A stretch of DNA of 64,000 nucleotides, from assembly GCA_963666485.2 (NCBI GenBank), contig CAXXUO010000003.1, forward strand, positions 1-64,000, in the 5' to 3' direction. A program made the position numbers and the translations under genes. This DNA is from Syntrophorhabdaceae bacterium (GTDB lineage Bacteria > Desulfobacterota > Syntrophorhabdia > Syntrophorhabdales > Syntrophorhabdaceae). This document shows positions 1 to 64,000 of the stretch, one piece after another (the first letter of the stretch is position 1; each line of letters begins with the position of its first letter). The notes under the pieces were generated by a model. It was not told where the DNA came from, did no database searches, and was given only the letters and a program-made list of their open reading frames with translations.

Positions 1-229
1 TGGACGATGTCGCCGTCGCGATCGACGGTCGTCAGCCCCGGGTGGCCGAGGCCGGCGCGCCCCAGGCAACGCCACGGAAATCGTCCGGTTTTTTCGCCGG
101 ATCGGCGGCCAGGGCCAGGGACAGGGCACAGGTGGCCAGGAGCGGGGCACACAGGACGGCAAAAAATCGGCTCGGCATGGACGGGTTGGCCTCCAGAAGG
201 AATGGGTCATGATACGCCGGATGGGCCGG

Positions 230-975
230 TCAGTACAGAGGGTTGGAAGCGGCTGCCTCGGGGCGGTGAAAGTAGAATTCGACCCGACGGTTGCCGGCCG
301 CGGCGTCGGGAGTGAGTTCCGGCAACAACGGTCTGGAGTCGCCGTAGCCACGGCCCGGATACGCGAGGGGGCGATGGCGCCCTCGCCGATGATCCAGCGG
401 GCCGCGGCCGCGGCCCGGGCGCCGGACAGCTCCCAGTTGGAGGCGAATTGCCCGCCTGCGGCCTCGTCCGCGGCGGCATGGCCCCGGATGACCAGATAGA
501 CGTTGTAGGTGCGCAGCACGTCCACGACGTCGGCCAGCAGCCGCCTGGCCGCAGGGGTCAACTCGGCCGAACCGGGTCGGAAGAGCAGGGCGTTTTGGAT
601 GCGCAGCAGCACGCCCACGTCGTCGGCGCTCAGACCGCTGGTGCTTTTGAGGTAGGGGTCCTCGGTGATGATCTTTTTGAAACGCAGCGCGATGGCGTAG
701 CGCATGGCCTCGTCCACGGAGGGGGTCGCGGCGGCGTCCTTGCCGGGGGCGACCTGTCCGGCCTGGCTGGCCGGCGGGGCGTCCTTGAAATACTGTTCGA
801 GCTGCTTGCGGGTGCTCGGCGGCACCATGTTGAGAATCCACATGAGCAGGAAAAAGGCCATCATGGCCGTGACGAAATCGGCGTAGGCCACCTTCCAGCT
901 CGATCCGTGGCTGCCGGAAAATCCCGGCAACTGCGGCAGCTTGCCGGCAGGTCGTGATTTTTTTTCGGTCAACAT
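230..975 (-). CDS. motB: Flagellar stator protein MotB (apparent frameshift near 350)
   Basis: Reading from ATG at 975 gives MLTEKK...SWKVAYADFVTAMMAFFLLMWI, the MotB TM motif. The OmpA-like C-terminus GYGDSRP...NRRVEF lies in another frame, ending at 230. Confidence 0.85.
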
Positions 976-987
976 GGCCAAGCCGAC

Positions 988-1834
988 CTAGCCGCGCAGC
1001 AGGGATTCGAGGTCCTCGAAGGTGGGGCGCATGGCCTCGGGCACGGCCCGGCGGCCGTATTCCACCGCGATCAGGGGCGTGGCCCCGCGCGCCGCGCCGG
1101 CGATGACCGCCCGGATGACCGCGAAAAAGGCCTGGCGCTCCAGGGCCTGGTTCTCGAGGTTGGTGGCCAGGGGACCGACAAAGCCGTAGCACAGCAGCAC
1201 GCCGAGGAAGGTGCCGACCAGGGCCGCGCCGATGCTGTGCCCCAGCACCTCGGGCGGCTGGCTGATCTTGCCCATGGTCAGGACCACCCCGAGCACGGCG
1301 GCCACGATGCCCAGTCCGGGCAGGGATTCCGCCACCTTGCCCAGGTTGTGCCCGGGGCTGGCCGCCTGCTGGTGCATGGCCTGCATGTCGAGATCCATGA
1401 GCAGTTCGATTTCCTGGGCGTCGCCGGTGACGAGATAGACCCGGAAGGTGTCGCAGATGAAGGCCAGGGCCGCCTTGTCCCGGGTCAGGCGCCGGGCCGG
1501 GGAGAAAATGGCGCTCGACTCGGGCCGCTCGATGTCGGGCTCCACGCTCATGAGGCCCTCGCGCCGGGGCCTTGCCGAGCAGGCGAGCCAGGACGACCAA
1601 CGCCTCCAGGTAGTCTTCCCGGCCCAGGCGCGCGGGAACCACGGCCCTTGGCAGGCCGGACACCAGCAGCCCCAGGGAATGGCGGGTCGAGGCGATGAGC
1701 ATGGACCCCAGGGCCGCGCCGCCGATGATGATCCATTCGGCCGGCTGGAGCAGCACGCCGAAAACGCCGCCTTCCATCACATAGCCGAGGGCCACCGAGG
1801 CGAGGACGACCAGCATGCCGGCCAGAGGGATCAT
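988..1834 (-). CDS. motA: Flagellar stator protein MotA (apparent frameshift near 1570)
   Basis: N-terminus MIPLAGMLVVLASVALGYVMEGG...QPAEWIIIGGAALGS. C-terminal part has ESLPGLGIVAAVLGVV...GAALVGTFLGVLLCYGFVGP...IAVEYGRR. Confidence 0.9.
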
Positions 1835-2422
1835 GGTGCGTTCCTTTGTCCGCCTGTCGACGCCGGAGCGCATTCCGGCTCTTCGAGCAGATGGTCGAGG
1901 TCCAGGCCCGGGCCCGGGGTTTTCCGGTCATGCCGGTCGTCGCGGACCAGGGCGTCGATCCAGGCGACCAGTTCGGGGACGCCGAAACGGCTGACATCGA
2001 GCAGCTCCAGGGCTTTTTCGAAGGACGAGCCCCGGCCCTGGTGCGTGAGCTGCAGCCCCAAGGCCAGTTCGGCCGGCAACGTCACGGCCCGGACCACCCG
2101 GGCATGAAGGAACAGGGAAAGGACGCCGTTGGAGGCCTGGGGCCGGTAGTCGCGCAGCTTGAGGTGGATGTACAGGGCCTGGGCCTCGGCCAGACAGCGG
2201 TCGCCGCCGCCCTTGGCCGCGATGTGCAGCCCCAGGCCGATGGGCGTGATGTCGGCCAGGACCAGCCGGTCACCCGTTGCGCGGCTGGCTCGGGGGGGGA
2301 CCGAGCACGGACAGGGGCAGCCGGGGGGGCGGACAGGGGGGGGCCGGCCACAAGGCGAAGTCCTCCACCACGTCGTGTGGTGGACGGATCCGTTTTTCGG
2401 CGCGGCGTTCCAAGACGTCCAT
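1831..2422 (-). CDS. PilZ-like hypothetical protein, frameshifted in G/C homopolymers, overlapping the motA start
   Basis: ATG at 2422 follows GGAGG. MDVLERRAEKR contains RxxxR; after the shift LADITPIGLG is DxS/TxxG-like. The stop overlaps the motA ATG (ATGA). Confidence 0.5.
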
Positions 2423-2528
2423 GTCCCCTCCCGGACGGGCCACTGTGCCGTTGGCGTCCGGTCTTGTCAAAGGCTCCGGTCTGGCGCTTTGTCTCCCTTT
2501 GCGGTAGGAGAAAGCCGGGGAGGCGCCT

Positions 2529-3722
2529 ATGAGTGAATACGTCGAACACGCAGCGGGCGGGGCCTCGGTGGGGCAGGTGGAAAAGCGGTATTTCAACGCG
2601 GCCGACGCCGATAGGCCGCTGCTCGTGGAGTCGGGCCGCAGCCTGTGGCCGGTGACCCTGGCCTACGAAACCTATGGCCGCCTCGACGCCGAAGCGGGCA
2701 ACGCCGTGCTCGTGCTGCACGCCCTGACCGGCGATTCCCACGCCGCCGGCTACTACGACCAAAACGATCCCAAACCCGGCTGGTGGGACATCATGATCGG
2801 GCCGGGCAAGCCCATCGACACCGACCGGTATTACGTCATCAGCTCCAACGTCATCGGCGGCTGCATGGGCTCGACCGGTCCCGCCTCCAGCGATCCGGCC
2901 ACGGGACGGCCCTATGGCCTCAGTTTCCCGGTCATCACCATCGGCGACATGGTCCAGGCCCAGAAACGGCTGGTGGAGCACCTGGGCGTGAAAAAGCTCC
3001 TGTGCGCCATCGGCGGCTCCATGGGCGGCATGCAGGTGCTCGAATGGTCGGTGCGCTATCCGGACATGGTGCGCGCGGCCGTGCCGTTGGCCACCACCAC
3101 CAAGCATTCGGCCCTGGCCATCGCGTTCAACGAGGTGGCCCGCCAGGCCATCATGGCCGATCCCAAATGGAACGGGGGCGACTACGCCGAGGCCGACAAG
3201 CCCGGTCACGGCCTGGCCGTGGCCCGCATGATCGGGCACATCACCTACCTGTCCGACGAGGCCATGCGCCAGAAGTTCGACCGTCGGCTCCAGGACCGCC
3301 GCGAGATCTCGTTCGGCTTCGACGAGGCCGATTTCCAGGTGGAGTCCTATCTGCGTTACCAGGGCCAGAAGTTCGTGGACCGCTTCGACGCCAACTCCTT
3401 TCTCTACGTGACCAAGGCGGCCGACTATTTCAACCTGGAGACGGCCTACGGCGCGGGTTCGGCCGTGGCCGCCTTCGCCAGGGCCCGCTGTCGCTACCTG
3501 GTGGCTTCGTTCACCTCGGACTGGCTGTATCCGACCTACCAGTCCCGGGCCATGGTCCAGGCCATGAAGAAAAACGGCCTGGACGTGAGCTTCGTGGAGA
3601 TCGACGCCAAGTGGGGGCACGATGCCTTCCTGCTCCCCAACGCCAACCTGTCGGGCCTGATCGCCCGCTTTCTCGACCGGGCGGCCACCGACGCCCGCAA
3701 GGAGGCCGCCCATGCGCTATGA
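2529..3722 (+). CDS. metX: Homoserine O-acetyltransferase
   Basis: Motifs LHALTGDSH, GGSMGGMQ (nucleophile Ser), RFDANS and GHDAFL; GGAGG RBS. Confidence 0.95.
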   Translation: MSEYVEHAAGGASVGQVEKRYFNAADADRPLLVESGRSLWPVTLAYETYGRLDAEAGNAVLVLHALTGDSHAAGYYDQNDPKPGWWDIMIGPGKPIDTDRYYVISSNVIGGCMGSTGPASSDPATGRPYGLSFPVITIGDMVQAQKRLVEHLGVKKLLCAIGGSMGGMQVLEWSVRYPDMVRAAVPLATTTKHSALAIAFNEVARQAIMADPKWNGGDYAEADKPGHGLAVARMIGHITYLSDEAMRQKFDRRLQDRREISFGFDEADFQVESYLRYQGQKFVDRFDANSFLYVTKAADYFNLETAYGAGSAVAAFARARCRYLVASFTSDWLYPTYQSRAMVQAMKKNGLDVSFVEIDAKWGHDAFLLPNANLSGLIARFLDRAATDARKEAAHAL

Positions 3723-4329
3723 CCTGTCCCTCATCGCTTCCTGGATCGAGCCCGGGGCCACGGTGCTCGACCTGGGCTGCGGCTCGGGCGATCTGTTGTG
3801 CCGCCTGACCCGGGACAAGCAGGTGCGGGGCACGGGCATCGAGCGCGAGGAGGACAAGGTGACGCGCGGGATCGAGAAGGGCCTGTCGATCCTGCACGGC
3901 GATATCAACGAGGAGGTCCGGGACTATCCCGACGGCCATTTCGACTATGTGATCCTGTCCCAGACCTTGCAGCAGGTCTACGATCCGGCCAGCCTCATCC
4001 GGGAGATGCTGCGCGTTGGCCGGCGGGGCATCGTGAGCTTTCCCAACTTCGCCTTCTACCGCATCCGGGGCCAGCTGCTGCTGCGGGGCCGGGCCCCGGT
4101 GTCCCGGGAACTGCCCTACGAGTGGTACGACACACCCAACATCCGGGTCATCACCATCCGCGACTTCCGCCGTTTCTGCCGCAAGGAAGGCTTTGCCATC
4201 GAGCACGAGACGGCCGTGCGTACCCCGCATCATCACGAAAAAGGCACGGTGGTGCGCTTTTTCCCCAACCTGCTCGCCACCTACGGCATGTTCCTGCTGC
4301 GCCGCCGGGACGGCGGCAAGGAGAAGTAG
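3712..4329 (+). CDS. metW: Methionine biosynthesis protein MetW
   Basis: VLDLGCGSG, ILSQTLQ, VSFPNF, LPYEWYDTPNI; directly follows metX. Confidence 0.92.
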   Translation: MRYDLSLIASWIEPGATVLDLGCGSGDLLCRLTRDKQVRGTGIEREEDKVTRGIEKGLSILHGDINEEVRDYPDGHFDYVILSQTLQQVYDPASLIREMLRVGRRGIVSFPNFAFYRIRGQLLLRGRAPVSRELPYEWYDTPNIRVITIRDFRRFCRKEGFAIEHETAVRTPHHHEKGTVVRFFPNLLATYGMFLLRRRDGGKEK

Positions 4330-4435
4330 GGCGGGGGGACAGGCCGGGGACATTGCCCCCGGACCCCTCGCAACGGGGGGCCGGGTCTTTCGCGTTGCCT
4401 GCAGGCCGATCGAAGGTGCGGATTTTTGTGAAAAT

Positions 4436-4482
4436 GGGGTGGTCCAGGAGGGGGGCCACCCCCCTCCTGGACGTCGGAGGCG
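4436..4482. repeat. REP-like palindromic element / possible bidirectional terminator between convergent metW and ppsA
   Basis: Perfect 14-bp inverted repeat GTCCAGGAGGGGGG-CCA-CCCCCCTCCTGGAC (4442-4472). Its reverse complement closely matches 21376-21421. Confidence 0.75.
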
Positions 4483-4503
4483 TTCTCCACCCTTATCGGC
4501 GGG

Positions 4504-7500
4504 TTACCATTTCTTGGCGCGCTGGGTGGCCAGGGCCTGCTCCTGCTCGCCGTAGCTGTCGAAACCGGCCTGGCGCAGGGCGTCGAAAACCGTGCCGGGC
4601 CAGTCCCAGGAGGCGTACAGCACGAGCTTGTGCAGCAGTCGGCGGAAGGTCTCCATCTCCTGGCGATAGAAGTTGGCCTTGGGGGTCTCCAGATTTTCCC
4701 GGAGCTGCTCGGCGAGCCGGGACAGTTCCCCGTCGTACCAGTCCTTGATGTCGGCGGCGGTGTCGTACTTCTTGGCGATGTGCTCGTACTTGTTGGCCAT
4801 GAGCACGCCCTTGAGCCGCTCCAGGTGCTGGGAGCCGAGCCAGGCGCCGAGACCGGAGACCGGGATGTGCTCGGACTCCACATGGGCCATGTCGAACTTG
4901 GTCCGGTAGTAGGTGTCGGGCACCACCGAGGCGCACACAATGCCGGCAATGGCGACCAGGCCGCGCAGGATCAGGCTGTTGGACACGCCCTGACCGCAAA
5001 AACCCACCTTCTTGCCGTATTTCTGGCCGGCAAAGATGGTGACGAGCAGGGCCCAGACCACGGCCGGATCCTCCTCGTCGTAGATGTGGCGCAGGGCGGG
5101 ATTGTCGCGGTCCGTGCCGAGCACCATCTGGGTCATGTCGTTGGAGCCGATGGAGAAGCCGTCGAACTCCTGGATGAACTGCTTGGCCAGGATGGCGTTG
5201 CTCGGGATCTCCGACATGATGAACATCTTGAGGCCTTCGTCGCCGGACTGGAGCTTGTGCACGCGCTCCAGGTAGCGCTTCATGGCCGTGGCCTCTTCCA
5301 CCGTGCGCACGAACGGCAGCATGATGTGGAGGTTTTTTCCGCCGAAGATGCCCCGGGCCAGCTTGAACGACTCGATCTCCCAGTCGTGGATGTTGCGGGA
5401 CACGCCCCGGAAGCCGAGCATGGGGTTGTCCTCGAGGGCCTCGAACAGGTTGCCGCCCAGCAGGTTGCGGTACTCGTTGGACTTGAAATCCGTGGTCCGG
5501 TAGAGGATGGGCTTGCCGTGGAAGGCCATGGCGAAAAGCCCCAGGCCCTGGGACAGGGTCTGGACGTAGAGTTCCTTGCCGCTGCGGAAGCCGCGCGAGA
5601 AGAGTTGCCTGCGGATCTTGCCGGTCAGGGCGCTCAAGTCCTCGATCTGGTTCTTGATGCCGACCTGGCGGGCCACTTCCTGGCGCATGGACGTGATCTT
5701 GGCCAGGGTTTCCTTGATGACCGGCTCCTCGGCCACGGTCGCCACCCGTTCCTCGATGCGGGCCTTGATCTCGTAGTGGCGCTTGACGGCGTCGGGATCG
5801 ACGGGCCGGGTTTGCAGCTCGTCCCAGAAGCCGAGCACGATGGCTACGTGGGTTTCCAGGTCGGGCGAGGTCTTGAGCATGTCCAGGCGTCGGGTGGCCA
5901 GTTCCAGGTGGTGGTCGAGCTTCTTGTCGAGGTCGCGGATGCGGCGGTGCACGGCCATGACCTCGTCGGTGCCCCGGGCGCCGGCATGGTCGGCCAGGGT
6001 GTCGAGCTCGGCGGTCAGGCCGGTGATCAGCCCGACGTAGTTGCGCAGCTTGATCTGGACGTTGATGAAGCCGGCGGCCAGCTGCTCGCGCACGATCTTG
6101 TCGAGCTTGGCGTCGAGTTCCTTGACCTTGCTCTCGACGAGCTTGGGCAAGGTGCCGTTGTCGTAGGCCTCCAGGGCCTGGGGATGGACGCCGATGTTGC
6201 CGAGCATGAACTCGGCCCGCAAAAGGCCCACCTCGAAATCCGACACCGTGCGCAGCCGCGACAGGAACAACGCCTGGCCCACGTCGGCCAGGATCAGGCC
6301 GACCTTGGTCTTGGTGGCGGGAAGCTTGGCGAGATCCATCTCGCCGCCCATCTCGACCAGGGGCAGGATTCCCCGGTAGACCCGGCCCCGGGAGCCGTCC
6401 ACGGTGATCATCTGGCCGTCCAGGGAGCGCAGGGTCTCGGCGCGCTGGATGCCGATGACGGCCGGGATGCCCAGTTCCCGGGAGGTGATGGCGGCATGGC
6501 TGGTGTCGCCGCCGGCGTCGGCCAAAATGGCCGAGGCGATGCGCATGCCGGGCACCATGTCCGGATCGGTGCGCTCGGCGGCCAGGATGTCGCCCTTCTG
6601 GATCTTGTTGAGTTCCAGGGCCGAGCGCAGAAAGCGCACCATGCCCTGGCCGGCGCCCCGGGAGGCGCCGTTGCCCTCCAGGATGACCTCGGCTCCGTTC
6701 AGGGCCCGCTTGTCCACCTCCATGCGGCGCATGAAGATGGTGTCGGGATGGCGCTCGAATTCCTCGTTCCAGCGGGTTTCCGGCCGGGCCTGGACGAACC
6801 ACAGCCGGTCGGACTGGTCGATGCAGAATTCGGTGTCCATGATCATGCCGCCGTAGGCCACGCTGATGGCGCGCACGCCCCGGGCGACTTCCTCGGCCTG
6901 GGCCATGGACAAGGCCCAGCGGTAGGCCTGCTCGTCGGGCACCTTGACGAGCTTGGTGCCGCCTTCCTTGTCGTCGTAGACGATCTTCTTGTCCTTGTAG
7001 CCCATGTTGCGGATGACGACCTCGATGCCGTCGTCGCGCTGGAAGACATAGAGCTTGTCCGGGGTGACCATGCCGCCGACCACGGCCTCGCCCAGGCCAT
7101 AGCTGGCGTCGATGGACACGAGGTCGTTGCGGATGGTGCCCCGGCAGCCGGTGGCGGTGTCGGCGGCAAACGCGGTGCCGGAGATCACCGGGTTGATCAT
7201 GCGCATGATGCACACGGACAGCGACGTGTTCTCGATGGCCCATTCCTTCTTGGCCGTCTCGGCAATGGCGTTGTCGCCGGTACGTTCGGCGGCGGCCACG
7301 GCGTCGAGGATGGCCTCGCGGCGATAGGTCATGGAACGCAGGTTGTAGGCCGAGGCGCAGTCCCACTGGTAGGCACGCACGGCCTGGCTGGCACCCACGA
7401 TGTTGAGATAGGTGTCCTGGAGGCCGGCAAAGGCCTTTTTGCGGCTGTCCTCGCCGGCGGCCGAGGAGCGCACGGCCACGGGCACGTCTTCCAGGCCCGC

Positions 7501-8091
7501 TTCGCGGCAGATGTCGTTGTAGGCGTTGGACACGGCCTCGCGGACCCCGGCCGGCATGTCCACGGACAGGATGCCGACCTGGACCAGGACCGAACGTTTG
7601 CGCAACTGGTCGATGCCTTCGGGGGAGGTGGCGAAGCCCTCGACCACGTTGTTGATGAAGGTGCGCAGCTTGATGGTGGTGCCGGCGGTGTCGGCGATCC
7701 GGGTCCGGGCCTCGTCGGCCAGCTTGCGCACGAGGTTTTTTAAAAATTCCGGGTCGCAGTTGACTTCCTCGTCGGTCCAGTTGACCCGGCGGTAGCCGTC
7801 GTTGACGACTTCCCGGATCAGGGAGGCATTGACCTTGGTCTCATCGAGGACCCGGTGGAAGGCCGCGGAGGATACGGCCCTGAACTGGGGAGCCCGGATG
7901 CCCTGGATCTGGCTGATCAGCGCCGTATTGTAATTCTTGCCGCCCACGAGGATTTCCGCTTCCTCGCCGATGGCGACGATGTCGGCTCCGGTCAGAATGA
8001 GTTTGGCGGTCATATTGTCTGCGGCCGCCGTGGCCTTGGCCGACGAAGCGTCGTCCTGGCGTGGCTTGTCGCTGGACTGGCTCTTGGTCAT
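4504..8091 (-). CDS. ppsA: Phosphoenolpyruvate synthase (pyruvate, water dikinase), long form
   Basis: VAVRSSAAGED, SYGLGEAVVGG, VQARPET, TSHAAITSRELGIP (phospho-His), DFKSNEY, FSIGSNDMTQ. Confidence 0.93.
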   Translation of the reverse strand: MTKSQSSDKPRQDDASSAKATAAADNMTAKLILTGADIVAIGEEAEILVGGKNYNTALISQIQGIRAPQFRAVSSAAFHRVLDETKVNASLIREVVNDGYRRVNWTDEEVNCDPEFLKNLVRKLADEARTRIADTAGTTIKLRTFINNVVEGFATSPEGIDQLRKRSVLVQVGILSVDMPAGVREAVSNAYNDICREAGLEDVPVAVRSSAAGEDSRKKAFAGLQDTYLNIVGASQAVRAYQWDCASAYNLRSMTYRREAILDAVAAAERTGDNAIAETAKKEWAIENTSLSVCIMRMINPVISGTAFAADTATGCRGTIRNDLVSIDASYGLGEAVVGGMVTPDKLYVFQRDDGIEVVIRNMGYKDKKIVYDDKEGGTKLVKVPDEQAYRWALSMAQAEEVARGVRAISVAYGGMIMDTEFCIDQSDRLWFVQARPETRWNEEFERHPDTIFMRRMEVDKRALNGAEVILEGNGASRGAGQGMVRFLRSALELNKIQKGDILAAERTDPDMVPGMRIASAILADAGGDTSHAAITSRELGIPAVIGIQRAETLRSLDGQMITVDGSRGRVYRGILPLVEMGGEMDLAKLPATKTKVGLILADVGQALFLSRLRTVSDFEVGLLRAEFMLGNIGVHPQALEAYDNGTLPKLVESKVKELDAKLDKIVREQLAAGFINVQIKLRNYVGLITGLTAELDTLADHAGARGTDEVMAVHRRIRDLDKKLDHHLELATRRLDMLKTSPDLETHVAIVLGFWDELQTRPVDPDAVKRHYEIKARIEERVATVAEEPVIKETLAKITSMRQEVARQVGIKNQIEDLSALTGKIRRQLFSRGFRSGKELYVQTLSQGLGLFAMAFHGKPILYRTTDFKSNEYRNLLGGNLFEALEDNPMLGFRGVSRNIHDWEIESFKLARGIFGGKNLHIMLPFVRTVEEATAMKRYLERVHKLQSGDEGLKMFIMSEIPSNAILAKQFIQEFDGFSIGSNDMTQMVLGTDRDNPALRHIYDEEDPAVVWALLVTIFAGQKYGKKVGFCGQGVSNSLILRGLVAIAGIVCASVVPDTYYRTKFDMAHVESEHIPVSGLGAWLGSQHLERLKGVLMANKYEHIAKKYDTAADIKDWYDGELSRLAEQLRENLETPKANFYRQEMETFRRLLHKLVLYASWDWPGTVFDALRQAGFDSYGEQEQALATQRAKKW

Positions 8092-8167
8092 TCTCCCCTC
8101 CTTGGCTCTTCCGGTCTCGATGGCCGGGCCGACGTGTCGGCCAGCCGTAACACGTTCGTGATAAATT

Positions 8168-11100
8168 TTACACGGCCTGTCCGCAATGGGGACAATATTT
8201 ATAATGATCCTCGGAGAGTGGCTGCCTGCACACCGGGCAGTCCCGGGTGACGGGACCCAGCTCGACCAGCAGCTCGCCTTCCTTGACCGGGGTCATCTTG
8301 CGGTCGTTGGCGTAGTCGGCGCTCTTGAGCACCCGCTTGACCACGGCATCCATGGGCGCGGCCACGGATTTTTCCTGCTTCATGACCGAGATGTTGAACA
8401 GCTCCTCGCCCGTTTTGACGAAGTCGTTGGGGCTGACCTGCATGATCCACATGTCGCCCGAGACCGGGGCGCCCACATGGTAGGGGTTGTTCGGATCGGC
8501 CATTTCCACCTTGGGCGCGGTGCCGCCCTGGGGCGCGGCCACCTGGATCTGGTGGCTGAGGATTTCCGAGTCCAGGGCGTAGCGCACGGTGGAGGCGCCC
8601 GAGGTATCGGGGCGGGCGATGTCCAGGATCGACAGGTGGTGGGGCTTGCCCAGGCTGTCGGTGAACATGAGTTCCTCGCCCGGCTCCAGGCCCTCGAACC
8701 AGACATCCAGGGGCAACCGGTTGGGATCGCCGAACTTTTTTCGGAATTCGATGGTCTTGAGCGCATCGCCCGGGTGGTTCAGGTACAGCACGAACTCCTC
8801 GTTGGTGGGCTCGCGGCCGATCTGCTTGGTCAGGGAGGCCATTTCGGCCTCGAAGTCCACCTCGCCCAGGGCGTCCAGGGGCGAGTCCTCGGTGCGGCAG
8901 GCAATGGCCTGCTTCCATTCGGCGCCAAAGGCGCTCTCGTAGACCCAGTCCGGCGGGAATCCCAGGGGCAGCCGGCCGAACTTGCCCAAAAGCAGGTTGC
9001 GGAAGGCGTCGTTGCAATTGGCGTAGAGCAGGAGCCGGTCGTGCTTGGCCGCCTGGGTCAGGCACTCGTCGGGGTGGTCGGCCACGGCCTCGAGCACCTC
9101 GAGCATGTCCCTGACCGCCCGTTCGCCGCCGGCCTTGTAGGCGGCGGTCACGGCCAGAAACGAGGTGTTCCAGGTGATCTGGGAACCCGGGGTCACGTCG
9201 TGGTAGCGCACGATCTTGCGGGTGCCGGCCAGGAATTTGAGCATGTAGGGCAGCAGGTGGATGTAGCCCTGCTTCATGGCCCCTTCCTGGGACGAGGAGG
9301 TGGCTCCGCCGGGCATGGCGTGCTCCACGACGTCGTAGTCGATGCCCTGGAAGTACGGCGCGGTGTAGCGGTCGTAATAGGGCATGATCTGCTTGAGCAC
9401 GAAGTTGGTGGAGCGGATCATCTCCTTGTCGGCCCTGGTCAGGGACACCGGCACGCCGAGGTCTTCCTCGATGTAGGCGGCCGTACTGAGCACCTCGCCC
9501 TGGCCGTACCAGCGCACGCAGGCCCCCAGGGCCACGTCCACGATGTGGCAGCCGGCCTGGGCCGCCGCCCCCACCGCCGGCACGAACAGGCCGTCGGTAT
9601 AGTGGCGGTGGTAGTCGAGCACCAGGTCGGGATAGGCCGCGCGGATGGCGGTCACGAGCGCCTTGACGAACCGGGGCGGGCACATGCCGGCCATGTCCTT
9701 GAGGGCCAGGATGATGCTCTTCTCGGCTTCCTTGCGGGTCATGCCGCCGGCCTTGGCGGTCTGGTCGAGGATGGCCTCCAGCACGCCCAGGTAATGGGGC
9801 ACGTCGAAGCCCTTGGCGTAGGACAGGGAGATGGCCGGCTCGAAGATGATGCCGGGGGTGTTCAGGGCCACTTCGGCGAAGGGATACATGTTGTCGATGT
9901 GGTTTAAAAAGTCGAAGCAGCGGATGACGTCGTAGTGCTCGCAGATCATCTCGCCGGTCAAGCGCATGAGATTGCGCGGCTGGGGCTTGTAGCCGAGCAC
10001 GTTGGTGGAGCGGATGAGCAGCTGCTTGAGGGTCTTGGGCGCGAACCGGTTCCAGGCCGCCGCCTCGGAGAACGGGTAGGTCATGTTGGCCATCATGGCC
10101 ACGTGGAAGTGGGCGCCGCCGCCGTTTTCCAGGGAAAAAAAGCCGCAGCTGTCCAGATAGGGGCCGATGAGGGCGTCCTCGGCCAGGCGGAAGCGGTTGC
10201 CGCTGTTGGACTGGGTGATGTCGCGGGTGGTGGTGTCCACGAAGTGGACCTTGCCCGAGTCGCGCACCATGTCGAGGATGGCCTGGCGGTCGCCGCGCGG
10301 ATAGGGGCTGACGTGGTCGCGCAGGTTGACGTCGGGCATGTGGGGCTTGAACCGGCCCAGGCGGTAGTCCTCGCGGCCCCGGTACTTGCCGAGCTGGACG
10401 TGGGGGTTGTAGCCCCGGGCCGAGATGTCGGCCACGAGCCAGGACAGGCGCAGCGCCTCGGGCTCCTCGTCGAGATAGTTGAGCAGGTACGGATTCTGGC
10501 CGATGAACCGGGTGTTGAACTCGCCCTTGATGAAGTCGGGGTGGCGCAGGATCTGGCGGTGGAAGGGGATGGTCGTCTTGAGGCCGCCGATGATGTATTC
10601 GCGCAGGGCCCGCTCCATGACCGCCACCACCTTGGACCAGGTGCGGCCGTAGGAAATCAGCAGCGCCCCGGCCGAGTCGTACTGGGTGGGATATTCGTAG
10701 CCGGCCGTGAGGCAGGAATCGAGCCGGATGCCCTGGCCGCCCGGGGACAGGTAGCGGGTGATGAGGCCGGCGTTGGGCGCGAAGTTCTGCTTGGGGTCCT
10801 CGCAGTTGATGCGCAGCTGCATGGCGGAAAGAAAGGGCCGCGTGTCGCCGCAGTTGAACCGCAGCTTGCCGCCGAAGGCGATGTTGATCTGCTCCTCGAC
10901 CAGGTCCACGCCGTAGCGGCATTCGGTGATGCCGTGCTCGACCTGCAGCCGGGTGTTGACCTCGATCAGGTAGGGCTGGCCCTTGTCGTCGACCAGGAAT
11001 TCCACCGTGGCCAGGGAATAGTAGCCGGTTTCCCGGACCAGGCGCTCGGCGTAGTCCTTGAGGGTTTGGCGCAGCTCCTCGGTCATGCCGGTCCAGGGCG

Positions 11101-11863
11101 AGGGCGTGATCTCGACGAGTTTCTGGTGGTTGCGCTGGACGGAGCAGTCGCGTTCGTCGAAGGCGAACACGTTGCCGTGCTTGTCGGCCGCCACCTGGAT
11201 CTCGATGTGGCGCACCGAGGTCAGGAGCTTTTCGACGAAAAGCCTGGGGTTGCCGAACGAGGCCTGGGCCATGGCCGAGGCCTTGGAAAAGGCGGATTCG
11301 AGCTGGGCCTCGGAATAGATTTCGTAGATGCCCCGGCCGCCGCCGCCGCCTTCGGCCTTGAGCATGATGGGAAAGCCGATCCTGGCCGCGATCTGCCGGG
11401 CCTCGGGAATGGACACCGAGCCCTCGGAACCGGGCACCACCGGCACGCCCAGGCCCTGGGCCAGGCGGCGCACCTCGACCTTGTTGCCCAGGCTCTGCAT
11501 GGCCTCGGCCGAGGAGCCGATGAAGATGATGCCGGCCTCGGCGCATTTGCGCGGAAATTCGGAATCTTCCGAGGCAAAGCCCCAGCCGGGGTGGATGGCC
11601 ACCACGCCATGGGCCTTGGCTTTCTTGATGATGGTGTCGATATCGAGATAGGCCCGGGGGTCGGGGCCCAGGGTGATGAGCTCGTTGGCTCCGGCCGTGG
11701 CCGGAGAGGTCATGTCCACATCGGTGACGGTGAGCACGGGGATGGCGCGCAGGCGTTCGCGGATGGAGCGCAGGACACGCCGGGCCGATATGCCGCGGTT
11801 GGCGACGAGAATCTTCTTTCCTTCGACCTCGGAAAGCACCTCGAGAAACGTCTTGGCAATCAT
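8168..11863 (-). CDS. pyc: Pyruvate carboxylase
   Basis: Biotin carboxylase motifs (ILVANRG, ERDCSVQRNHQK, EVNTRLQVEH), carboxyltransferase motifs (LKDMAG, DVTPGSQ), biotinyl VMKQE, and a C-terminal CxxC...CxxC. Confidence 0.93.
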   Translation of the reverse strand: MIAKTFLEVLSEVEGKKILVANRGISARRVLRSIRERLRAIPVLTVTDVDMTSPATAGANELITLGPDPRAYLDIDTIIKKAKAHGVVAIHPGWGFASEDSEFPRKCAEAGIIFIGSSAEAMQSLGNKVEVRRLAQGLGVPVVPGSEGSVSIPEARQIAARIGFPIMLKAEGGGGGRGIYEIYSEAQLESAFSKASAMAQASFGNPRLFVEKLLTSVRHIEIQVAADKHGNVFAFDERDCSVQRNHQKLVEITPSPWTGMTEELRQTLKDYAERLVRETGYYSLATVEFLVDDKGQPYLIEVNTRLQVEHGITECRYGVDLVEEQINIAFGGKLRFNCGDTRPFLSAMQLRINCEDPKQNFAPNAGLITRYLSPGGQGIRLDSCLTAGYEYPTQYDSAGALLISYGRTWSKVVAVMERALREYIIGGLKTTIPFHRQILRHPDFIKGEFNTRFIGQNPYLLNYLDEEPEALRLSWLVADISARGYNPHVQLGKYRGREDYRLGRFKPHMPDVNLRDHVSPYPRGDRQAILDMVRDSGKVHFVDTTTRDITQSNSGNRFRLAEDALIGPYLDSCGFFSLENGGGAHFHVAMMANMTYPFSEAAAWNRFAPKTLKQLLIRSTNVLGYKPQPRNLMRLTGEMICEHYDVIRCFDFLNHIDNMYPFAEVALNTPGIIFEPAISLSYAKGFDVPHYLGVLEAILDQTAKAGGMTRKEAEKSIILALKDMAGMCPPRFVKALVTAIRAAYPDLVLDYHRHYTDGLFVPAVGAAAQAGCHIVDVALGACVRWYGQGEVLSTAAYIEEDLGVPVSLTRADKEMIRSTNFVLKQIMPYYDRYTAPYFQGIDYDVVEHAMPGGATSSSQEGAMKQGYIHLLPYMLKFLAGTRKIVRYHDVTPGSQITWNTSFLAVTAAYKAGGERAVRDMLEVLEAVADHPDECLTQAAKHDRLLLYANCNDAFRNLLLGKFGRLPLGFPPDWVYESAFGAEWKQAIACRTEDSPLDALGEVDFEAEMASLTKQIGREPTNEEFVLYLNHPGDALKTIEFRKKFGDPNRLPLDVWFEGLEPGEELMFTDSLGKPHHLSILDIARPDTSGASTVRYALDSEILSHQIQVAAPQGGTAPKVEMADPNNPYHVGAPVSGDMWIMQVSPNDFVKTGEELFNISVMKQEKSVAAPMDAVVKRVLKSADYANDRKMTPVKEGELLVELGPVTRDCPVCRQPLSEDHYKYCPHCGQAV

Positions 11864-11927
11864 GCTGTCCTCTAAACCCAGGGGGCGACCGATCTCTGTT
11901 CGTGTGACATCCCGGCGGGGGCCGGCA

Positions 11928-12938
11928 TCAAAGGAGGGATATGCTCCCGCAATGCAGCGTCAATTCCGGTCCAGGGCCGCGGCCAACACGACGCAGCCGA
12001 AGCCCCCCGTCCTCGGCTAGCCCCACGATCCGCGCCTGGAATGCATCGCAACCGCTTTCTCGGACAACCACTTCCCGGCCAAGCCAGGCCACCCGGGGCG
12101 CGACCAGCCGGGAGCATTCTCCGCAGCCCGATGCCGTAACGCACTGCCGATAGCAGGTTTGCACGGACTGCACAAGGCCGGCCCACAGCGTAACAAGGCC
12201 CGGAAGCTCGCCAAACATGGCCAGGGCCCCGGCCTCGGCCGCGTGGTCCCGGCGCAGTCGGGCCGCATCCGGAGCGCTGGCGCAGTTGAGGCCGATGCCG
12301 GCCAGGGCCCGGCCGTCCCGGTCCTCGACGAGGATGCCGCCAACCTTGCGGTCGTCGAGCAACACGTCGTTGGGCCATTTGACCAGGGCCGGAAAGCCCC
12401 GGGCCGTCAGCGCCTCGGCCAGGCCGTAGCCGGCCAGCACCGGCGCCATGGCCCCGAGATTCCCGGGATCGGCCGGCCAGGCAAGGGCGGCGTACAGATT
12501 GCCGGGGGGCGATTCCCAGCCGCGCCGCAACTGTCCCCGGCCCTGGCGCTGGGTCACGGCCAGGACCGAGGCGAAGGGGGGCAGGCATCCGGCCGCGCTC
12601 AGGGCCCAGCCCACGTCCAGGCTCGAATCGCAGGCCCCGACCACGACTACCGGCGTGCTGACCTGGCCGGCGTCGCCGCAGGCCGCAAACCAGGTCCCGG
12701 CGGCCGGGTCGGCCGCGTCGGCAACGACCACTTCCCGCCACGGGGCCAGCCGGGCCACATCGGCGGCCCAAAGCGGATGGGCGGCGGCCAGATCGGCCAC
12801 GGACAGAGGCGCGGCCAAGCCGGATGGCCCGTCGCCGCGCAACCAGATGCCCCCGTTGGCCCACGGGGCGAGGACGGGACGCGTTTCCCCTGGATTTTTC
12901 AAGGCGTTTGGGCCAATGTCCGCCCCGGAGCCATACAT
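11928..12938 (-). CDS. birA: Biotin--protein ligase (start uncertain; TTG at about 12902 is possible)
   Basis: QRQGRGQLRRGWESP, VKWPNDVL, RKVGGILVE, GIGLN; next to pyc. Confidence 0.88.
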   Translation of the reverse strand: MYGSGADIGPNALKNPGETRPVLAPWANGGIWLRGDGPSGLAAPLSVADLAAAHPLWAADVARLAPWREVVVADAADPAAGTWFAACGDAGQVSTPVVVVGACDSSLDVGWALSAAGCLPPFASVLAVTQRQGRGQLRRGWESPPGNLYAALAWPADPGNLGAMAPVLAGYGLAEALTARGFPALVKWPNDVLLDDRKVGGILVEDRDGRALAGIGLNCASAPDAARLRRDHAAEAGALAMFGELPGLVTLWAGLVQSVQTCYRQCVTASGCGECSRLVAPRVAWLGREVVVRESGCDAFQARIVGLAEDGGLRLRRVGRGPGPELTLHCGSISLL

Positions 12939-14118
12939 GAAACGTTATCTCGTTGGCGGCGCGGTCCGCGATCTGCTGTTGGGCCGCCCGGTTGTGGATC
13001 AGGATTATCTCATCGTCGATGCGACGCCGGAAGCGTTCGTGCGAAGATACCGGAGAGCCCGGCAGGTCGGCAAGACCTTTCCGGTTTTCATGCTGGGCCA
13101 GGCCCAGTACGCCTGGCCGCGCGGGGACTGCGTGGCCGAGGACCTGCTGGCCCGGGATCTGACGATCAATGCCATGGCCATGGGCGACTCGCGCCAGATC
13201 GCGGGCCGGCTGCATTTCCATCCCCTGGCCCTGCCCGATCTCAAGGCCCGCATCCTGCGCCCCTGCGGCGAGACGAGCCTGTTCGACGATCCGTTGCGGG
13301 TCTACCGGGCGGCCCGGTTCGCGGCCGTGCTGCCGGATTTCACGCCCCATCCCGAACTCCTGGCCCAGATGCGGGCCGTGGCCGTGGCCGGGGTCCTGTC
13401 CGACATCTTCGCCGAGCGCGTGGCCCAGGAGGTCAGAAAGGCCCTGGACGCGGCCAAGCCGTCGCGGTTTTTCCGGCTTTTGGCCGACACCGGCTGCCTG
13501 CTGCCCTGGCTGCCCGAGATCGAGGCCGCCCTGCACGTGCCGGCCGGACCCGAGCGCTACCACAAGGGCAGCGTGTTCGACCACCTGCTCGACATGGTCG
13601 ATGCCCTGGCCGGAGAGCCCCTGGCCGGCTGGATGGGGGTGTGTCACGATCTCGGCAAGGTCCGTACCCCCGAGTGCCAGTGGCCGCGCCACATCGACCA
13701 CGACAACGTGGGCGCCGTGGTGGCCGAGGAACTCGGCCGGCGCCTCAAGCTCCCCAACCGGGTGCGCGAGGCCGGGGTGGCGGCGGCCCAGTGGCACATG
13801 AAGGCCGCCCGTTACGGCGAGCTGCGGGCCGGAACCCGGGTGGACATGCTGACCTGGCTGCACAAGCACGAGCTCGTGGAGGCCCTTTTCGCGGTCGTGC
13901 ACGCCGACAGCGGCCAGGACGTGTCCCCCATGGTCAAGCGGGACCTCAAGCTCATGCTGTCCGTGCACCTGCCCGGCCGCCAGCGCATGCGCGGCCCGGA
14001 GTCCGGGGCCAAGCTGCGCAATCTGCGCTGCCAGAAGCTGGCCGAGGCCGAAAAGAAAACCTCCCCCCGGGATGCCGGGCCCCCACCCGCCGAGCCGGAC
14101 CCCGACCCTAGCGCCTGA
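12937..14118 (+). CDS. cca: tRNA nucleotidyltransferase / poly(A) polymerase family protein
   Basis: YLVGGAVRDLLLGRPVVDQD, EDLLARDLTINAMA, DDPLRVYRAARFAA, and HD-type HDLGK. Confidence 0.85.
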   Translation: MKRYLVGGAVRDLLLGRPVVDQDYLIVDATPEAFVRRYRRARQVGKTFPVFMLGQAQYAWPRGDCVAEDLLARDLTINAMAMGDSRQIAGRLHFHPLALPDLKARILRPCGETSLFDDPLRVYRAARFAAVLPDFTPHPELLAQMRAVAVAGVLSDIFAERVAQEVRKALDAAKPSRFFRLLADTGCLLPWLPEIEAALHVPAGPERYHKGSVFDHLLDMVDALAGEPLAGWMGVCHDLGKVRTPECQWPRHIDHDNVGAVVAEELGRRLKLPNRVREAGVAAAQWHMKAARYGELRAGTRVDMLTWLHKHELVEALFAVVHADSGQDVSPMVKRDLKLMLSVHLPGRQRMRGPESGAKLRNLRCQKLAEAEKKTSPRDAGPPPAEPDPDPSA

Positions 14119-14821
14119 GCCGCTTGACCAGGCACAGAGACAGGTAGTGGGGCGCCTCGGGCGCCTTGGCCAGGTCGCGTTCCACGGCCTCGCCGTCGTG
14201 GCCGAGCCGGGTTACGAAGGTGGTGCCCCCGGCCAGTCCCATGTCCGTGAGCATCCGGCGCAGACGCGGAAACTGGCGGTAGGCCTTGAGGATCACGGCA
14301 TTGTCCGCCGTGGCCAGGGCCTGGCGCAGCCGGTCCGGGGCATCCACGCCCGAGGCCACGAGCAGGTTCTCGCCCGAGGCCGCCAGCACCGTGCCCGTTG
14401 CCGCGGCCGCGGCCTGAAACGAGGTCACACCCGGCACCACCATGGTTTCAAGGCCCGGCAGCAGTTCCGTCACCAGCGGCAGCACGTAGCCGAAGGTGCT
14501 GTAGAGCAGGGGATCGCCCAGGGTGATGAAGGCCGCGTCGCGCCCGGACACGAGCACGCCGGCCATGGCCGCGGCGTTGGCCCGCCAGGCCGCTTCCAGG
14601 GCCACCGTGTCCCGGGTCATGGGAAAGGCGAGCCGGATCACGGGCACCTCCGGGGCCAGGTGCGGGGCCACGATGGATTGGGCGATGGAATGGTCGTTCC
14701 CGCTTGAGGAAGCGGCGAAAACCGCCGCCACCTGGCCGAGGATCCGGGCCGCCTTGAGGGTGAGCAGTTCGGGATCGCCCGGGCCGACGCCGATGCCGTA
14801 GAGCCGTCCCAGGGCGCTCAT
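14108..14821 (-). CDS. cbiL: Precorrin-2 / cobalt-factor II C20-methyltransferase
   Basis: LYGIGVGPGDPELLTLKA, FPMTRD, FITLGDPLLYSTF, VPGVTSF, HYLSL. Confidence 0.9.
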   Translation of the reverse strand: MSALGRLYGIGVGPGDPELLTLKAARILGQVAAVFAASSSGNDHSIAQSIVAPHLAPEVPVIRLAFPMTRDTVALEAAWRANAAAMAGVLVSGRDAAFITLGDPLLYSTFGYVLPLVTELLPGLETMVVPGVTSFQAAAAATGTVLAASGENLLVASGVDAPDRLRQALATADNAVILKAYRQFPRLRRMLTDMGLAGGTTFVTRLGHDGEAVERDLAKAPEAPHYLSLCLVKRLRR

Positions 14822-15765
14822 CGGGCCGCCTCCGGAGAGGCCGTGCCGGCGAGCAGGCCGGCCAATTCTTCCACGGCCTCCACACTGCGCGGCCCGGGTC
14901 GGGAATAGCGCGCCTCGTCCACCACATAGGCCCGGCCACCGGCCACGCAGGGGAGCTTTGCGTATTCCGGCCGGTCGGCCATGGGCCGGGCCTCGGGATT
15001 CATGGGCCCGCGCTGGGTGAGACACACGGCCGGGGCCAGGCGCAGCAGTTCCTCGTCGGCCAGGCGCGTCAGCCGCTTGTCCTGGGTCACGGCGTTGATC
15101 CCGCCGGCGGCCTCGATCACGGCATCGACCATGGAGCCCTTGCCGGCGGCGAGCAGGTTGCCCGAGCGGGCCTCGAAAAACACCCGGGGCCGTTCGCCAT
15201 CCCGCTGGGCCGCCGCCACCCGGTCGAGACGGGCCTTGAGCCCCTGCGTCACCGTGGCGGCCGCCGCCTCCTGGCCGGTCAGGATCCCGATGCGGGCGAT
15301 GGCCGAAAAAAGTCCCGGAAAGTCGTTGACCGCAAACACCGCCACCGGCACGCCCAGGGCGGCGAGCGCCTCGGCCGTTTCCAAGGCCTCGCCGCGTCCG
15401 GCCATCTGGAGCACCAGGTCCGGTCGCACGGCCAGCACCCGTTCCAGGTTGGGCCGCATGTGGGTGCCGATGACGGGCAGGGCCTCGATGGCCGGCGGCT
15501 CGTGGTCGGCCTCGGTGCGGGCGACCAGCCGGTCGGTCTGGCCCATGCCGGCCAAAATCTCGTTGAAGGCCCCGTACAGGGCCACGATCCGCGCTGCCGG
15601 CGCGGGCAGGACCACGACGCGGCCCAGGTCGTCGGTGACCCGGATCTCCCCGGCCAGGGACTTACCGGCCAGGCTGCACAGCAGCAGCGCCGCCAGAGCC
15701 AGGCACCACCAAGGCCTGGGGTGCGCCGGTACGCGGATGGGGGAGCACGATGATATCGGTTTCAT
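14818..15765 (-). CDS. ABC transporter periplasmic binding protein (BtuF/FecB-like); start uncertain
   Basis: Signal-like CLALAALLLC, VTDDLGRVV, PNLERVLAVRPDLV, SRPGPRSVEAVEELA. Confidence 0.85.
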   Translation of the reverse strand: MKPISSCSPIRVPAHPRPWWCLALAALLLCSLAGKSLAGEIRVTDDLGRVVVLPAPAARIVALYGAFNEILAGMGQTDRLVARTEADHEPPAIEALPVIGTHMRPNLERVLAVRPDLVLQMAGRGEALETAEALAALGVPVAVFAVNDFPGLFSAIARIGILTGQEAAAATVTQGLKARLDRVAAAQRDGERPRVFFEARSGNLLAAGKGSMVDAVIEAAGGINAVTQDKRLTRLADEELLRLAPAVCLTQRGPMNPEARPMADRPEYAKLPCVAGGRAYVVDEARYSRPGPRSVEAVEELAGLLAGTASPEAAR

Positions 15766-16465
15766 AGATCCTCGAAAGCGTTGATTGCGTGAAGACGTCC
15801 GCCACCGGGCCGTCGGCCACGATACGTCCGTCTTTAACAAAGACCAGCCGCCGGCAGTAGAGGGCGGCCAGGTTGATGTCGTGCAGGGCGGCCACGACCG
15901 TGGCTCCGGCGGCGTTTCGGGCCGCGAGCAGGTCGTGGAGTTCCACCTTGCGGGCCATGTCCAGGTTGGCCGAGGCCTCGTCCAGAATGAGCAGGTCCGT
16001 GGCCTGGGCCAGGGCCCGGGCCACCAGCACCCGTTGGAACTCGCCCCCGGACAGGGCCGCGCAGGGCCGGTCGGCCAGGGCCGCGACGCCGGTTGCGACC
16101 ATGGCCTCGAAGGCGATCGTTTCGTCCTCGGGGCCGTAGCCGCCAAGCAGGCCCAGATAGGGATAGCGGCCCATGAGCACCAGCGCCCGGGCGGTCAGTT
16201 CCGGCACGGCGTCCAGGCGCTGGGGCACGGCGGCCACCAGCCGGGCCCGCTGCCGGGGGGAAAGGGTCGCCAGGTCGCGGCCGGCCAGGCGCACCCGGCC
16301 GCCCCGGAGCGGCAGGGCGCCGGTCAGGGTGAGGAGCAGCGTGGTCTTGCCGGCCCCGTTGGGGCCAAGCAGGCCGACCATTTCCCCCGGAGCCACGTGC
16401 AGGTCCAGACCAGAAAGCACTTCGCGGCGGCCGTAGCCGGCCCGCAGTCCCTGGCACACGATCAC
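15662..16465 (-). CDS. ABC transporter ATPase (BtuD/FepC-like)
   Basis: Walker A GPNGAGKTT, LSGGEFQRV, LLILDE, LHDINLA. Confidence 0.9.
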   Translation of the reverse strand: MIVCQGLRAGYGRREVLSGLDLHVAPGEMVGLLGPNGAGKTTLLLTLTGALPLRGGRVRLAGRDLATLSPRQRARLVAAVPQRLDAVPELTARALVLMGRYPYLGLLGGYGPEDETIAFEAMVATGVAALADRPCAALSGGEFQRVLVARALAQATDLLILDEASANLDMARKVELHDLLAARNAAGATVVAALHDINLAALYCRRLVFVKDGRIVADGPVADVFTQSTLSRIYETDIIVLPHPRTGAPQALVVPGSGGAAAVQPGR

Positions 16466-17517
16466 GGGTTCGACCTTTCCGGCCGGGCCAGGAGCAGGAA
16501 GCAGAAAAACGGTCCGCCCAAAAGCGCCGTGACCACGCCCACCGGCAGTTCGGCCCCGCCCGGCAGCACGGTCCGGGCGACCAGGTCGGACAGCACGAGC
16601 AGTGCCCCGCCGCACAAGGCCGACCGGGAAAGCAGCCGGCCGTGCTCGGCGCCGTAGAGCCGGCGACAGGCATGGGGCGCGAGCAGCCCGACGAAACCGA
16701 TGACCCCGGACACGGCCACGGCCCCGGCCGTGAGCAGGCTCGCACCGATGAGCAGGCACAGCCGGGCCCGGCCGGCCGCCACCCCGAGCTGACGGGCCTG
16801 GCTCGTGCCCAGGTGCAGGATGTCGAGCTCGCGCGTAAACAGGCGCACCAGCACGAGGCCGGCCACGAAACAGGGCAGGAACAGGGCCAGTTCGGCCCTC
16901 CCCCGGCCCTGGAAGCCGCCCATGATCCAAAACACGATGCCGGCCACGGATTCCTCGTTGAGCGCCTTGACCAGGGAGAGCAGGGCGGAAAGGAAGGTCG
17001 CGGTGACGATGCCGGCCAGGACCACGGTCTCCCGGCGCAGCCCGCCGCCCAGGCGCGACAGGGCGAGCACCGCGCCAAGGGCTGCCCCGGCCCCGGCCAG
17101 GGCGCATGCCGGCGTGGCGATCAAGACCGCCCGGTGGCCTCGGCCAGGCCCAAGGGATCAGGGAGAGCGCCGCGCCGAAGGCCGCCCCGCCCGAGACGCC
17201 AAGCGTGAAGGGATCGGCCAGGGGGTTGCGCAGCACGCCTTGGAACACCCCGCCGGCCACGGCCAGGGCCGCGCCCACGCCATAAGCCAGCACCGCCCGC
17301 CACAGGCGCAGGTCCAACGACCACGGCGGCCAGGCCGGGGTCGTCCGGCGATCGGCCAGGGGCAGGCCGAGGCAGCCGGCCGAGCACCCGGGCCACCGCG
17401 GCCGGGGCGACTGGGATAGGCCCCGGCCAGGCAGGAGACCAGCCAGGGCGGCCAGCCCGGCCAGGACCAGGGGCGCGGCGGCTCGCGAGTGAAGCACCTC
17501 GGCCGGCGCGGAAGGCG

Positions 17518-17521
<4 letters not shown>
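16462..17521 (-). CDS. FecCD/BtuC-family permease, with several apparent frameshifts at 17130-17420
   Basis: FQGVLRNPLADPFTLGVSGGAA and GVIGFVGLLAPH...ELPVGVVTALLGGPFF occur in different frames. Confidence 0.85.
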
Positions 17522-18417
<896 letters not shown>

Positions 18418-18557
18418 GTTTCCTCCATGGGCATGGAGGGCTTGTGAGGGGGTGGAAACGCAGGCGTCCCCGCCGCGCGACCGGCGACGGCGAGGCGTTC
18501 CCGTTTCCGAGGCCCGGCCGGCAAAAGCCCTCGTTGCCGGCGGGTCGCGCCAGGACC

Positions 18558-18716
18558 CGGGCAGGTCTTCCGGCTCGTCCCACCGGCCCCGGCCTTCCCG
18601 GGACGAGGCCCAGTGGCGCGCGAGGGGGTCGGTTTGGTGGGGACTGACGGCGGCGGGACCGCTCCCGATTCACACGGGATTCCCTTTCAAGCCCGCGAGG
18701 GCACCCAGGTCGTGTC
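18558..18716 (-). ncRNA. Cobalamin (AdoCbl) riboswitch
   Basis: Minus strand reads GGTGCCC...TGAAAGGGAATCCCGTGTGAATCGGGAGCGGTCCCGCCGCCGT...GCCACTGG...CCGGGAAGGC...GAGCCGGAAGACCTGCC (B12-box), upstream of the cbiK operon. Confidence 0.93.
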
Positions 18717-18745
18717 CGGCCAGTAAGCCGGGGCCGCTTCGGCTG

Positions 18746-19117
18746 TCAAGGCGTGGTGGTGGGCCTCAGGACGCCGCGATCGACCAGGGCCTGGTAGTCG
18801 GCCCGCTTGAGCAGGAGGGTGGGAACCTTGAGCCCTTCGAGCAGCTGGAGCAGGTTCTGGACCAGGGTGGCCGAGGATTTGGGCTCCATGACCACGATGG
18901 CCGCGTCCTTGGCGTAGGCGATCCGCTCGGCGATTTCCCACATCCCGGTGACGGGCTTGCCGCCGTCGAGGCGGTAGGTGTCGCGGTCCACGGCGATGAC
19001 GCCGGCCGTGGCGGCGGGCGGGACCAGCAGCGCGGCGGCCAGCAGCGGCGCGATGAGCCAACCGGCCCGGCCGGACCAGTGTCGGAAAATGCGGGAGTGT
19101 CTGGACATCATGACCAA
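18746..19117 (-). CDS. Hypothetical exported protein
   Basis: Hydrophobic signal-like segment WLIAPLLAAALLVPPAATA; coherent ORF. Confidence 0.6.
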   Translation of the reverse strand: MVMMSRHSRIFRHWSGRAGWLIAPLLAAALLVPPAATAGVIAVDRDTYRLDGGKPVTGMWEIAERIAYAKDAAIVVMEPKSSATLVQNLLQLLEGLKVPTLLLKRADYQALVDRGVLRPTTTP

Positions 19118-19168
19118 AGGGGATTAAGGATTTTTTTCACGAAATTCGTCTCCAGGGGGAGGTCAGCC

Positions 19169-19282
19169 GTGAAATTCGATTTTTCCGGGCTCATCGTGCT
19201 GTTCGGGTTCCTCGGGGTGTTCGTCGCCCTGCTCGTCGTCAAATATCAGCAACTCGCCAAGCCCGAGGACCAGGACTGGTAG
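19169..19282 (+). CDS. Small single-TM membrane protein (37 aa)
   Basis: GGAGG RBS then GTG; MKFDFSGLIVLFGFLGVFVALLVVKYQQLAKPEDQDW. Confidence 0.55.
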   Translation: MKFDFSGLIVLFGFLGVFVALLVVKYQQLAKPEDQDW

Positions 19283-19426
19283 CACCGGGCCTTCCTCGTT
19301 TCCGACGCGGCGGATGGCCCGGGCTGTCCGCCGCCTTTTCCGTTGTCTGGCCCCGCCCGTTTCCCCGGGAGGGGGGCGGGGGGATTATCCTTCCAGCCGC
19401 CGCAGGCGCGCCTGCGGTCCGCCTGC

Positions 19427-21346
<1,920 letters not shown>

Positions 21347-21375
21347 GGTGATTCCTTTTGGCGGGTGGGAGGAAT

Positions 21376-21421
21376 GCCTCCGGCGGCCAGGAGGGGGATC
21401 ATCCCCCTCCTGGACCACCCC
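21376..21421. repeat. REP-like palindromic element (same family as 4436-4482)
   Basis: GCCTCCGGCGG-CCAGGAGGGGGAT-C-ATCCCCCTCCTGG-ACCACCCC. Confidence 0.75.
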
Positions 21422-21469
21422 GTCCCGGGGTTCGGTTGCCGTGCCGGCCTTGGCCCGGGCACGGGACGC

Positions 21470-22918
21470 TCAACTGCCGAGAAAGGCCTTGTAGGCCAGC
21501 ATGGAGGCGTAGACGTCGGCCACGCTCGTGATCTCGAAGGGGCTGTGCATGCTGAGCACGGCCGGGCCGAAATCGATGATGTCCATGCCGTAGACGGCCA
21601 GGAACTTGGCCACGGTGCCGCCGCCGCCGAGATCCACCCGGCCCAGTTCCGCCATCTGCCAGGGAATGCCCGCCCCGTCGAGGAGGTTGCGCAGCCAGGC
21701 CACGTACTCGGGATGGGCGTCGTTGGCCCCGACCTTGCCCCGGTGGCCGGTGAACTTGCAAAAGACCGGGCCGTAGCCGAGCAGGGCGGAATTGAGCTTT
21801 TCGTGCAGGTCCTGGTAATCCGGGTCCAGGGCGGCGTGCACGTCGGCGGACATGGCCTTGCCGGCCGCGAACACCCGGCTTATGCGGGCGCCCGGGTCCC
21901 AGGCCTCGATCAGGTCCTCCAGGCAGTACTCGAAAAAGCGCGACTTGGCGCCGGTCGAGCCCTCGGAGCCGATCTCCTCCTTGTCCCAAAAAAGCACGAT
22001 CTGGGTGTGCTCGGGCTCGGGCGCGGCCAGCAGGGCGCAAAGGGCGGAAAACACGCACACCCGGTCGTCCTGGCCGTAGCCGCCGACGAGGGCCTCGTCC
22101 AGCCCGACGAGCCGGGCCGGACCGGCCGGCACGGCCTGGAGTTCGGCGCTGTAAAGGTCGGCTTCCTCGATGCCGTAGCGGGCATTGAGCAGCGAAAGCA
22201 CCTTGGCCTTGATGGCCTCGTTGCCGTTTTTCTTGTCGTTTTTTTCCGGTGCCGCCTCGTCGGCCGCGGCCGGCGGATCGGCCGGGCTGTGGCCGATGAG
22301 GATGTTGAGCTTTTCGGCCTCGAAGGCCTCGGAGAGCTTTTTCTCCACCTGCCGGTAGGCCAGGTGTGGCAGCAGGTCCGGGATGGCGAACACCGGATCG
22401 GCCGGATCCTCGCCGATGGTCACGGGCACCACCGTGCCGTCCTTTTTCGCCACCACGCCGTGCAGGGCCAGGGCCCTGGCCAGCCACTGGTGCTTGCGGA
22501 TGCCGCCGTAATAGTGGGTCTTGAGCTGGGCCACGGCGCAGTCCTGGTAGAGCGGGCGCTGCTTGAGGTCGATGCGCGGGGTGTCGCAATGGGCCCCGAC
22601 CAGGCGGAAACCCTCGCGCAGGGGTTTTTTGCCCTGGCGGGCCACGAACACGGTCTTGCCCTTCATGACCCGGAACACGGCCTGGGCCGTGAAATCGCCT
22701 TCCGGGCATTCGGTGAAGCCGGCTTCGGTCAGGGCGGCGCGGACGTAGTCCACGGTTTCGCGTTCGGTCTTGCAGGCGGTGAGAAAAGCGACGTAGCGGT
22801 CGGCTAGCTCGCGCATGGCCGCGCGTTCGGACTCGCAGGCGTAGGTCTCCCAACAGCTTTTGGTCTCGATGGCCAGGGACGGGGTCTTCCCGGCCGCCGT
22901 TTCGGTCTCTTCGGTCAT
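21470..22918 (-). CDS. M18-family aminopeptidase
   Basis: [42 protein letters not shown]. Confidence 0.9.
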
Positions 22919-23050
22919 GATACGCAGGGCTCCTTGCGTGCATTGGCACGGACATCCACTATAAGCGTCCCGGCCGGTGGAGGGAACCCCCCTGCGGCGG
23001 GTCAGGAAGACATTGTCGCGTTGCGCCGCGGCGATGGTCCCGAGTCGGGG

Positions 23051-24460
23051 TTAGCCCTCCAACTCCAGTGCCTCGCGCAGCACCCGGGCCACCAGCGTGA
23101 ACTCGTCATCGGCCAGGGTGCGCGGGTCGAGCAGGAAGGCGCCGGCCTCGATGCGGCCGACCAGGGGCGGATCGGTGGCCAGCAGCCGGGCGCGCAGGGT
23201 TTCCGGGGACGGCGCCCCGGCAGCCGGGGTCAGGGCGACCAGGGTGGTCGGCAGGTCGTGTTCGGGAAAGGCGCCGCCGCCGACCCGGGAGGCGCCGGGG
23301 ATGACGGCCACGGCGTAGCGCTCGCCCAGGGCCTTGGCCAGGACTTTGCGCAGTCGCCGGGCCTTTTGGCGCAGGGCCTCCGGGGCGGCCGTGATCATGG
23401 CCAGGGTGGGGATGCGCGTGCGGGCCTTGGCCGGGTCGAGGTAGCAGCGCAGGGTCGCCTCCAGGGCGGCCAAGGTCATCTTGTCGATGCGCACGGCCCG
23501 GTTGAGCGGGTTTTGGCGGATGGCCTCGATGTAGGGGGCCCGGCCGACGATGATGCCGGCCTGGGGGCCGCCGAGAACCTTGTCGCCGCTTAAGGTCACG
23601 ATGTCGGCCCCGTCGGCCACGGCCTGCTGCACGGTGGGTTCGCCGGGCAGGCCCAGGGCGGAAAAGTCGGTCAGGTTGCCGCTGCCCAGGTCCTCGATCA
23701 CGGGCAGGTCGTGGGCCCGGCCGATGGTCACCAATTCGGCCAGGGAGACTTCGCTCGTGAAGCCGACAATGCGGTAGTTGGAGGTGTGGACCTTGAGCAG
23801 GGCGGCGGTCTGTTCGTTGATGGCGTTTGCGTAGTCGCGGGGATGGGTGCGGTTGGTGGCGCCGACTTCGCGCAGGATGGCGCCGGACTTGGCCATGACC
23901 TCGGGGATGCGAAACGAGCCGCCGATCTCCACGAGCTGGCCGCGCGAGACCACGACCTCGCGGCCCTTGGCCAGGGTTTCGAGGGTGATGAGCACGGCGG
24001 CGGCGTTGTTGTTGACGACCAGGGCCGCCTCGGCGCCGGTCAGGGTCTTTAAAATATCGACCACGTGGCTGTAGCGGCTGCCCCGCTCGCCCGTGGCCAG
24101 GTCGAATTCGAGGTTGGAATAGCGGTCGCAGGCCGTCACCACGGCGGCGGTTGCCTCGGGGGCGAGGAGCGAGCGGCCGAGGTTGGTGTGCACGACCACG
24201 CCGGTGGCGTTGACGATGCGGCGGAAGTGGGGCCGGGTGGCGGCGGTGACGAACCGGGCGATCAGGGGTTGGAGGTGGTCCGGGGCGAGCTGGGCCGGAT
24301 CGGTCAGGCGTCCTTCGCGGATGTCGGCGCGCAGGCCGTCGAGGAAGTCGGTGACGGCCTGGCGCACGAGGGCTCGGGGCAGGGTCGCCAGTTCCGGCCG
24401 GCCGGCCAGGTCGGCCAGCACCGCGTCCATGGCCGGGAGCAGTCGGAAGAGGTGTTGCAC
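23051..24460 (-). CDS. selA: L-seryl-tRNA(Sec) selenium transferase
   Basis: NATGVVVHTNLGRS, VNNNAAAV, VEIGGSFRIP, EVGATNRTH, SGDKVLGGPQAG (PLP Lys). Confidence 0.96.
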   Translation of the reverse strand: MQHLFRLLPAMDAVLADLAGRPELATLPRALVRQAVTDFLDGLRADIREGRLTDPAQLAPDHLQPLIARFVTAATRPHFRRIVNATGVVVHTNLGRSLLAPEATAAVVTACDRYSNLEFDLATGERGSRYSHVVDILKTLTGAEAALVVNNNAAAVLITLETLAKGREVVVSRGQLVEIGGSFRIPEVMAKSGAILREVGATNRTHPRDYANAINEQTAALLKVHTSNYRIVGFTSEVSLAELVTIGRAHDLPVIEDLGSGNLTDFSALGLPGEPTVQQAVADGADIVTLSGDKVLGGPQAGIIVGRAPYIEAIRQNPLNRAVRIDKMTLAALEATLRCYLDPAKARTRIPTLAMITAAPEALRQKARRLRKVLAKALGERYAVAVIPGASRVGGGAFPEHDLPTTLVALTPAAGAPSPETLRARLLATDPPLVGRIEAGAFLLDPRTLADDEFTLVARVLREALELEG

Positions 24461-24507
24461 GGCGTGATCCTGTGGTTGGCAGTCGGCGCGGCGTCGCGGC
24501 CGTCGGG

Positions 24508-25800
24508 TCAGGGTTGCGGGAAAAGCGCCGCCAGCAGGTACATGGAGCCGCAGGCCAGGACCGTGCCGGGAAGCTCCCGTACGGCGTCCAAGGCGGCGGC
24601 CGGAGAGGCCACCACCCGCCCCTGGGCGCCGAGAGCCTCGGCCACCTCGGCCGCCGGTCGGGCCCGGGAAACACCCGGCAGCTCGGGCACGTAGATGCGC
24701 CCGGTGGTGAGGTTTTTGGCCAGGGGCGCCATGGCGGCCAGGTCCTTGTCGGCCAGGCAGGTAAAGATCATGGCCGCCGGCTTGACGGCGAGACTGGCCA
24801 GGGCCTTGCCCAGGGCGACCAATGCCGGCGGATTGTGGGCGCAGTCGAGCAAAAGCCCCGGAGTCATGTCCGGCAGGCGCAGCAGGTGCAGCCGGCCCGG
24901 GATGAACGTCTCGGCCAGGGCCCGGCGGATGGCGTCCGGGTCCGGGGTGATCCCCAGGGCCTGCGCGGCCAGGGAAAAGCCGGCCAGGGCCAGGCTGGCG
25001 TTTTGCGTCTGGTGCGGCCCGGCCAGGCGCAGTTTCACCCCCGGGATCTCCAGATGCTTCTCGCCGCGCAGCACCGCCTTGCGGCTGACCGGATCGTAGC
25101 CGGCCAGTTTGGCGGCCTCGCGCAGCGGCGTCCCCAGGCGATCGGCCTCCCGGCGCAGCACCGCCATGACCTCGGGCGACTGGGGTCCGGTCACGGCCAC
25201 GCCGCCGGGGACCATGGCCAGCCCCTTGTCCCGGGCGATGTCGGCAAGCTGCGGGCCGATGACCGCCGCGTGATCCAGGCCGATGGGCGTGAACAGGACC
25301 AGATCGCGGGTCAGCGCCGTGGTGGCGTCGCCGGCCCCGCCGAGTCCGGCCTCGTACACGGCGGCCTCGGCGCTCTGACTGGTGAAGAGCCAGGCGGCCA
25401 TGACCGTGAGCAGCTCGAAATAGGTGAGGCGCCCGGCCTCACCGCCCGGGGCGGTGGCGGCCAGGACCGCGTTGGCCGCCGCCAGCCAGTCGGCTTCGGA
25501 CAACGGTTTGCCGGCCATGAGAAGGCGCTCGCGCACGGAAAGAAAATGCGGCGAGAGATAAAGCCCGGTCGGCAGGCCGTGGGCGGCGAGCAGGGCGGCC
25601 AGAAAGGCGCCGGTCGAGCCCTTGCCGTTGGTGCCGACCACCTGGACGGCCAGATGGGGCAGGGTGGCCAGGGACAGGCCGTCCAGGGCCGTGCGCATGC
25701 GCTGGGGGCCAAGCTCCATATGAAACAGGCCGAGGCTGTCCAGATAGGCCGCGAAGGCCGGGTAATCGGGAAGTTCAGAAAACAAGGGAGTCCTTTTCAC
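24508..25800 (-). CDS. folC: Dihydrofolate/folylpolyglutamate synthase (start uncertain)
   Basis: VVGTNGKGST, SPHFLSVRER, EAGLGGAGDAT, LDCAHNP, GSMYL. Confidence 0.9.
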   Translation of the reverse strand: MKRTPLFSELPDYPAFAAYLDSLGLFHMELGPQRMRTALDGLSLATLPHLAVQVVGTNGKGSTGAFLAALLAAHGLPTGLYLSPHFLSVRERLLMAGKPLSEADWLAAANAVLAATAPGGEAGRLTYFELLTVMAAWLFTSQSAEAAVYEAGLGGAGDATTALTRDLVLFTPIGLDHAAVIGPQLADIARDKGLAMVPGGVAVTGPQSPEVMAVLRREADRLGTPLREAAKLAGYDPVSRKAVLRGEKHLEIPGVKLRLAGPHQTQNASLALAGFSLAAQALGITPDPDAIRRALAETFIPGRLHLLRLPDMTPGLLLDCAHNPPALVALGKALASLAVKPAAMIFTCLADKDLAAMAPLAKNLTTGRIYVPELPGVSRARPAAEVAEALGAQGRVVASPAAALDAVRELPGTVLACGSMYLLAALFPQP

Positions 25801-26557
25801 GCAGCAGGCGGTAGCGGTAGCCGGCCAGTTCGCTTTCAAGTTCTTTTTGGATCTGGAGCGCGAACGGAGCCTTCAGGTGGTAGATGAAGATTTCGGGCTT
25901 GGCCTGCAGCTTGTCCAGTTCGGCCCGCAGCAGTTTGGGTGTCAGATGCTTGGAGACGATGGCCAGTTCTTCCATGTCCGAGGGGAAGGATGCCTCGGTG
26001 ATGAGATGCTTGAGCGGAAAGGGCAGGCTGTCGCAGTAGCGCCACCAGTCGTCGCAGGCGCCGGTGTCGCCGGTGTAGGCCAGGCTCGTCGCGCCGTCGT
26101 CGCGCCACAGCACGAAGCCCGAGGCGGCCCGGGCGTGATTGACCGGCCAGGCGGCGATGGAAAGGTCGCCGATGGTGACCGGCACGCCCGGGGTCATGGG
26201 CGCGTAGGTCAGGACCGGGGAATTGGCCGGGATGACGGTGAAGTCGGGCCATATGGTGTCGTTGAGCAGGTGGGTGGCGATGGCGTCGAGGACCTGGGGC
26301 AGACCGTGGATCTGCAAGGGCGGCCTGGAACTGGCGGCGAAAAACTCGATGAGGTTGTCGGCCAAAAACAGGATGTCCTTGATGTGGTCGAGATGGGGGT
26401 GGGTGACGAAAATATGCTCGATGTTGGCCTGTTCGGCCAAATCGAGGCTCGAGGTGACCGATCCGGCATCGAGAAGGACGTTCGAATCCACCAGAAACGC
26501 GGTGAGGTGGTGTCCGGGGAGGTCCGAGCCGGAACAGCCGAGCACGCGCAGGTTCAT
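25775..26557 (-). CDS. Metallo-beta-lactamase-fold hydrolase, class II cyclic-nucleotide phosphodiesterase-like
   Basis: LGCSG, LLDAG, THPHLDHI, NDTIWPDF, YTGDTG, EASFP, SKHLTP, YHLK; AGGAG RBS. Confidence 0.8.
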   Translation of the reverse strand: MNLRVLGCSGSDLPGHHLTAFLVDSNVLLDAGSVTSSLDLAEQANIEHIFVTHPHLDHIKDILFLADNLIEFFAASSRPPLQIHGLPQVLDAIATHLLNDTIWPDFTVIPANSPVLTYAPMTPGVPVTIGDLSIAAWPVNHARAASGFVLWRDDGATSLAYTGDTGACDDWWRYCDSLPFPLKHLITEASFPSDMEELAIVSKHLTPKLLRAELDKLQAKPEIFIYHLKAPFALQIQKELESELAGYRYRLLREKDSLVF

Positions 26558-26713
26558 GTGTTTCTCCTGTTGCAAGCGGCCGGTGGGGAAGCAGTGTGGT
26601 CTGGCTGATGCGTTTCGTCAAGGGCGAGCTGGAGCAAGGGCGGTCGTGCGGCGGTTGGGTGCCCGCGCAACGGTTTTGGGGTCCGTTTCCGGCGGTTGGG
26701 CCTCGGACCGGGG

Positions 26714-27706
26714 TCAGCCGAGCTTGAAGTGGATGGTGAGCATGGCCCGGCTGGAAATGGGCTGGCCCTTGAAGGTGGCGGGAAAGAAGGTGGAGGCGCG
26801 GATGGCGCGCAGGGCCTCCTCCACGAACTCCAGGCCGGTATGGCTGACGACATTGACGTCGCGCAGGATGCCTTCGGCGTCGATGCTCAGGCACAGACAG
26901 ACCCGGCCTTCGGTATTGGCCCGTTTGGCGCCGTCGGGGTAGCGGGGGGTGCTGCGGTGGCGAAATCGCGGCCCGTCACCCTTGCCGAACTGGCCAACGG
27001 CACTCCCGCCCCCGCCGCCGCCGGGTCCGCCGCCGATTCCGGGCGCGCCCTCGCCGTGTCCGAGACCCTTGCCCGGTCCTTCCCCCCCGATACCCAGTCC
27101 GGTTCCCTCGCCCGTGGCTACGACCGGGGTGTGTTCGCGGGCCTGGTCCACGGAGTGGTCCGGCGCGGCCGGACGCGCGGCCACGGGTTTGGGCTTGGGT
27201 TTGGGCTTGGGTTTGGGTTCCGGCTTGGGTTCGGGGGGCACGATCTTTTCCGGTTCCGGCAAGCTGGTGTCGAGCACCGGCGTGGATTCCTGGACAGGGG
27301 GTTCCGGTTCGGGTTCGACCAGGGCCTTTTCCGGCGCGACGGGCTCGTTTGGGGCCATTTGGGCGAGATCCCCGGACGGCCCGGACAGGGGCTCGGACAC
27401 GACGGCCGGGCTGCCGCCGCTCTCCCGGCCGTCCCCTCCATCACCGCCCGGGCCGGCCAGGCCGTCCAGGGAAATTTCGCCCATGACGGCGAGAGGCGTT
27501 TCGACCTGGCTGACGGCGAACATTCCGCCGAGCAGGGCCAGGGCCAGGATCAGTCCGTGAAACGAGGCCGACACCAGGGGCCAGATCCACCAGCGCCGGG
27601 TCAGGGCGAGCCGCAGGCAATCGGGTGCGTCCGGGAACAGGGCGGCCGGGTCGCCCAGGGAGCGGATGGATTCCTGGGGCGGGGCGACCGGCCTGCGGGA
27701 CGACAT
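26714..27706 (-). CDS. tonB: TonB energy transducer (start may be 27784)
   Basis: TM anchor SASFHGLIL (SxxxH), Pro-rich (PE/PK)n linker, C-terminal PRYPDGAKRANTEGRV...FFPA. Confidence 0.85.
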   Translation of the reverse strand: MSSRRPVAPPQESIRSLGDPAALFPDAPDCLRLALTRRWWIWPLVSASFHGLILALALLGGMFAVSQVETPLAVMGEISLDGLAGPGGDGGDGRESGGSPAVVSEPLSGPSGDLAQMAPNEPVAPEKALVEPEPEPPVQESTPVLDTSLPEPEKIVPPEPKPEPKPKPKPKPKPVAARPAAPDHSVDQAREHTPVVATGEGTGLGIGGEGPGKGLGHGEGAPGIGGGPGGGGGGSAVGQFGKGDGPRFRHRSTPRYPDGAKRANTEGRVCLCLSIDAEGILRDVNVVSHTGLEFVEEALRAIRASTFFPATFKGQPISSRAMLTIHFKLG

Positions 27707-27795
27707 GGCTTTGCCCGACAACAGACCGGGAAAGGAAGTGACGTGGATTTCGCCGCCGGGCCGACCTTGAGGATGTGCGTTCATGGCCTCATTTA

Positions 27796-27825
27796 CGGTC
27801 ACGAAAAATGTATTTTCCGCGACTA
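27796..27825. promoter_or_regulatory. Candidate TunR/ModE-type operator near the tonB start
   Basis: CGGTCACG-N14-CGCGACTA near-palindrome; a related GGATCACG-N13-CGTGATTT lies at 27845-27873. Confidence 0.5.
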
Positions 27826-27888
27826 CTGTGTCACAAGTAATCACGGATCACGCATAAAAATCTTCCGTGATTTATTGTAATTGACTTC

Positions 27889-27917
27889 AGTATTGTCTAT
27901 TGAATGCCGGGTGTCAA
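27889..27917 (-). promoter_or_regulatory. Candidate sigma70 promoter for tonB
   Basis: Minus strand TTGACA-N17-AATACT. Confidence 0.5.
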
Positions 27918-27970
27918 GTGCAATGCGGCCGGAATGCGTTGTTCTGCTTTCGCGTATTGACCCACCGCAT

Positions 27971-28021
27971 GTGTCACATGCTGCCGAACGACTGTCATGT
28001 ATTATAAAAAAGTCGTGTGAC
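27971..28021 (-). promoter_or_regulatory. Candidate operator upstream of tonB
   Basis: Minus strand GTCACACG-N14-CATGACAG-N13-TGTGACAC; its first 30 bp mirror 29116-29145. Confidence 0.55.
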
Positions 28022-28140
28022 TGTTGTGCAACAGCCGGGCCCCGACGTTCGACCGGGTCCGCGCCGCGGGCCGCGATCTGTCGATGCGGCAACGGGGCAG
28101 GCTCACGGGCTGATCGGGCCAGGCGCGGCGGCGGGTGGAC

Positions 28141-28890
28141 TCAGGATGGCCGGGGAGCTTCCCAGGCCAGTTGGCGGGCGGCGGGCAGGTTGCGGAAGGT
28201 GCGGCCCGCCGCGACCCCGGCCAGGGCGGACGATCCATCGCTACAGTCGCAGCCGGCCAGGACGTCGATGCCGCAGTCGAACAGGCTCGGGGCAAAGGGC
28301 GTGGTCGGTCCGAGCAGGATGACCAGGGCCTGTGGCCGGCACAGGTCGAGCAGTCCGGCCAGGCTGCCGTTGAGCAGGGTGGTGGCGGTGATGGCCACCA
28401 CGTCGGCCCGGGGCAGGATGACGGCGGCCTGGGAGGCGTCGCAATCGCCGGGTTGGGGTTGTTTTTCCAGGACCCAGAGCCGGGAGTAGGCGGACCGGGC
28501 CGCGTCCACGAAGGGAAAGTGGCCGATGACGGCCACGGCCTTGTCCCGGCCGCGCGCGGCCATGACCTCCTGGCCGAAGTGCGGCGTGCAGTGGGCGGGC
28601 GGCGGGAGCAGGGCGTTGGCCGCGGCCATGGCCAGGGAGGCCAGCCCGGTGTTCTGGCTGCCGGGTTCGAGCAGGCGGAGGGCCAGATTCCGGGCCGAAT
28701 CGCCGGCCACGGGCAGGATCAGCGGCGAGTCGCCGGGGTCGCCCAGGGGCAGGGAGGCAAGGCCGACCCGGGCCGCCTGCAGGCCGACAAGGCTTTGGCC
28801 CAGGACGGCGCGGGTGACCGGGTGATCGGGCTGACTGCGTACGTCCTGGACAACGGCCGCCAGCAGGTCGTCTTGGCTAAGGCGCGGCAT
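28141..28890 (-). CDS. DUF364 (Rossmann-like, putative heavy-metal chelation) protein
   Basis: ASLAMAAANA, VAVIGHFPF, LPRADVVAITATTLLNGSL, ILLGPTTP. Confidence 0.85.
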   Translation of the reverse strand: MPRLSQDDLLAAVVQDVRSQPDHPVTRAVLGQSLVGLQAARVGLASLPLGDPGDSPLILPVAGDSARNLALRLLEPGSQNTGLASLAMAAANALLPPPAHCTPHFGQEVMAARGRDKAVAVIGHFPFVDAARSAYSRLWVLEKQPQPGDCDASQAAVILPRADVVAITATTLLNGSLAGLLDLCRPQALVILLGPTTPFAPSLFDCGIDVLAGCDCSDGSSALAGVAAGRTFRNLPAARQLAWEAPRPS

Positions 28891-29058
28891 GAGGGCTCCC
28901 AAGCGGCGGCCTGGAAGAATTGGAAAAAACAAGGCCGCCAGTATGTAATCAATACGTGAAAGAGAGAATGATGTCAATTCCATCCGGGCAGTGTCTCAAA
29001 ATGCATTTTTTTAATAATTTCATATTGACGAAAAAAAATCTAATAAATAAAATAAATT

Positions 29059-29145
29059 GAAACACGGGATAAGAAAATATCGTGACAGTCTGGTTGTATT
29101 TCGTGACAGTTTTTGGTCACACGAATAAAGTTTTTTACGTGACAG
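29059..29145. promoter_or_regulatory. Cluster of candidate operators in the AT-rich divergent promoter between DUF364 and the TonB receptor
   Basis: CGTGACAG at 29081, 29102 and 29138; GAAACACG-N14-CGTGACAG and GTCACACG-N14-CGTGACAG. Confidence 0.6.
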
Positions 29146-29456
29146 TCGATTTGCAGGAGTTTTTCGCAGGAAAATGATAAATCTTCTGTTTCAGAAAGGT
29201 GTATAATAATCATTGCGGACAAATAGCGTCATAAAAAGATTTTATTCCAATAAAATAAACAAATGGAGGTGGATGTACGGCAATAGTTTTCACAGATGTG
29301 GGGAAAGTTAGTCGTAAATCAGTCATTGTACAGTCGTATATGTGCCACGATCTGGACAGTATGGGCATAATCCTGCCTGTGGCTGGTGGCCGTCGATTTC
29401 GTGGGGGAGTCGATGGAATCGGATAATGGATCGCAACAGGAATGTGAGGGGGGACT

Positions 29457-31568
29457 ATGAAACATCTGGCGATTACCCTGCTTGCCTTGGTCATGTGCCT
29501 GCCGCTTCAGGTCGTGGCCGCCCACGACGCACAAGCCGAGGAAACCCCGGCCACCGAGATGGACGACATGGTGGTCACCGCCACGCGTACCGCGGAGCCG
29601 CTCAAGGACGTTCCCGGCCGCGTCGAGGTCATCACCAAGGAAGATCTCAAGGAAATGCCTGTCCAGACCGTGGACCAGGCCCTGTCCTATATTTCCGGCG
29701 TCAACGTGCAGCGCTCCTACGGCCTCACCAGCCACTCCACCACGGTAAGCCTGCGCGGCGTCGGCTCCCAGCAGGGCCGGACCCTCGTGTTGGTGGACGG
29801 CGTGCCCCAGAACTCGGCCGACATGGGCAGCGTCAACTGGAACATGATCAACCTCGAGGACATTAAGCGCATCGAGATCCTCAAGGGGCCGGCCGCCGCG
29901 GTCTACGGCAGCAACGCCATGGGCGGCGTCATCAACATCATCACCGAAAAGCCGACCCGGCGTTTCCAGGGCAGCGCCAGTGCCAGTTACGGCACCAACG
30001 AGGACTGGGATCTGCGTGCCGTGGCCGCCGGCCGGGCCTTCGAAGAACCTCGGGGGTTCTATGCCCGGGTTTCGGGACGCTACCACAACAACGGCGGCTA
30101 TTACGACGTGTTGCCCAGCGACGAGCGCTGGTACACCAGAAAGACCTTCCTCGATCAGCAGACCATCGGCGTGAAGATGGGTTACGACTTCACGGAAACC
30201 AACAACATCGAATTCAAGTACACCCATGACGCACAGTTGGTCGGCGAAGGCACCGAGTATTATGTCCACAACGGACAGCAGCGCAGCTACATGACGGATG
30301 CCTGGCAGGGCCGGTTCAATTTCAGCCATGAAGGCTGGTCCGGCATGCTCAACGGCTATTTCACGGACACGAATTACGGGCGTGTTTCGGAAAAATTGAA
30401 GGGTGTGAACTACAGCACCATCGATACGCACGTCGATCGTCAAAATTACGGCATCATGACCAACGTCTCCCGGACCTGGGGCGCCAACCTCTTTACGGTC
30501 GGATTCGACTATGCCGAAGGGACCATGGACGGCGTGGATTATTACCGGACGCCGACCTATCCGTACTGGGTCGACCTCGGCCGCATGTGCAGCTTCGGCG
30601 GGTTCGCCCAGGATCAGATCCGGCTTCTCGATGACAAGTTGATCTTCCTGCTCGGTATCCGTTACGACAACGCGACGGCCTACAACGGCAAGTTCGACAC
30701 CAACGATCCGAACATGCCGGGCATGAACCGCCATTTCCCCAACAAGAACTGGGATTCCTGGAGCCCGCGCGCTTCCTTGAAGTACTTCTTCATGGATAAC
30801 CTCAGCGCCTATCTTTCTTATGGACGCGCCTTCCGGGCGCCGACCCTTGACTACATGTACCGGACCGGCGGCACCAAGAACAACATCACCCAGTTGGCCA
30901 ACCCCGATCTGGACCCGGAAACCATCGACAGCTTCGAGTTCGGTACGGATTACAGCCCCGTGGAAAACCTCAAGCTGACCGGTTCGGTGTACTACTCCAT
31001 CGGCAGTGATTTCCTGTATTCGGTCACGACGGCGCCGAGCGTCAAACAGTGGAAGAACATCAGCGAGGTCGACATCTTCGGCGTGGAACTCAATGCCGAG
31101 TACGAGCCGTTCAAGTTCACGAATTACGATCTGTTCAAGAAGTTCAGCCTGTTCGCCAACTATACCTACAATAATTCCCGGATTGTCCGGTGCTCGCAAA
31201 ACAAGGCTCTGGAAGGCCATCTGCTCTCGAATACGCCGCAGAACACCTTCAACGTCGGCTATACCTGGCTCAACCGCTACCTGAACAACCGGGTTGCCGT
31301 CCAGTATTTCGGCGATTCTTATGACGATATGAACTATGGCTACAACACCATCCAGGGACATGCCGTAGTCAATGCGAAGATATGGCGTAACTTTGATTTT
31401 CTCGGCAAGTATGGCGAGAACTTCAATATCGCATTCAGCGTCGAGAACCTCTTCGACGACCGCTATTATACCGTCCGCAGCAACAGCATAAGCAATGGTG
31501 TCCTCTCCTCGAACCAGAACATAAACGACGGTCGCACCATGTATCTGGAGCTCTCGTGCAAGTTCTAA
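29457..31568 (+). CDS. TonB-dependent outer-membrane receptor
   Basis: Signal peptide, TonB box DDMVVTATRT, plug RIEILKGPAAAVYGSNAMGGVINIIT, LANPDLDPE, VENLFDDRY, terminal Phe. Confidence 0.95.
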   Translation: MKHLAITLLALVMCLPLQVVAAHDAQAEETPATEMDDMVVTATRTAEPLKDVPGRVEVITKEDLKEMPVQTVDQALSYISGVNVQRSYGLTSHSTTVSLRGVGSQQGRTLVLVDGVPQNSADMGSVNWNMINLEDIKRIEILKGPAAAVYGSNAMGGVINIITEKPTRRFQGSASASYGTNEDWDLRAVAAGRAFEEPRGFYARVSGRYHNNGGYYDVLPSDERWYTRKTFLDQQTIGVKMGYDFTETNNIEFKYTHDAQLVGEGTEYYVHNGQQRSYMTDAWQGRFNFSHEGWSGMLNGYFTDTNYGRVSEKLKGVNYSTIDTHVDRQNYGIMTNVSRTWGANLFTVGFDYAEGTMDGVDYYRTPTYPYWVDLGRMCSFGGFAQDQIRLLDDKLIFLLGIRYDNATAYNGKFDTNDPNMPGMNRHFPNKNWDSWSPRASLKYFFMDNLSAYLSYGRAFRAPTLDYMYRTGGTKNNITQLANPDLDPETIDSFEFGTDYSPVENLKLTGSVYYSIGSDFLYSVTTAPSVKQWKNISEVDIFGVELNAEYEPFKFTNYDLFKKFSLFANYTYNNSRIVRCSQNKALEGHLLSNTPQNTFNVGYTWLNRYLNNRVAVQYFGDSYDDMNYGYNTIQGHAVVNAKIWRNFDFLGKYGENFNIAFSVENLFDDRYYTVRSNSISNGVLSSNQNINDGRTMYLELSCKF

Positions 31569-31570
31569 GA

Positions 31571-32134
31571 TTGCGTGAACTGTCCACGGCCCAGGTGGTC
31601 TTTTTCGCCTCGGTCGTGGCCCTGGACTTCGGCTGGGGGCTGGTCTTCAAGACCGCCCTCCAGCTGACGGCCATCCACGAGGTGGCCCGGCTGGAAATGC
31701 TCGTGCCGGTCATGCTCATGGTCATCGTCCGCTTCATGCTGGACCGGTTCGGCACCCTCATCCTGTTCGAACTGGCCTGGGGACTCCTGGCCGCCGTGCT
31801 CATGCCGGCGGCCGGGGGCCAGCCCGGCTTCGTCAAACTCGTCCCGGCCCTGACCCAGGGCATCGTGTTCGACGTCCTGTTTTCCCTGCTGCGTCGATCC
31901 ATGCCCCTGGGCCGGGCCTACGTGGCCATCCTGGTCGGCGGTATCCTCGGTCCGTCCATGGCCGTCTTCGTCCGGGTGGCCATGGGCCTGCCCTGGGCCA
32001 CCGCCACCCAGACCCTGTTCGGCATCTCCCTGCTCACCTCCCTGCTGATCAACGGGTTCGGGGTCTACCTGGGGCTTGTGGTCTGGAAACGCATCAGTTC
32101 CCTGGAACTCGTGGCCATGCTGCGCCTGTCATGA
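31571..32134 (+). CDS. Putative ECF transporter S (substrate-binding) component
   Basis: About 187-aa polytopic membrane protein with 5-6 hydrophobic segments, directly before the ECF ATPase and T genes; TTG start just after the receptor stop. Confidence 0.65.
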   Translation: MRELSTAQVVFFASVVALDFGWGLVFKTALQLTAIHEVARLEMLVPVMLMVIVRFMLDRFGTLILFELAWGLLAAVLMPAAGGQPGFVKLVPALTQGIVFDVLFSLLRRSMPLGRAYVAILVGGILGPSMAVFVRVAMGLPWATATQTLFGISLLTSLLINGFGVYLGLVVWKRISSLELVAMLRLS

Positions 32135-33534
32135 TCGAACTCCAATCCGTCTCCTTCACGCCGGCCGGCTCGGATCGGCCCATCCTGCACGACGTGACCC
32201 TGTCCATCGGGCGCGGCGAGCGGGTGGGTATCGTCGGGCCGTCCGGCTCCGGCAAGTCCACCCTGGGCTACCATCTGTGCGGGGTGCATCGCCTGGCCCT
32301 GGCCGGCACGACCAGCGGGCGGCTGACCCTGGACGGCCGGGATGCCCTGGCCGGTGGCCCGGCCGGTTTCGCCGGCCTGGTCGGGCAAAACCCCGAGGCC
32401 CAGCTGTTTTGTCGCACCGTGCTCGAGGAATTGCTGCTCGGCCCGCGCATGCGCGGCCGGGAGGCCGCTTCCTCCCAGGCCAGGGCCCGGGAACTCCTCG
32501 ACCGCCATGGCCTGGGACACCGGGCCGAGGAGGTCGTCACCAACCTGTCCCTGGGGCAGAAACAGCTCACCGCCATCCTGTCCATGCTGGCCATCGAGCC
32601 CAAGATCCTGCTGCTCGACGAACCTACGAGCTATCTCGATGCCGACAAGGCGGACCGGCTGTTTACCCATCTCGACAGCCTCAGCCGCCAGCACGGCTGG
32701 ATCGTGTGCGTCATCGAACACGACCGGGAACGCCTGGCCGGGTTCGCCGACCGTTTCCTGACCGTTGCCGCCGGCCGGCTGGTGAACGATGGCCCCCTGG
32801 GACCGGCCCCGGCCCCGTTTTCGCGTCCCGTGGAGCCGGCACCGCCGGTACGCTTTACCGGCCGGGTAGACGGCGAGCCGCTGCTGCGCCTGGAAGGCGT
32901 CCGTTTCGGCTACGGCAAGGGACCGACCGTGATTGCGGACCTCGACTTGAGCCTGCAGGCTGGCGAGGTCGTGGCCCTGGTCGGCGCCAACGGGTCCGGG
33001 AAATCGACCGTGCTGCGGCTGGCCAAGGGTCTGGCCAAGCCGGCCGCCGGTCAGCTATGCCTGGGCCGGGGCCTGAGCAATGCCCGGGATGTGGGGCTGA
33101 TGCTGCAAAATCCCGAGGAACAGATTTTCGCCCATACCGTGAAGGCCGAATGCGGCTATTGGCTCGAGAACCTGGGCGTGGCGCGCGAGGAGCGCGAGGC
33201 CCGGGTTCAGGCCATCCTCGACGCCGTGGGCCTGGGGCACATGCTCGGGCGCTCCCCGTTTTCCTTGAGTTTCGGCGAGAAACGGCGGCTGTGCCTGGCC
33301 GCCATCCTGGTGGCCGATCCGCTGGTGCTGTGCCTGGACGAGCCGACCACCGGCCTCGACGACGCCAACATGGCGGACATGGCGGCCATGATCCGCCGCC
33401 AGGCCGCCGCCGGCAAGGCCGTGCTCGTGGCCAGCCACGAAGCGGCCTTCGTGTCCATGACCGCCACCCGGATCGTGCGCCTGGAGGCGGGCCGCATTGT
33501 CTCGGACCGGCCGGCGAGGGAGGTTGCGGCATGA
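32131..33534 (+). CDS. ECF transporter fused dual ATPase (A-A')
   Basis: Two Walker A motifs (GPSGSGKST, GANGSGKST), QNPEAQ/QNPEEQ, LSLGQKQ/LSFGEKRR, two DEPT. Confidence 0.9.
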   Translation: MIELQSVSFTPAGSDRPILHDVTLSIGRGERVGIVGPSGSGKSTLGYHLCGVHRLALAGTTSGRLTLDGRDALAGGPAGFAGLVGQNPEAQLFCRTVLEELLLGPRMRGREAASSQARARELLDRHGLGHRAEEVVTNLSLGQKQLTAILSMLAIEPKILLLDEPTSYLDADKADRLFTHLDSLSRQHGWIVCVIEHDRERLAGFADRFLTVAAGRLVNDGPLGPAPAPFSRPVEPAPPVRFTGRVDGEPLLRLEGVRFGYGKGPTVIADLDLSLQAGEVVALVGANGSGKSTVLRLAKGLAKPAAGQLCLGRGLSNARDVGLMLQNPEEQIFAHTVKAECGYWLENLGVAREEREARVQAILDAVGLGHMLGRSPFSLSFGEKRRLCLAAILVADPLVLCLDEPTTGLDDANMADMAAMIRRQAAAGKAVLVASHEAAFVSMTATRIVRLEAGRIVSDRPAREVAA

Positions 33535-34253
33535 CCGAACTGTTGCGTCGGGCCAACGCGGCCTCCAAAGGCCTGTTCGCCATCTCCCTGTGTGCCTATG
33601 CCTTTGTCTGTCCGGACTGGCGGGTGCTGGTCGCCTTCCTGGTGGCCCTGGTGGCCCTGCTGTACTTCACGGGGGAGTTCGACCGGTTGGCGCTGTTGCT
33701 TTTCGGCGTGTGCCTGGCCGGTCTGCCCATGCTGACGGTCCTGTTCATCCTGGGCGGGGTGGAGAAGGCGGCCACCTGGCAGGAGGGCGTCTGGCTGGGG
33801 CTCGGCTGGATGGGCGTGTTCTATCTGCGGCTGTGGATCATGGTCCTGGCCGACCTGCTCGTGGTCAAGCTCACGAGTTTTTCCAACATGATCCTGTCGT
33901 TGCGCGGGCTGCGGCTGCCGGGCGTGGTGGTACTGTTCGTGTCGGCCCTGGTCAGCATGCTGCCCAACATCCTGGCCATGGCCCTGCGCGTCGTCGAGGT
34001 CCAGCGCTGCCGCGGGTTCGAGACCCGCAAGATGCTGCGTCCAAGCAGTTTCCTGCCACTGTTCATTCCCGTTTTCCTGGCCCAGATGCGCCGTTCGGCC
34101 GATCTGGCCCTGTCCCTGGAACTGCGCGGTGTCAGTGGTGACACGATGCAACGGGGAGGCCAGCTTTCCCTGGGGGCCGGGGATATCGTGTTCGTGGCGG
34201 CCGCCGTGCTGGTCTGGGTCGGACCGATCAGCTGGGCTGAGCTGGTTGGATGA
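33531..34253 (+). CDS. ECF transporter T component (EcfT/CbiQ family)
   Basis: MTELLRRAN..., hydrophobic, with two conserved Arg motifs QRCRG and LELRG. Confidence 0.85.
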   Translation: MTELLRRANAASKGLFAISLCAYAFVCPDWRVLVAFLVALVALLYFTGEFDRLALLLFGVCLAGLPMLTVLFILGGVEKAATWQEGVWLGLGWMGVFYLRLWIMVLADLLVVKLTSFSNMILSLRGLRLPGVVVLFVSALVSMLPNILAMALRVVEVQRCRGFETRKMLRPSSFLPLFIPVFLAQMRRSADLALSLELRGVSGDTMQRGGQLSLGAGDIVFVAAAVLVWVGPISWAELVG

Positions 34254-35296
34254 CGGCGAAGCACGAAAACAAGGAAGCAATACCCATGCAGTGTCCCTAT
34301 TGCGAGAGACGGTGCCGCCTGGAAGCGGATTCCTACGGCGCGTGCCGCATGTATCAGGCCGTGGACGGGGTGGTGCGCGAACGCTTTCCCCACCGCTGGT
34401 GCGCCTATGCCGTGTCGCGTGTCGAGGCGATACCCTTCTACCACGCCTACCCGGGCAGCCGGTGCCTGGTCATCGGCACGGCCGGCTGCAACATCGATTG
34501 CCGCTATTGTTCCAACAGCTACGTGGCCAAGGAAGACCCGGCCCTGCTCCAGGATATCATGATCGACATTCCGCCGGCCCGCCTGGTCGGGCTGGCCCGC
34601 AAGCACGGCTGCCATTCCATTGTGTTTTCCATCAACGAGCCCACGGTATCGCTGCCCTCGCTCATGGAGCTTTCCGTGGCGGCCCGGGACGCCGGCCTGG
34701 AAATGGGCTGCCTGACCAACGGCTACGGCACGCCCGAGGCGGTCGAGTTGCTCGGCGACATCTTCTCCTTCGTCAACGTGAGCCTCAAGGGCCTGTCCCC
34801 GGAATTCTGCCGCCGCTTTCTCGGCATCCCCGACTGCGAGCCGGTCCTGCGGTCCATCCGCCAGTTTGCCGCCCATGGCCACGTGGAGGTGACCACGCCC
34901 GTGATCGAGTCGGAAAACGACCAGGAACTCGGGGCCATGGCCGATTTCCTGGCCGACATCAATCCGGAGATCCCCTGGCACGTGTTCCGCCTCCTGCCGA
35001 CCTACAAGATGAGCAAGGAGGAATATCCGAGCATCGAGGCCTTGAACGCCAAGCTCGAGGGACTGCGGGAAAAGCTGCCCCACATCTATTTCCACAACTT
35101 CATCGGTTCCGAATGGGTCGACACCCGCTGCCCGGCCTGCGGGGCCGTGGCCATCACCCGCCACAGCCTGGGCTGCGGCGGCGACAAGCTCGACCAGTTC
35201 TTCTGCCACGACGACAAATGCCCGCAGTGCGGCCGGCGGCTCAACCTGCTCGGAACCAAGGTGGGCTGGAGTGCCCGCGAGGAGATGGCGTCATGA
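34250..35296 (+). CDS. Radical SAM protein (AmmeMemoRadiSam / PFL-activase-like)
   Basis: GCNIDCRYCSN (CxxxCxxC), N-terminal CPYCERRC...GAC, FSINEPT, TNGY, C-terminal CPACG...CPQCG. Confidence 0.88.
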   Translation: MTAKHENKEAIPMQCPYCERRCRLEADSYGACRMYQAVDGVVRERFPHRWCAYAVSRVEAIPFYHAYPGSRCLVIGTAGCNIDCRYCSNSYVAKEDPALLQDIMIDIPPARLVGLARKHGCHSIVFSINEPTVSLPSLMELSVAARDAGLEMGCLTNGYGTPEAVELLGDIFSFVNVSLKGLSPEFCRRFLGIPDCEPVLRSIRQFAAHGHVEVTTPVIESENDQELGAMADFLADINPEIPWHVFRLLPTYKMSKEEYPSIEALNAKLEGLREKLPHIYFHNFIGSEWVDTRCPACGAVAITRHSLGCGGDKLDQFFCHDDKCPQCGRRLNLLGTKVGWSAREEMAS

Positions 35297-36423
35297 GCCT
35301 GGCCATTCTCGATGCCCGCCAATGGCAGCAGACCGTGGACCTGCGCACCGGCCGCAAGATCGAGGCCGAGGGGCCGGCCCTGGACATGGCCCGGGGACTG
35401 CTCGCCCGTCATCCCTTCCCCGGCGACCGCGACCCGGCCGGCAACGCCTGGGTCGTGGACACGGCCCTGGACCTCGTGGCGGCCTATGACCCGGGCTTTG
35501 CCTTTCTGACCATGGCCCGGCAGTACTATTCGGCCCGCTATTCCCTCCTGGAGGCCGGCGAGCGCGAGGCCATGGTGGCCGATGCCCTGGCCCAGGCCGA
35601 CCGGTTCGCCCGGGAGTCGGGTTTTTTCACGGTGGTCATCGGCACCGGCGGCCTGACCGCGGCCAAGCAGTCCATCGACTTGAGCGACCTGGACGGACTG
35701 GCCGTGGCCAGCAACTGGTCCGCCCGCTATGCCGGCCTCTACGAGCCTTCGGCCCGGGACCTAGCCCGCCTGGCCGCCCATCCCGGACTGGAACGCCTGG
35801 CCAGCCGGCAGGAGATCCTGGAGCTCTTCGACGGCGGTGCGGACGACGGCACCCGGCTGCCCGACGTCATGGTCGTGGCCAGGGAGGGCAACTTCTTTAA
35901 AAACACCTCGCTGCGCCGGATGCTCATGATCCCGGCGCGTAACACCCGCATTCCGGTCTCGGCCAATCTCGGCCCCGTGGCTTCCCTCACGGACATCAAG
36001 GCCCGGGTGCTGGCCGATCTGGCCGGACGCAAGGTGGCCATCGTGCTCCTGGAGGGCGTGGGGGAGGAGGACTTCACCCTCCCGCACACCACCTGTGAAA
36101 ACGGCAAGGACTGGTTCTGCTACGAACCCGTGGACGGCCAGTATCTGGCCATCACCACCGGACGCCACGCCGTGTTCGAGCACAACGGCGGCTACCGCTA
36201 CTTTCTCGACGACAGCGAGCACAAACCCTATCCCTTCTCCGGCTATTTCACCGAACTGCCCACCGGCACCATCGGCCACGACTATCCCGGCCGAAGCATT
36301 GCCGTGGGCAACCGCAGCATGTTCATGCACGTGACCACCGGCTGCGACATCGCCTGCGAGTGCTTCGCCCGCAACCTCTACAACCAGGGAGTCATGGCCG
36401 TGATCCACCGCCAGGACAAATGA
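35293..36423 (+). CDS. Hypothetical protein, possibly a degenerate alkaline-phosphatase/phosphonoacetate-hydrolase fold
   Basis: ATG overlaps the radical SAM stop; 376 aa; KVAIVLLEGVG and HPGLERLASRQE...LPDVMVVA recall the AP superfamily. Confidence 0.7.
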   Translation: MSLAILDARQWQQTVDLRTGRKIEAEGPALDMARGLLARHPFPGDRDPAGNAWVVDTALDLVAAYDPGFAFLTMARQYYSARYSLLEAGEREAMVADALAQADRFARESGFFTVVIGTGGLTAAKQSIDLSDLDGLAVASNWSARYAGLYEPSARDLARLAAHPGLERLASRQEILELFDGGADDGTRLPDVMVVAREGNFFKNTSLRRMLMIPARNTRIPVSANLGPVASLTDIKARVLADLAGRKVAIVLLEGVGEEDFTLPHTTCENGKDWFCYEPVDGQYLAITTGRHAVFEHNGGYRYFLDDSEHKPYPFSGYFTELPTGTIGHDYPGRSIAVGNRSMFMHVTTGCDIACECFARNLYNQGVMAVIHRQDK

Positions 36424-36591
36424 CCGGCGCCGGCTCGGCCGGCCAACGCGCCCTCCGTGGGCCGAAGCCTGGCGACGTGCCCTTGTTGCGGGATCGCGTC
36501 GCGGTTGCTTCGGCCTTTTTTTTGCGCTATGCTTGGGATTATTCGATTTATTTTGACTCCGCCCGTCAAGAATACCCAAGGAGGACGTGCC

Positions 36592-36810
36592 ATGGCCGAT
36601 TGCGAGTGCCTGCCCAAGTGTCTTTTTTTCAACGACAAGATGCACAATATGCCCGCCGCCGCCAATCTGCTCAAAAAGCGGTTGTGCCAGGGCGACAACA
36701 GCCGGTGCGCCCGGCATATGGTGCTCGTGGCCCTGGGCCGGGAAAAGGTGCCGCCGGATCTTTCGCCCAATCAGGTGGACCGGGCCCAGATCCTGATCAC
36801 GACGGGTTAG
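36592..36810 (+). CDS. Small Cys-rich hypothetical protein (72 aa)
   Basis: AGGAGG RBS; MADCECLPKCLFFNDKM...CQGDNSRCARHMV...VPPDLSPNQ. Confidence 0.7.
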   Translation: MADCECLPKCLFFNDKMHNMPAAANLLKKRLCQGDNSRCARHMVLVALGREKVPPDLSPNQVDRAQILITTG

Positions 36811-36908
36811 CCGGGCGGCTTGCAACCATCCGGTGAGCCGTTGCCTCGGACGGGTCGGCACGGTTTCCGGGCGTCCGACGGCGCAGCGAGACGGCGGGCG
36901 ACGGCAAT

Positions 36909-36990
36909 GCGGCATGCTTTTATGATAAAACGTGACAGCTGATTTTTTTTGCTGATAGTGTTGACCAAAAAATGATCAAACGGCTATAAC
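36909..36990 (+). promoter_or_regulatory. Candidate operator plus sigma70 promoter of mop
   Basis: GCGGCATG-N14-CGTGACAG (36909-36938), then TTGACC-N18-TATAAC (36961-36990). Confidence 0.5.
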
Positions 36991-37024
36991 ACAAAAGCCT
37001 TGAACCCATAACACGGAGTCGTGC

Positions 37025-37234
37025 ATGAAAGTCAGTGCCCGCAATCTCATTCCCGGAAAGGTCAAGTCCATTACCAATGGTATGGTCAGCAGTGAGGTTG
37101 TCATTGAGTTCGCGCCCGGTGTGGAGATCGTCTCCGTTATTACCAAGCACTCCGTCGAGGCCATGGGCCTCAAGGAAGGCGACAGCATCAACGCCATGAT
37201 CAAAGCCTCCAGCGTGATGATCGCCGTGGATTGA
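37025..37234 (+). CDS. mop: Molbindin (Mop/TOBE molybdate/tungstate-binding protein)
   Basis: MKVSARNLIPGKV...SVITKHSVEAMGLKEGD...IKASSVMI. Confidence 0.93.
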   Translation: MKVSARNLIPGKVKSITNGMVSSEVVIEFAPGVEIVSVITKHSVEAMGLKEGDSINAMIKASSVMIAVD

Positions 37235-37522
37235 TCGTCCGCATCCTCCGTCCCGGTGCCCGGTCGTGCTCCTTGGCGGCCGGGCACGTTGTTTTTGTCC
37301 CCGGAGGCCGCGATCCCTTCCCCGGGCCGTCGACGGCCGCCGGCCCGTCCGGTCTTCCGCCCCCGGGCGATCCCGTCCCTGCCGGACCTGCCGACCGATT
37401 TCAGGCTTTATCAATCCGCCGCGAACGGCTATGATGCCTCGGCCACGCATGGCTGCATCCGGAAACGCGCGCGCCACGGGGCCGTTCGCGACGGTGTCCG
37501 CCAAGACAAGGGGAGTGCTTTC

Positions 37523-37900
37523 ATGGGTGAGGAAAAACGCCGCCGCAGTCGGGTTTGCGCCCAGTTCGAGGCCTATGTCTACGCCGACGGGGAAAAGATC
37601 CCGGTCAGCACCCAGAACATCAGCATGAAGGGGGCGTTGTTCTGTCCGGAGCCGCGTCTGGCCACCGGCCAGGACTGCACCCTGGTCTTTGCCCTGGCCA
37701 AGGATATCAAGGTGCGCCTCAAAGCCCGCATCGTGCGTTCCAGCGACGAGGGCCTGGCCGTGGATTTCGAGAGCATGGACGAAAGCGCCTTTTTCCACCT
37801 GCGCAACATGGTGCGCTACTCCTCCCAGGATGCCGACAAGATCGACAAGGAACTGCAGGTGCCGGCCTTCGAGCTGCCCGAAGACGGAGAAAAGGATTGA
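37523..37900 (+). CDS. PilZ-domain protein
   Basis: EKRRRSR (RxxxR) and NISMKG motifs. Confidence 0.8.
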   Translation: MGEEKRRRSRVCAQFEAYVYADGEKIPVSTQNISMKGALFCPEPRLATGQDCTLVFALAKDIKVRLKARIVRSSDEGLAVDFESMDESAFFHLRNMVRYSSQDADKIDKELQVPAFELPEDGEKD

Positions 37901-38514
37901 GACGCGCCACGCTTGCGGCCCTGATACTGACCGCCGGCCTGGGGCTGGTCCGGCCCGGCCCGGTGCTGGCCGCCGGCCTGGAACAGGCCTCCCTGGGCCT
38001 GGCCGCCCTGGCCGCCGGCGAATACGACCGGGCCGTCACCCTGCTGACCCAGGCCATCGATTCCGACGAGCTGCCCGAATCCGAGGCCTATCTGTTCCTG
38101 GCCGCCCGCGGCTATGCCCGGGCCGGGGCCGGCGACCGCAAGGACGCCATCGAGGACTACGATGCCGCCCTGGCCGTCCGGCCCGACTATGCCCCGGCCC
38201 TGTTCAACCGGGCAACGCCCATTATGCCCTGGGCCGGTTCGACCTGGCCATCGGCGACTATTCCAAGGTCCTGGAACTTCAGGCCGACGATGTCCGGGCC
38301 CTCAACAACCGGGGCGCCGCCTGGTTCCGCCAGGGCAACCTGCAAAGCGCCCTGGCCAATTACACCCAGGCCGCCCAGCTCGCCCCGGACGATACCGACA
38401 TCCTGCTCAACCGGGGCAAGGATCTACGATGCCCTGGGCGAATCCGATCTGGCCCGGGAGGATTTCCAGCGCATACGGCGCATCGATCCCTCGGCCCGGA
38501 CGCCCCTGGACTGA
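37897..38514 (+). CDS. Exported TPR-repeat protein (apparent frameshifts at about 38210 and 38420)
   Basis: Signal peptide; TPR segments AIEDYDAALAVRPDYAPALFNR and ALNNRGAAW. Confidence 0.75.
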   Translation: MRRATLAALILTAGLGLVRPGPVLAAGLEQASLGLAALAAGEYDRAVTLLTQAIDSDELPESEAYLFLAARGYARAGAGDRKDAIEDYDAALAVRPDYAPALFNRATPIMPWAGSTWPSATIPRSWNFRPTMSGPSTTGAPPGSARATCKAPWPITPRPPSSPRTIPTSCSTGARIYDALGESDLAREDFQRIRRIDPSARTPLD

Positions 38515-38560
38515 CGTTCCCGCGTCGGCCTCCCTTTTTCGTGGCAAAGGAGCCTTGCGC

Positions 38561-39248
38561 ATGCTTCCCTTGGGTTCCCTGGTCAATGGCGCGGCCATCG
38601 TCGTCGGCGCCCTGATTGGCCTGACGCTGCACGGCCGGTTTCCCGACCGGGTGCGCGTCACCATGTTCCAGGCCCTGGGCCTGTCCATCATGCTCATCGG
38701 CCTCAAGATGGCCCTGACCATGACCTCGCCCATCCTGGTCGTGGTCAGCATGCTGGCCGGCGCCGTGTGCGGCGAGGCCTGCGATTTCGAACGCCGCATG
38801 TCCCTGGCCGGCGACCGGTTGAAGGCCCTGTTCCATTCGAAGAGCGTCTTGTTCACCGACGGCCTGGTCACGGCTTCGGTGGTGTTCTGCACCGGCACCA
38901 TGGCCATTCTCGGCCCCTTTGACGAGGCCCTGCGCGGCGATCGCACCCTGCTTTTCACCAAGGCCATGCTCGACGGGTCGGTGAGCCTGATCCTGGCCAG
39001 CACCCACGGGGCCGGCGTGATCCTGTCCTTCGTGCCGGTGGTGCTCTACCAGGGCCTGCTCACCTTCGGCGCCGCCGGCAGCCAGGCCTATTTCACCCCG
39101 GACCGGCTCACCCAGCTCAACGGCCGTGGGCGGCCTGCTGATCCTGGCCATCGGCATCAACATGCTCGGCCTGCTGCGCATCAAGGTCTCGAACCTGCTG
39201 CCGGCCATTGTCGTGGCCGTGGTCCTGGCGCCGTACTTCGCCGGCTGA
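38561..39248 (+). CDS. DUF554 family membrane protein (apparent frameshift at about 39121)
   Basis: GSLVNGAAIVVG, GLVTASVVFCTGTMAILG, FTKAMLDG, KVSNLLPA. Confidence 0.8.
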
Positions 39249-39308
39249 TCGGCCGGCGCCGCGGCATTTCTTTACGCCCCGGGGGATTTGCCGTATACCG
39301 GCCCGGCC

Positions 39309-39662
39309 ATGCACGAACTCTCCATTGTCCAAAGCCTGTTGGCCGTCATCGAGGACGAGATGGCCAAGCACGGCAAGCAGACCCTCATCGCGGTCAAGGT
39401 CAAGCACGGCCGACTGTCCGCCATCGTGCCCGAAGCCCTGGCCATGGCCTTCGAGGTCCTGACCATGGACTCGCGTCTGGCCGGAGCGCGGCTCGACCTG
39501 GAGGAGATCCCGGTGCGGCTGCGCTGCCGGGCCTGCGGCGGGGAGTTCACCCCGCAGCACCGCGCGGTTCCTTTCGCGCCCTGTCCGTCCTGCGGCGAGG
39601 AACTCGGCCACACGGTCCTGTCCGGCCGCGAACTCTATATCGAATATCTCGAACTGGAATAG
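39309..39662 (+). CDS. hypA: Hydrogenase maturation nickel chaperone HypA
   Basis: MHELSI, CRACG...CPSCG, GRELYI. Confidence 0.95.
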   Translation: MHELSIVQSLLAVIEDEMAKHGKQTLIAVKVKHGRLSAIVPEALAMAFEVLTMDSRLAGARLDLEEIPVRLRCRACGGEFTPQHRAVPFAPCPSCGEELGHTVLSGRELYIEYLELE

Positions 39663-39676
39663 CGGGGGAGCCGACC

Positions 39677-40336
39677 ATGCAGATTCCCGTGGTGCGCAAC
39701 ATCCTGGAAGCCAATGCCCGTATCGCCGCAGATCTCAAGGCTTTTTTCGCCGAGCGCGGCATCCTGGTCCTCAATCTCATGAGCTCGCCCGGCGCGGGCA
39801 AGACCAGCCTGCTCGAGCGCACCCTGACCGATCTCGGACCCGAACTGCGCATGGCCGTCATCGAAGGCGACCTGCAAACCGACAACGACGCCCGCCGCGT
39901 GGCCGCCACCGGCGCCCAGGCCGTGCAGATCAACACCGAGGGCGGCTGCCACCTGACCAGTTCCCAGGTCCAGGAGGCGCTCAAAAGCCTCGACCTCGCC
40001 GGCCTCGACATCCTTTTTATCGAGAACGTGGGCAATCTGGTCTGCCCGGCCGAGTTCGACGTGGGCGAGGATCGCAAGTCACGCTGCTCAGCGTCACCGA
40101 GGGCGACGACAAGCCCGAGAAATATCCGCTCATGTTCCATATTTCCGCCGCCATGCTGCTTAACAAGGTCGATCTGCTGCCCTACGTGGACTTCGACCTG
40201 GCCCAGGCCAGCCGCCATGCCAAGGCCCTCAACGACACCCTCAGCATCTTCCCGGTCGCGGCCCGCACCGGCGAGGGCCTCCCCCGCCTGGTACGACTGG
40301 CTGCGGGCCAGGCTCGCCGCCAAGCGGGGCGCCTAG
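39677..40336 (+). CDS. hypB: Hydrogenase nickel-incorporation GTPase HypB (apparent frameshifts)
   Basis: NLMSSPGAGKTSLLE, GGCHL, ENVGNLVCPAEF, NKVDL. Confidence 0.9.
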   Translation: MQIPVVRNILEANARIAADLKAFFAERGILVLNLMSSPGAGKTSLLERTLTDLGPELRMAVIEGDLQTDNDARRVAATGAQAVQINTEGGCHLTSSQVQEALKSLDLAGLDILFIENVGNLVCPAEFDVGEDRKSRCSASPRATTSPRNIRSCSIFPPPCCLTRSICCPTWTSTWPRPAAMPRPSTTPSASSRSRPAPARASPAWYDWLRARLAAKRGA

Positions 40337-40572
40337 GCGGTCGCGGGATGCGGGGAGGGAGAGGGACGGCCAGAGGCCTCCGCAGCCAAGGGCCTCGGCC
40401 CGTTGCGATCCCGAAAGGGATGGCCCGGGGCGGCGAGGTCTTGTCCTTTTCCTGCCAACCAACCGGTATGACACGTCGTTTTTTTATGGCTTTGCGGTCG
40501 TTGGCGTCACGGCGATTGCCGGTCCGCTCAGCCTCTGGACCTGACGTCCCGAGGCAGGGTAGGGGGCGAGGA

Positions 40573-41176
40573 ATGCGGATCATCGGCGGCCGATACGGCG
40601 GGCGCCACATCAAGGTCATGGAGGCGGTCGGCTTGCGGCCGGCCACGGGCCGGGTGCGCGAGGCGCTTTTTTCCATGCTCGAAGCCCGGGGGCTTGGTCT
40701 TTGCCGGCGCCCGGGTGCTCGATCTGTTCGCCGGATCGGGCGGGGTGGGCATCGAGGCCCTGTCCCGGGGCGCCGCCCTGGCCGTGTTCGTCGAACGTCA
40801 GGCCCGCCGTGGCCCGGCTGGTGCGGGAAAACCTGGCCTCCCTCGGCATTGCGCCCGAGTGTGGGCCGGGTCGTCGCAGGGCGAGGTGGCCAAGGTGCTG
40901 CCGCGCCTGGCCGGTGCAGACCTTCGACCTGACGGCCATCGACCCGCCCTATGGCCAGGGCCTGGCCGGGCCGACCCTGGCGGGGCTCGTGGCCACGGCC
41001 TGGTGGCCCCGGAGGGGCTCGTGGTGGCCGAGGTCGAGGCCTCCCTCGACCTGACCGCCACCGCTCCGCCCGCCCTGTCCCTTCTTGCCAACCGGACCTA
41101 CGGTCAAACGAGGATCATGCTATGGCGCCTGGAAACCACTGCCTCGCCGTCTATCCCGGAACCTTCGACCCCCTGA
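40573..41176 (+). CDS. rsmD: 16S rRNA m2G966 methyltransferase (apparent frameshifts)
   Basis: MRIIGG...[37 protein letters not shown]; precedes coaD. Confidence 0.85.
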
Positions 41177-41645
41177 CCAACGGCCATGTCTCCCTGGTGC
41201 GTCGGGCGGCCAAGATCTTCAGCACGATCATCGTGGCCGTGGCCGGCGACTCCCACAAGACGCCGCTTTTTTCCCTGGAGGAGCGGGTGGGCATCGCCGA
41301 GGGCGGTGTTCGCCGATGACGAACGCATCATGGTCGAGGGGTTTCCAGGGGCTCCTGGTCAATTACGTCAAGTCGCGCCACGCCAACGTCATTTTGCGCG
41401 GCATGCGGGCGGTGTCCGACTTCGAGTTCGAGTTCCAGATGGCGCTCATGAACCGCAAGCTCGACCGCACCGTCGAGACCGTCTTCATCATGACCGATTA
41501 CAAGTGGCTCTACATCAGCTCCACCATCGTCAAGGAAGTGGCCCGCAACGGCGGCGACATCCGGGGCCTGGTCCCGGAACTCGTGCGCGAGCGCGTGGCC
41601 GAGCGCTACGGACTTCCCGCGACCGGGCAGGACGTCCCGTCGTGA
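41122..41645 (+). CDS. coaD: Phosphopantetheine adenylyltransferase (apparent frameshifts at about 41300-41345)
   Basis: [42 protein letters not shown]. Confidence 0.92.
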
Positions 41646-42571
41646 GCCCGATCCGGGTGGTCCGCCTCCTGGGCGCCACGGGCACGGGCAAGACCGCCGC
41701 CGCCCTGGCCCTGGCCGAGGCCTTTGGCGGGGCGGTGGTCAATGTCGATTCGCGGCAGGTCTATGCCGGCCTGGCCGTGCTCACGGCCCAGCCCACCCCG
41801 GACGAGCAGGCCCGCTGTCCCCATGCCCTCTATGGCGACACGCCCCTGACCGTGCCCGTGGCGGCCGGGGATTTCGCCCGCCGGGCCCGGGCGGCGGTGG
41901 CGGATTTCGCGGCCAGGGGGCATCTGCCCCCTGCTGGTCGGCGGCACCGGGCTCTATTTCCGGGCCATTGCCGGCGGTCTGGCCCCGATTCCGCCTGTGC
42001 CCGCGGCCGTGCGCCAGGAGGTCCGCCGCCAGTGGGACGCCCTGGGCCCCGAGGCCATGCACGCCCGGCTCGCGGCCGTGGATCCGGCCTACGCGGCCCG
42101 GATCGCCCCGGCCGACCGCCAGCGCGTGACCCGGGCCCTGGAGGTCCAGGCCGCCACGGGCCGGCCGTTTGGCCAGTGGCACGCCCTGCCCGATCCCGAG
42201 GCCCCCGATTACGCGACCCTGAGCCTGGGGGTGGCCCTGCCCTTGGACGCCCCTGACCCCGCGCCTGGCCGCGCGCATCGAGGCCATGCTGGCCGGCGGG
42301 GGCGGTGCAGGAGGTGCGCCGGGCCCTGTTGACCTGTCCCGAGGACGCTCCCGGCCTGTCCGGCATCGGCGGCCCGGAACTCGTCGCCTATCTGGCCGGC
42401 CGGCTGGACCGCGACGCGGCCGCGGCCTGCTGGCTCGCCAATACCCGGGCCTATGCCAAGCGCCAGATGACCTGGTTTCGCAAGGAACCCGACGTGCGCT
42501 GGTTCGCGCCCGGCCAGCACCAGGCCATGATCGCCGCCGTCGAAGACTGGCTCGGGGGAGGACGTCCGTGA
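41642..42571 (+). CDS. miaA: tRNA dimethylallyltransferase (apparent frameshifts)
   Basis: GATGTGKT, NVDSRQVY, DRQRVTRALEV, TRAYAKRQMTWFR. Confidence 0.9.
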
Positions 42572-43729
42572 ACCGGCGCCGTTTTATGGGCTTGCTGGCC
42601 GGCGTCGGCGCGGTCGTGGCCGTGTGTCCGGGGCGGGTGTGGGGCGGCCAAGTCGGCCCACGAACTGGCCGGCCAGGCCCTGGACCGGTTTGCAGGGCCG
42701 GCCGCCTGGACGAGGCCCTGGAGATCCTGGCCGAGGCCAGGCGCCTCGATCCCCGCGATGACCGCGTCCGGGCCCTGCTTGGTCGGGCGTACTTCCAGAA
42801 GGGCGATCCGGTGCGGGCGCTGGAGGAATTCCGCCTGGCGGTGCGGTTCAATCCCGAGGACACCCAGTCCCGGATCATGGTCGAGACCATCAGCCAGTTT
42901 CCCCTGCCGGCCGGCGGGAAGCAGGCCCGGCAACGCCCTCCGGGACGGCCTTCGGTCCTGGAACGCGAGGCCGGGGCCGAACGCGAACGGCTGCTGGCCG
43001 GCAGCGCGGCGCCCCGGCCGGCCGGCCCCTTCCGGTTGCTCCTCGATCCCGGCCACGGCGGTTCGGATTCCGGCGCGGCCGGTCCGGGACTGCGGGAAGC
43101 CGACGTGACCCTGGACGTGTCCCTGCGCCTGGCGCGGCTGCTGGCCGGTACGGCGCGGGAACGGCTGGACGTGTCCCTGACCCGGGTGGCCGACGCCGGA
43201 CTGCCGGGGTGGGCCCGGGCCGGTCTGGCCGCCTGGTATGGCGCGGATCTGCTGCTCTCCCTGCATGCCACGCGTCTGGCCGATCCCGGCGTGTCCGGCA
43301 TTGCGGTGCTGGCGGCTGGCCGGGAGGCCTCCAATCCGGTGGCCGCGGCCGTGGCCCGGGTGGAAAACGCCGCCCACGGCCCGCTGCCGCCGGCCGGGCC
43401 GGGAGCGGAACAGGCGTTCTTCACCCGGGCGGTGCACCAGGCGGCGGCCACGGGACTGTTGCGTCGGGGGGGGGAGCTGGCCGGGAGCCTGGCCAAGGCG
43501 CTGTCCGGGGCAGGGGCGCCCCTGGCCGTGCGGACCGTGGGCGTGGCGCCCCTGCGGCTGCTGGCCGAGGCCGATGCCCCGGCCGTGCTGGTGGAGACGG
43601 GGGTTTCTCTCCAACCCGGGCGACGCGGCGATCCTGGGCGGGGCCGAGGCCCGCCAGGCCCTGGCGGCCGCCCTGGCCAAGGCCGTGCTGGCCGCCATCG
43701 GGCCCGGGACGGACCGGGCGGCCCCATGA
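42568..43729 (+). CDS. Tat-exported TPR plus N-acetylmuramoyl-L-alanine amidase (Amidase_3); apparent frameshifts
   Basis: MNRRRFMGLL twin-arginine signal, TPR, LLDPGHGGSDSGA, SLHA, AVLVETG. Confidence 0.8.
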
Positions 43730-43764
43730 AAAACGCCCCGACGGCCGGACCGGCGGGGCGCTTG
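43729..43764. terminator. GC hairpin between the convergent amidase and tatA genes
   Basis: AAAA-CGCCCCG...CGGGGCG-CTT; reads as a hairpin plus T-tract on the minus strand. Confidence 0.5.
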
Positions 43765-43783
43765 AACAGCAGGCTTGCGGGGA

Positions 43784-43978
43784 CTATTTCTTGTCCGGGG
43801 ACTCGTCCTTGGTCTTGCCGGGCGTGACGTCGATCTCGTCGGGCTCGTTGGTGGCCTTCTTGAAGTTCTTGATGGCCTTGCCCATGCCGGCACCGATCTC
43901 GGGAAGCTTGTTGGCTCCGAAAATGATGAGCACGATGACCAAGATAATGATAAGCTCCGGAAAACCGATTCCAAACAT
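43784..43978 (-). CDS. tatA: Twin-arginine translocase TatA/E
   Basis: [42 protein letters not shown]. Confidence 0.95.
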
Positions 43979-44065
43979 GTCATGCCTCCACGGATGGGTT
44001 GGTCGAGGCTATACACGCCGTCTGGGGGCAGGTCAAGGAAGGGAGGCCAGGGTGGAAAAAGCGTC

Positions 44066-44470
44066 ATGCCGGCCCGGGTGACGCCCTTGCCGGGGCTGGG
44101 CTGCCGGCATTATCGGCGCGGGCGCTGCCTGATCGAGGAGCACCGCAATCCGGGGCTGGCCGCGTCCAACCGTTGCCTGGTGCTCGAACGGCTCGGCCGG
44201 GCGTTTGATGATTTCCTGCTGCGGGCCGAGAACCTGTCCCTGACCGAGGGACCGGGCGGCCAGGCTCTGGGAGGCCCGGCTCCAGGCCACCCTGGCCAGG
44301 GAGGGGGATTGTCGGGATTACCTCCCTGGTGATACCCAGTCCTTTCCGGATTGCCGCCATGCCGACGGCGATCTGTGCCTGCTGGCCTTTCCCGCCTGTG
44401 CCGGGCGTTGTGCCCGCTTTGGGCGGCCATAGGCCGCATCACCCGAGCCAAGGACGGTTTTTCGCCATGA
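44066..44470 (+). CDS. Cys-rich hypothetical protein (apparent frameshifts; end approximate)
   Basis: MPARVTPLPGLGCRHYRRGRCLIEE...; the continuation lies in other frames. Confidence 0.5.
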
Positions 44471-45302
44471 CGAGCACCGTATCCAGCCCTGGGCTGGTCC
44501 ATTTTCCCTCCCTGCATCCGGCCCTGGCTCCGGCCGAGATCCCGGATGCGGTCCGATTCCTCGATCCGGGCCTGGGCGCAGCCGACGATCCGTCCCTGTG
44601 GCGACCGGCCGGGTTGCCCTTGGGGGACGAGGCCTTGGCCGGGTTTTCGCGGGAGTTCGAGCGGCTCAAGGCCGAGGTGAAAAATCCCAAGGACCTGGCC
44701 TTGCTCGCCAACGCGTCCAACGGCCATTTTTTTGCCGCCACCTCCTTTGCCGTGCGCGAGGAACTCGAGGACCAGCTCCATCCCGAGCGCGTGGCCAAGC
44801 GCCGCCGGACCGCCGCCCAGCTCACCCTGTGCCTGGCCTGGATGGTGGAGGAGAGCCTGCTCGAACTGGCGGCTTCGGCCGTGCTCGAAACCCGGTTCCG
44901 TTCCGCCATGGCCGAGAGCCTCGGCCTGGACCAGGACGCGGACGACGCCGAGGACGCGGCCGAACTGGCGGACGTGCTGACCGGGGGTGAGCCTGCCGGC
45001 CGGGGCGGCCCCTGGCCGAGGAGTTCGGCGTGCCCTGGCAGCGTCTGCTGTCGCCGCTGTGGGCCGTGGTGCCGGCCGCGGTCGGGCTGTACGTGTCCGA
45101 TATCGCCATTGCCGCCGGTTGGCAGGAGGCCGGGATTGGTCTGGCGCCCCTGGACCAGCTGGGGGCCGACGTCCCGGGCCTGGACAGCGATGCGGTGCTG
45201 GCGGTCCGGGAGACGGGCTGGCGGCTTTTGGGCAAGACCCGGCCCAATTCCGAGGCGCCCTGGCTCGACGTGCCCCGGCTGGTGGTCGTCCCCCGGGCCT
45301 AG
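44467..45302 (+). CDS. Hypothetical protein (apparent frameshift at about 45000)
   Basis: MTSTVSSPGLVHFPSLHP...LCLAWMVEE; the C-terminal part PWQRLL... is in another frame. Confidence 0.55.
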
Positions 45303-45312
45303 GAGGCATGCT

Positions 45313-45987
45313 TTGTACGTGTGCAGCCCGCTTTCTCCGCCCCGGTTCGCGCGCCGGGTGCGGGGCATCATTTTCGACTGCGACGGCGTGCTCGTGGACT
45401 CGCGGGACTCCAACCGCATGTTCTACAACCTCATCCGCGGCAAGCTGGGCCTGCCCCCCATCTCGGCCGAGGACGAGGAGTACGTGCACGCCCATTCCGT
45501 GTGCGAATGCCTGGCCCGCATCATCCCGGCCGGGCGGATGGACGAGGCCGAGGCGGCCCGGCGCGAACTCGACTACGGCGAGATCTTCCCGTCCATCTTC
45601 CTGGAGGACGGGCTGGTGACCCTGCTCGAATTCCTCACCCGGCGCGGCATCCGCATGGCCGTCAACACCAACCGCACCACCACCACCGAGCGCCTGCTGG
45701 CCCATTTCGGCATCCTGCGTTTTTTCATGCCCGTGATCAGCGCCGGGGGGCTGTCCCATCCCAAGCCCAATCCCGAGGGCGTGCACCGCATCCTGGCCAC
45801 CTGGGGCATGCCGCGCGAAGATGTGGCCTACATCGGCGACTCGGCCCTGGACGAGCGCACGGCCCGGGCGGCCGACGTCCAGTTCTGGGCCTACAAGAAC
45901 CCCAAGCTCATGGCCCACATGCATGTCCAGGATTTCGACAGCCTGCGCGCCTGTCTGGCCCGGGCCCTGCCCGGGGAGGGGCTGTAG
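45313..45987 (+). CDS. HAD-family hydrolase (phosphoglycolate phosphatase-like)
   Basis: AGGAGG then TTG; IIFDCDGVLVDS, NTNR, PKPNPEG, YIGDSALD. Confidence 0.85.
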   Translation: MYVCSPLSPPRFARRVRGIIFDCDGVLVDSRDSNRMFYNLIRGKLGLPPISAEDEEYVHAHSVCECLARIIPAGRMDEAEAARRELDYGEIFPSIFLEDGLVTLLEFLTRRGIRMAVNTNRTTTTERLLAHFGILRFFMPVISAGGLSHPKPNPEGVHRILATWGMPREDVAYIGDSALDERTARAADVQFWAYKNPKLMAHMHVQDFDSLRACLARALPGEGL

Positions 45988-46094
45988 CCGGAAGGAGGCC
46001 GCGTTCGGAAATTTCTTGATTAATGCCAGGCGCTGTGCCAGTTTTCGGCTAAGGCGCGTTGGCGTCTCATGGTTTGGTGGTGAAAGGGAGTGCT

Positions 46095-46400
46095 ATGGAA
46101 ATCATTGGAAATTTTTTTACCGCGGTGGCCTTTTTGGTCAACACGGTCCTCAAACTCTATTTTTGGGTGATCATCATCGCGGCCTTGCTGACCTGGGTCA
46201 GGCCCGATCCGTATAATCCCATCGTCCGGTTTCTGCGCGCCGCGACCGAGCCGGTTTTTTACCGGGTACGCCGGCTGCTGCCGTTCCTCGTCATCGGCGG
46301 GATCGATCTCGCGCCCATCGTGGTCCTTTTGGCCGTCGAATTCCTGCGTATGTTCCTGGTGCCGACCCTGTACGGTTTCGGCGCTCCCATACGCATGTAG
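46095..46400 (+). CDS. yggT: YggT family membrane protein
   Basis: LLTWVRPDPYNPIVRFL...TEPV...IDLAPIV. Confidence 0.9.
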   Translation: MEIIGNFFTAVAFLVNTVLKLYFWVIIIAALLTWVRPDPYNPIVRFLRAATEPVFYRVRRLLPFLVIGGIDLAPIVVLLAVEFLRMFLVPTLYGFGAPIRM

Positions 46401-46498
46401 GGCCGAGCCTTGAGGACGGAGTGCGTCATGGGCGGATCGGAAATGGTGCGAACGGAACAGTCGCGTGACGCGGCGTTCCCAGGCCAGGCGCGATAGCC

Positions 46499-47105
46499 GT
46501 GACCCTCGACAAGATCGACCTGATCGACCGGAAATTCGCCAAAAGCCTGCTCGGCTACAGCCGCAGCGATGTGGACCGCCTGGTGGCCGAGGCGGCCGAG
46601 TCCATCGGCCGTCTGGCCGAGGAAAAGATGGCGTTGGCCCGGACCGTCGAGGAATTGCGCCGGGAAGTGGCCGGGTACCAGTCCCGGGAAACGACCCTGC
46701 GCGACACGATGCTCACCACCCAGACCATTGTCGAGGACGTCAAGGCCAAGGCCAAGCGCCAGGCCGAGGCCCTGCTCGACGAGGCCAGGGACCGGGCCGC
46801 CGCCCTGATCCGGGAGGCCGAGGACCGGGCGGGGCGCGTTGCGGGCCGAGATCGACGCCCTCACCCAGCGCAAGACCGCCCTGACGGCCCGGTTTCGCGA
46901 CCTGCTCCTGGCCACCCTGGACATCCTGGATGGCGATGCGGCCGCGGACGGCCCGGCCCTGGCCCCCTGGACGGCCCCGGCCCAAGGCCGCCTGGCGGCA
47001 GCGGACGAACCCGGGGAGACCGACGACCCGCCGGCGGCGAGCCGGGACCCCGACCCCGACCCGGAAGACAGCCGGGAAGCCCTGGTCGGGGAGGCGCGGC
47101 CGTGA
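46499..47105 (+). CDS. DivIVA-domain protein (apparent frameshift at about 46830)
   Basis: IDLIDRKFAKSLLGYSRSDVD followed by a coiled coil; yggT-divIVA-yggU context. Confidence 0.8.
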
Positions 47106-47407
47106 ACCGGCCGGTGTTCGCCGCCATGGCCGGCCCCGGGGCCTGGACGCTGCGGGTGGTGGTCACCCCCGGGGGATCGAAGGATGTTCTGGCCGGACTG
47201 GCCGCGGACCGGTTGCGGATCAGGCTGCGGGCCAAGGCCTTGGAAGGCGCGGCCAACGCGGCGTTGACGGTATTTCTGGCCGGCGTGCTGGGGCTGCGGC
47301 CCCGGCAGGTGGCCATCGTTTCCGGGGAGCGGTCCCGGAAAAAGACCATCCGCATCGAAACGGAGTCCGAACCTGACTGGTCCGCCGTGGCCGGAACGGG
47401 AATGTGA
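47102..47407 (+). CDS. DUF167/YggU family protein
   Basis: LRVVVTPG, ALEGAANAAL, VSGERSRKK. Confidence 0.8.
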   Translation: MNRPVFAAMAGPGAWTLRVVVTPGGSKDVLAGLAADRLRIRLRAKALEGAANAALTVFLAGVLGLRPRQVAIVSGERSRKKTIRIETESEPDWSAVAGTGM

Positions 47408-47435
47408 CGAGAACCGCCAACAAGGAGCCTTTGCC

Positions 47436-47669
47436 ATGGAACAACGCGATCTGGATCTCATTGCCAAGTACGGTGAGGCGGACCCGGAACTCAAAAGTCT
47501 TTATGAGGAGCACGTCGCGTTCGAGAAGATCCTGGAGAAGATGGAAGGAAAACCCTTCCGTACTCCCTCGGAAGAAACGGAACTCAGGGAAATCAAGAAA
47601 AAGAAGCTGGCCGGCAAGACCCGCATCGAGACGTTGCTGATGAAATACCGCAAGGCGGAGGAAAAATAG
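47436..47669 (+). CDS. DUF465/YdcH family small protein
   Basis: AAGGAG RBS; LYEEH...[16 protein letters not shown]. Confidence 0.8.
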
Positions 47670-47670
47670 C

Positions 47671-49363
47671 ATGGAACTTACCGGGGCCCAGATCCTCCTG
47701 GAATCCCTGCGCCGTGAAGGCGTGGAAGTCGTGTTCGGCTTTCCGGGAGGAGCGGTCATCGACATCTACGATCAGTTGCCGAGCTACCCCCTGCGCCATA
47801 TCCTGGCACGCCACGAGCAGGGTGCCATCCATGCCGCGGACGGGTATGCCCGGGCCACGGGCAAGGTCGGCGTATGCCTGGTAACCTCGGGCCCCGGAGC
47901 CACCAATGCCGTGACCGGCATCGCCACCGCGTACATGGATTCCGTGCCGGTCGTCATCATCACCGGGCAGGTCCCGACCCCCCTGATCGGCAACGACGCC
48001 TTCCAGGAAGTGGACATCGTGGGCATCACCCGTTCCTGCACCAAGCACAATTATCTGGTCAAGGACGTGCGGGACCTGGCCCGGGTCATCAAGGAAGCCT
48101 TCTATCTGGCCGCCACGGGGCGGCCCGGGCCGGTGCTCATCGACCTGCCCAAGGACGTGCAGAAGGCCGTCGCGGAGTACCACTACCCGGAAACCATCAA
48201 GATGCGCAGCTACAACCCCACCTACACGCCCAACCCCAAGCAGGTGGCCAAGGTGGCGGAGGTGGTCAAACGGGCCAAAAAACCCATCATCTACGCCGGC
48301 GGCGGGGTCATCGCCTCGGGCGCCAGCGAGGAACTCACCTGGCTGGCACGGTCGCTGCGCATCCCGGTCACGGCCACGCTCATGGCCCTTGGGCTGCTTC
48401 CCGGCCGACGATCCGCTGTGGGTGGGCATGCTCGGCATGCACGGCACGTTCGCCGCCAACATGGCCGTGAGCCAGGCCGACCTGATCCTGGCCATCGGCA
48501 GCCGCTTCGACGACCGGGTCACGGGCAAGATCAGCGAGTTCGCGAAAAACGCCAAGATCGTGCACATCGACATCGATCCGACCTCGATCCAGAAGAACGT
48601 GCCCGTGCACATCCCGGTGGTGGCCGACTGCCAGAGCTTCCTTACCGCCCTGCGCCAGATCCTGGAGCCGACCCTGGATGCGGCGGCCGCGGCCACGCTC
48701 CGTGCCCCCTGGATCGAACGCATCGCCAACTGGAACAGGGAAACCCCCCTGACCTATGCGGCGGACGCGGAAAAGATCAAACCCCAGTACGTGGTGGAGG
48801 TCATCTCCAGGCTCACCCAGGGCGAGGCCATCATCACCACCGAGGTGGGCCAGCACCAGATGTGGGCGGCCCAGTTCTACACCTTCCGCAAGCCGCGTTC
48901 CTTCATCAGTTCCGGGGGCCTGGGCACCATGGGCTTCGGGTTTCCGGCCGCCATCGGCGCCCAGATGGCCTTTCCCGACCGGCTGGTCATCGACATCGCC
49001 GGGGACGGCTCCATCCAGATGTGCATCCAGGAGCTGGCCACGGCCGTGTGCTACGACCTGCCGGTCAAGATCGTGATCTTGAACAACGGCTACCTTGGCA
49101 TGGTCCGGCAGTGGCAGGAACTGTTCTATGCCAAGAATTACTGTGCGACCTGCCTCGACGTGGCTCCGGATTTCGTGAAGCTGGCCGAGGCCTACGGCGC
49201 CGTCGGCTACCGGGTTACCGACCCGGCCAAGGTGGAATCCGTGCTGGCCGAGGCCTTTGCCCTGCGAAAGACCGTCATCGTGGACGTGGTGGTGGACCGC
49301 GAGGAAAACGTCGCGCCCATGGTTCCGGCCGGCAAATCCTTAACCGAGATGATTCTCGTGTAG
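47671..49363 (+). CDS. ilvB: Acetolactate synthase large subunit (apparent frameshift at about 48390)
   Basis: [46 protein letters not shown]...[12 protein letters not shown]. Confidence 0.93.
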
Positions 49364-49373
49364 GAGCCGCCCC

Positions 49374-50970
<1,597 letters not shown>

Positions 50971-51022
50971 TCCTGTCACGGCGGCCGCGTCCATTTTGGC
51001 GCGGCCGCCTGGGAGAACCGCC

Positions 51023-51562
51023 ATGGCCGCATTCGTTCGGATACGCGCGCCGCCTGTCTTGGCCCGATCCTGCTGTTGTTGCTCACGCTTCTGCCTGTTC
51101 GCGCTGATGGTCGCGACGATCTGTGCCCCCGGACCGGTCGGGGAGGCCTCAGGGCCCAGTCCATGACCTTCGATACCTGGCTGCCCTTGGCCGAGGCCGG
51201 CGATCCCGAGGCCCAATGCCAGATCGGTGTGGCCTACCTTAACGGCAACCAGATCGCCCAGGATTTTCAAAAAGGCCTGGCTTGGCTCATGCGTTCCGCC
51301 GATGCCGGTTATGGCTACGCCCGCTTCGTGCTGGCCGACGTCTACAGCCGTGGCTATGCCGGCGTGCCGGTCAACGACGAAAAGGCGTACTACTATGCCT
51401 CGTTGGCCGTGGGCTTCCGCGACCATGCTCGAAAAGTACCGGGATCGGGCCGTCAAGATCCGCGATGCCAGCGCCAAGCATCTTACCCAGGCCCAGATCA
51501 ACCGCCTCCAGGCCATGACCACCCAGGCGCCCCGGGATGCCGTCGGCCGGTTCCTGAGGTGA
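51023..51562 (+). CDS. Exported Sel1-repeat protein (apparent frameshifts)
   Basis: LAEAGDPEAQCQIGVAYLNG...QKGLAWLMRSADAG. Confidence 0.7.
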
Positions 51563-51566
51563 GCGC

Positions 51567-52162
51567 ATGGTCATGACCCGGCTTCGTGTTCCCGGCTGGA
51601 TCCGGCTGGGGGCCCGGTGCTCGGAGCTCATGGTGCTGTGGACCCTGTCCTGGTTGCGGCGGGGCGTGGCCCAGGCCGTCAAGGCCGACACCCGGTCCTT
51701 CAACAGCTATTTCGCCGGACAAAGCGGCAAGATCTACGACCATCTGCTCAAGGTCACGGATTATTACGCCACCCTGGTCAAGGAGGGCAACGCCGACCGC
51801 GTCAAGGACGTGCTGGCCTTGCGGGCTTCGTTGTCAGCCTGTTGGGAGCTGTTTCTCAATGCCGGGGACATGGTCTATGTCTATGACCTGCTCGATCCGG
51901 CCTGCGCCGAGACCGTGAGGCCAGGTCGGCGGACTTGCTGCAAAACGGCCTGGGCGTCATCGCCGGCAAACTGGACAAGGAATTGCAGTGGATGCGGCTG
52001 GTGGAAAAAAACGTGGCCGATCTGCCGGTGTCTGTGGAACTATCCCAGGCGGCCAGGGACATCGAGGCGGCGGCGGCCTATTTCCGCAAGGCGGCCATGC
52101 TGTTCGCCCCGGCCGCGGCACCGGGCGGCGAGACGCGGCAGCCGGTTAGGAAGACGCCATGA
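51567..52162 (+). CDS. Hypothetical exported protein (apparent frameshifts)
   Basis: Coding-like fragments AVKADTRSFNSYFAGQSGKIYDHLL and LQNGLGVIAGKLDKEL in two frames. Confidence 0.5.
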
Positions 52163-52419
52163 ACCTGGCCTGGTCCGATCTGGTGGGCTATGCCGCCGGC
52201 ATCATCACCACGGCTTCGTTCGCGCCCCAGGTGGTCAAGACCCTGCGGACCCGCTCGACCAAGGACATTTCCCTGGGCATGTACCTGCTGATGACGTTTG
52301 GCATCGGGCTTTGGCTGGTGCACGGATTCCAGATCGGCTCCGGGCCGGTCGTGGTCGCCAACGGCGTGACCCTGGTGCTGGTGGGGATCATGCTCTACAT
52401 GAAGCTGCGTTACCGCTGA
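52159..52419 (+). CDS. SemiSWEET / PQ-loop transporter
   Basis: TTASFAPQVVKTLRTRSTKDISLGMY...WLVHG...VANGVT; 86 aa, 3 TM. Confidence 0.9.
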   Translation: MNLAWSDLVGYAAGIITTASFAPQVVKTLRTRSTKDISLGMYLLMTFGIGLWLVHGFQIGSGPVVVANGVTLVLVGIMLYMKLRYR

Positions 52420-52455
52420 CGCGGCGGCGCCCCGGCGGGGGCGCGGGAGGATCGC

Positions 52456-52740
52456 ATGCGCCTGACGTGTCTTGCCGTGCTGTTGGCCCTGGGACTGCTC
52501 GCGGTATCCGGTTGCGCCAGACACACCTACTACGTGGAGCTGACCAACGGCAATTCCTTCTACGTCGACCCGCCGCTCGTCCTCGATAAGCAGTCCGGGA
52601 CCTACCACATGAAGGTCAACGGCCTGCGCAAGGTCATCTCCATCGACGAGGTGCGCTACATCGACGACGCGGCCCCAGATCTGCTACCAGAACGTGTATA
52701 CCGACATCTATACCTGCTACGACGCGCTCTACCAGTTTGA
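52456..52740 (+). CDS. Small lipoprotein (apparent frameshift near the 3' end)
   Basis: GGAGG RBS; lipobox LAVSGC. Confidence 0.6.
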   Translation: MRLTCLAVLLALGLLAVSGCARHTYYVELTNGNSFYVDPPLVLDKQSGTYHMKVNGLRKVISIDEVRYIDDAAPDLLPERVYRHLYLLRRALPV

Positions 52741-52745
52741 CGGCC

Positions 52746-53764
52746 ATGCCCGATCCGCACCAGGAGCGGCTGAAAACCGAGGCCTTGCGGCTCCTGTATC
52801 GGCCGTCGCCGCCGCGGAGCGCTGCTGGGCGGCGGTGTTTTCCAACCCAACAGCCTGCCCGGCCTGATCGAGCGACTCGCCGATCCGGCCCGTGCCCCTG
52901 GACGGCCCGGCCCTGGTCAGCCTGTGCCTGCTGTATGCCCATGCCTACGTCCATCCCGAGGCCCTGGGCGATGGTCGTGTCCCTGGAGGACGCGACCGTG
53001 CTCGCCGGACGGTTCGTGTCGCGCCGGCACGGCACGCCGCTGCTGGACGGCCGGGAGGCGTTGCGCCTGTTTTTGCTCCACCACGGCTTTGCCTTGCAGA
53101 TGCTTTTCGATCTGGCCAAGACCGCCCATCTGCTGGCAAGCCTCGCGGCCGCGCCGCCACCGCCCGTCAACCGGCCATTTGTCGGCCTCGACTGCGGCAC
53201 GGGCACGGGGCATCCTGCTCCTGGGCCAGTACCTGCTGGCCCGGCGCGGGGGCTGGCGTTCGTGGGACTTGACCGGGCTCGAACGGGTGCCCCAGGTGGC
53301 GGCCCCGGGCCGACCAGATCCTGTCGCGCCTGGGCGTGGGCCGGGTGGTCCTGGCCGACGCCGCCCGTCCGCAATCCTATCGGGGACTGGGGCGGGGAGG
53401 GCGGTGGACTGCCTGGGCCAACGAGACGTTGCCCTCGGCCGGCCGGCGTCTGTACAAGGAGCCGTTCCCGGTCATCAGCCGGACCCTCTTCGCGGCCCTT
53501 GGCCCGGCGGCCCTGGCCGGGACGCGGTTTCTGCCCGAGGCGGTCTGGGCCTCGGACCGGGAGGGCCAAGGCCTCGTGCGCCTGGCCCCGGAAAACGCCT
53601 TTGCCGGTGACGCCGGACCGGATGCCGGCGGCAAGCCGCTGCATCTGTTGTACATGCGCGATGTGGTTCTGGGCGGACAACGCCTGCCCGTGGAACGGGT
53701 CGGGGAGGGCTATGCCGGACTGGTCGCCGCGCCCTGGCGGGCGGCCCTGGGCCGGCGCTGGTAG
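52746..53764 (+). CDS. Hypothetical SAM-methyltransferase-like protein (several apparent frameshifts)
   Basis: FVGLDCGTGTG motif I-like segment; C-terminal NETLPS...KEPF. Confidence 0.55.
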
Positions 53765-53943
53765 CGCGGGATGGCAGGTTTTCGACGAACGGCGCTGTTG
53801 TCTCGGTGAACGGCCTTTGTGTCGCCGCCCGAACGGTTTATGGATTTTATGCCGCCATTGACCGGAAATTTCTGGCCGGGCCGCCCCGAAATGCGGCATG
53901 GTCCGGCCTAGACGCAGCCAATCCCGAAACCCTGGGGGAATCC

Positions 53944-53994
53944 ATGACAGCCGACAATATCGAAAGCCTCATGCACGAACAGCGTCATTTCGAT
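53944..53994 (+). pseudogene. 5' stub of a probable acetyl-CoA synthetase, cut by the junction
   Basis: GGGGGA RBS then MTADNIESLMHEQRHF, resembling Acs N-termini; the frame then runs into unrelated lower-GC DNA. Confidence 0.55.
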
Positions 53995-54010
53995 ACTTGG
54001 CACCGATATC
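53985..54010. other. Junction between two different genomes or contigs (chimera/concatenation)
   Basis: Abrupt fall in GC, change of codon style, truncated gene, and the end of the frameshift-rich stretch. Confidence 0.8.
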
Positions 54011-54095
54011 CAGGGTGTTTCATTTAGACGTGAAACTGCCTTTGCCTTTTACTTCTTCCGTTTTGCGTCCTGCATTTCACGATTCCCGTCTTTTA

Positions 54096-54119
54096 ACGTG
54101 GAACGTGGAACGTGGAACC
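54096..54119 (+). repeat. Short 7-bp tandem repeat (AACGTGG)x3
   Basis: aacgtgg aacgtgg aacgtgg aac. Confidence 0.8.
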
Positions 54120-54142
54120 TGAAACTGAGTCGGTCGATTTAT

Positions 54143-54171
54143 TTGCTAATTTCGTAAAGTTCATATAAAAT
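54143..54171 (+). promoter_or_regulatory. Sigma70 promoter of tig-clpP-clpX
   Basis: TTGCTA-N17-TAAAAT, with GGAGG RBS before tig. Confidence 0.6.
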
Positions 54172-54221
54172 AAGGCAGTTTTTACGGGACGTTTCAGTCC
54201 CTTTTTCATGTCGGAGGTCGT

Positions 54222-55523
54222 ATGAAAGTCCAAGTTGAAGCGCTTGACGGCGTAACGAAGAAAGTCGAAGTTCTTATCCCCGAAGAGGTGATCGCCTCGA
54301 TCAGGGAATCAATCTACGATGAAGTCAGGAAAAATGCGAAGATCAAGGGCTTCAGGCCGGGCAAGGTCCCGAAAGCTATTATAACCCAGTATTACAAGGA
54401 ATACATCGAAGAGGAAACGCGCAAGCGGATGCTCCAGGATACCATGTGGGAGGCGCTGAGAGAGGCGAAGGTCGACCCGATCATCGAGCCTGTGGCGGAC
54501 TTCCTCGAGGGCGATAAAGGTTATACCCTTGAATGCGAGATCCTCCCCGAGATCGAGCTTCCCGAATACAAAGGCATCGAGATCGAGGCGGACCCTGTCG
54601 TCGTGACGGATGCCGATGTCGATTCGCGGATCGAGAACATGCGCGCCTTTCATGCGAGCTTCGAGGCGAAAGAGGGTGAGGCGATCGCCGAAAAGGGCGA
54701 TTTCGTCGTTATCAAGTACCAGGGTTACCTCAACGGCGAACCTGTGAAACAGATCGCTGCGGAGAGCTATCCGCTCGAACTCGGCAACGCTATGCTGATG
54801 CCGGAATTCGAGAACTCGGTGATCGGAATGAAGGCCAACGAGGAGAGGGACATCGAGGTGCCGTTCCCGGATGATTATCCCGACAAGGAGATCGCGGGAA
54901 AGAAAATATCCTTCAAGGTCACAGTCAAGGAAATAAAGCGGAAGGTCCTCCCCGAGCTGAATGATGAGTTTGCGCGGGACATGAGCTATGAGAACCTCGA
55001 CGTTATGAAGGTGGGTGCGCGGGAAGAACTGATCAAGGAAAAGGAGGGCTTCCGCAAGCGCGAACTGACGAACCTGGCGATGGAAGCGCTTATCAAAGAC
55101 CGCGACATCCCGGTACCGAAGCGTTTCCTGGACAAGCGCGTGCAGGGCATGATCGAAGAGGCGCAGTCCCGGTATCAGCAGTCGAATTTCTCGGAAGAAG
55201 AGATGAGGTCGATCACGGAGAATATGCACGAGACCTTCGGGAAGAGGGCCGCGGAACGGATAAAGGTCGAGATCATCCTCGCGCGGATCGCGGAGAAGGA
55301 AGGCCTCAAGGTAGAGGACAGCGAAGTCGAAGAGCGCCTGAAAACAATTGCACAGGACGCCAATAAAACATACAATGAAGTTAAGGGCATTTATGAACAG
55401 TACGGTCTCATGGCGGGCGTCAAAGACCAGATACTGGAAGAGAAGGCCGTGGACCTCGTTCTTGAGAATGCCGTGGTAAAAGCACCGGTGAAGGAGAAGG
55501 AAGAGGTCAAGGAGAAGGAATGA
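54222..55523 (+). CDS. tig: Trigger factor
   Basis: [10 protein letters not shown] ribosome-binding motif, FKBP domain (FPDDYP), ELNDEFA. Confidence 0.95.
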
Positions 55524-56104
55524 GTTTAGTACCAATAGTCATTGAAAAAGATGGAAGGGGCGAAAGGGCATATGACATATACTCGCGCCTCCTCAAAGAA
55601 CGCATAGTCTTTCTGGGTACCGGCGTTGACGACATGATCGCCAACATCATCATCGCCCAGCTTCTTTTTCTCGAATCGGAGGACCCGTCAAAAGATATCT
55701 ATCTCTACATCAACAGTCCCGGAGGTATCATAACGAGCGGGCTTGCTATCTATGACACGATGCAATATATTAAGGCGCCGGTCGTAACGACCTGCATCGG
55801 CCAGGCTGCAAGCATGGGCGCGGTACTGTTGGCAGGGGGCGAGAAGGGAAAACGTTTTGCGCTGCCCCATTCACGCATCCTTATCCACCAGCCGTTGGGA
55901 GGAGCCCAGGGACAGGCAAGCGACATTGACATCCAGGCACGAGAGATCTTAAGAATGCGGGAATCTATCAACAGTATCCTTGTCAAGCACACCGGGCAGT
56001 CTCTCGAGAAGGTTGCGAAGGACACGGAACGCGATTACTTCATGGATGCCCAGCAGGCCATCGAATATGGTATTGTTGACCAGATCCTTGAGAAGAGGTT
56101 GTAG
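55520..56104 (+). CDS. clpP: ATP-dependent Clp protease proteolytic subunit
   Basis: [34 protein letters not shown]. Confidence 0.97.
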
Positions 56105-56107
56105 AAA

Positions 56108-57361
56108 ATGATCAAAAAAACAAACGGCAGGACAATCAAGCTGAACTGCTCTTTCTGCGGGAAGAGCCAGGACGAGGTCAAGAAGCTGATAGCCGGGCCA
56201 ATGGTTTACATATGCGACGAATGCATCGAGCTGTGCAATGAGATTATTCAGGAAGAGGCGAAAAAGGAGCGTTTTGATTATATCAAGACAGCCATCCCCA
56301 AGCCCCATGAGATAAGCAAGCTCCTCGATGATTTCGTCATCGGGCAGGAGCACGCAAAGAAAGTTCTCTCCGTAGCAGTTTACAATCATTACAAGCGGAT
56401 CGAGTCGAAGACTCAGTTCGACGACGTCGAGATCCAGAAAAGCAACATTCTCCTCATCGGCCCCACGGGCTCGGGCAAGACGCTTCTCGCGCAGACACTT
56501 GCGAAGATCCTGCATGTGCCGTTCACGATCGCGGACGCGACGACCCTTACCGAGGCAGGCTACGTCGGCGAGGATGTCGAGAACATCATCCTGTACCTCC
56601 TCCAGTCGGCGGATTACAACGTCGAGCGGGCGGAGCGCGGCATCGTCTATATCGACGAGATCGACAAGATCTCCCGCAAGACAGACAGCCCGTCCATCAC
56701 CCGGGACGTATCGGGCGAAGGCGTGCAGCAGGCGCTTCTCAAGATCATCGAGGGGACGGTCGCCAATGTACCGCCAAAAGGCGGCAGGAAGCATCCCCAG
56801 CAGGATTATATAAAGGTCGACACGTCGAACATCCTTTTCATCTGCGGCGGCGCCTTCCACGGCATCGAAAGCCTGATCGCGAGCAGGATAGGGAAGAAGA
56901 GCATCGGCTTCGGCGTCGACGTCGAAGGCGGGCGGGACAAGATGTACTCCGAACTGCTTCGCGACATCCAGCCGGAAGACCTGTTGAAGTACGGTCTCAT
57001 CCCGGAATTCATCGGCCGTCTGCCGATCACGGCAACGCTCGAGGAGCTCACGGAGGAAAACCTCGTCGAGATCCTGAAACGGCCGAGGAACGCGATCGTC
57101 AAACAGTACAAGAAACTGTTCGATCTCGAGAACGTGAAGCTGACCTTCACGGAAGGTTCGCTCCGCGGCATAGCCAAAGAGGCGATGAAGAAGAAGACGG
57201 GCGCCCGGGGCCTTCGCTCCATCATGGAGAAGGTCATGCTCGACGTCATGTACGAGATACCGTCCCTGTCGAACGTAAAGGAATGTGTTATCAGTGAAGA
57301 GGTCATCGTGAACCACGAGAGACCCATCCTGATATACGAAGAAGAAGCCGAGAGCGCGTGA
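56108..57361 (+). CDS. clpX: ATP-dependent Clp protease ATPase subunit
   Basis: CSFCGKSQ zinc finger, [26 protein letters not shown] loop, TGARGLR. Confidence 0.97.
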
Positions 57362-57365
57362 AAGG

Positions 57366-57394
57366 TTGACATTTCACGGTGAACCTGCTATATT
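57366..57394 (+). promoter_or_regulatory. Sigma70 promoter of the tRNA operon
   Basis: TTGACA-N17-TATATT with extended -10 TG. Confidence 0.8.
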
Positions 57395-57404
57395 GAACCC
57401 CACT

Positions 57405-57479
57405 GGGCGGGTAGCTCAGCGGGAGAGCATCGGCCTTACAAGCCGAGGGTCGCAGGTTCAAAACCTGTTCCGCCTACCA
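57405..57479 (+). tRNA. tRNA-Val(TAC)
   Basis: Cloverleaf; anticodon arm TCGGC-CTTACAA-GCCGA; T-loop GTTCAAA; CCA end. Confidence 0.95.
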
Positions 57480-57495
57480 TTTAGAGTAAAAAAGC

Positions 57496-57573
<78 letters not shown>

Positions 57574-57591
57574 TTAAAATAACGATAAAGA

Positions 57592-57620
57592 AGCCCGGGT
57601 TCCCCCCCGGGTTTTTTGTT
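57592..57620 (+). terminator. Rho-independent terminator after the tRNAs
   Basis: CCCGGG-TTCCCC-CCCGGG followed by TTTTTTGTT. Confidence 0.75.
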
Positions 57621-57641
57621 GCAATCAACTCATCCTTCTTT

Positions 57642-57759
57642 CCGTCATTCCGGCGAAGGCCGGAATCCAGGTTTTTTTTCTTTCTTTGGGGAAATGATTC
57701 TGCCTGAAATTTGAAACCCGTGTTTTAAGCACTGGACCCCGGCCTTCGCCGGGGTGACG
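57642..57759. repeat. CGTC-tagged REP doublet (inverted pair, REPIN-like, no gene inside)
   Basis: CCGTCATTCCGGCGAAGGCCGGAATCCAG (57642-57670) and CTGGACCCCGGCCTTCGCCGGGGTGACG (57732-57759). Confidence 0.85.
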
Positions 57760-57872
57760 AAAGAGGCAGTTGGGGTGCGGTTTCGACGCCGTATTGAATA
57801 AAGATACGGATACAGGGTAAACTAAACAATGCCCGCAGTTAAATCATTCCAAGTTGAGGTGCGTCGCCATTT

Positions 57873-59936
57873 ATGAAACTCATCATCTGTATCCATAACC
57901 ATCAGCCGGTCGGCAACATGGACCATATCCTGGAAGAGGCCTATACGCGTTCGTATATGCCGTTTTTCAAGGTCTTGAACAACTTTCCCTCCGTTAAGGT
58001 GAATATCCACTTTACAGGGTTTCTTTTCGACTGGCTTAAGAGGAACAAGCCGGACTATATCGATCTCCTGAAGGAAATGCATGCCAGGGGACAGCTCGAG
58101 ATCGTCTCGGGGGGTGTGTACGAACCGATCCTCGCGCTGCTGCCTTTAGAGGACGCGCTCATGCAGATCAAGCTCCACCGCGACATGATGGAGGAGACGT
58201 TCGGGGTCCGGCCGAAGGGCATGTGGCTTGCGGAGCGGGTCTATGAGCCGCACCTGCCGAAGGTCATGGCGAAGGCGGGCATCGAGTACACGATCATCGA
58301 CGACAATCATTTCACATCGATCGGCCTGAAAGAAGAAGAGCTGTACGGCTATTTCGTAAGTGACTTCCAGGGCGAGAAGATATTTATCTTCCCGGGGCTC
58401 GAGGTGCTCCGGTACGCTATACCGTTCAAGAGCATAGAGAAGGTCGATGAATGTCTCAAGGGGCTGAAAAATGCCGGGGCGGACGTTGCGATATTCGGCG
58501 ACGACGGAGAGAAATTCGGCCTGTGGCCGGGAACGTACGACTATGTCTATGACAAAGAACACTGGCTCGAATCGTTCTTCCGCTACCTGACGGACAATTC
58601 GTCATGGCTCGAAACCGTGCATTTTTCCTACTATATAGCCACCACGCCGCCAAAGGGACGGATATACCTTGCCTGCCAGTCATACAGGGAGATGGAGGAG
58701 TGGTGCCTGCCGCCGGAGCGCGCGCGGGAATACGACAACCTTCTCCATGAGGACAACCTCCCGTACAGGGATTTTTTCAAGGGTGGGTATTACCGGCATT
58801 TTCTGGTCAAGTACAGTGAAAGCAACGACATGCACAAGAAGATGATGCGCCTGTCACAACTGGCCGAGGGCAATCCCGCGGCAAAAGAGCACATCTACAT
58901 GGCGCAGGCCAACGACAGCTACTGGCACGGGGTCTTCGGAGGCCTCTACCTTCCGCACTTAAGGGGTTCCGTGTGGCACCACCTGATCGAGGCAGAAAAG
59001 ATCCTCGACCCGAAGAAACCCTTTGTCGAGGGGTTCATAGAGGACATAAACCTCGACGGCCACGATGAAGCCGTCATACGGAACAACGCGATCGAGGCGA
59101 CGTTCCGCCTGAAAGAGGGCGGCTCCCTCTACGGGCTCGATTTCAAGCCGTCCTCGGTCAATATCATGGCGACGCTCAAAAGGCGGTACGAGGGATACCA
59201 CGAGAAGATAAGAGAGGCGGTTGGGGATGCGTCCGCAGACGGTACAAAGACCATTCACGACATGGTCATGGCGAAGGAAGAGGGGCTCGAGAAATACCTG
59301 CACTATGACTGGTACAGGCGGGCCTCCCTTGTCGATCACGTTCTGGGTACCGGGGCTGCCCTTGACGCATTCTACCGGTGTGAATACGTAGAACCGACCG
59401 ATTTTGTCCGCGAGCCTTACCGGGCCGAGCTCGTAAAGAAGAGCGGGGCGATCGATCTCGTTCTCAGGAGGGAGGGCCACTTCTGGTGGGACGGCGCCAC
59501 ATTCCCGCTCGCGATAGAGAAAAAGGTCGGGATCGTGAAGAAAGGTGCGGCACTGACCGTTGACTACCGCATAACGGGCGGGGTCGAAGTCCCGTTCCTT
59601 GTCGGGGTGGAGTTCAATTTCGGTTTGCTCGGAAGCGGCGGCGACCGCTATATGCAGACGGGCACCGCCATTTACGGCCTGACCCAGCACGGGGTCCTCG
59701 AGGCATCCTCAAGCGTTAAATTGCACGATCCCTACCAGGACATTGACATATTCCTCGAGTTCAGCGAGCCTGCTGAGATCTGGACGTTCCCCGTCGAAGT
59801 CGTGTCCCTGTCCGAAAATGGTTTCGAGCGCAACTACCAGAGCACGATGGTCATGCCCGTATGGCAGGTCCACCTGGCTGAAGGCACGAGGAATATACGC
59901 ATAACATTGCGTCTCGACAAGGCCGGGAAGGCCTGA
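57873..59936 (+). CDS. GH57 alpha-amylase / 4-alpha-glucanotransferase
   Basis: HNHQPVGN, GMWLAERVYEP, FGDDGEKFGLWPGT, AQANDSYWHGVFGGLYLPHLR, SENGFERNYQ. Confidence 0.92.
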   Translation: MKLIICIHNHQPVGNMDHILEEAYTRSYMPFFKVLNNFPSVKVNIHFTGFLFDWLKRNKPDYIDLLKEMHARGQLEIVSGGVYEPILALLPLEDALMQIKLHRDMMEETFGVRPKGMWLAERVYEPHLPKVMAKAGIEYTIIDDNHFTSIGLKEEELYGYFVSDFQGEKIFIFPGLEVLRYAIPFKSIEKVDECLKGLKNAGADVAIFGDDGEKFGLWPGTYDYVYDKEHWLESFFRYLTDNSSWLETVHFSYYIATTPPKGRIYLACQSYREMEEWCLPPERAREYDNLLHEDNLPYRDFFKGGYYRHFLVKYSESNDMHKKMMRLSQLAEGNPAAKEHIYMAQANDSYWHGVFGGLYLPHLRGSVWHHLIEAEKILDPKKPFVEGFIEDINLDGHDEAVIRNNAIEATFRLKEGGSLYGLDFKPSSVNIMATLKRRYEGYHEKIREAVGDASADGTKTIHDMVMAKEEGLEKYLHYDWYRRASLVDHVLGTGAALDAFYRCEYVEPTDFVREPYRAELVKKSGAIDLVLRREGHFWWDGATFPLAIEKKVGIVKKGAALTVDYRITGGVEVPFLVGVEFNFGLLGSGGDRYMQTGTAIYGLTQHGVLEASSSVKLHDPYQDIDIFLEFSEPAEIWTFPVEVVSLSENGFERNYQSTMVMPVWQVHLAEGTRNIRITLRLDKAGKA

Positions 59937-59973
59937 TCCGATCAACCGCCCGTAATAGAGGATCTTAGGGCCG

Positions 59974-60807
59974 ATGCCGAAGGTTTCCGTTATTGTTACG
60001 ACCTTTAACCGGCGCCATTTCCTGCACGACGCCTTTCGGTCGGTCGCAGCGCAGGATTACCGCGACCGCGAGATAATCATCGTCGATGACGGATCGACAG
60101 ATAACACATGTGACGATGCGGCGCAGTTGCCGGCACGCTACATATGGAAAGAAAATGGCGGGATAAGCAGCGCGCGCAACGCCGGGCTCGCCATCGCCGG
60201 CGGGGAGTACATCGCGTTTCTCGACGTCGATGACCGCTGGAAGAAAAAGAAGCTCTCCACGCAGCTCGATGCCATGGAAAGAACCGGCATGCTCCTGTCC
60301 TATACAGATGAGATATGGTTCCGCAACGGCAAGAGGCTCAACCAGAAATTAAGGCACCGCAAGTACTCGGGGATGATATTCGAGCAGTGCCTCCCGCTGT
60401 GTATAATCAGTCCATCCTCGGCGCTCATCCACCGGAGCATTTTCGATACGGTCGGAACATTCGATGAATCCATGCCCGTGTGCGAGGATTACGATATGTG
60501 GCTCCGCATAACATCCCGCTACCCCGTCCTCTTCGTTGAAAAGCCTCTCATCGTAAAGCAGGGCGGCCACGCTGACCAGTTGTCGCGGGCATACGACGGC
60601 ATGGACCGTTTCAGGATCGAAAGCATCGCGCGGATACTGGGCAGCGGGGTGCTTGATCCTGTCTACGCGGAAAAAGCGGTGGGCGAGCTCACGAAAAAAT
60701 GCCGCATCTATGCGGGAGGGGCCTTAAAACGGGGAAAGAAAGAGGAAGCGGAGCATTACCTCGCGCTCGCCGCTTCGTACGCCGCTGCGGATTGCGCTAC
60801 TTCCTGA
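59974..60807 (+). CDS. GT2-family glycosyltransferase
   Basis: VSVIVTTFNR, IVDDGSTD, SARNAG, AFLDVDD, CEDYDMWLR. Confidence 0.9.
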   Translation: MPKVSVIVTTFNRRHFLHDAFRSVAAQDYRDREIIIVDDGSTDNTCDDAAQLPARYIWKENGGISSARNAGLAIAGGEYIAFLDVDDRWKKKKLSTQLDAMERTGMLLSYTDEIWFRNGKRLNQKLRHRKYSGMIFEQCLPLCIISPSSALIHRSIFDTVGTFDESMPVCEDYDMWLRITSRYPVLFVEKPLIVKQGGHADQLSRAYDGMDRFRIESIARILGSGVLDPVYAEKAVGELTKKCRIYAGGALKRGKKEEAEHYLALAASYAAADCATS

Positions 60808-61297
60808 GTTCTGCAAACATTTTATCTATATGCCCTTTGTGGGCGACCGTGTCCGAAATGATCTCATTCACCAGCGTCTGGCATTCTATATCATCCGTCT
60901 TCACGACCTCGTTGTACTTGGCCTCCATAAATGCCTGTTCGTTGTCCCGGGCAATGGCAAGGGCATTGATCAGGGGAACCTGTCCGGCAAGCATTTTCAC
61001 AGTACTCGCCTCGAGCCCCTTTATCAGGGTCTGCGCCGCCATGATATTGAACGGTCTCCCTTTCTCGAAATTCTCCGGTTTCTTCTCTATGATGGCCTTC
61101 ATTTTCTGGATGTTGACTGCGTGCTTACTTTCCTGGTCCGCGATGCCGAACCAGAAAGCCTGCTGGTGGGTAAAGACTTCGCCGCACGCATGGTAATACC
61201 CGGCAACGACCGTCTCGGTCATCTCCATGTATCCGAGGACATCCATAATTCCCTTGAGATCGCCTGCATTGAAAAGGCCCATGATCTTTATTTCCAC
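60797..61297 (-). CDS. Ferritin/rubrerythrin-like helical protein
   Basis: AAGGAG RBS then GTG; helical pattern with E...YY, FW..IADQESKH (ExxH) and later DTVAH. Confidence 0.6.
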   Translation of the reverse strand: MEIKIMGLFNAGDLKGIMDVLGYMEMTETVVAGYYHACGEVFTHQQAFWFGIADQESKHAVNIQKMKAIIEKKPENFEKGRPFNIMAAQTLIKGLEASTVKMLAGQVPLINALAIARDNEQAFMEAKYNEVVKTDDIECQTLVNEIISDTVAHKGHIDKMFAELRK

Positions 61298-61380
61298 TCC
61301 TTATTCGTCTGGATTGCTTAAAAAGCTACCAAAAGCGACACGTTAATTCAACCATAAATAGCGCACATTCCCCGTTCCCC

Positions 61381-61472
61381 CCGTCTTCCCTCTCCCTCCC
61401 CGTCTTCCCTCTCCCTCCCCGTCTTCCCTCTCCCTCCCCGTCTTCCCGGGCTTGACCCGGGACCCAAGGTTT
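61381..61472 (+). repeat. Three perfect 19-bp tandem units followed by CGTC-REP copy A
   Basis: (CCGTCTTCCCTCTCCCTCC)x3 at 61381-61437, then CCGTCTTCCCGGGCTTGACCCGGGACCCAAGGTTT at 61438-61472. Confidence 0.92.
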
Positions 61473-61623
61473 GCCTTTCGCTATCTGATATTGACTTATT
61501 CGGGACATCTCGGTAAAACTATCCAGACACACAAGGCACTTCTCGCACCGTTTTTTCACGGTAATAATTTTTTTTCATTTCCCCCAGCCATTATTTTTTT
61601 TCCGTCTCCCCGATCCTCCTTTT

Positions 61624-61658
61624 CCGTCTTCCCGGGCTTGACCCGGGACCCAAGGTTT
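61624..61658 (+). repeat. CGTC-REP copy B (identical to A)
   Basis: CCGTCTTCCCGGGCTTGACCCGGGACCCAAGGTTT; an extra head unit CCGTCTCCCC lies at 61602. Confidence 0.92.
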
Positions 61659-61757
61659 TGAATATTTTTACGCACCGAGCCACACTATATCGTGCACCTG
61701 TGCAGCCTTAAGCAGTAATTTCAAGATTACCGCAATCGCATAAACGAAAGGAGAACC

Positions 61758-62061
61758 ATGAACAAGCAGCCGTGCGTCTATATACTGACGAACAAAAAGA
61801 ATGGCACCCTGTATGTTGGAGTTTACATCGGATATCCTTAAACGTGTATGGCAACATAAGAATAGGTTCATCGCCGGTTTTACCAAGGATTATGATCTGC
61901 ATATTTTGGTCTGGTTTGAGATTCACGAAACGATGGAATCGGCTATTATACGAGAGAAGAGCATCAAGAGATGGAGGAGGCAATGGAAGTTGGAGCTGGT
62001 TAATAAGCTGAATCCCTACTGGAGCGACCTGTACGATGAATTGGTAAAATCAACAAAATGA
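61758..62061 (+). pseudogene. Small GIY-YIG nuclease (about 100 aa) with a +1 frameshift at about 61822
   Basis: AAGGAG RBS; MNKQPCVYILTNKKNGTLYVGV / TSDILKRVWQHK...FTKDY...LVWFE...AIIREKSIKRWRRQWKLELVNKLNPYWSDL; one extra T in GTTT. Confidence 0.88.
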
Positions 62062-62064
62062 AAA

Positions 62065-62243
62065 AAACCTTGGGTCCCGGGTCAAGCCCGGGAAGACGGA
62101 GGAGGAGGTGAGAAGACGGAGGAGGAGGTGAGAAGACGGAGGAGGAGGTGAGACGAGGGAGAAGGAGGTGGGAAGACGGAGAAGGAGGGTCGGAGTGACG
62201 GATAAACAAAAAGTGGGATGACGGTAGAGAAAGTGGGATGACG
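62065..62243 (-). repeat. CGTC-REP copy C (exact inverse of A/B) plus an array of about seven 19-23 bp purine-rich units, most ending GACG(G)
   Basis: AAACCTTGGGTCCCGGGTCAAGCCCGGGAAGACGG (62065-62099), then (AGGAGGAGGTGAGAAGACGG)x2 and progressively diverged units. Confidence 0.9.
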
Positions 62244-62253
62244 ACAGGCTTAC

Positions 62254-62290
62254 AAACCTTGGACCCCGGTGTCAAGCACCGGGGTGACGG
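62254..62290 (-). repeat. CGTC-REP copy D (variant, same orientation as C)
   Basis: AAACCTTGGACCCCGGTGTCAAGCACCGGGGTGACGG; same TCAA loop, with compensatory stem changes. Confidence 0.88.
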
Positions 62291-62456
62291 GCGGAGAGAA
62301 TTGGGAATGACCAGGAAAGGAAGGTTTTGTCTTTCGCGTTGAACGGTTGGACTGTTGAACGGTTGAACCTGTCTTTTCCGTCAATTGCTTGATTAATAGC
62401 GCCAACCCCTGTATATTTTCGATACGCAAAAACCCCTGTTTTAAAGGAGCCTTCAC

Positions 62457-64000
62457 ATGCCGTATGATGCGACGAAGATGGCGGACTGGGAGATATCGGA
62501 AGCCGCCGAAGAGAAGATGAAGACCATCTGGCAGCTGCGCGACGAGATGGGGCTTCAGGGAGACGAGGTGATCCCCTATGGGAAAATGGGCCGCCTCAAC
62601 TACGCCGCTATCATGGGCCGGCTTAATTCGCGGCCGAACGGAAAATATATCGATGTGACGGCGATAACGCCGACGCCGCTCGGCGAGGGCAAGACAACGA
62701 CGACGATTGGCCTTCTCGAAGGCCTGGGGAAAAGAGGCCAGCTTGTGGGCGGCGCGATACGCCAGCCGTCGACCGGGCCGACGATGAACGTGAAAGGCAG
62801 CGCCGGCGGCGGGGGAAATGCTCAGGTCGTTCCCCTGACGGAATTTTCCCTTGGCTTGACCGGGGACATCGACCGCATCATGAACGCGCACAATATCGCA
62901 ATGGTAGCGCTTACGGCGCGGATGCAGCACGAGCGCAACTATGGTGACAGGGAGTTGGAAAAGAGGGGGCTCAAGCGCCTCGACGTCGACCCCACGAACA
63001 TCCAGATGGGCTGGGTCATCGATTTCTGCGCCCAGGCACTGCGCAACATCGTTGTCGGCATGGGCGGAAGGATGGATGGTTTCACGATGCAGTCCCATTT
63101 CGATATCGGGGTGAGCTCCGAGCTCATGGCGATCCTGTCCATCGTGCGGGACCTCAAAGACCTTCGCAAGCGCATCGGCGAGATCACCGTTGCGTACCGC
63201 AAGAACGGCGAGCCGGTAACGGCGGAGGACCTCGAGGTTGCCGGGGCGATGTGCGCGATCATGAAGGACACGATCAACCCGACGCTCATGCAGACGGTCG
63301 AAGGCCAGCCGATGATGGTACACGCGGGGCCTTTTGCAAATATAGCGATAGGTCAGTCGTCCATAATCGCAGACCTCCTGGGGCTCAAGCTCTTCGATTA
63401 CCATGTCACGGAGAGCGGTTTCGGTGCAGACATCGGTTTCGAGAAGTTCTGGAACGTCAAATGCCGCTTAAGCGGCCTCAAGCCCAACGTTTCCGTGATA
63501 ACGGCGACGATACGCGCTCTCAAGATGCACGGCGGCGGCCCCCGCGTCGCGCCCGGCATCCCGCTTCCCAGGGAATATACGAACGAGGACCTGAACCTCC
63601 TCGAAAAAGGCATTCCCAATCTCCTCCACCACATCCGCATCGTCAAGATGTCCGGCATGAAGCCCGTCGTTTGCATAAACAAGTTCACGACGGACACGAA
63701 AGACGAGATCGCCCTCGTTCGCCGGTTCGCTGAAAGCGAAGGGGCCCGTGTCGCCGTCTCCGAGCAATGGCTCAAAGGCGGGGAAGGGGCATTGGAACTC
63801 GCCGATGCCGTGATTGACGCATGCAGCGAAAATGTTGAGTTCAACTATCTCTACCCCCTGGAGATGCCCCTCATGCAGAGGGTCGACGTCATAGCCAAGA
63901 ACGTCTACGGCGCCGATAGCGTCCTGTGGATCCCCGAAGCGGAAGAAAAAGCCCGCCGCCTCGAGAACGACCCGGCCAAAAGCGACTACTTCACCATGAT
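62457..64000 (+). CDS. fhs: Formate--tetrahydrofolate ligase (runs off the window end)
   Basis: [22 protein letters not shown]...[57 protein letters not shown]. Confidence 0.95.

What the first reader, a model, noticed from the sequence alone, without database searches (positions are those of the whole stretch)
61381..62312. GIY-YIG nuclease gene bracketed by inverted CGTC-tagged palindromes: a REPtron-like element without a RAYT
Seen in the sequence: two identical 35-bp palindromic repeats (A 61438-61472, B 61624-61658) point into a roughly 100-aa GIY-YIG gene. An exact inverted copy (C 62065-62099) starts 4 bp after its stop, and a variant (D 62254-62290) keeps the hairpin through compensatory changes. 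Established: GTAG-tagged REPs flank their HUH transposase (RAYT/TnpA-REP) genes in this way; as far as I recall, CGTC-tagged REPs were described without a dedicated mobilising enzyme. Inference: small GIY-YIG nucleases may be the cognate nicking or mobilising enzymes of CGTC REPs, making this an autonomous repeat-propagating unit inserted between housekeeping genes.
Basis: partly seen in the sequence, partly recalled or inferred. Interest (0 to 1): 0.85.

Follow-up and report, generated by a model that had tools for sequence, protein, structure and literature searches.

The report
Broken Ssn nuclease cassette, newly inserted
This is a frameshifted copy of a small single-stranded-DNA nuclease gene (the Ssn family described in 2025) between its hairpin repeats, at a site that is empty in related species, so the pairing is already known and the locus adds only indirect evidence that such cassettes likely move.

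Summary
In detail: A, B and inverted C are identical 35-mers, and D is a sister subtype. The pairing is not new. The gene is an Ssn nuclease and the repeats are Ssn-related motifs (CGTC REPs). Chenal et al. 2025 (PMC11893778) showed the association and ssDNA cutting, and already proposed a domesticated IS-like element. This scan has reported it before on other DNA.

This copy is a pseudogene: four contig sets of one sample carry the +1 frameshift. Three intact paralogues remain.

Added here:
- The site is empty in 8 of 8 congeners where the flanking genes are adjacent.
- A sister cassette is 75% identical from repeat to repeat.
- 12 genus copies occupy 7 neighbourhoods.
- 43 of 281 genomic repeats carry upstream half-copies; 22 of the 25 short ones have a 19-20 nt period.

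Against an autonomous transposon:
- There is no target-site duplication.
- Five repeat-rich relatives have no detectable ssn.
- One DNA strand would be cut at only one end of the cassette.

Verdict: new member of a known kind; mobility is likely, the mobilising role of Ssn is unproven.

The parts
61364..62381 (.). Whole insert (about 1.0 kb) replacing a stretch of roughly 30-50 bp between two conserved promoter-like blocks of the divergent flanking genes
   Evidence: Pairwise alignments with congeners: left conserved block ends at about 61359-61363, right block starts at 62382; junctions not resolved to the base
61379..61437 (+). Array of three 19-nt half-repeat units (tag + first stem bases + spacer) upstream of A
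   Evidence: (family D3); short unitigs over it
61438..61472 (+). CGTC REP / Ssn-related motif, copy A (7-bp stem, 5-nt loop, CCA tail)
61473..61590 (.). AT-rich spacer between A and the leader of B; no other match in the genome
61591..61623 (+). Degenerate half-repeat leader of B; with the first bases of B it is 84% complementary to 62170-62212
   Evidence: pair I3
61624..61658 (+). REP copy B, inner left repeat; its loop supplies the -35 hexamer of a promoter-like site pointing at ssn
   Evidence: 61638-61666; consensus match only
61758..62061 (+). ssn pseudogene (Ssn GIY-YIG nuclease, 100 aa read through); one extra base at codon 22 (61821-61824), premature stop at 61839-61841
62065..62099 (-). 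REP copy C, inner right repeat, exact inverse of A and B
62100..62253 (-). Array of about 20-nt half-repeat units outside C, identical next to C and more diverged further out
   Evidence: (D1, D12)
62254..62290 (-). REP copy D, second subtype (9-bp stem, one compensatory pair against its 51-copy subtype); an equivalent lies beyond the sister cassette
60797..61297 (-). Left neighbour: 166-aa protein of no assigned family, conserved in congeners
62457..64000 (+). Right neighbour: fhs, formate-tetrahydrofolate ligase (runs past the window end); promoter-like site at 62389-62417 left intact by the insert

Best explanation
This is a frameshifted ssn gene flanked by four inward-facing CGTC hairpin repeats, likely a dead daughter copy of the intact cassette 14 kb away, likely gained at this site by host recombination or repair and not by a transposase activity of its own. 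Shown: family membership, the frameshift, the empty site in congeners and repeat-to-repeat homology with the sister cassette. Taken from the published family: an intact Ssn binds the tagged hairpin only as single-stranded DNA and hydrolyses it a few bases upstream of CGTC. Inferred: the intact paralogues cut exposed single strands at the outer side of these repeats, and the breaks are mended by recombination with other repeat copies, which now and then copies a repeat, a doublet or a whole cassette to a new intergenic site and lays down the 19-20 nt half-repeat arrays. This copy stayed under purifying selection for a time and then broke.
For: Membership: 48 of 94 residues identical to the N. 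gonorrhoeae orthologue, blastp E 1.7e-39 over 99% of it; Y6, Y17, R27, E64 align with Y8, Y19, R29, E66; both lie in one starred clade. A-D match the published SRM pattern at every position but the last. Association: 22 of 25 tree-defined core homologues have a repeat within 500 bp and 17 on both sides, 2.48 per kb near against 0.15 per kb further out; 0 of 8 non-Ssn GIY-YIG genes of relatives. Pseudogene: contigs of 4 of 4 runs (one sample) span codon 22 with no gap there. Gain at this site: interval 202-294 bp without ssn in 8 of 8 congeners where both flanking genes are adjacent, 1174 bp here. Source: sister cassette 74.8% identical over 493 nt including non-coding DNA, with a D equivalent; its site is shared with congener G011; the two proteins are sisters at 100/98; pN 0.118 against pS 0.78. 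Relocation: 12 copies in 9 genomes of the genus sit in 7 neighbourhoods, and two cassette types sit at different loci in different genomes. Repeat subtype tracks the protein tree: 4 changes against a shuffled mean of 11.5, 0 of 1000 as low. No Y1/RAYT transposase in this 99% complete genome.
Against: No step of movement was observed and no activity was tested for these proteins. No target-site duplication around 79 doublets. Five relatives with 26-69 repeat matches have no detectable ssn, though four are fragmented assemblies; G034 has about 30 contigs. Only 4 of 19 more distant homologues have a repeat nearby. The 19-20 nt period is sharp in this genome but scattered elsewhere (13 of 55 repeats, periods 18 to 57). 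Synonymous sites between the sister copies are saturated, so the copy may have come in from another strain. Kin share labels, so one search does not prove co-evolution. An IS110 element that targets these repeats is present and is another recombinase candidate.
Confidence: 0.6

Rival explanations
1. Autonomous REPtron-like element: Ssn itself is the mobilising enzyme, excising and reinserting cassettes and repeat doublets as RAYT is thought to do for GTAG REPs.
For: Inward-facing repeats put the published cut sites at the outer edges; empty site; 7 neighbourhoods in one genus; 79 inward-facing doublets, several sharing inner spacers across loci; no Y1 transposase in the genome.
Against: GIY-YIG enzymes hydrolyse DNA without a covalent protein-DNA intermediate (recalled), and only cleavage was reported for SsnA. 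The reverse strand of the repeat is not cut, so one strand is cut at one end only. No target-site duplication. This copy is broken.
Confidence: 0.15
2. Domesticated host function only: Ssn restricts incoming or exposed ssDNA as in Neisseria, while repeats and cassettes spread by Ssn-independent routes (slippage at hairpins, recombination between repeats, or the REP-targeting IS110 recombinase).
For: SsnA lowers transformation by NTS-bearing DNA in N. meningitidis. Repeat-rich relatives without detectable ssn. Four identical IS110 copies all sit in REP tails. Hairpins promote slippage (recalled).
Against: Four paralogues with different repeat subtypes, patchy presence (9 of 20 genomes of the genus) and shifting loci look selfish rather than fixed. 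Many unrelated spacers share one period and one left junction near -11, which random slippage does not predict.
Confidence: 0.22
3. The gene is intact and the frameshift is an assembly error, or the cassette is ancestral here and was lost in relatives.
For: The read-through protein is well conserved (pN 0.118). All four runs are one sample and may be the source of the assembly.
Against: Independently assembled contigs of four runs show the same bases across codon 22; there is no long homopolymer at the site; 8 of 8 informative congeners are empty.
Confidence: 0.03

Closest known systems
Ssn family (SsnA, CDD cd10448) with NTS/SRM repeats; Chenal et al. 2025, Nat Commun, PMC11893778
   Same: Single-domain GIY-YIG protein of about 95-100 aa, same catalytic residues, flanked on both sides by CGTC-tagged hairpins; the paper already calls NTS-ssnA-NTS IS-like and possibly domesticated.
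   Different: This copy is frameshifted; the repeat has a 5-nt loop and fails the last position of the published pattern; four paralogues with different repeat subtypes; empty sites, relocation and phased half-repeat arrays are not in the parts I read (words 'tandem', 'empty', 'paralog' absent from the main text).
CGTC-tagged REP families; Di Nocera et al. 2013, BMC Genomics, PMC3733652
   Same: CGTC tag, GC-rich stem, 4-5 nt loop, CCA tail, one dominant inverted dimer orientation (79 of 123 close pairs here).
   Different: That paper found no dedicated transposase and does not mention GIY-YIG (0 occurrences); A-C fold with a 7-bp stem against the 8-9 bp described.
REPtron / RAYT (TnpA-REP) with GTAG REPs, REPINs and BIMEs
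   Same: Enzyme gene bracketed by inverted hairpins it recognises as ssDNA; many gene-less doublets across the genome.
   Different: RAYT is an HUH/Y1 transposase; this is a GIY-YIG hydrolase; no Y1 gene in this genome; no target-site duplication found.
IS621-like IS110 bridge recombinases that insert into REPs (recalled; named in earlier scan notes)
   Same: A four-copy IS110 in this genome sits in the tail of these same repeats.
   Different: It uses the repeats as a target and is not part of this locus.

Membership tests
Ssn nucleases with SRM repeats | Small single-domain GIY-YIG protein | tested here: met
   100 aa read through, PF01541 only
Ssn nucleases with SRM repeats | Homology to SsnA at E < 1e-10 over more than 75% of its length | tested here: met
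   Against the N. gonorrhoeae orthologue, E 1.7e-39, 99% cover; the N. meningitidis protein itself was not fetched; the stricter 60% identity criterion is not met (52%)
Ssn nucleases with SRM repeats | Catalytic residues Y6, Y17, E64 | tested here: met
   Y8, Y19, E66 in the read-through protein; the frameshift separates the two tyrosines from E66 in the real gene
Ssn nucleases with SRM repeats | Top hit to CDD cd10448 | not testable with these tools
   CDD is not among the libraries; clade placement with the Neisseria orthologue used instead
Ssn nucleases with SRM repeats | SRM hairpins on both sides of the gene | tested here: met
   A-D match the published pattern except its last position; 141 exact SRM hits in the genome against 21, 27, 35 in shuffles
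Ssn nucleases with SRM repeats | Site-specific cleavage of ssDNA upstream of the tag | not testable with these tools
   Needs an assay; this copy cannot make full-length protein
CGTC REP superfamily | Unpaired CGTC tag, stem-loop, CCA tail, high copy number, inverted dimers | tested here: met
   281 copies, 79 inward-facing pairs
REPtron / RAYT | HUH/Y1 transposase gene between the repeats | tested here: not met
   Gene is GIY-YIG; no PF01797 match in the genome, control rang in 6 of 14
REPtron / RAYT | GTAG-tagged repeats | tested here: not met
   Tag is CGTC
Classical insertion sequence or MITE | Target-site duplication | tested here: not met
   Direct 5-mer matches across 79 doublets: 56 observed against 70 +/- 13 in shuffled pairs; junctions of this insert not resolved to the base
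Mobile element in the broad sense | Empty orthologous site and copies at unrelated loci | tested here: met

The most novel reading that the evidence does not exclude
Ssn is the missing propagation enzyme of CGTC REPs, working like a homing nuclease on single strands: a break about 11 nt upstream of the tag is joined about 9 nt into a repeat stem (or at the stem's end), so that every round adds a 19-20 nt half-repeat at the hairpin-proximal end or copies a repeat or cassette to a new site. The polar arrays would then be a running record of Ssn activity, and a GIY-YIG hydrolase would drive a selfish repeat without any transposase.
Probability: 0.3. Interest if true: 0.7.

Novelty: new member of a known kind. 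Interest (0 to 1): 0.3.

Why it matters
The gene-repeat pairing and the enzyme's activity are published, so the locus as such is ordinary. Its value is comparative. The 2025 paper only proposed that the repeat-ssn-repeat unit is or was mobile; this genus gives empty sites, a daughter copy, relocated cassette types and a fixed-period footprint beside the repeats. If that footprint maps to the Ssn cut, the open question of what spreads CGTC REPs (PMC3733652) becomes directly testable with one in vitro cut map and one reporter assay.

Tried and rejected
Target-site duplication around 79 doublets: none above shuffled pairs.

Fold-back extension making the outer flanks of doublets symmetric: only marginal, mean 6.7 against 6.1 matches of 20, 1 pair at 14 or more; rejected as a general rule.

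Mapping the element's outer boundary from related repeat ends: only 7 related pairs among 182 ends, too few.

Strain-level empty site from another sample: run X5 held 1 partial read, the organism was not seen. No RNA holder listed, so nothing on expression.

Solved structures: only spurious WD40 matches. Phages: no match; plasmid collection: 34 records.

Fold of the left neighbour: pLDDT 41, unusable.

Searches were one base off the start codon and are superseded. Unit-length counts were limited to 18-22 nt by design and are not used as evidence for the period. Literature search returned irrelevant papers. No complex prediction was run.

Full report
1. Observation. The coordinates are right. 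A (61438-61472) equals B (61624-61658) and the reverse complement of C (62065-62099) at 35 of 35 bases. D (62254-62290) is another subtype; all four fold as ssDNA hairpins, with 7-bp stems in A-C and 9 bp in D. The gene starts at 61758 and ends at 62061. Read straight it stops after 27 residues; with one four-base step at codon 22 it gives a 100-aa PF01541 protein. Contigs from 4 of 4 runs of one sample span codon 22 with no gap or other letter there (one low-depth contig lacks a base at 62041), so the frameshift is real in that population. The runs may be the source of the assembly. The downstream 86-aa frame lacks both catalytic tyrosines.

2. The repeats belong to a genome-wide family. A broad scan finds 319 tagged hairpins against 24 and 29 in two shuffles; 281 pass a consensus filter, and of 123 neighbouring pairs within 600 bp, 79 face inward as here. 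Several doublets share inner spacers across loci.

3. It is a published system. My first literature search returned Chenal et al. 2025 (PMC11893778). I read parts 1-6 of 11 of the text (abstract to the nuclease methods), word passages, a term search of 12 of 14 supplementary files and file 12 whole; figures and the rest were not seen, and the review file may bear on mobility. The paper defines the Ssn family (cd10448), reports repeats near 71% of homologues and on both sides of 42%, shows site-specific cutting of ssDNA only and only of the forward strand, and proposes that NTS-ssnA-NTS is a domesticated IS-like unit akin to RAYT/REP. From the 20-nt product and the oligonucleotide sequence I place the cut 4 nt upstream of CGTC. 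Di Nocera et al. 2013 (PMC3733652; passages and section 6) is the source of the statement that CGTC REPs lack a transposase.

4. Membership. The read-through protein is 48 of 94 identical to the N. gonorrhoeae orthologue (E 1.7e-39), with Y6, Y17, R27, E64 matching Y8, Y19, R29, E66, in a starred clade of a 52-row tree (L070 and L079 dropped for length, weak hits left out except five outgroup proteins). A-D match the published pattern except at its last position. Of 25 homologues in the tree's core clade, 22 have a repeat within 500 bp, 17 on both sides and 11 as an inward pair; density is 2.48 per kb near the gene and 0.15 further out. Of 19 more distant homologues 4 have one; of 8 non-Ssn GIY-YIG genes of relatives none.

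5. Mobility. The left neighbour was found in 13 of 19 congeners. Of the 17 non-self loci, 6 showed neither neighbouring gene and look like paralogues, 1 duplicated another, 1 ended at a contig edge and 1 had no fhs within 1.5 kb; the other 8 have the two flanking genes adjacent, 202-294 bp apart and without ssn, against 1174 bp here. The insert spans about 61364-62381, between two conserved promoter-like blocks. The genome has three more ssn genes, each between repeats. The one at C3:75998 is 74.8% identical over 493 nt from repeat to repeat and has a D equivalent; its site is shared with congener G011, which is empty at our site. The window's copy is therefore likely the derived one. Between the two copies pN is 0.118 and pS 0.78: both were under selection before this one broke. 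Strong ssn matches occur in 14 of 41 relatives and 9 of 20 genomes of the genus; these 12 genus copies occupy 7 neighbourhoods. The G007 cassette matches this genome's C3:93 kb cassette and the G016 cassette its C1:77 kb cassette, each at a different locus. Repeat subtype changes 4 times on the protein tree for 23 labelled rows against 11.5 in shuffles (0 of 1000), and 2 against 4.6 within the genus (4 of 1000); labels were set by hand, one by eye, and kin share labels.

6. Phased half-repeats. Outside A and C lie arrays of 19- and 20-nt units made of the tag, the first stem bases and a spacer. Genome-wide, 43 of 281 repeats have an exact upstream copy of their first 7 bases, against 6 downstream and 2.4 at random sites. 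Of 25 with a period under 30, 22 are 19 or 20; 10 more have 34-37 (a whole hairpin plus about 10 nt) and 8 have 41-45. The left junction falls at -10 to -12 in 21 of 43 and the right at +8 or +9 in 26 of 43. Long arrays change in blocks away from the hairpin, and the first spacer often differs from the leader beyond it, which fits delivery from another repeat copy as well as local duplication. G makes up 5-12% of bases at -3 to -12 and 15-29% beyond. In other genomes 13 of 55 repeats have such copies but with scattered periods, so the ruler is not shown to be universal. An earlier scan note saw a 21-nt version. I found no paper on these arrays in searches, which cover open-access text only.

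7. Against an autonomous transposon. There is no target-site duplication around 79 doublets. GIY-YIG enzymes hydrolyse without a covalent intermediate (recalled). Because the reverse strand is not cut, a single strand of the cassette would be cut at one end only. Five relatives with 26-69 repeat matches show no ssn by protein, family or DNA search; four are fragmented, so loss or missed assembly cannot be told apart. No Y1/RAYT gene exists here, but four identical IS110 copies sit in repeat tails and offer another recombinase.

8. Mechanism. Shown: membership, frameshift, empty site, sister homology. From the family: ssDNA cutting upstream of the tag. Inferred: such breaks are mended by recombination with other repeats, occasionally copying repeats or cassettes and adding half-repeats (confidence 0.6). 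Rivals: Ssn as a true mobiliser (0.15), Ssn-independent spread with a domesticated nuclease (0.22), artefact or ancestral site (0.03).

9. Verdict. New member of a known kind, interest 0.3. This scan has filed the same system on other genomes at least six times; I had the paper before that look-up.

Noticed in passing
G000 C2:601059, C3:257904, C5:5096, C8:114309: Four identical IS110 copies (about 1.2 kb), all inserted at the same point in the tail of a CGTC repeat; already covered by earlier notes on this genome.
   Followed up: partly
G000 C3:76345-76720 and other loci (C1:1387278, C4:34424, C1:690410): Long polar arrays of 19-21 nt half-repeats, 19 units at the sister cassette; one spacer family recurs at about eight loci.
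   Followed up: partly
G000, 13 sites such as C1:25968, C1:690285, C10:43123: A conserved 12-15 nt motif, often following a truncated repeat, ends 9-13 nt upstream of a CGTC tag with a variable stretch between; possibly the end of another element.
   Followed up: partly
window 61638-61666; G000 C3:75880-75910: The loop of the inner left repeat gives a -35-like hexamer; in the intact sister a perfect -10 hexamer follows at 18 nt. The repeat may carry the ssn promoter.
   Followed up: no
window 57643-57759: A gene-less inward-facing CGTC doublet of another subtype, upstream of the GH57 gene.
   Followed up: partly
window 62338-62368: An 8-nt tandem repeat inside the right end of the insert; similar 7-8 nt tandems lie beside many repeat doublets in this genome.
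   Followed up: no
G000 C1:77445-77645 and C3:93692-93942: Tandem duplications of 100 and 250 nt downstream of two intact ssn genes; the first repeats the gene's 3' end with its hairpin.
   Followed up: no
L080 (N. gonorrhoeae ssnA locus): G-poor leaders upstream of the NTS copies and one half-repeat about 20 nt upstream, as in this genome.
   Followed up: no
window 60797-61297: The 166-aa left neighbour has no Pfam or NCBIfam match yet is conserved in 13 of 19 congeners, with apparent paralogues.
   Followed up: partly
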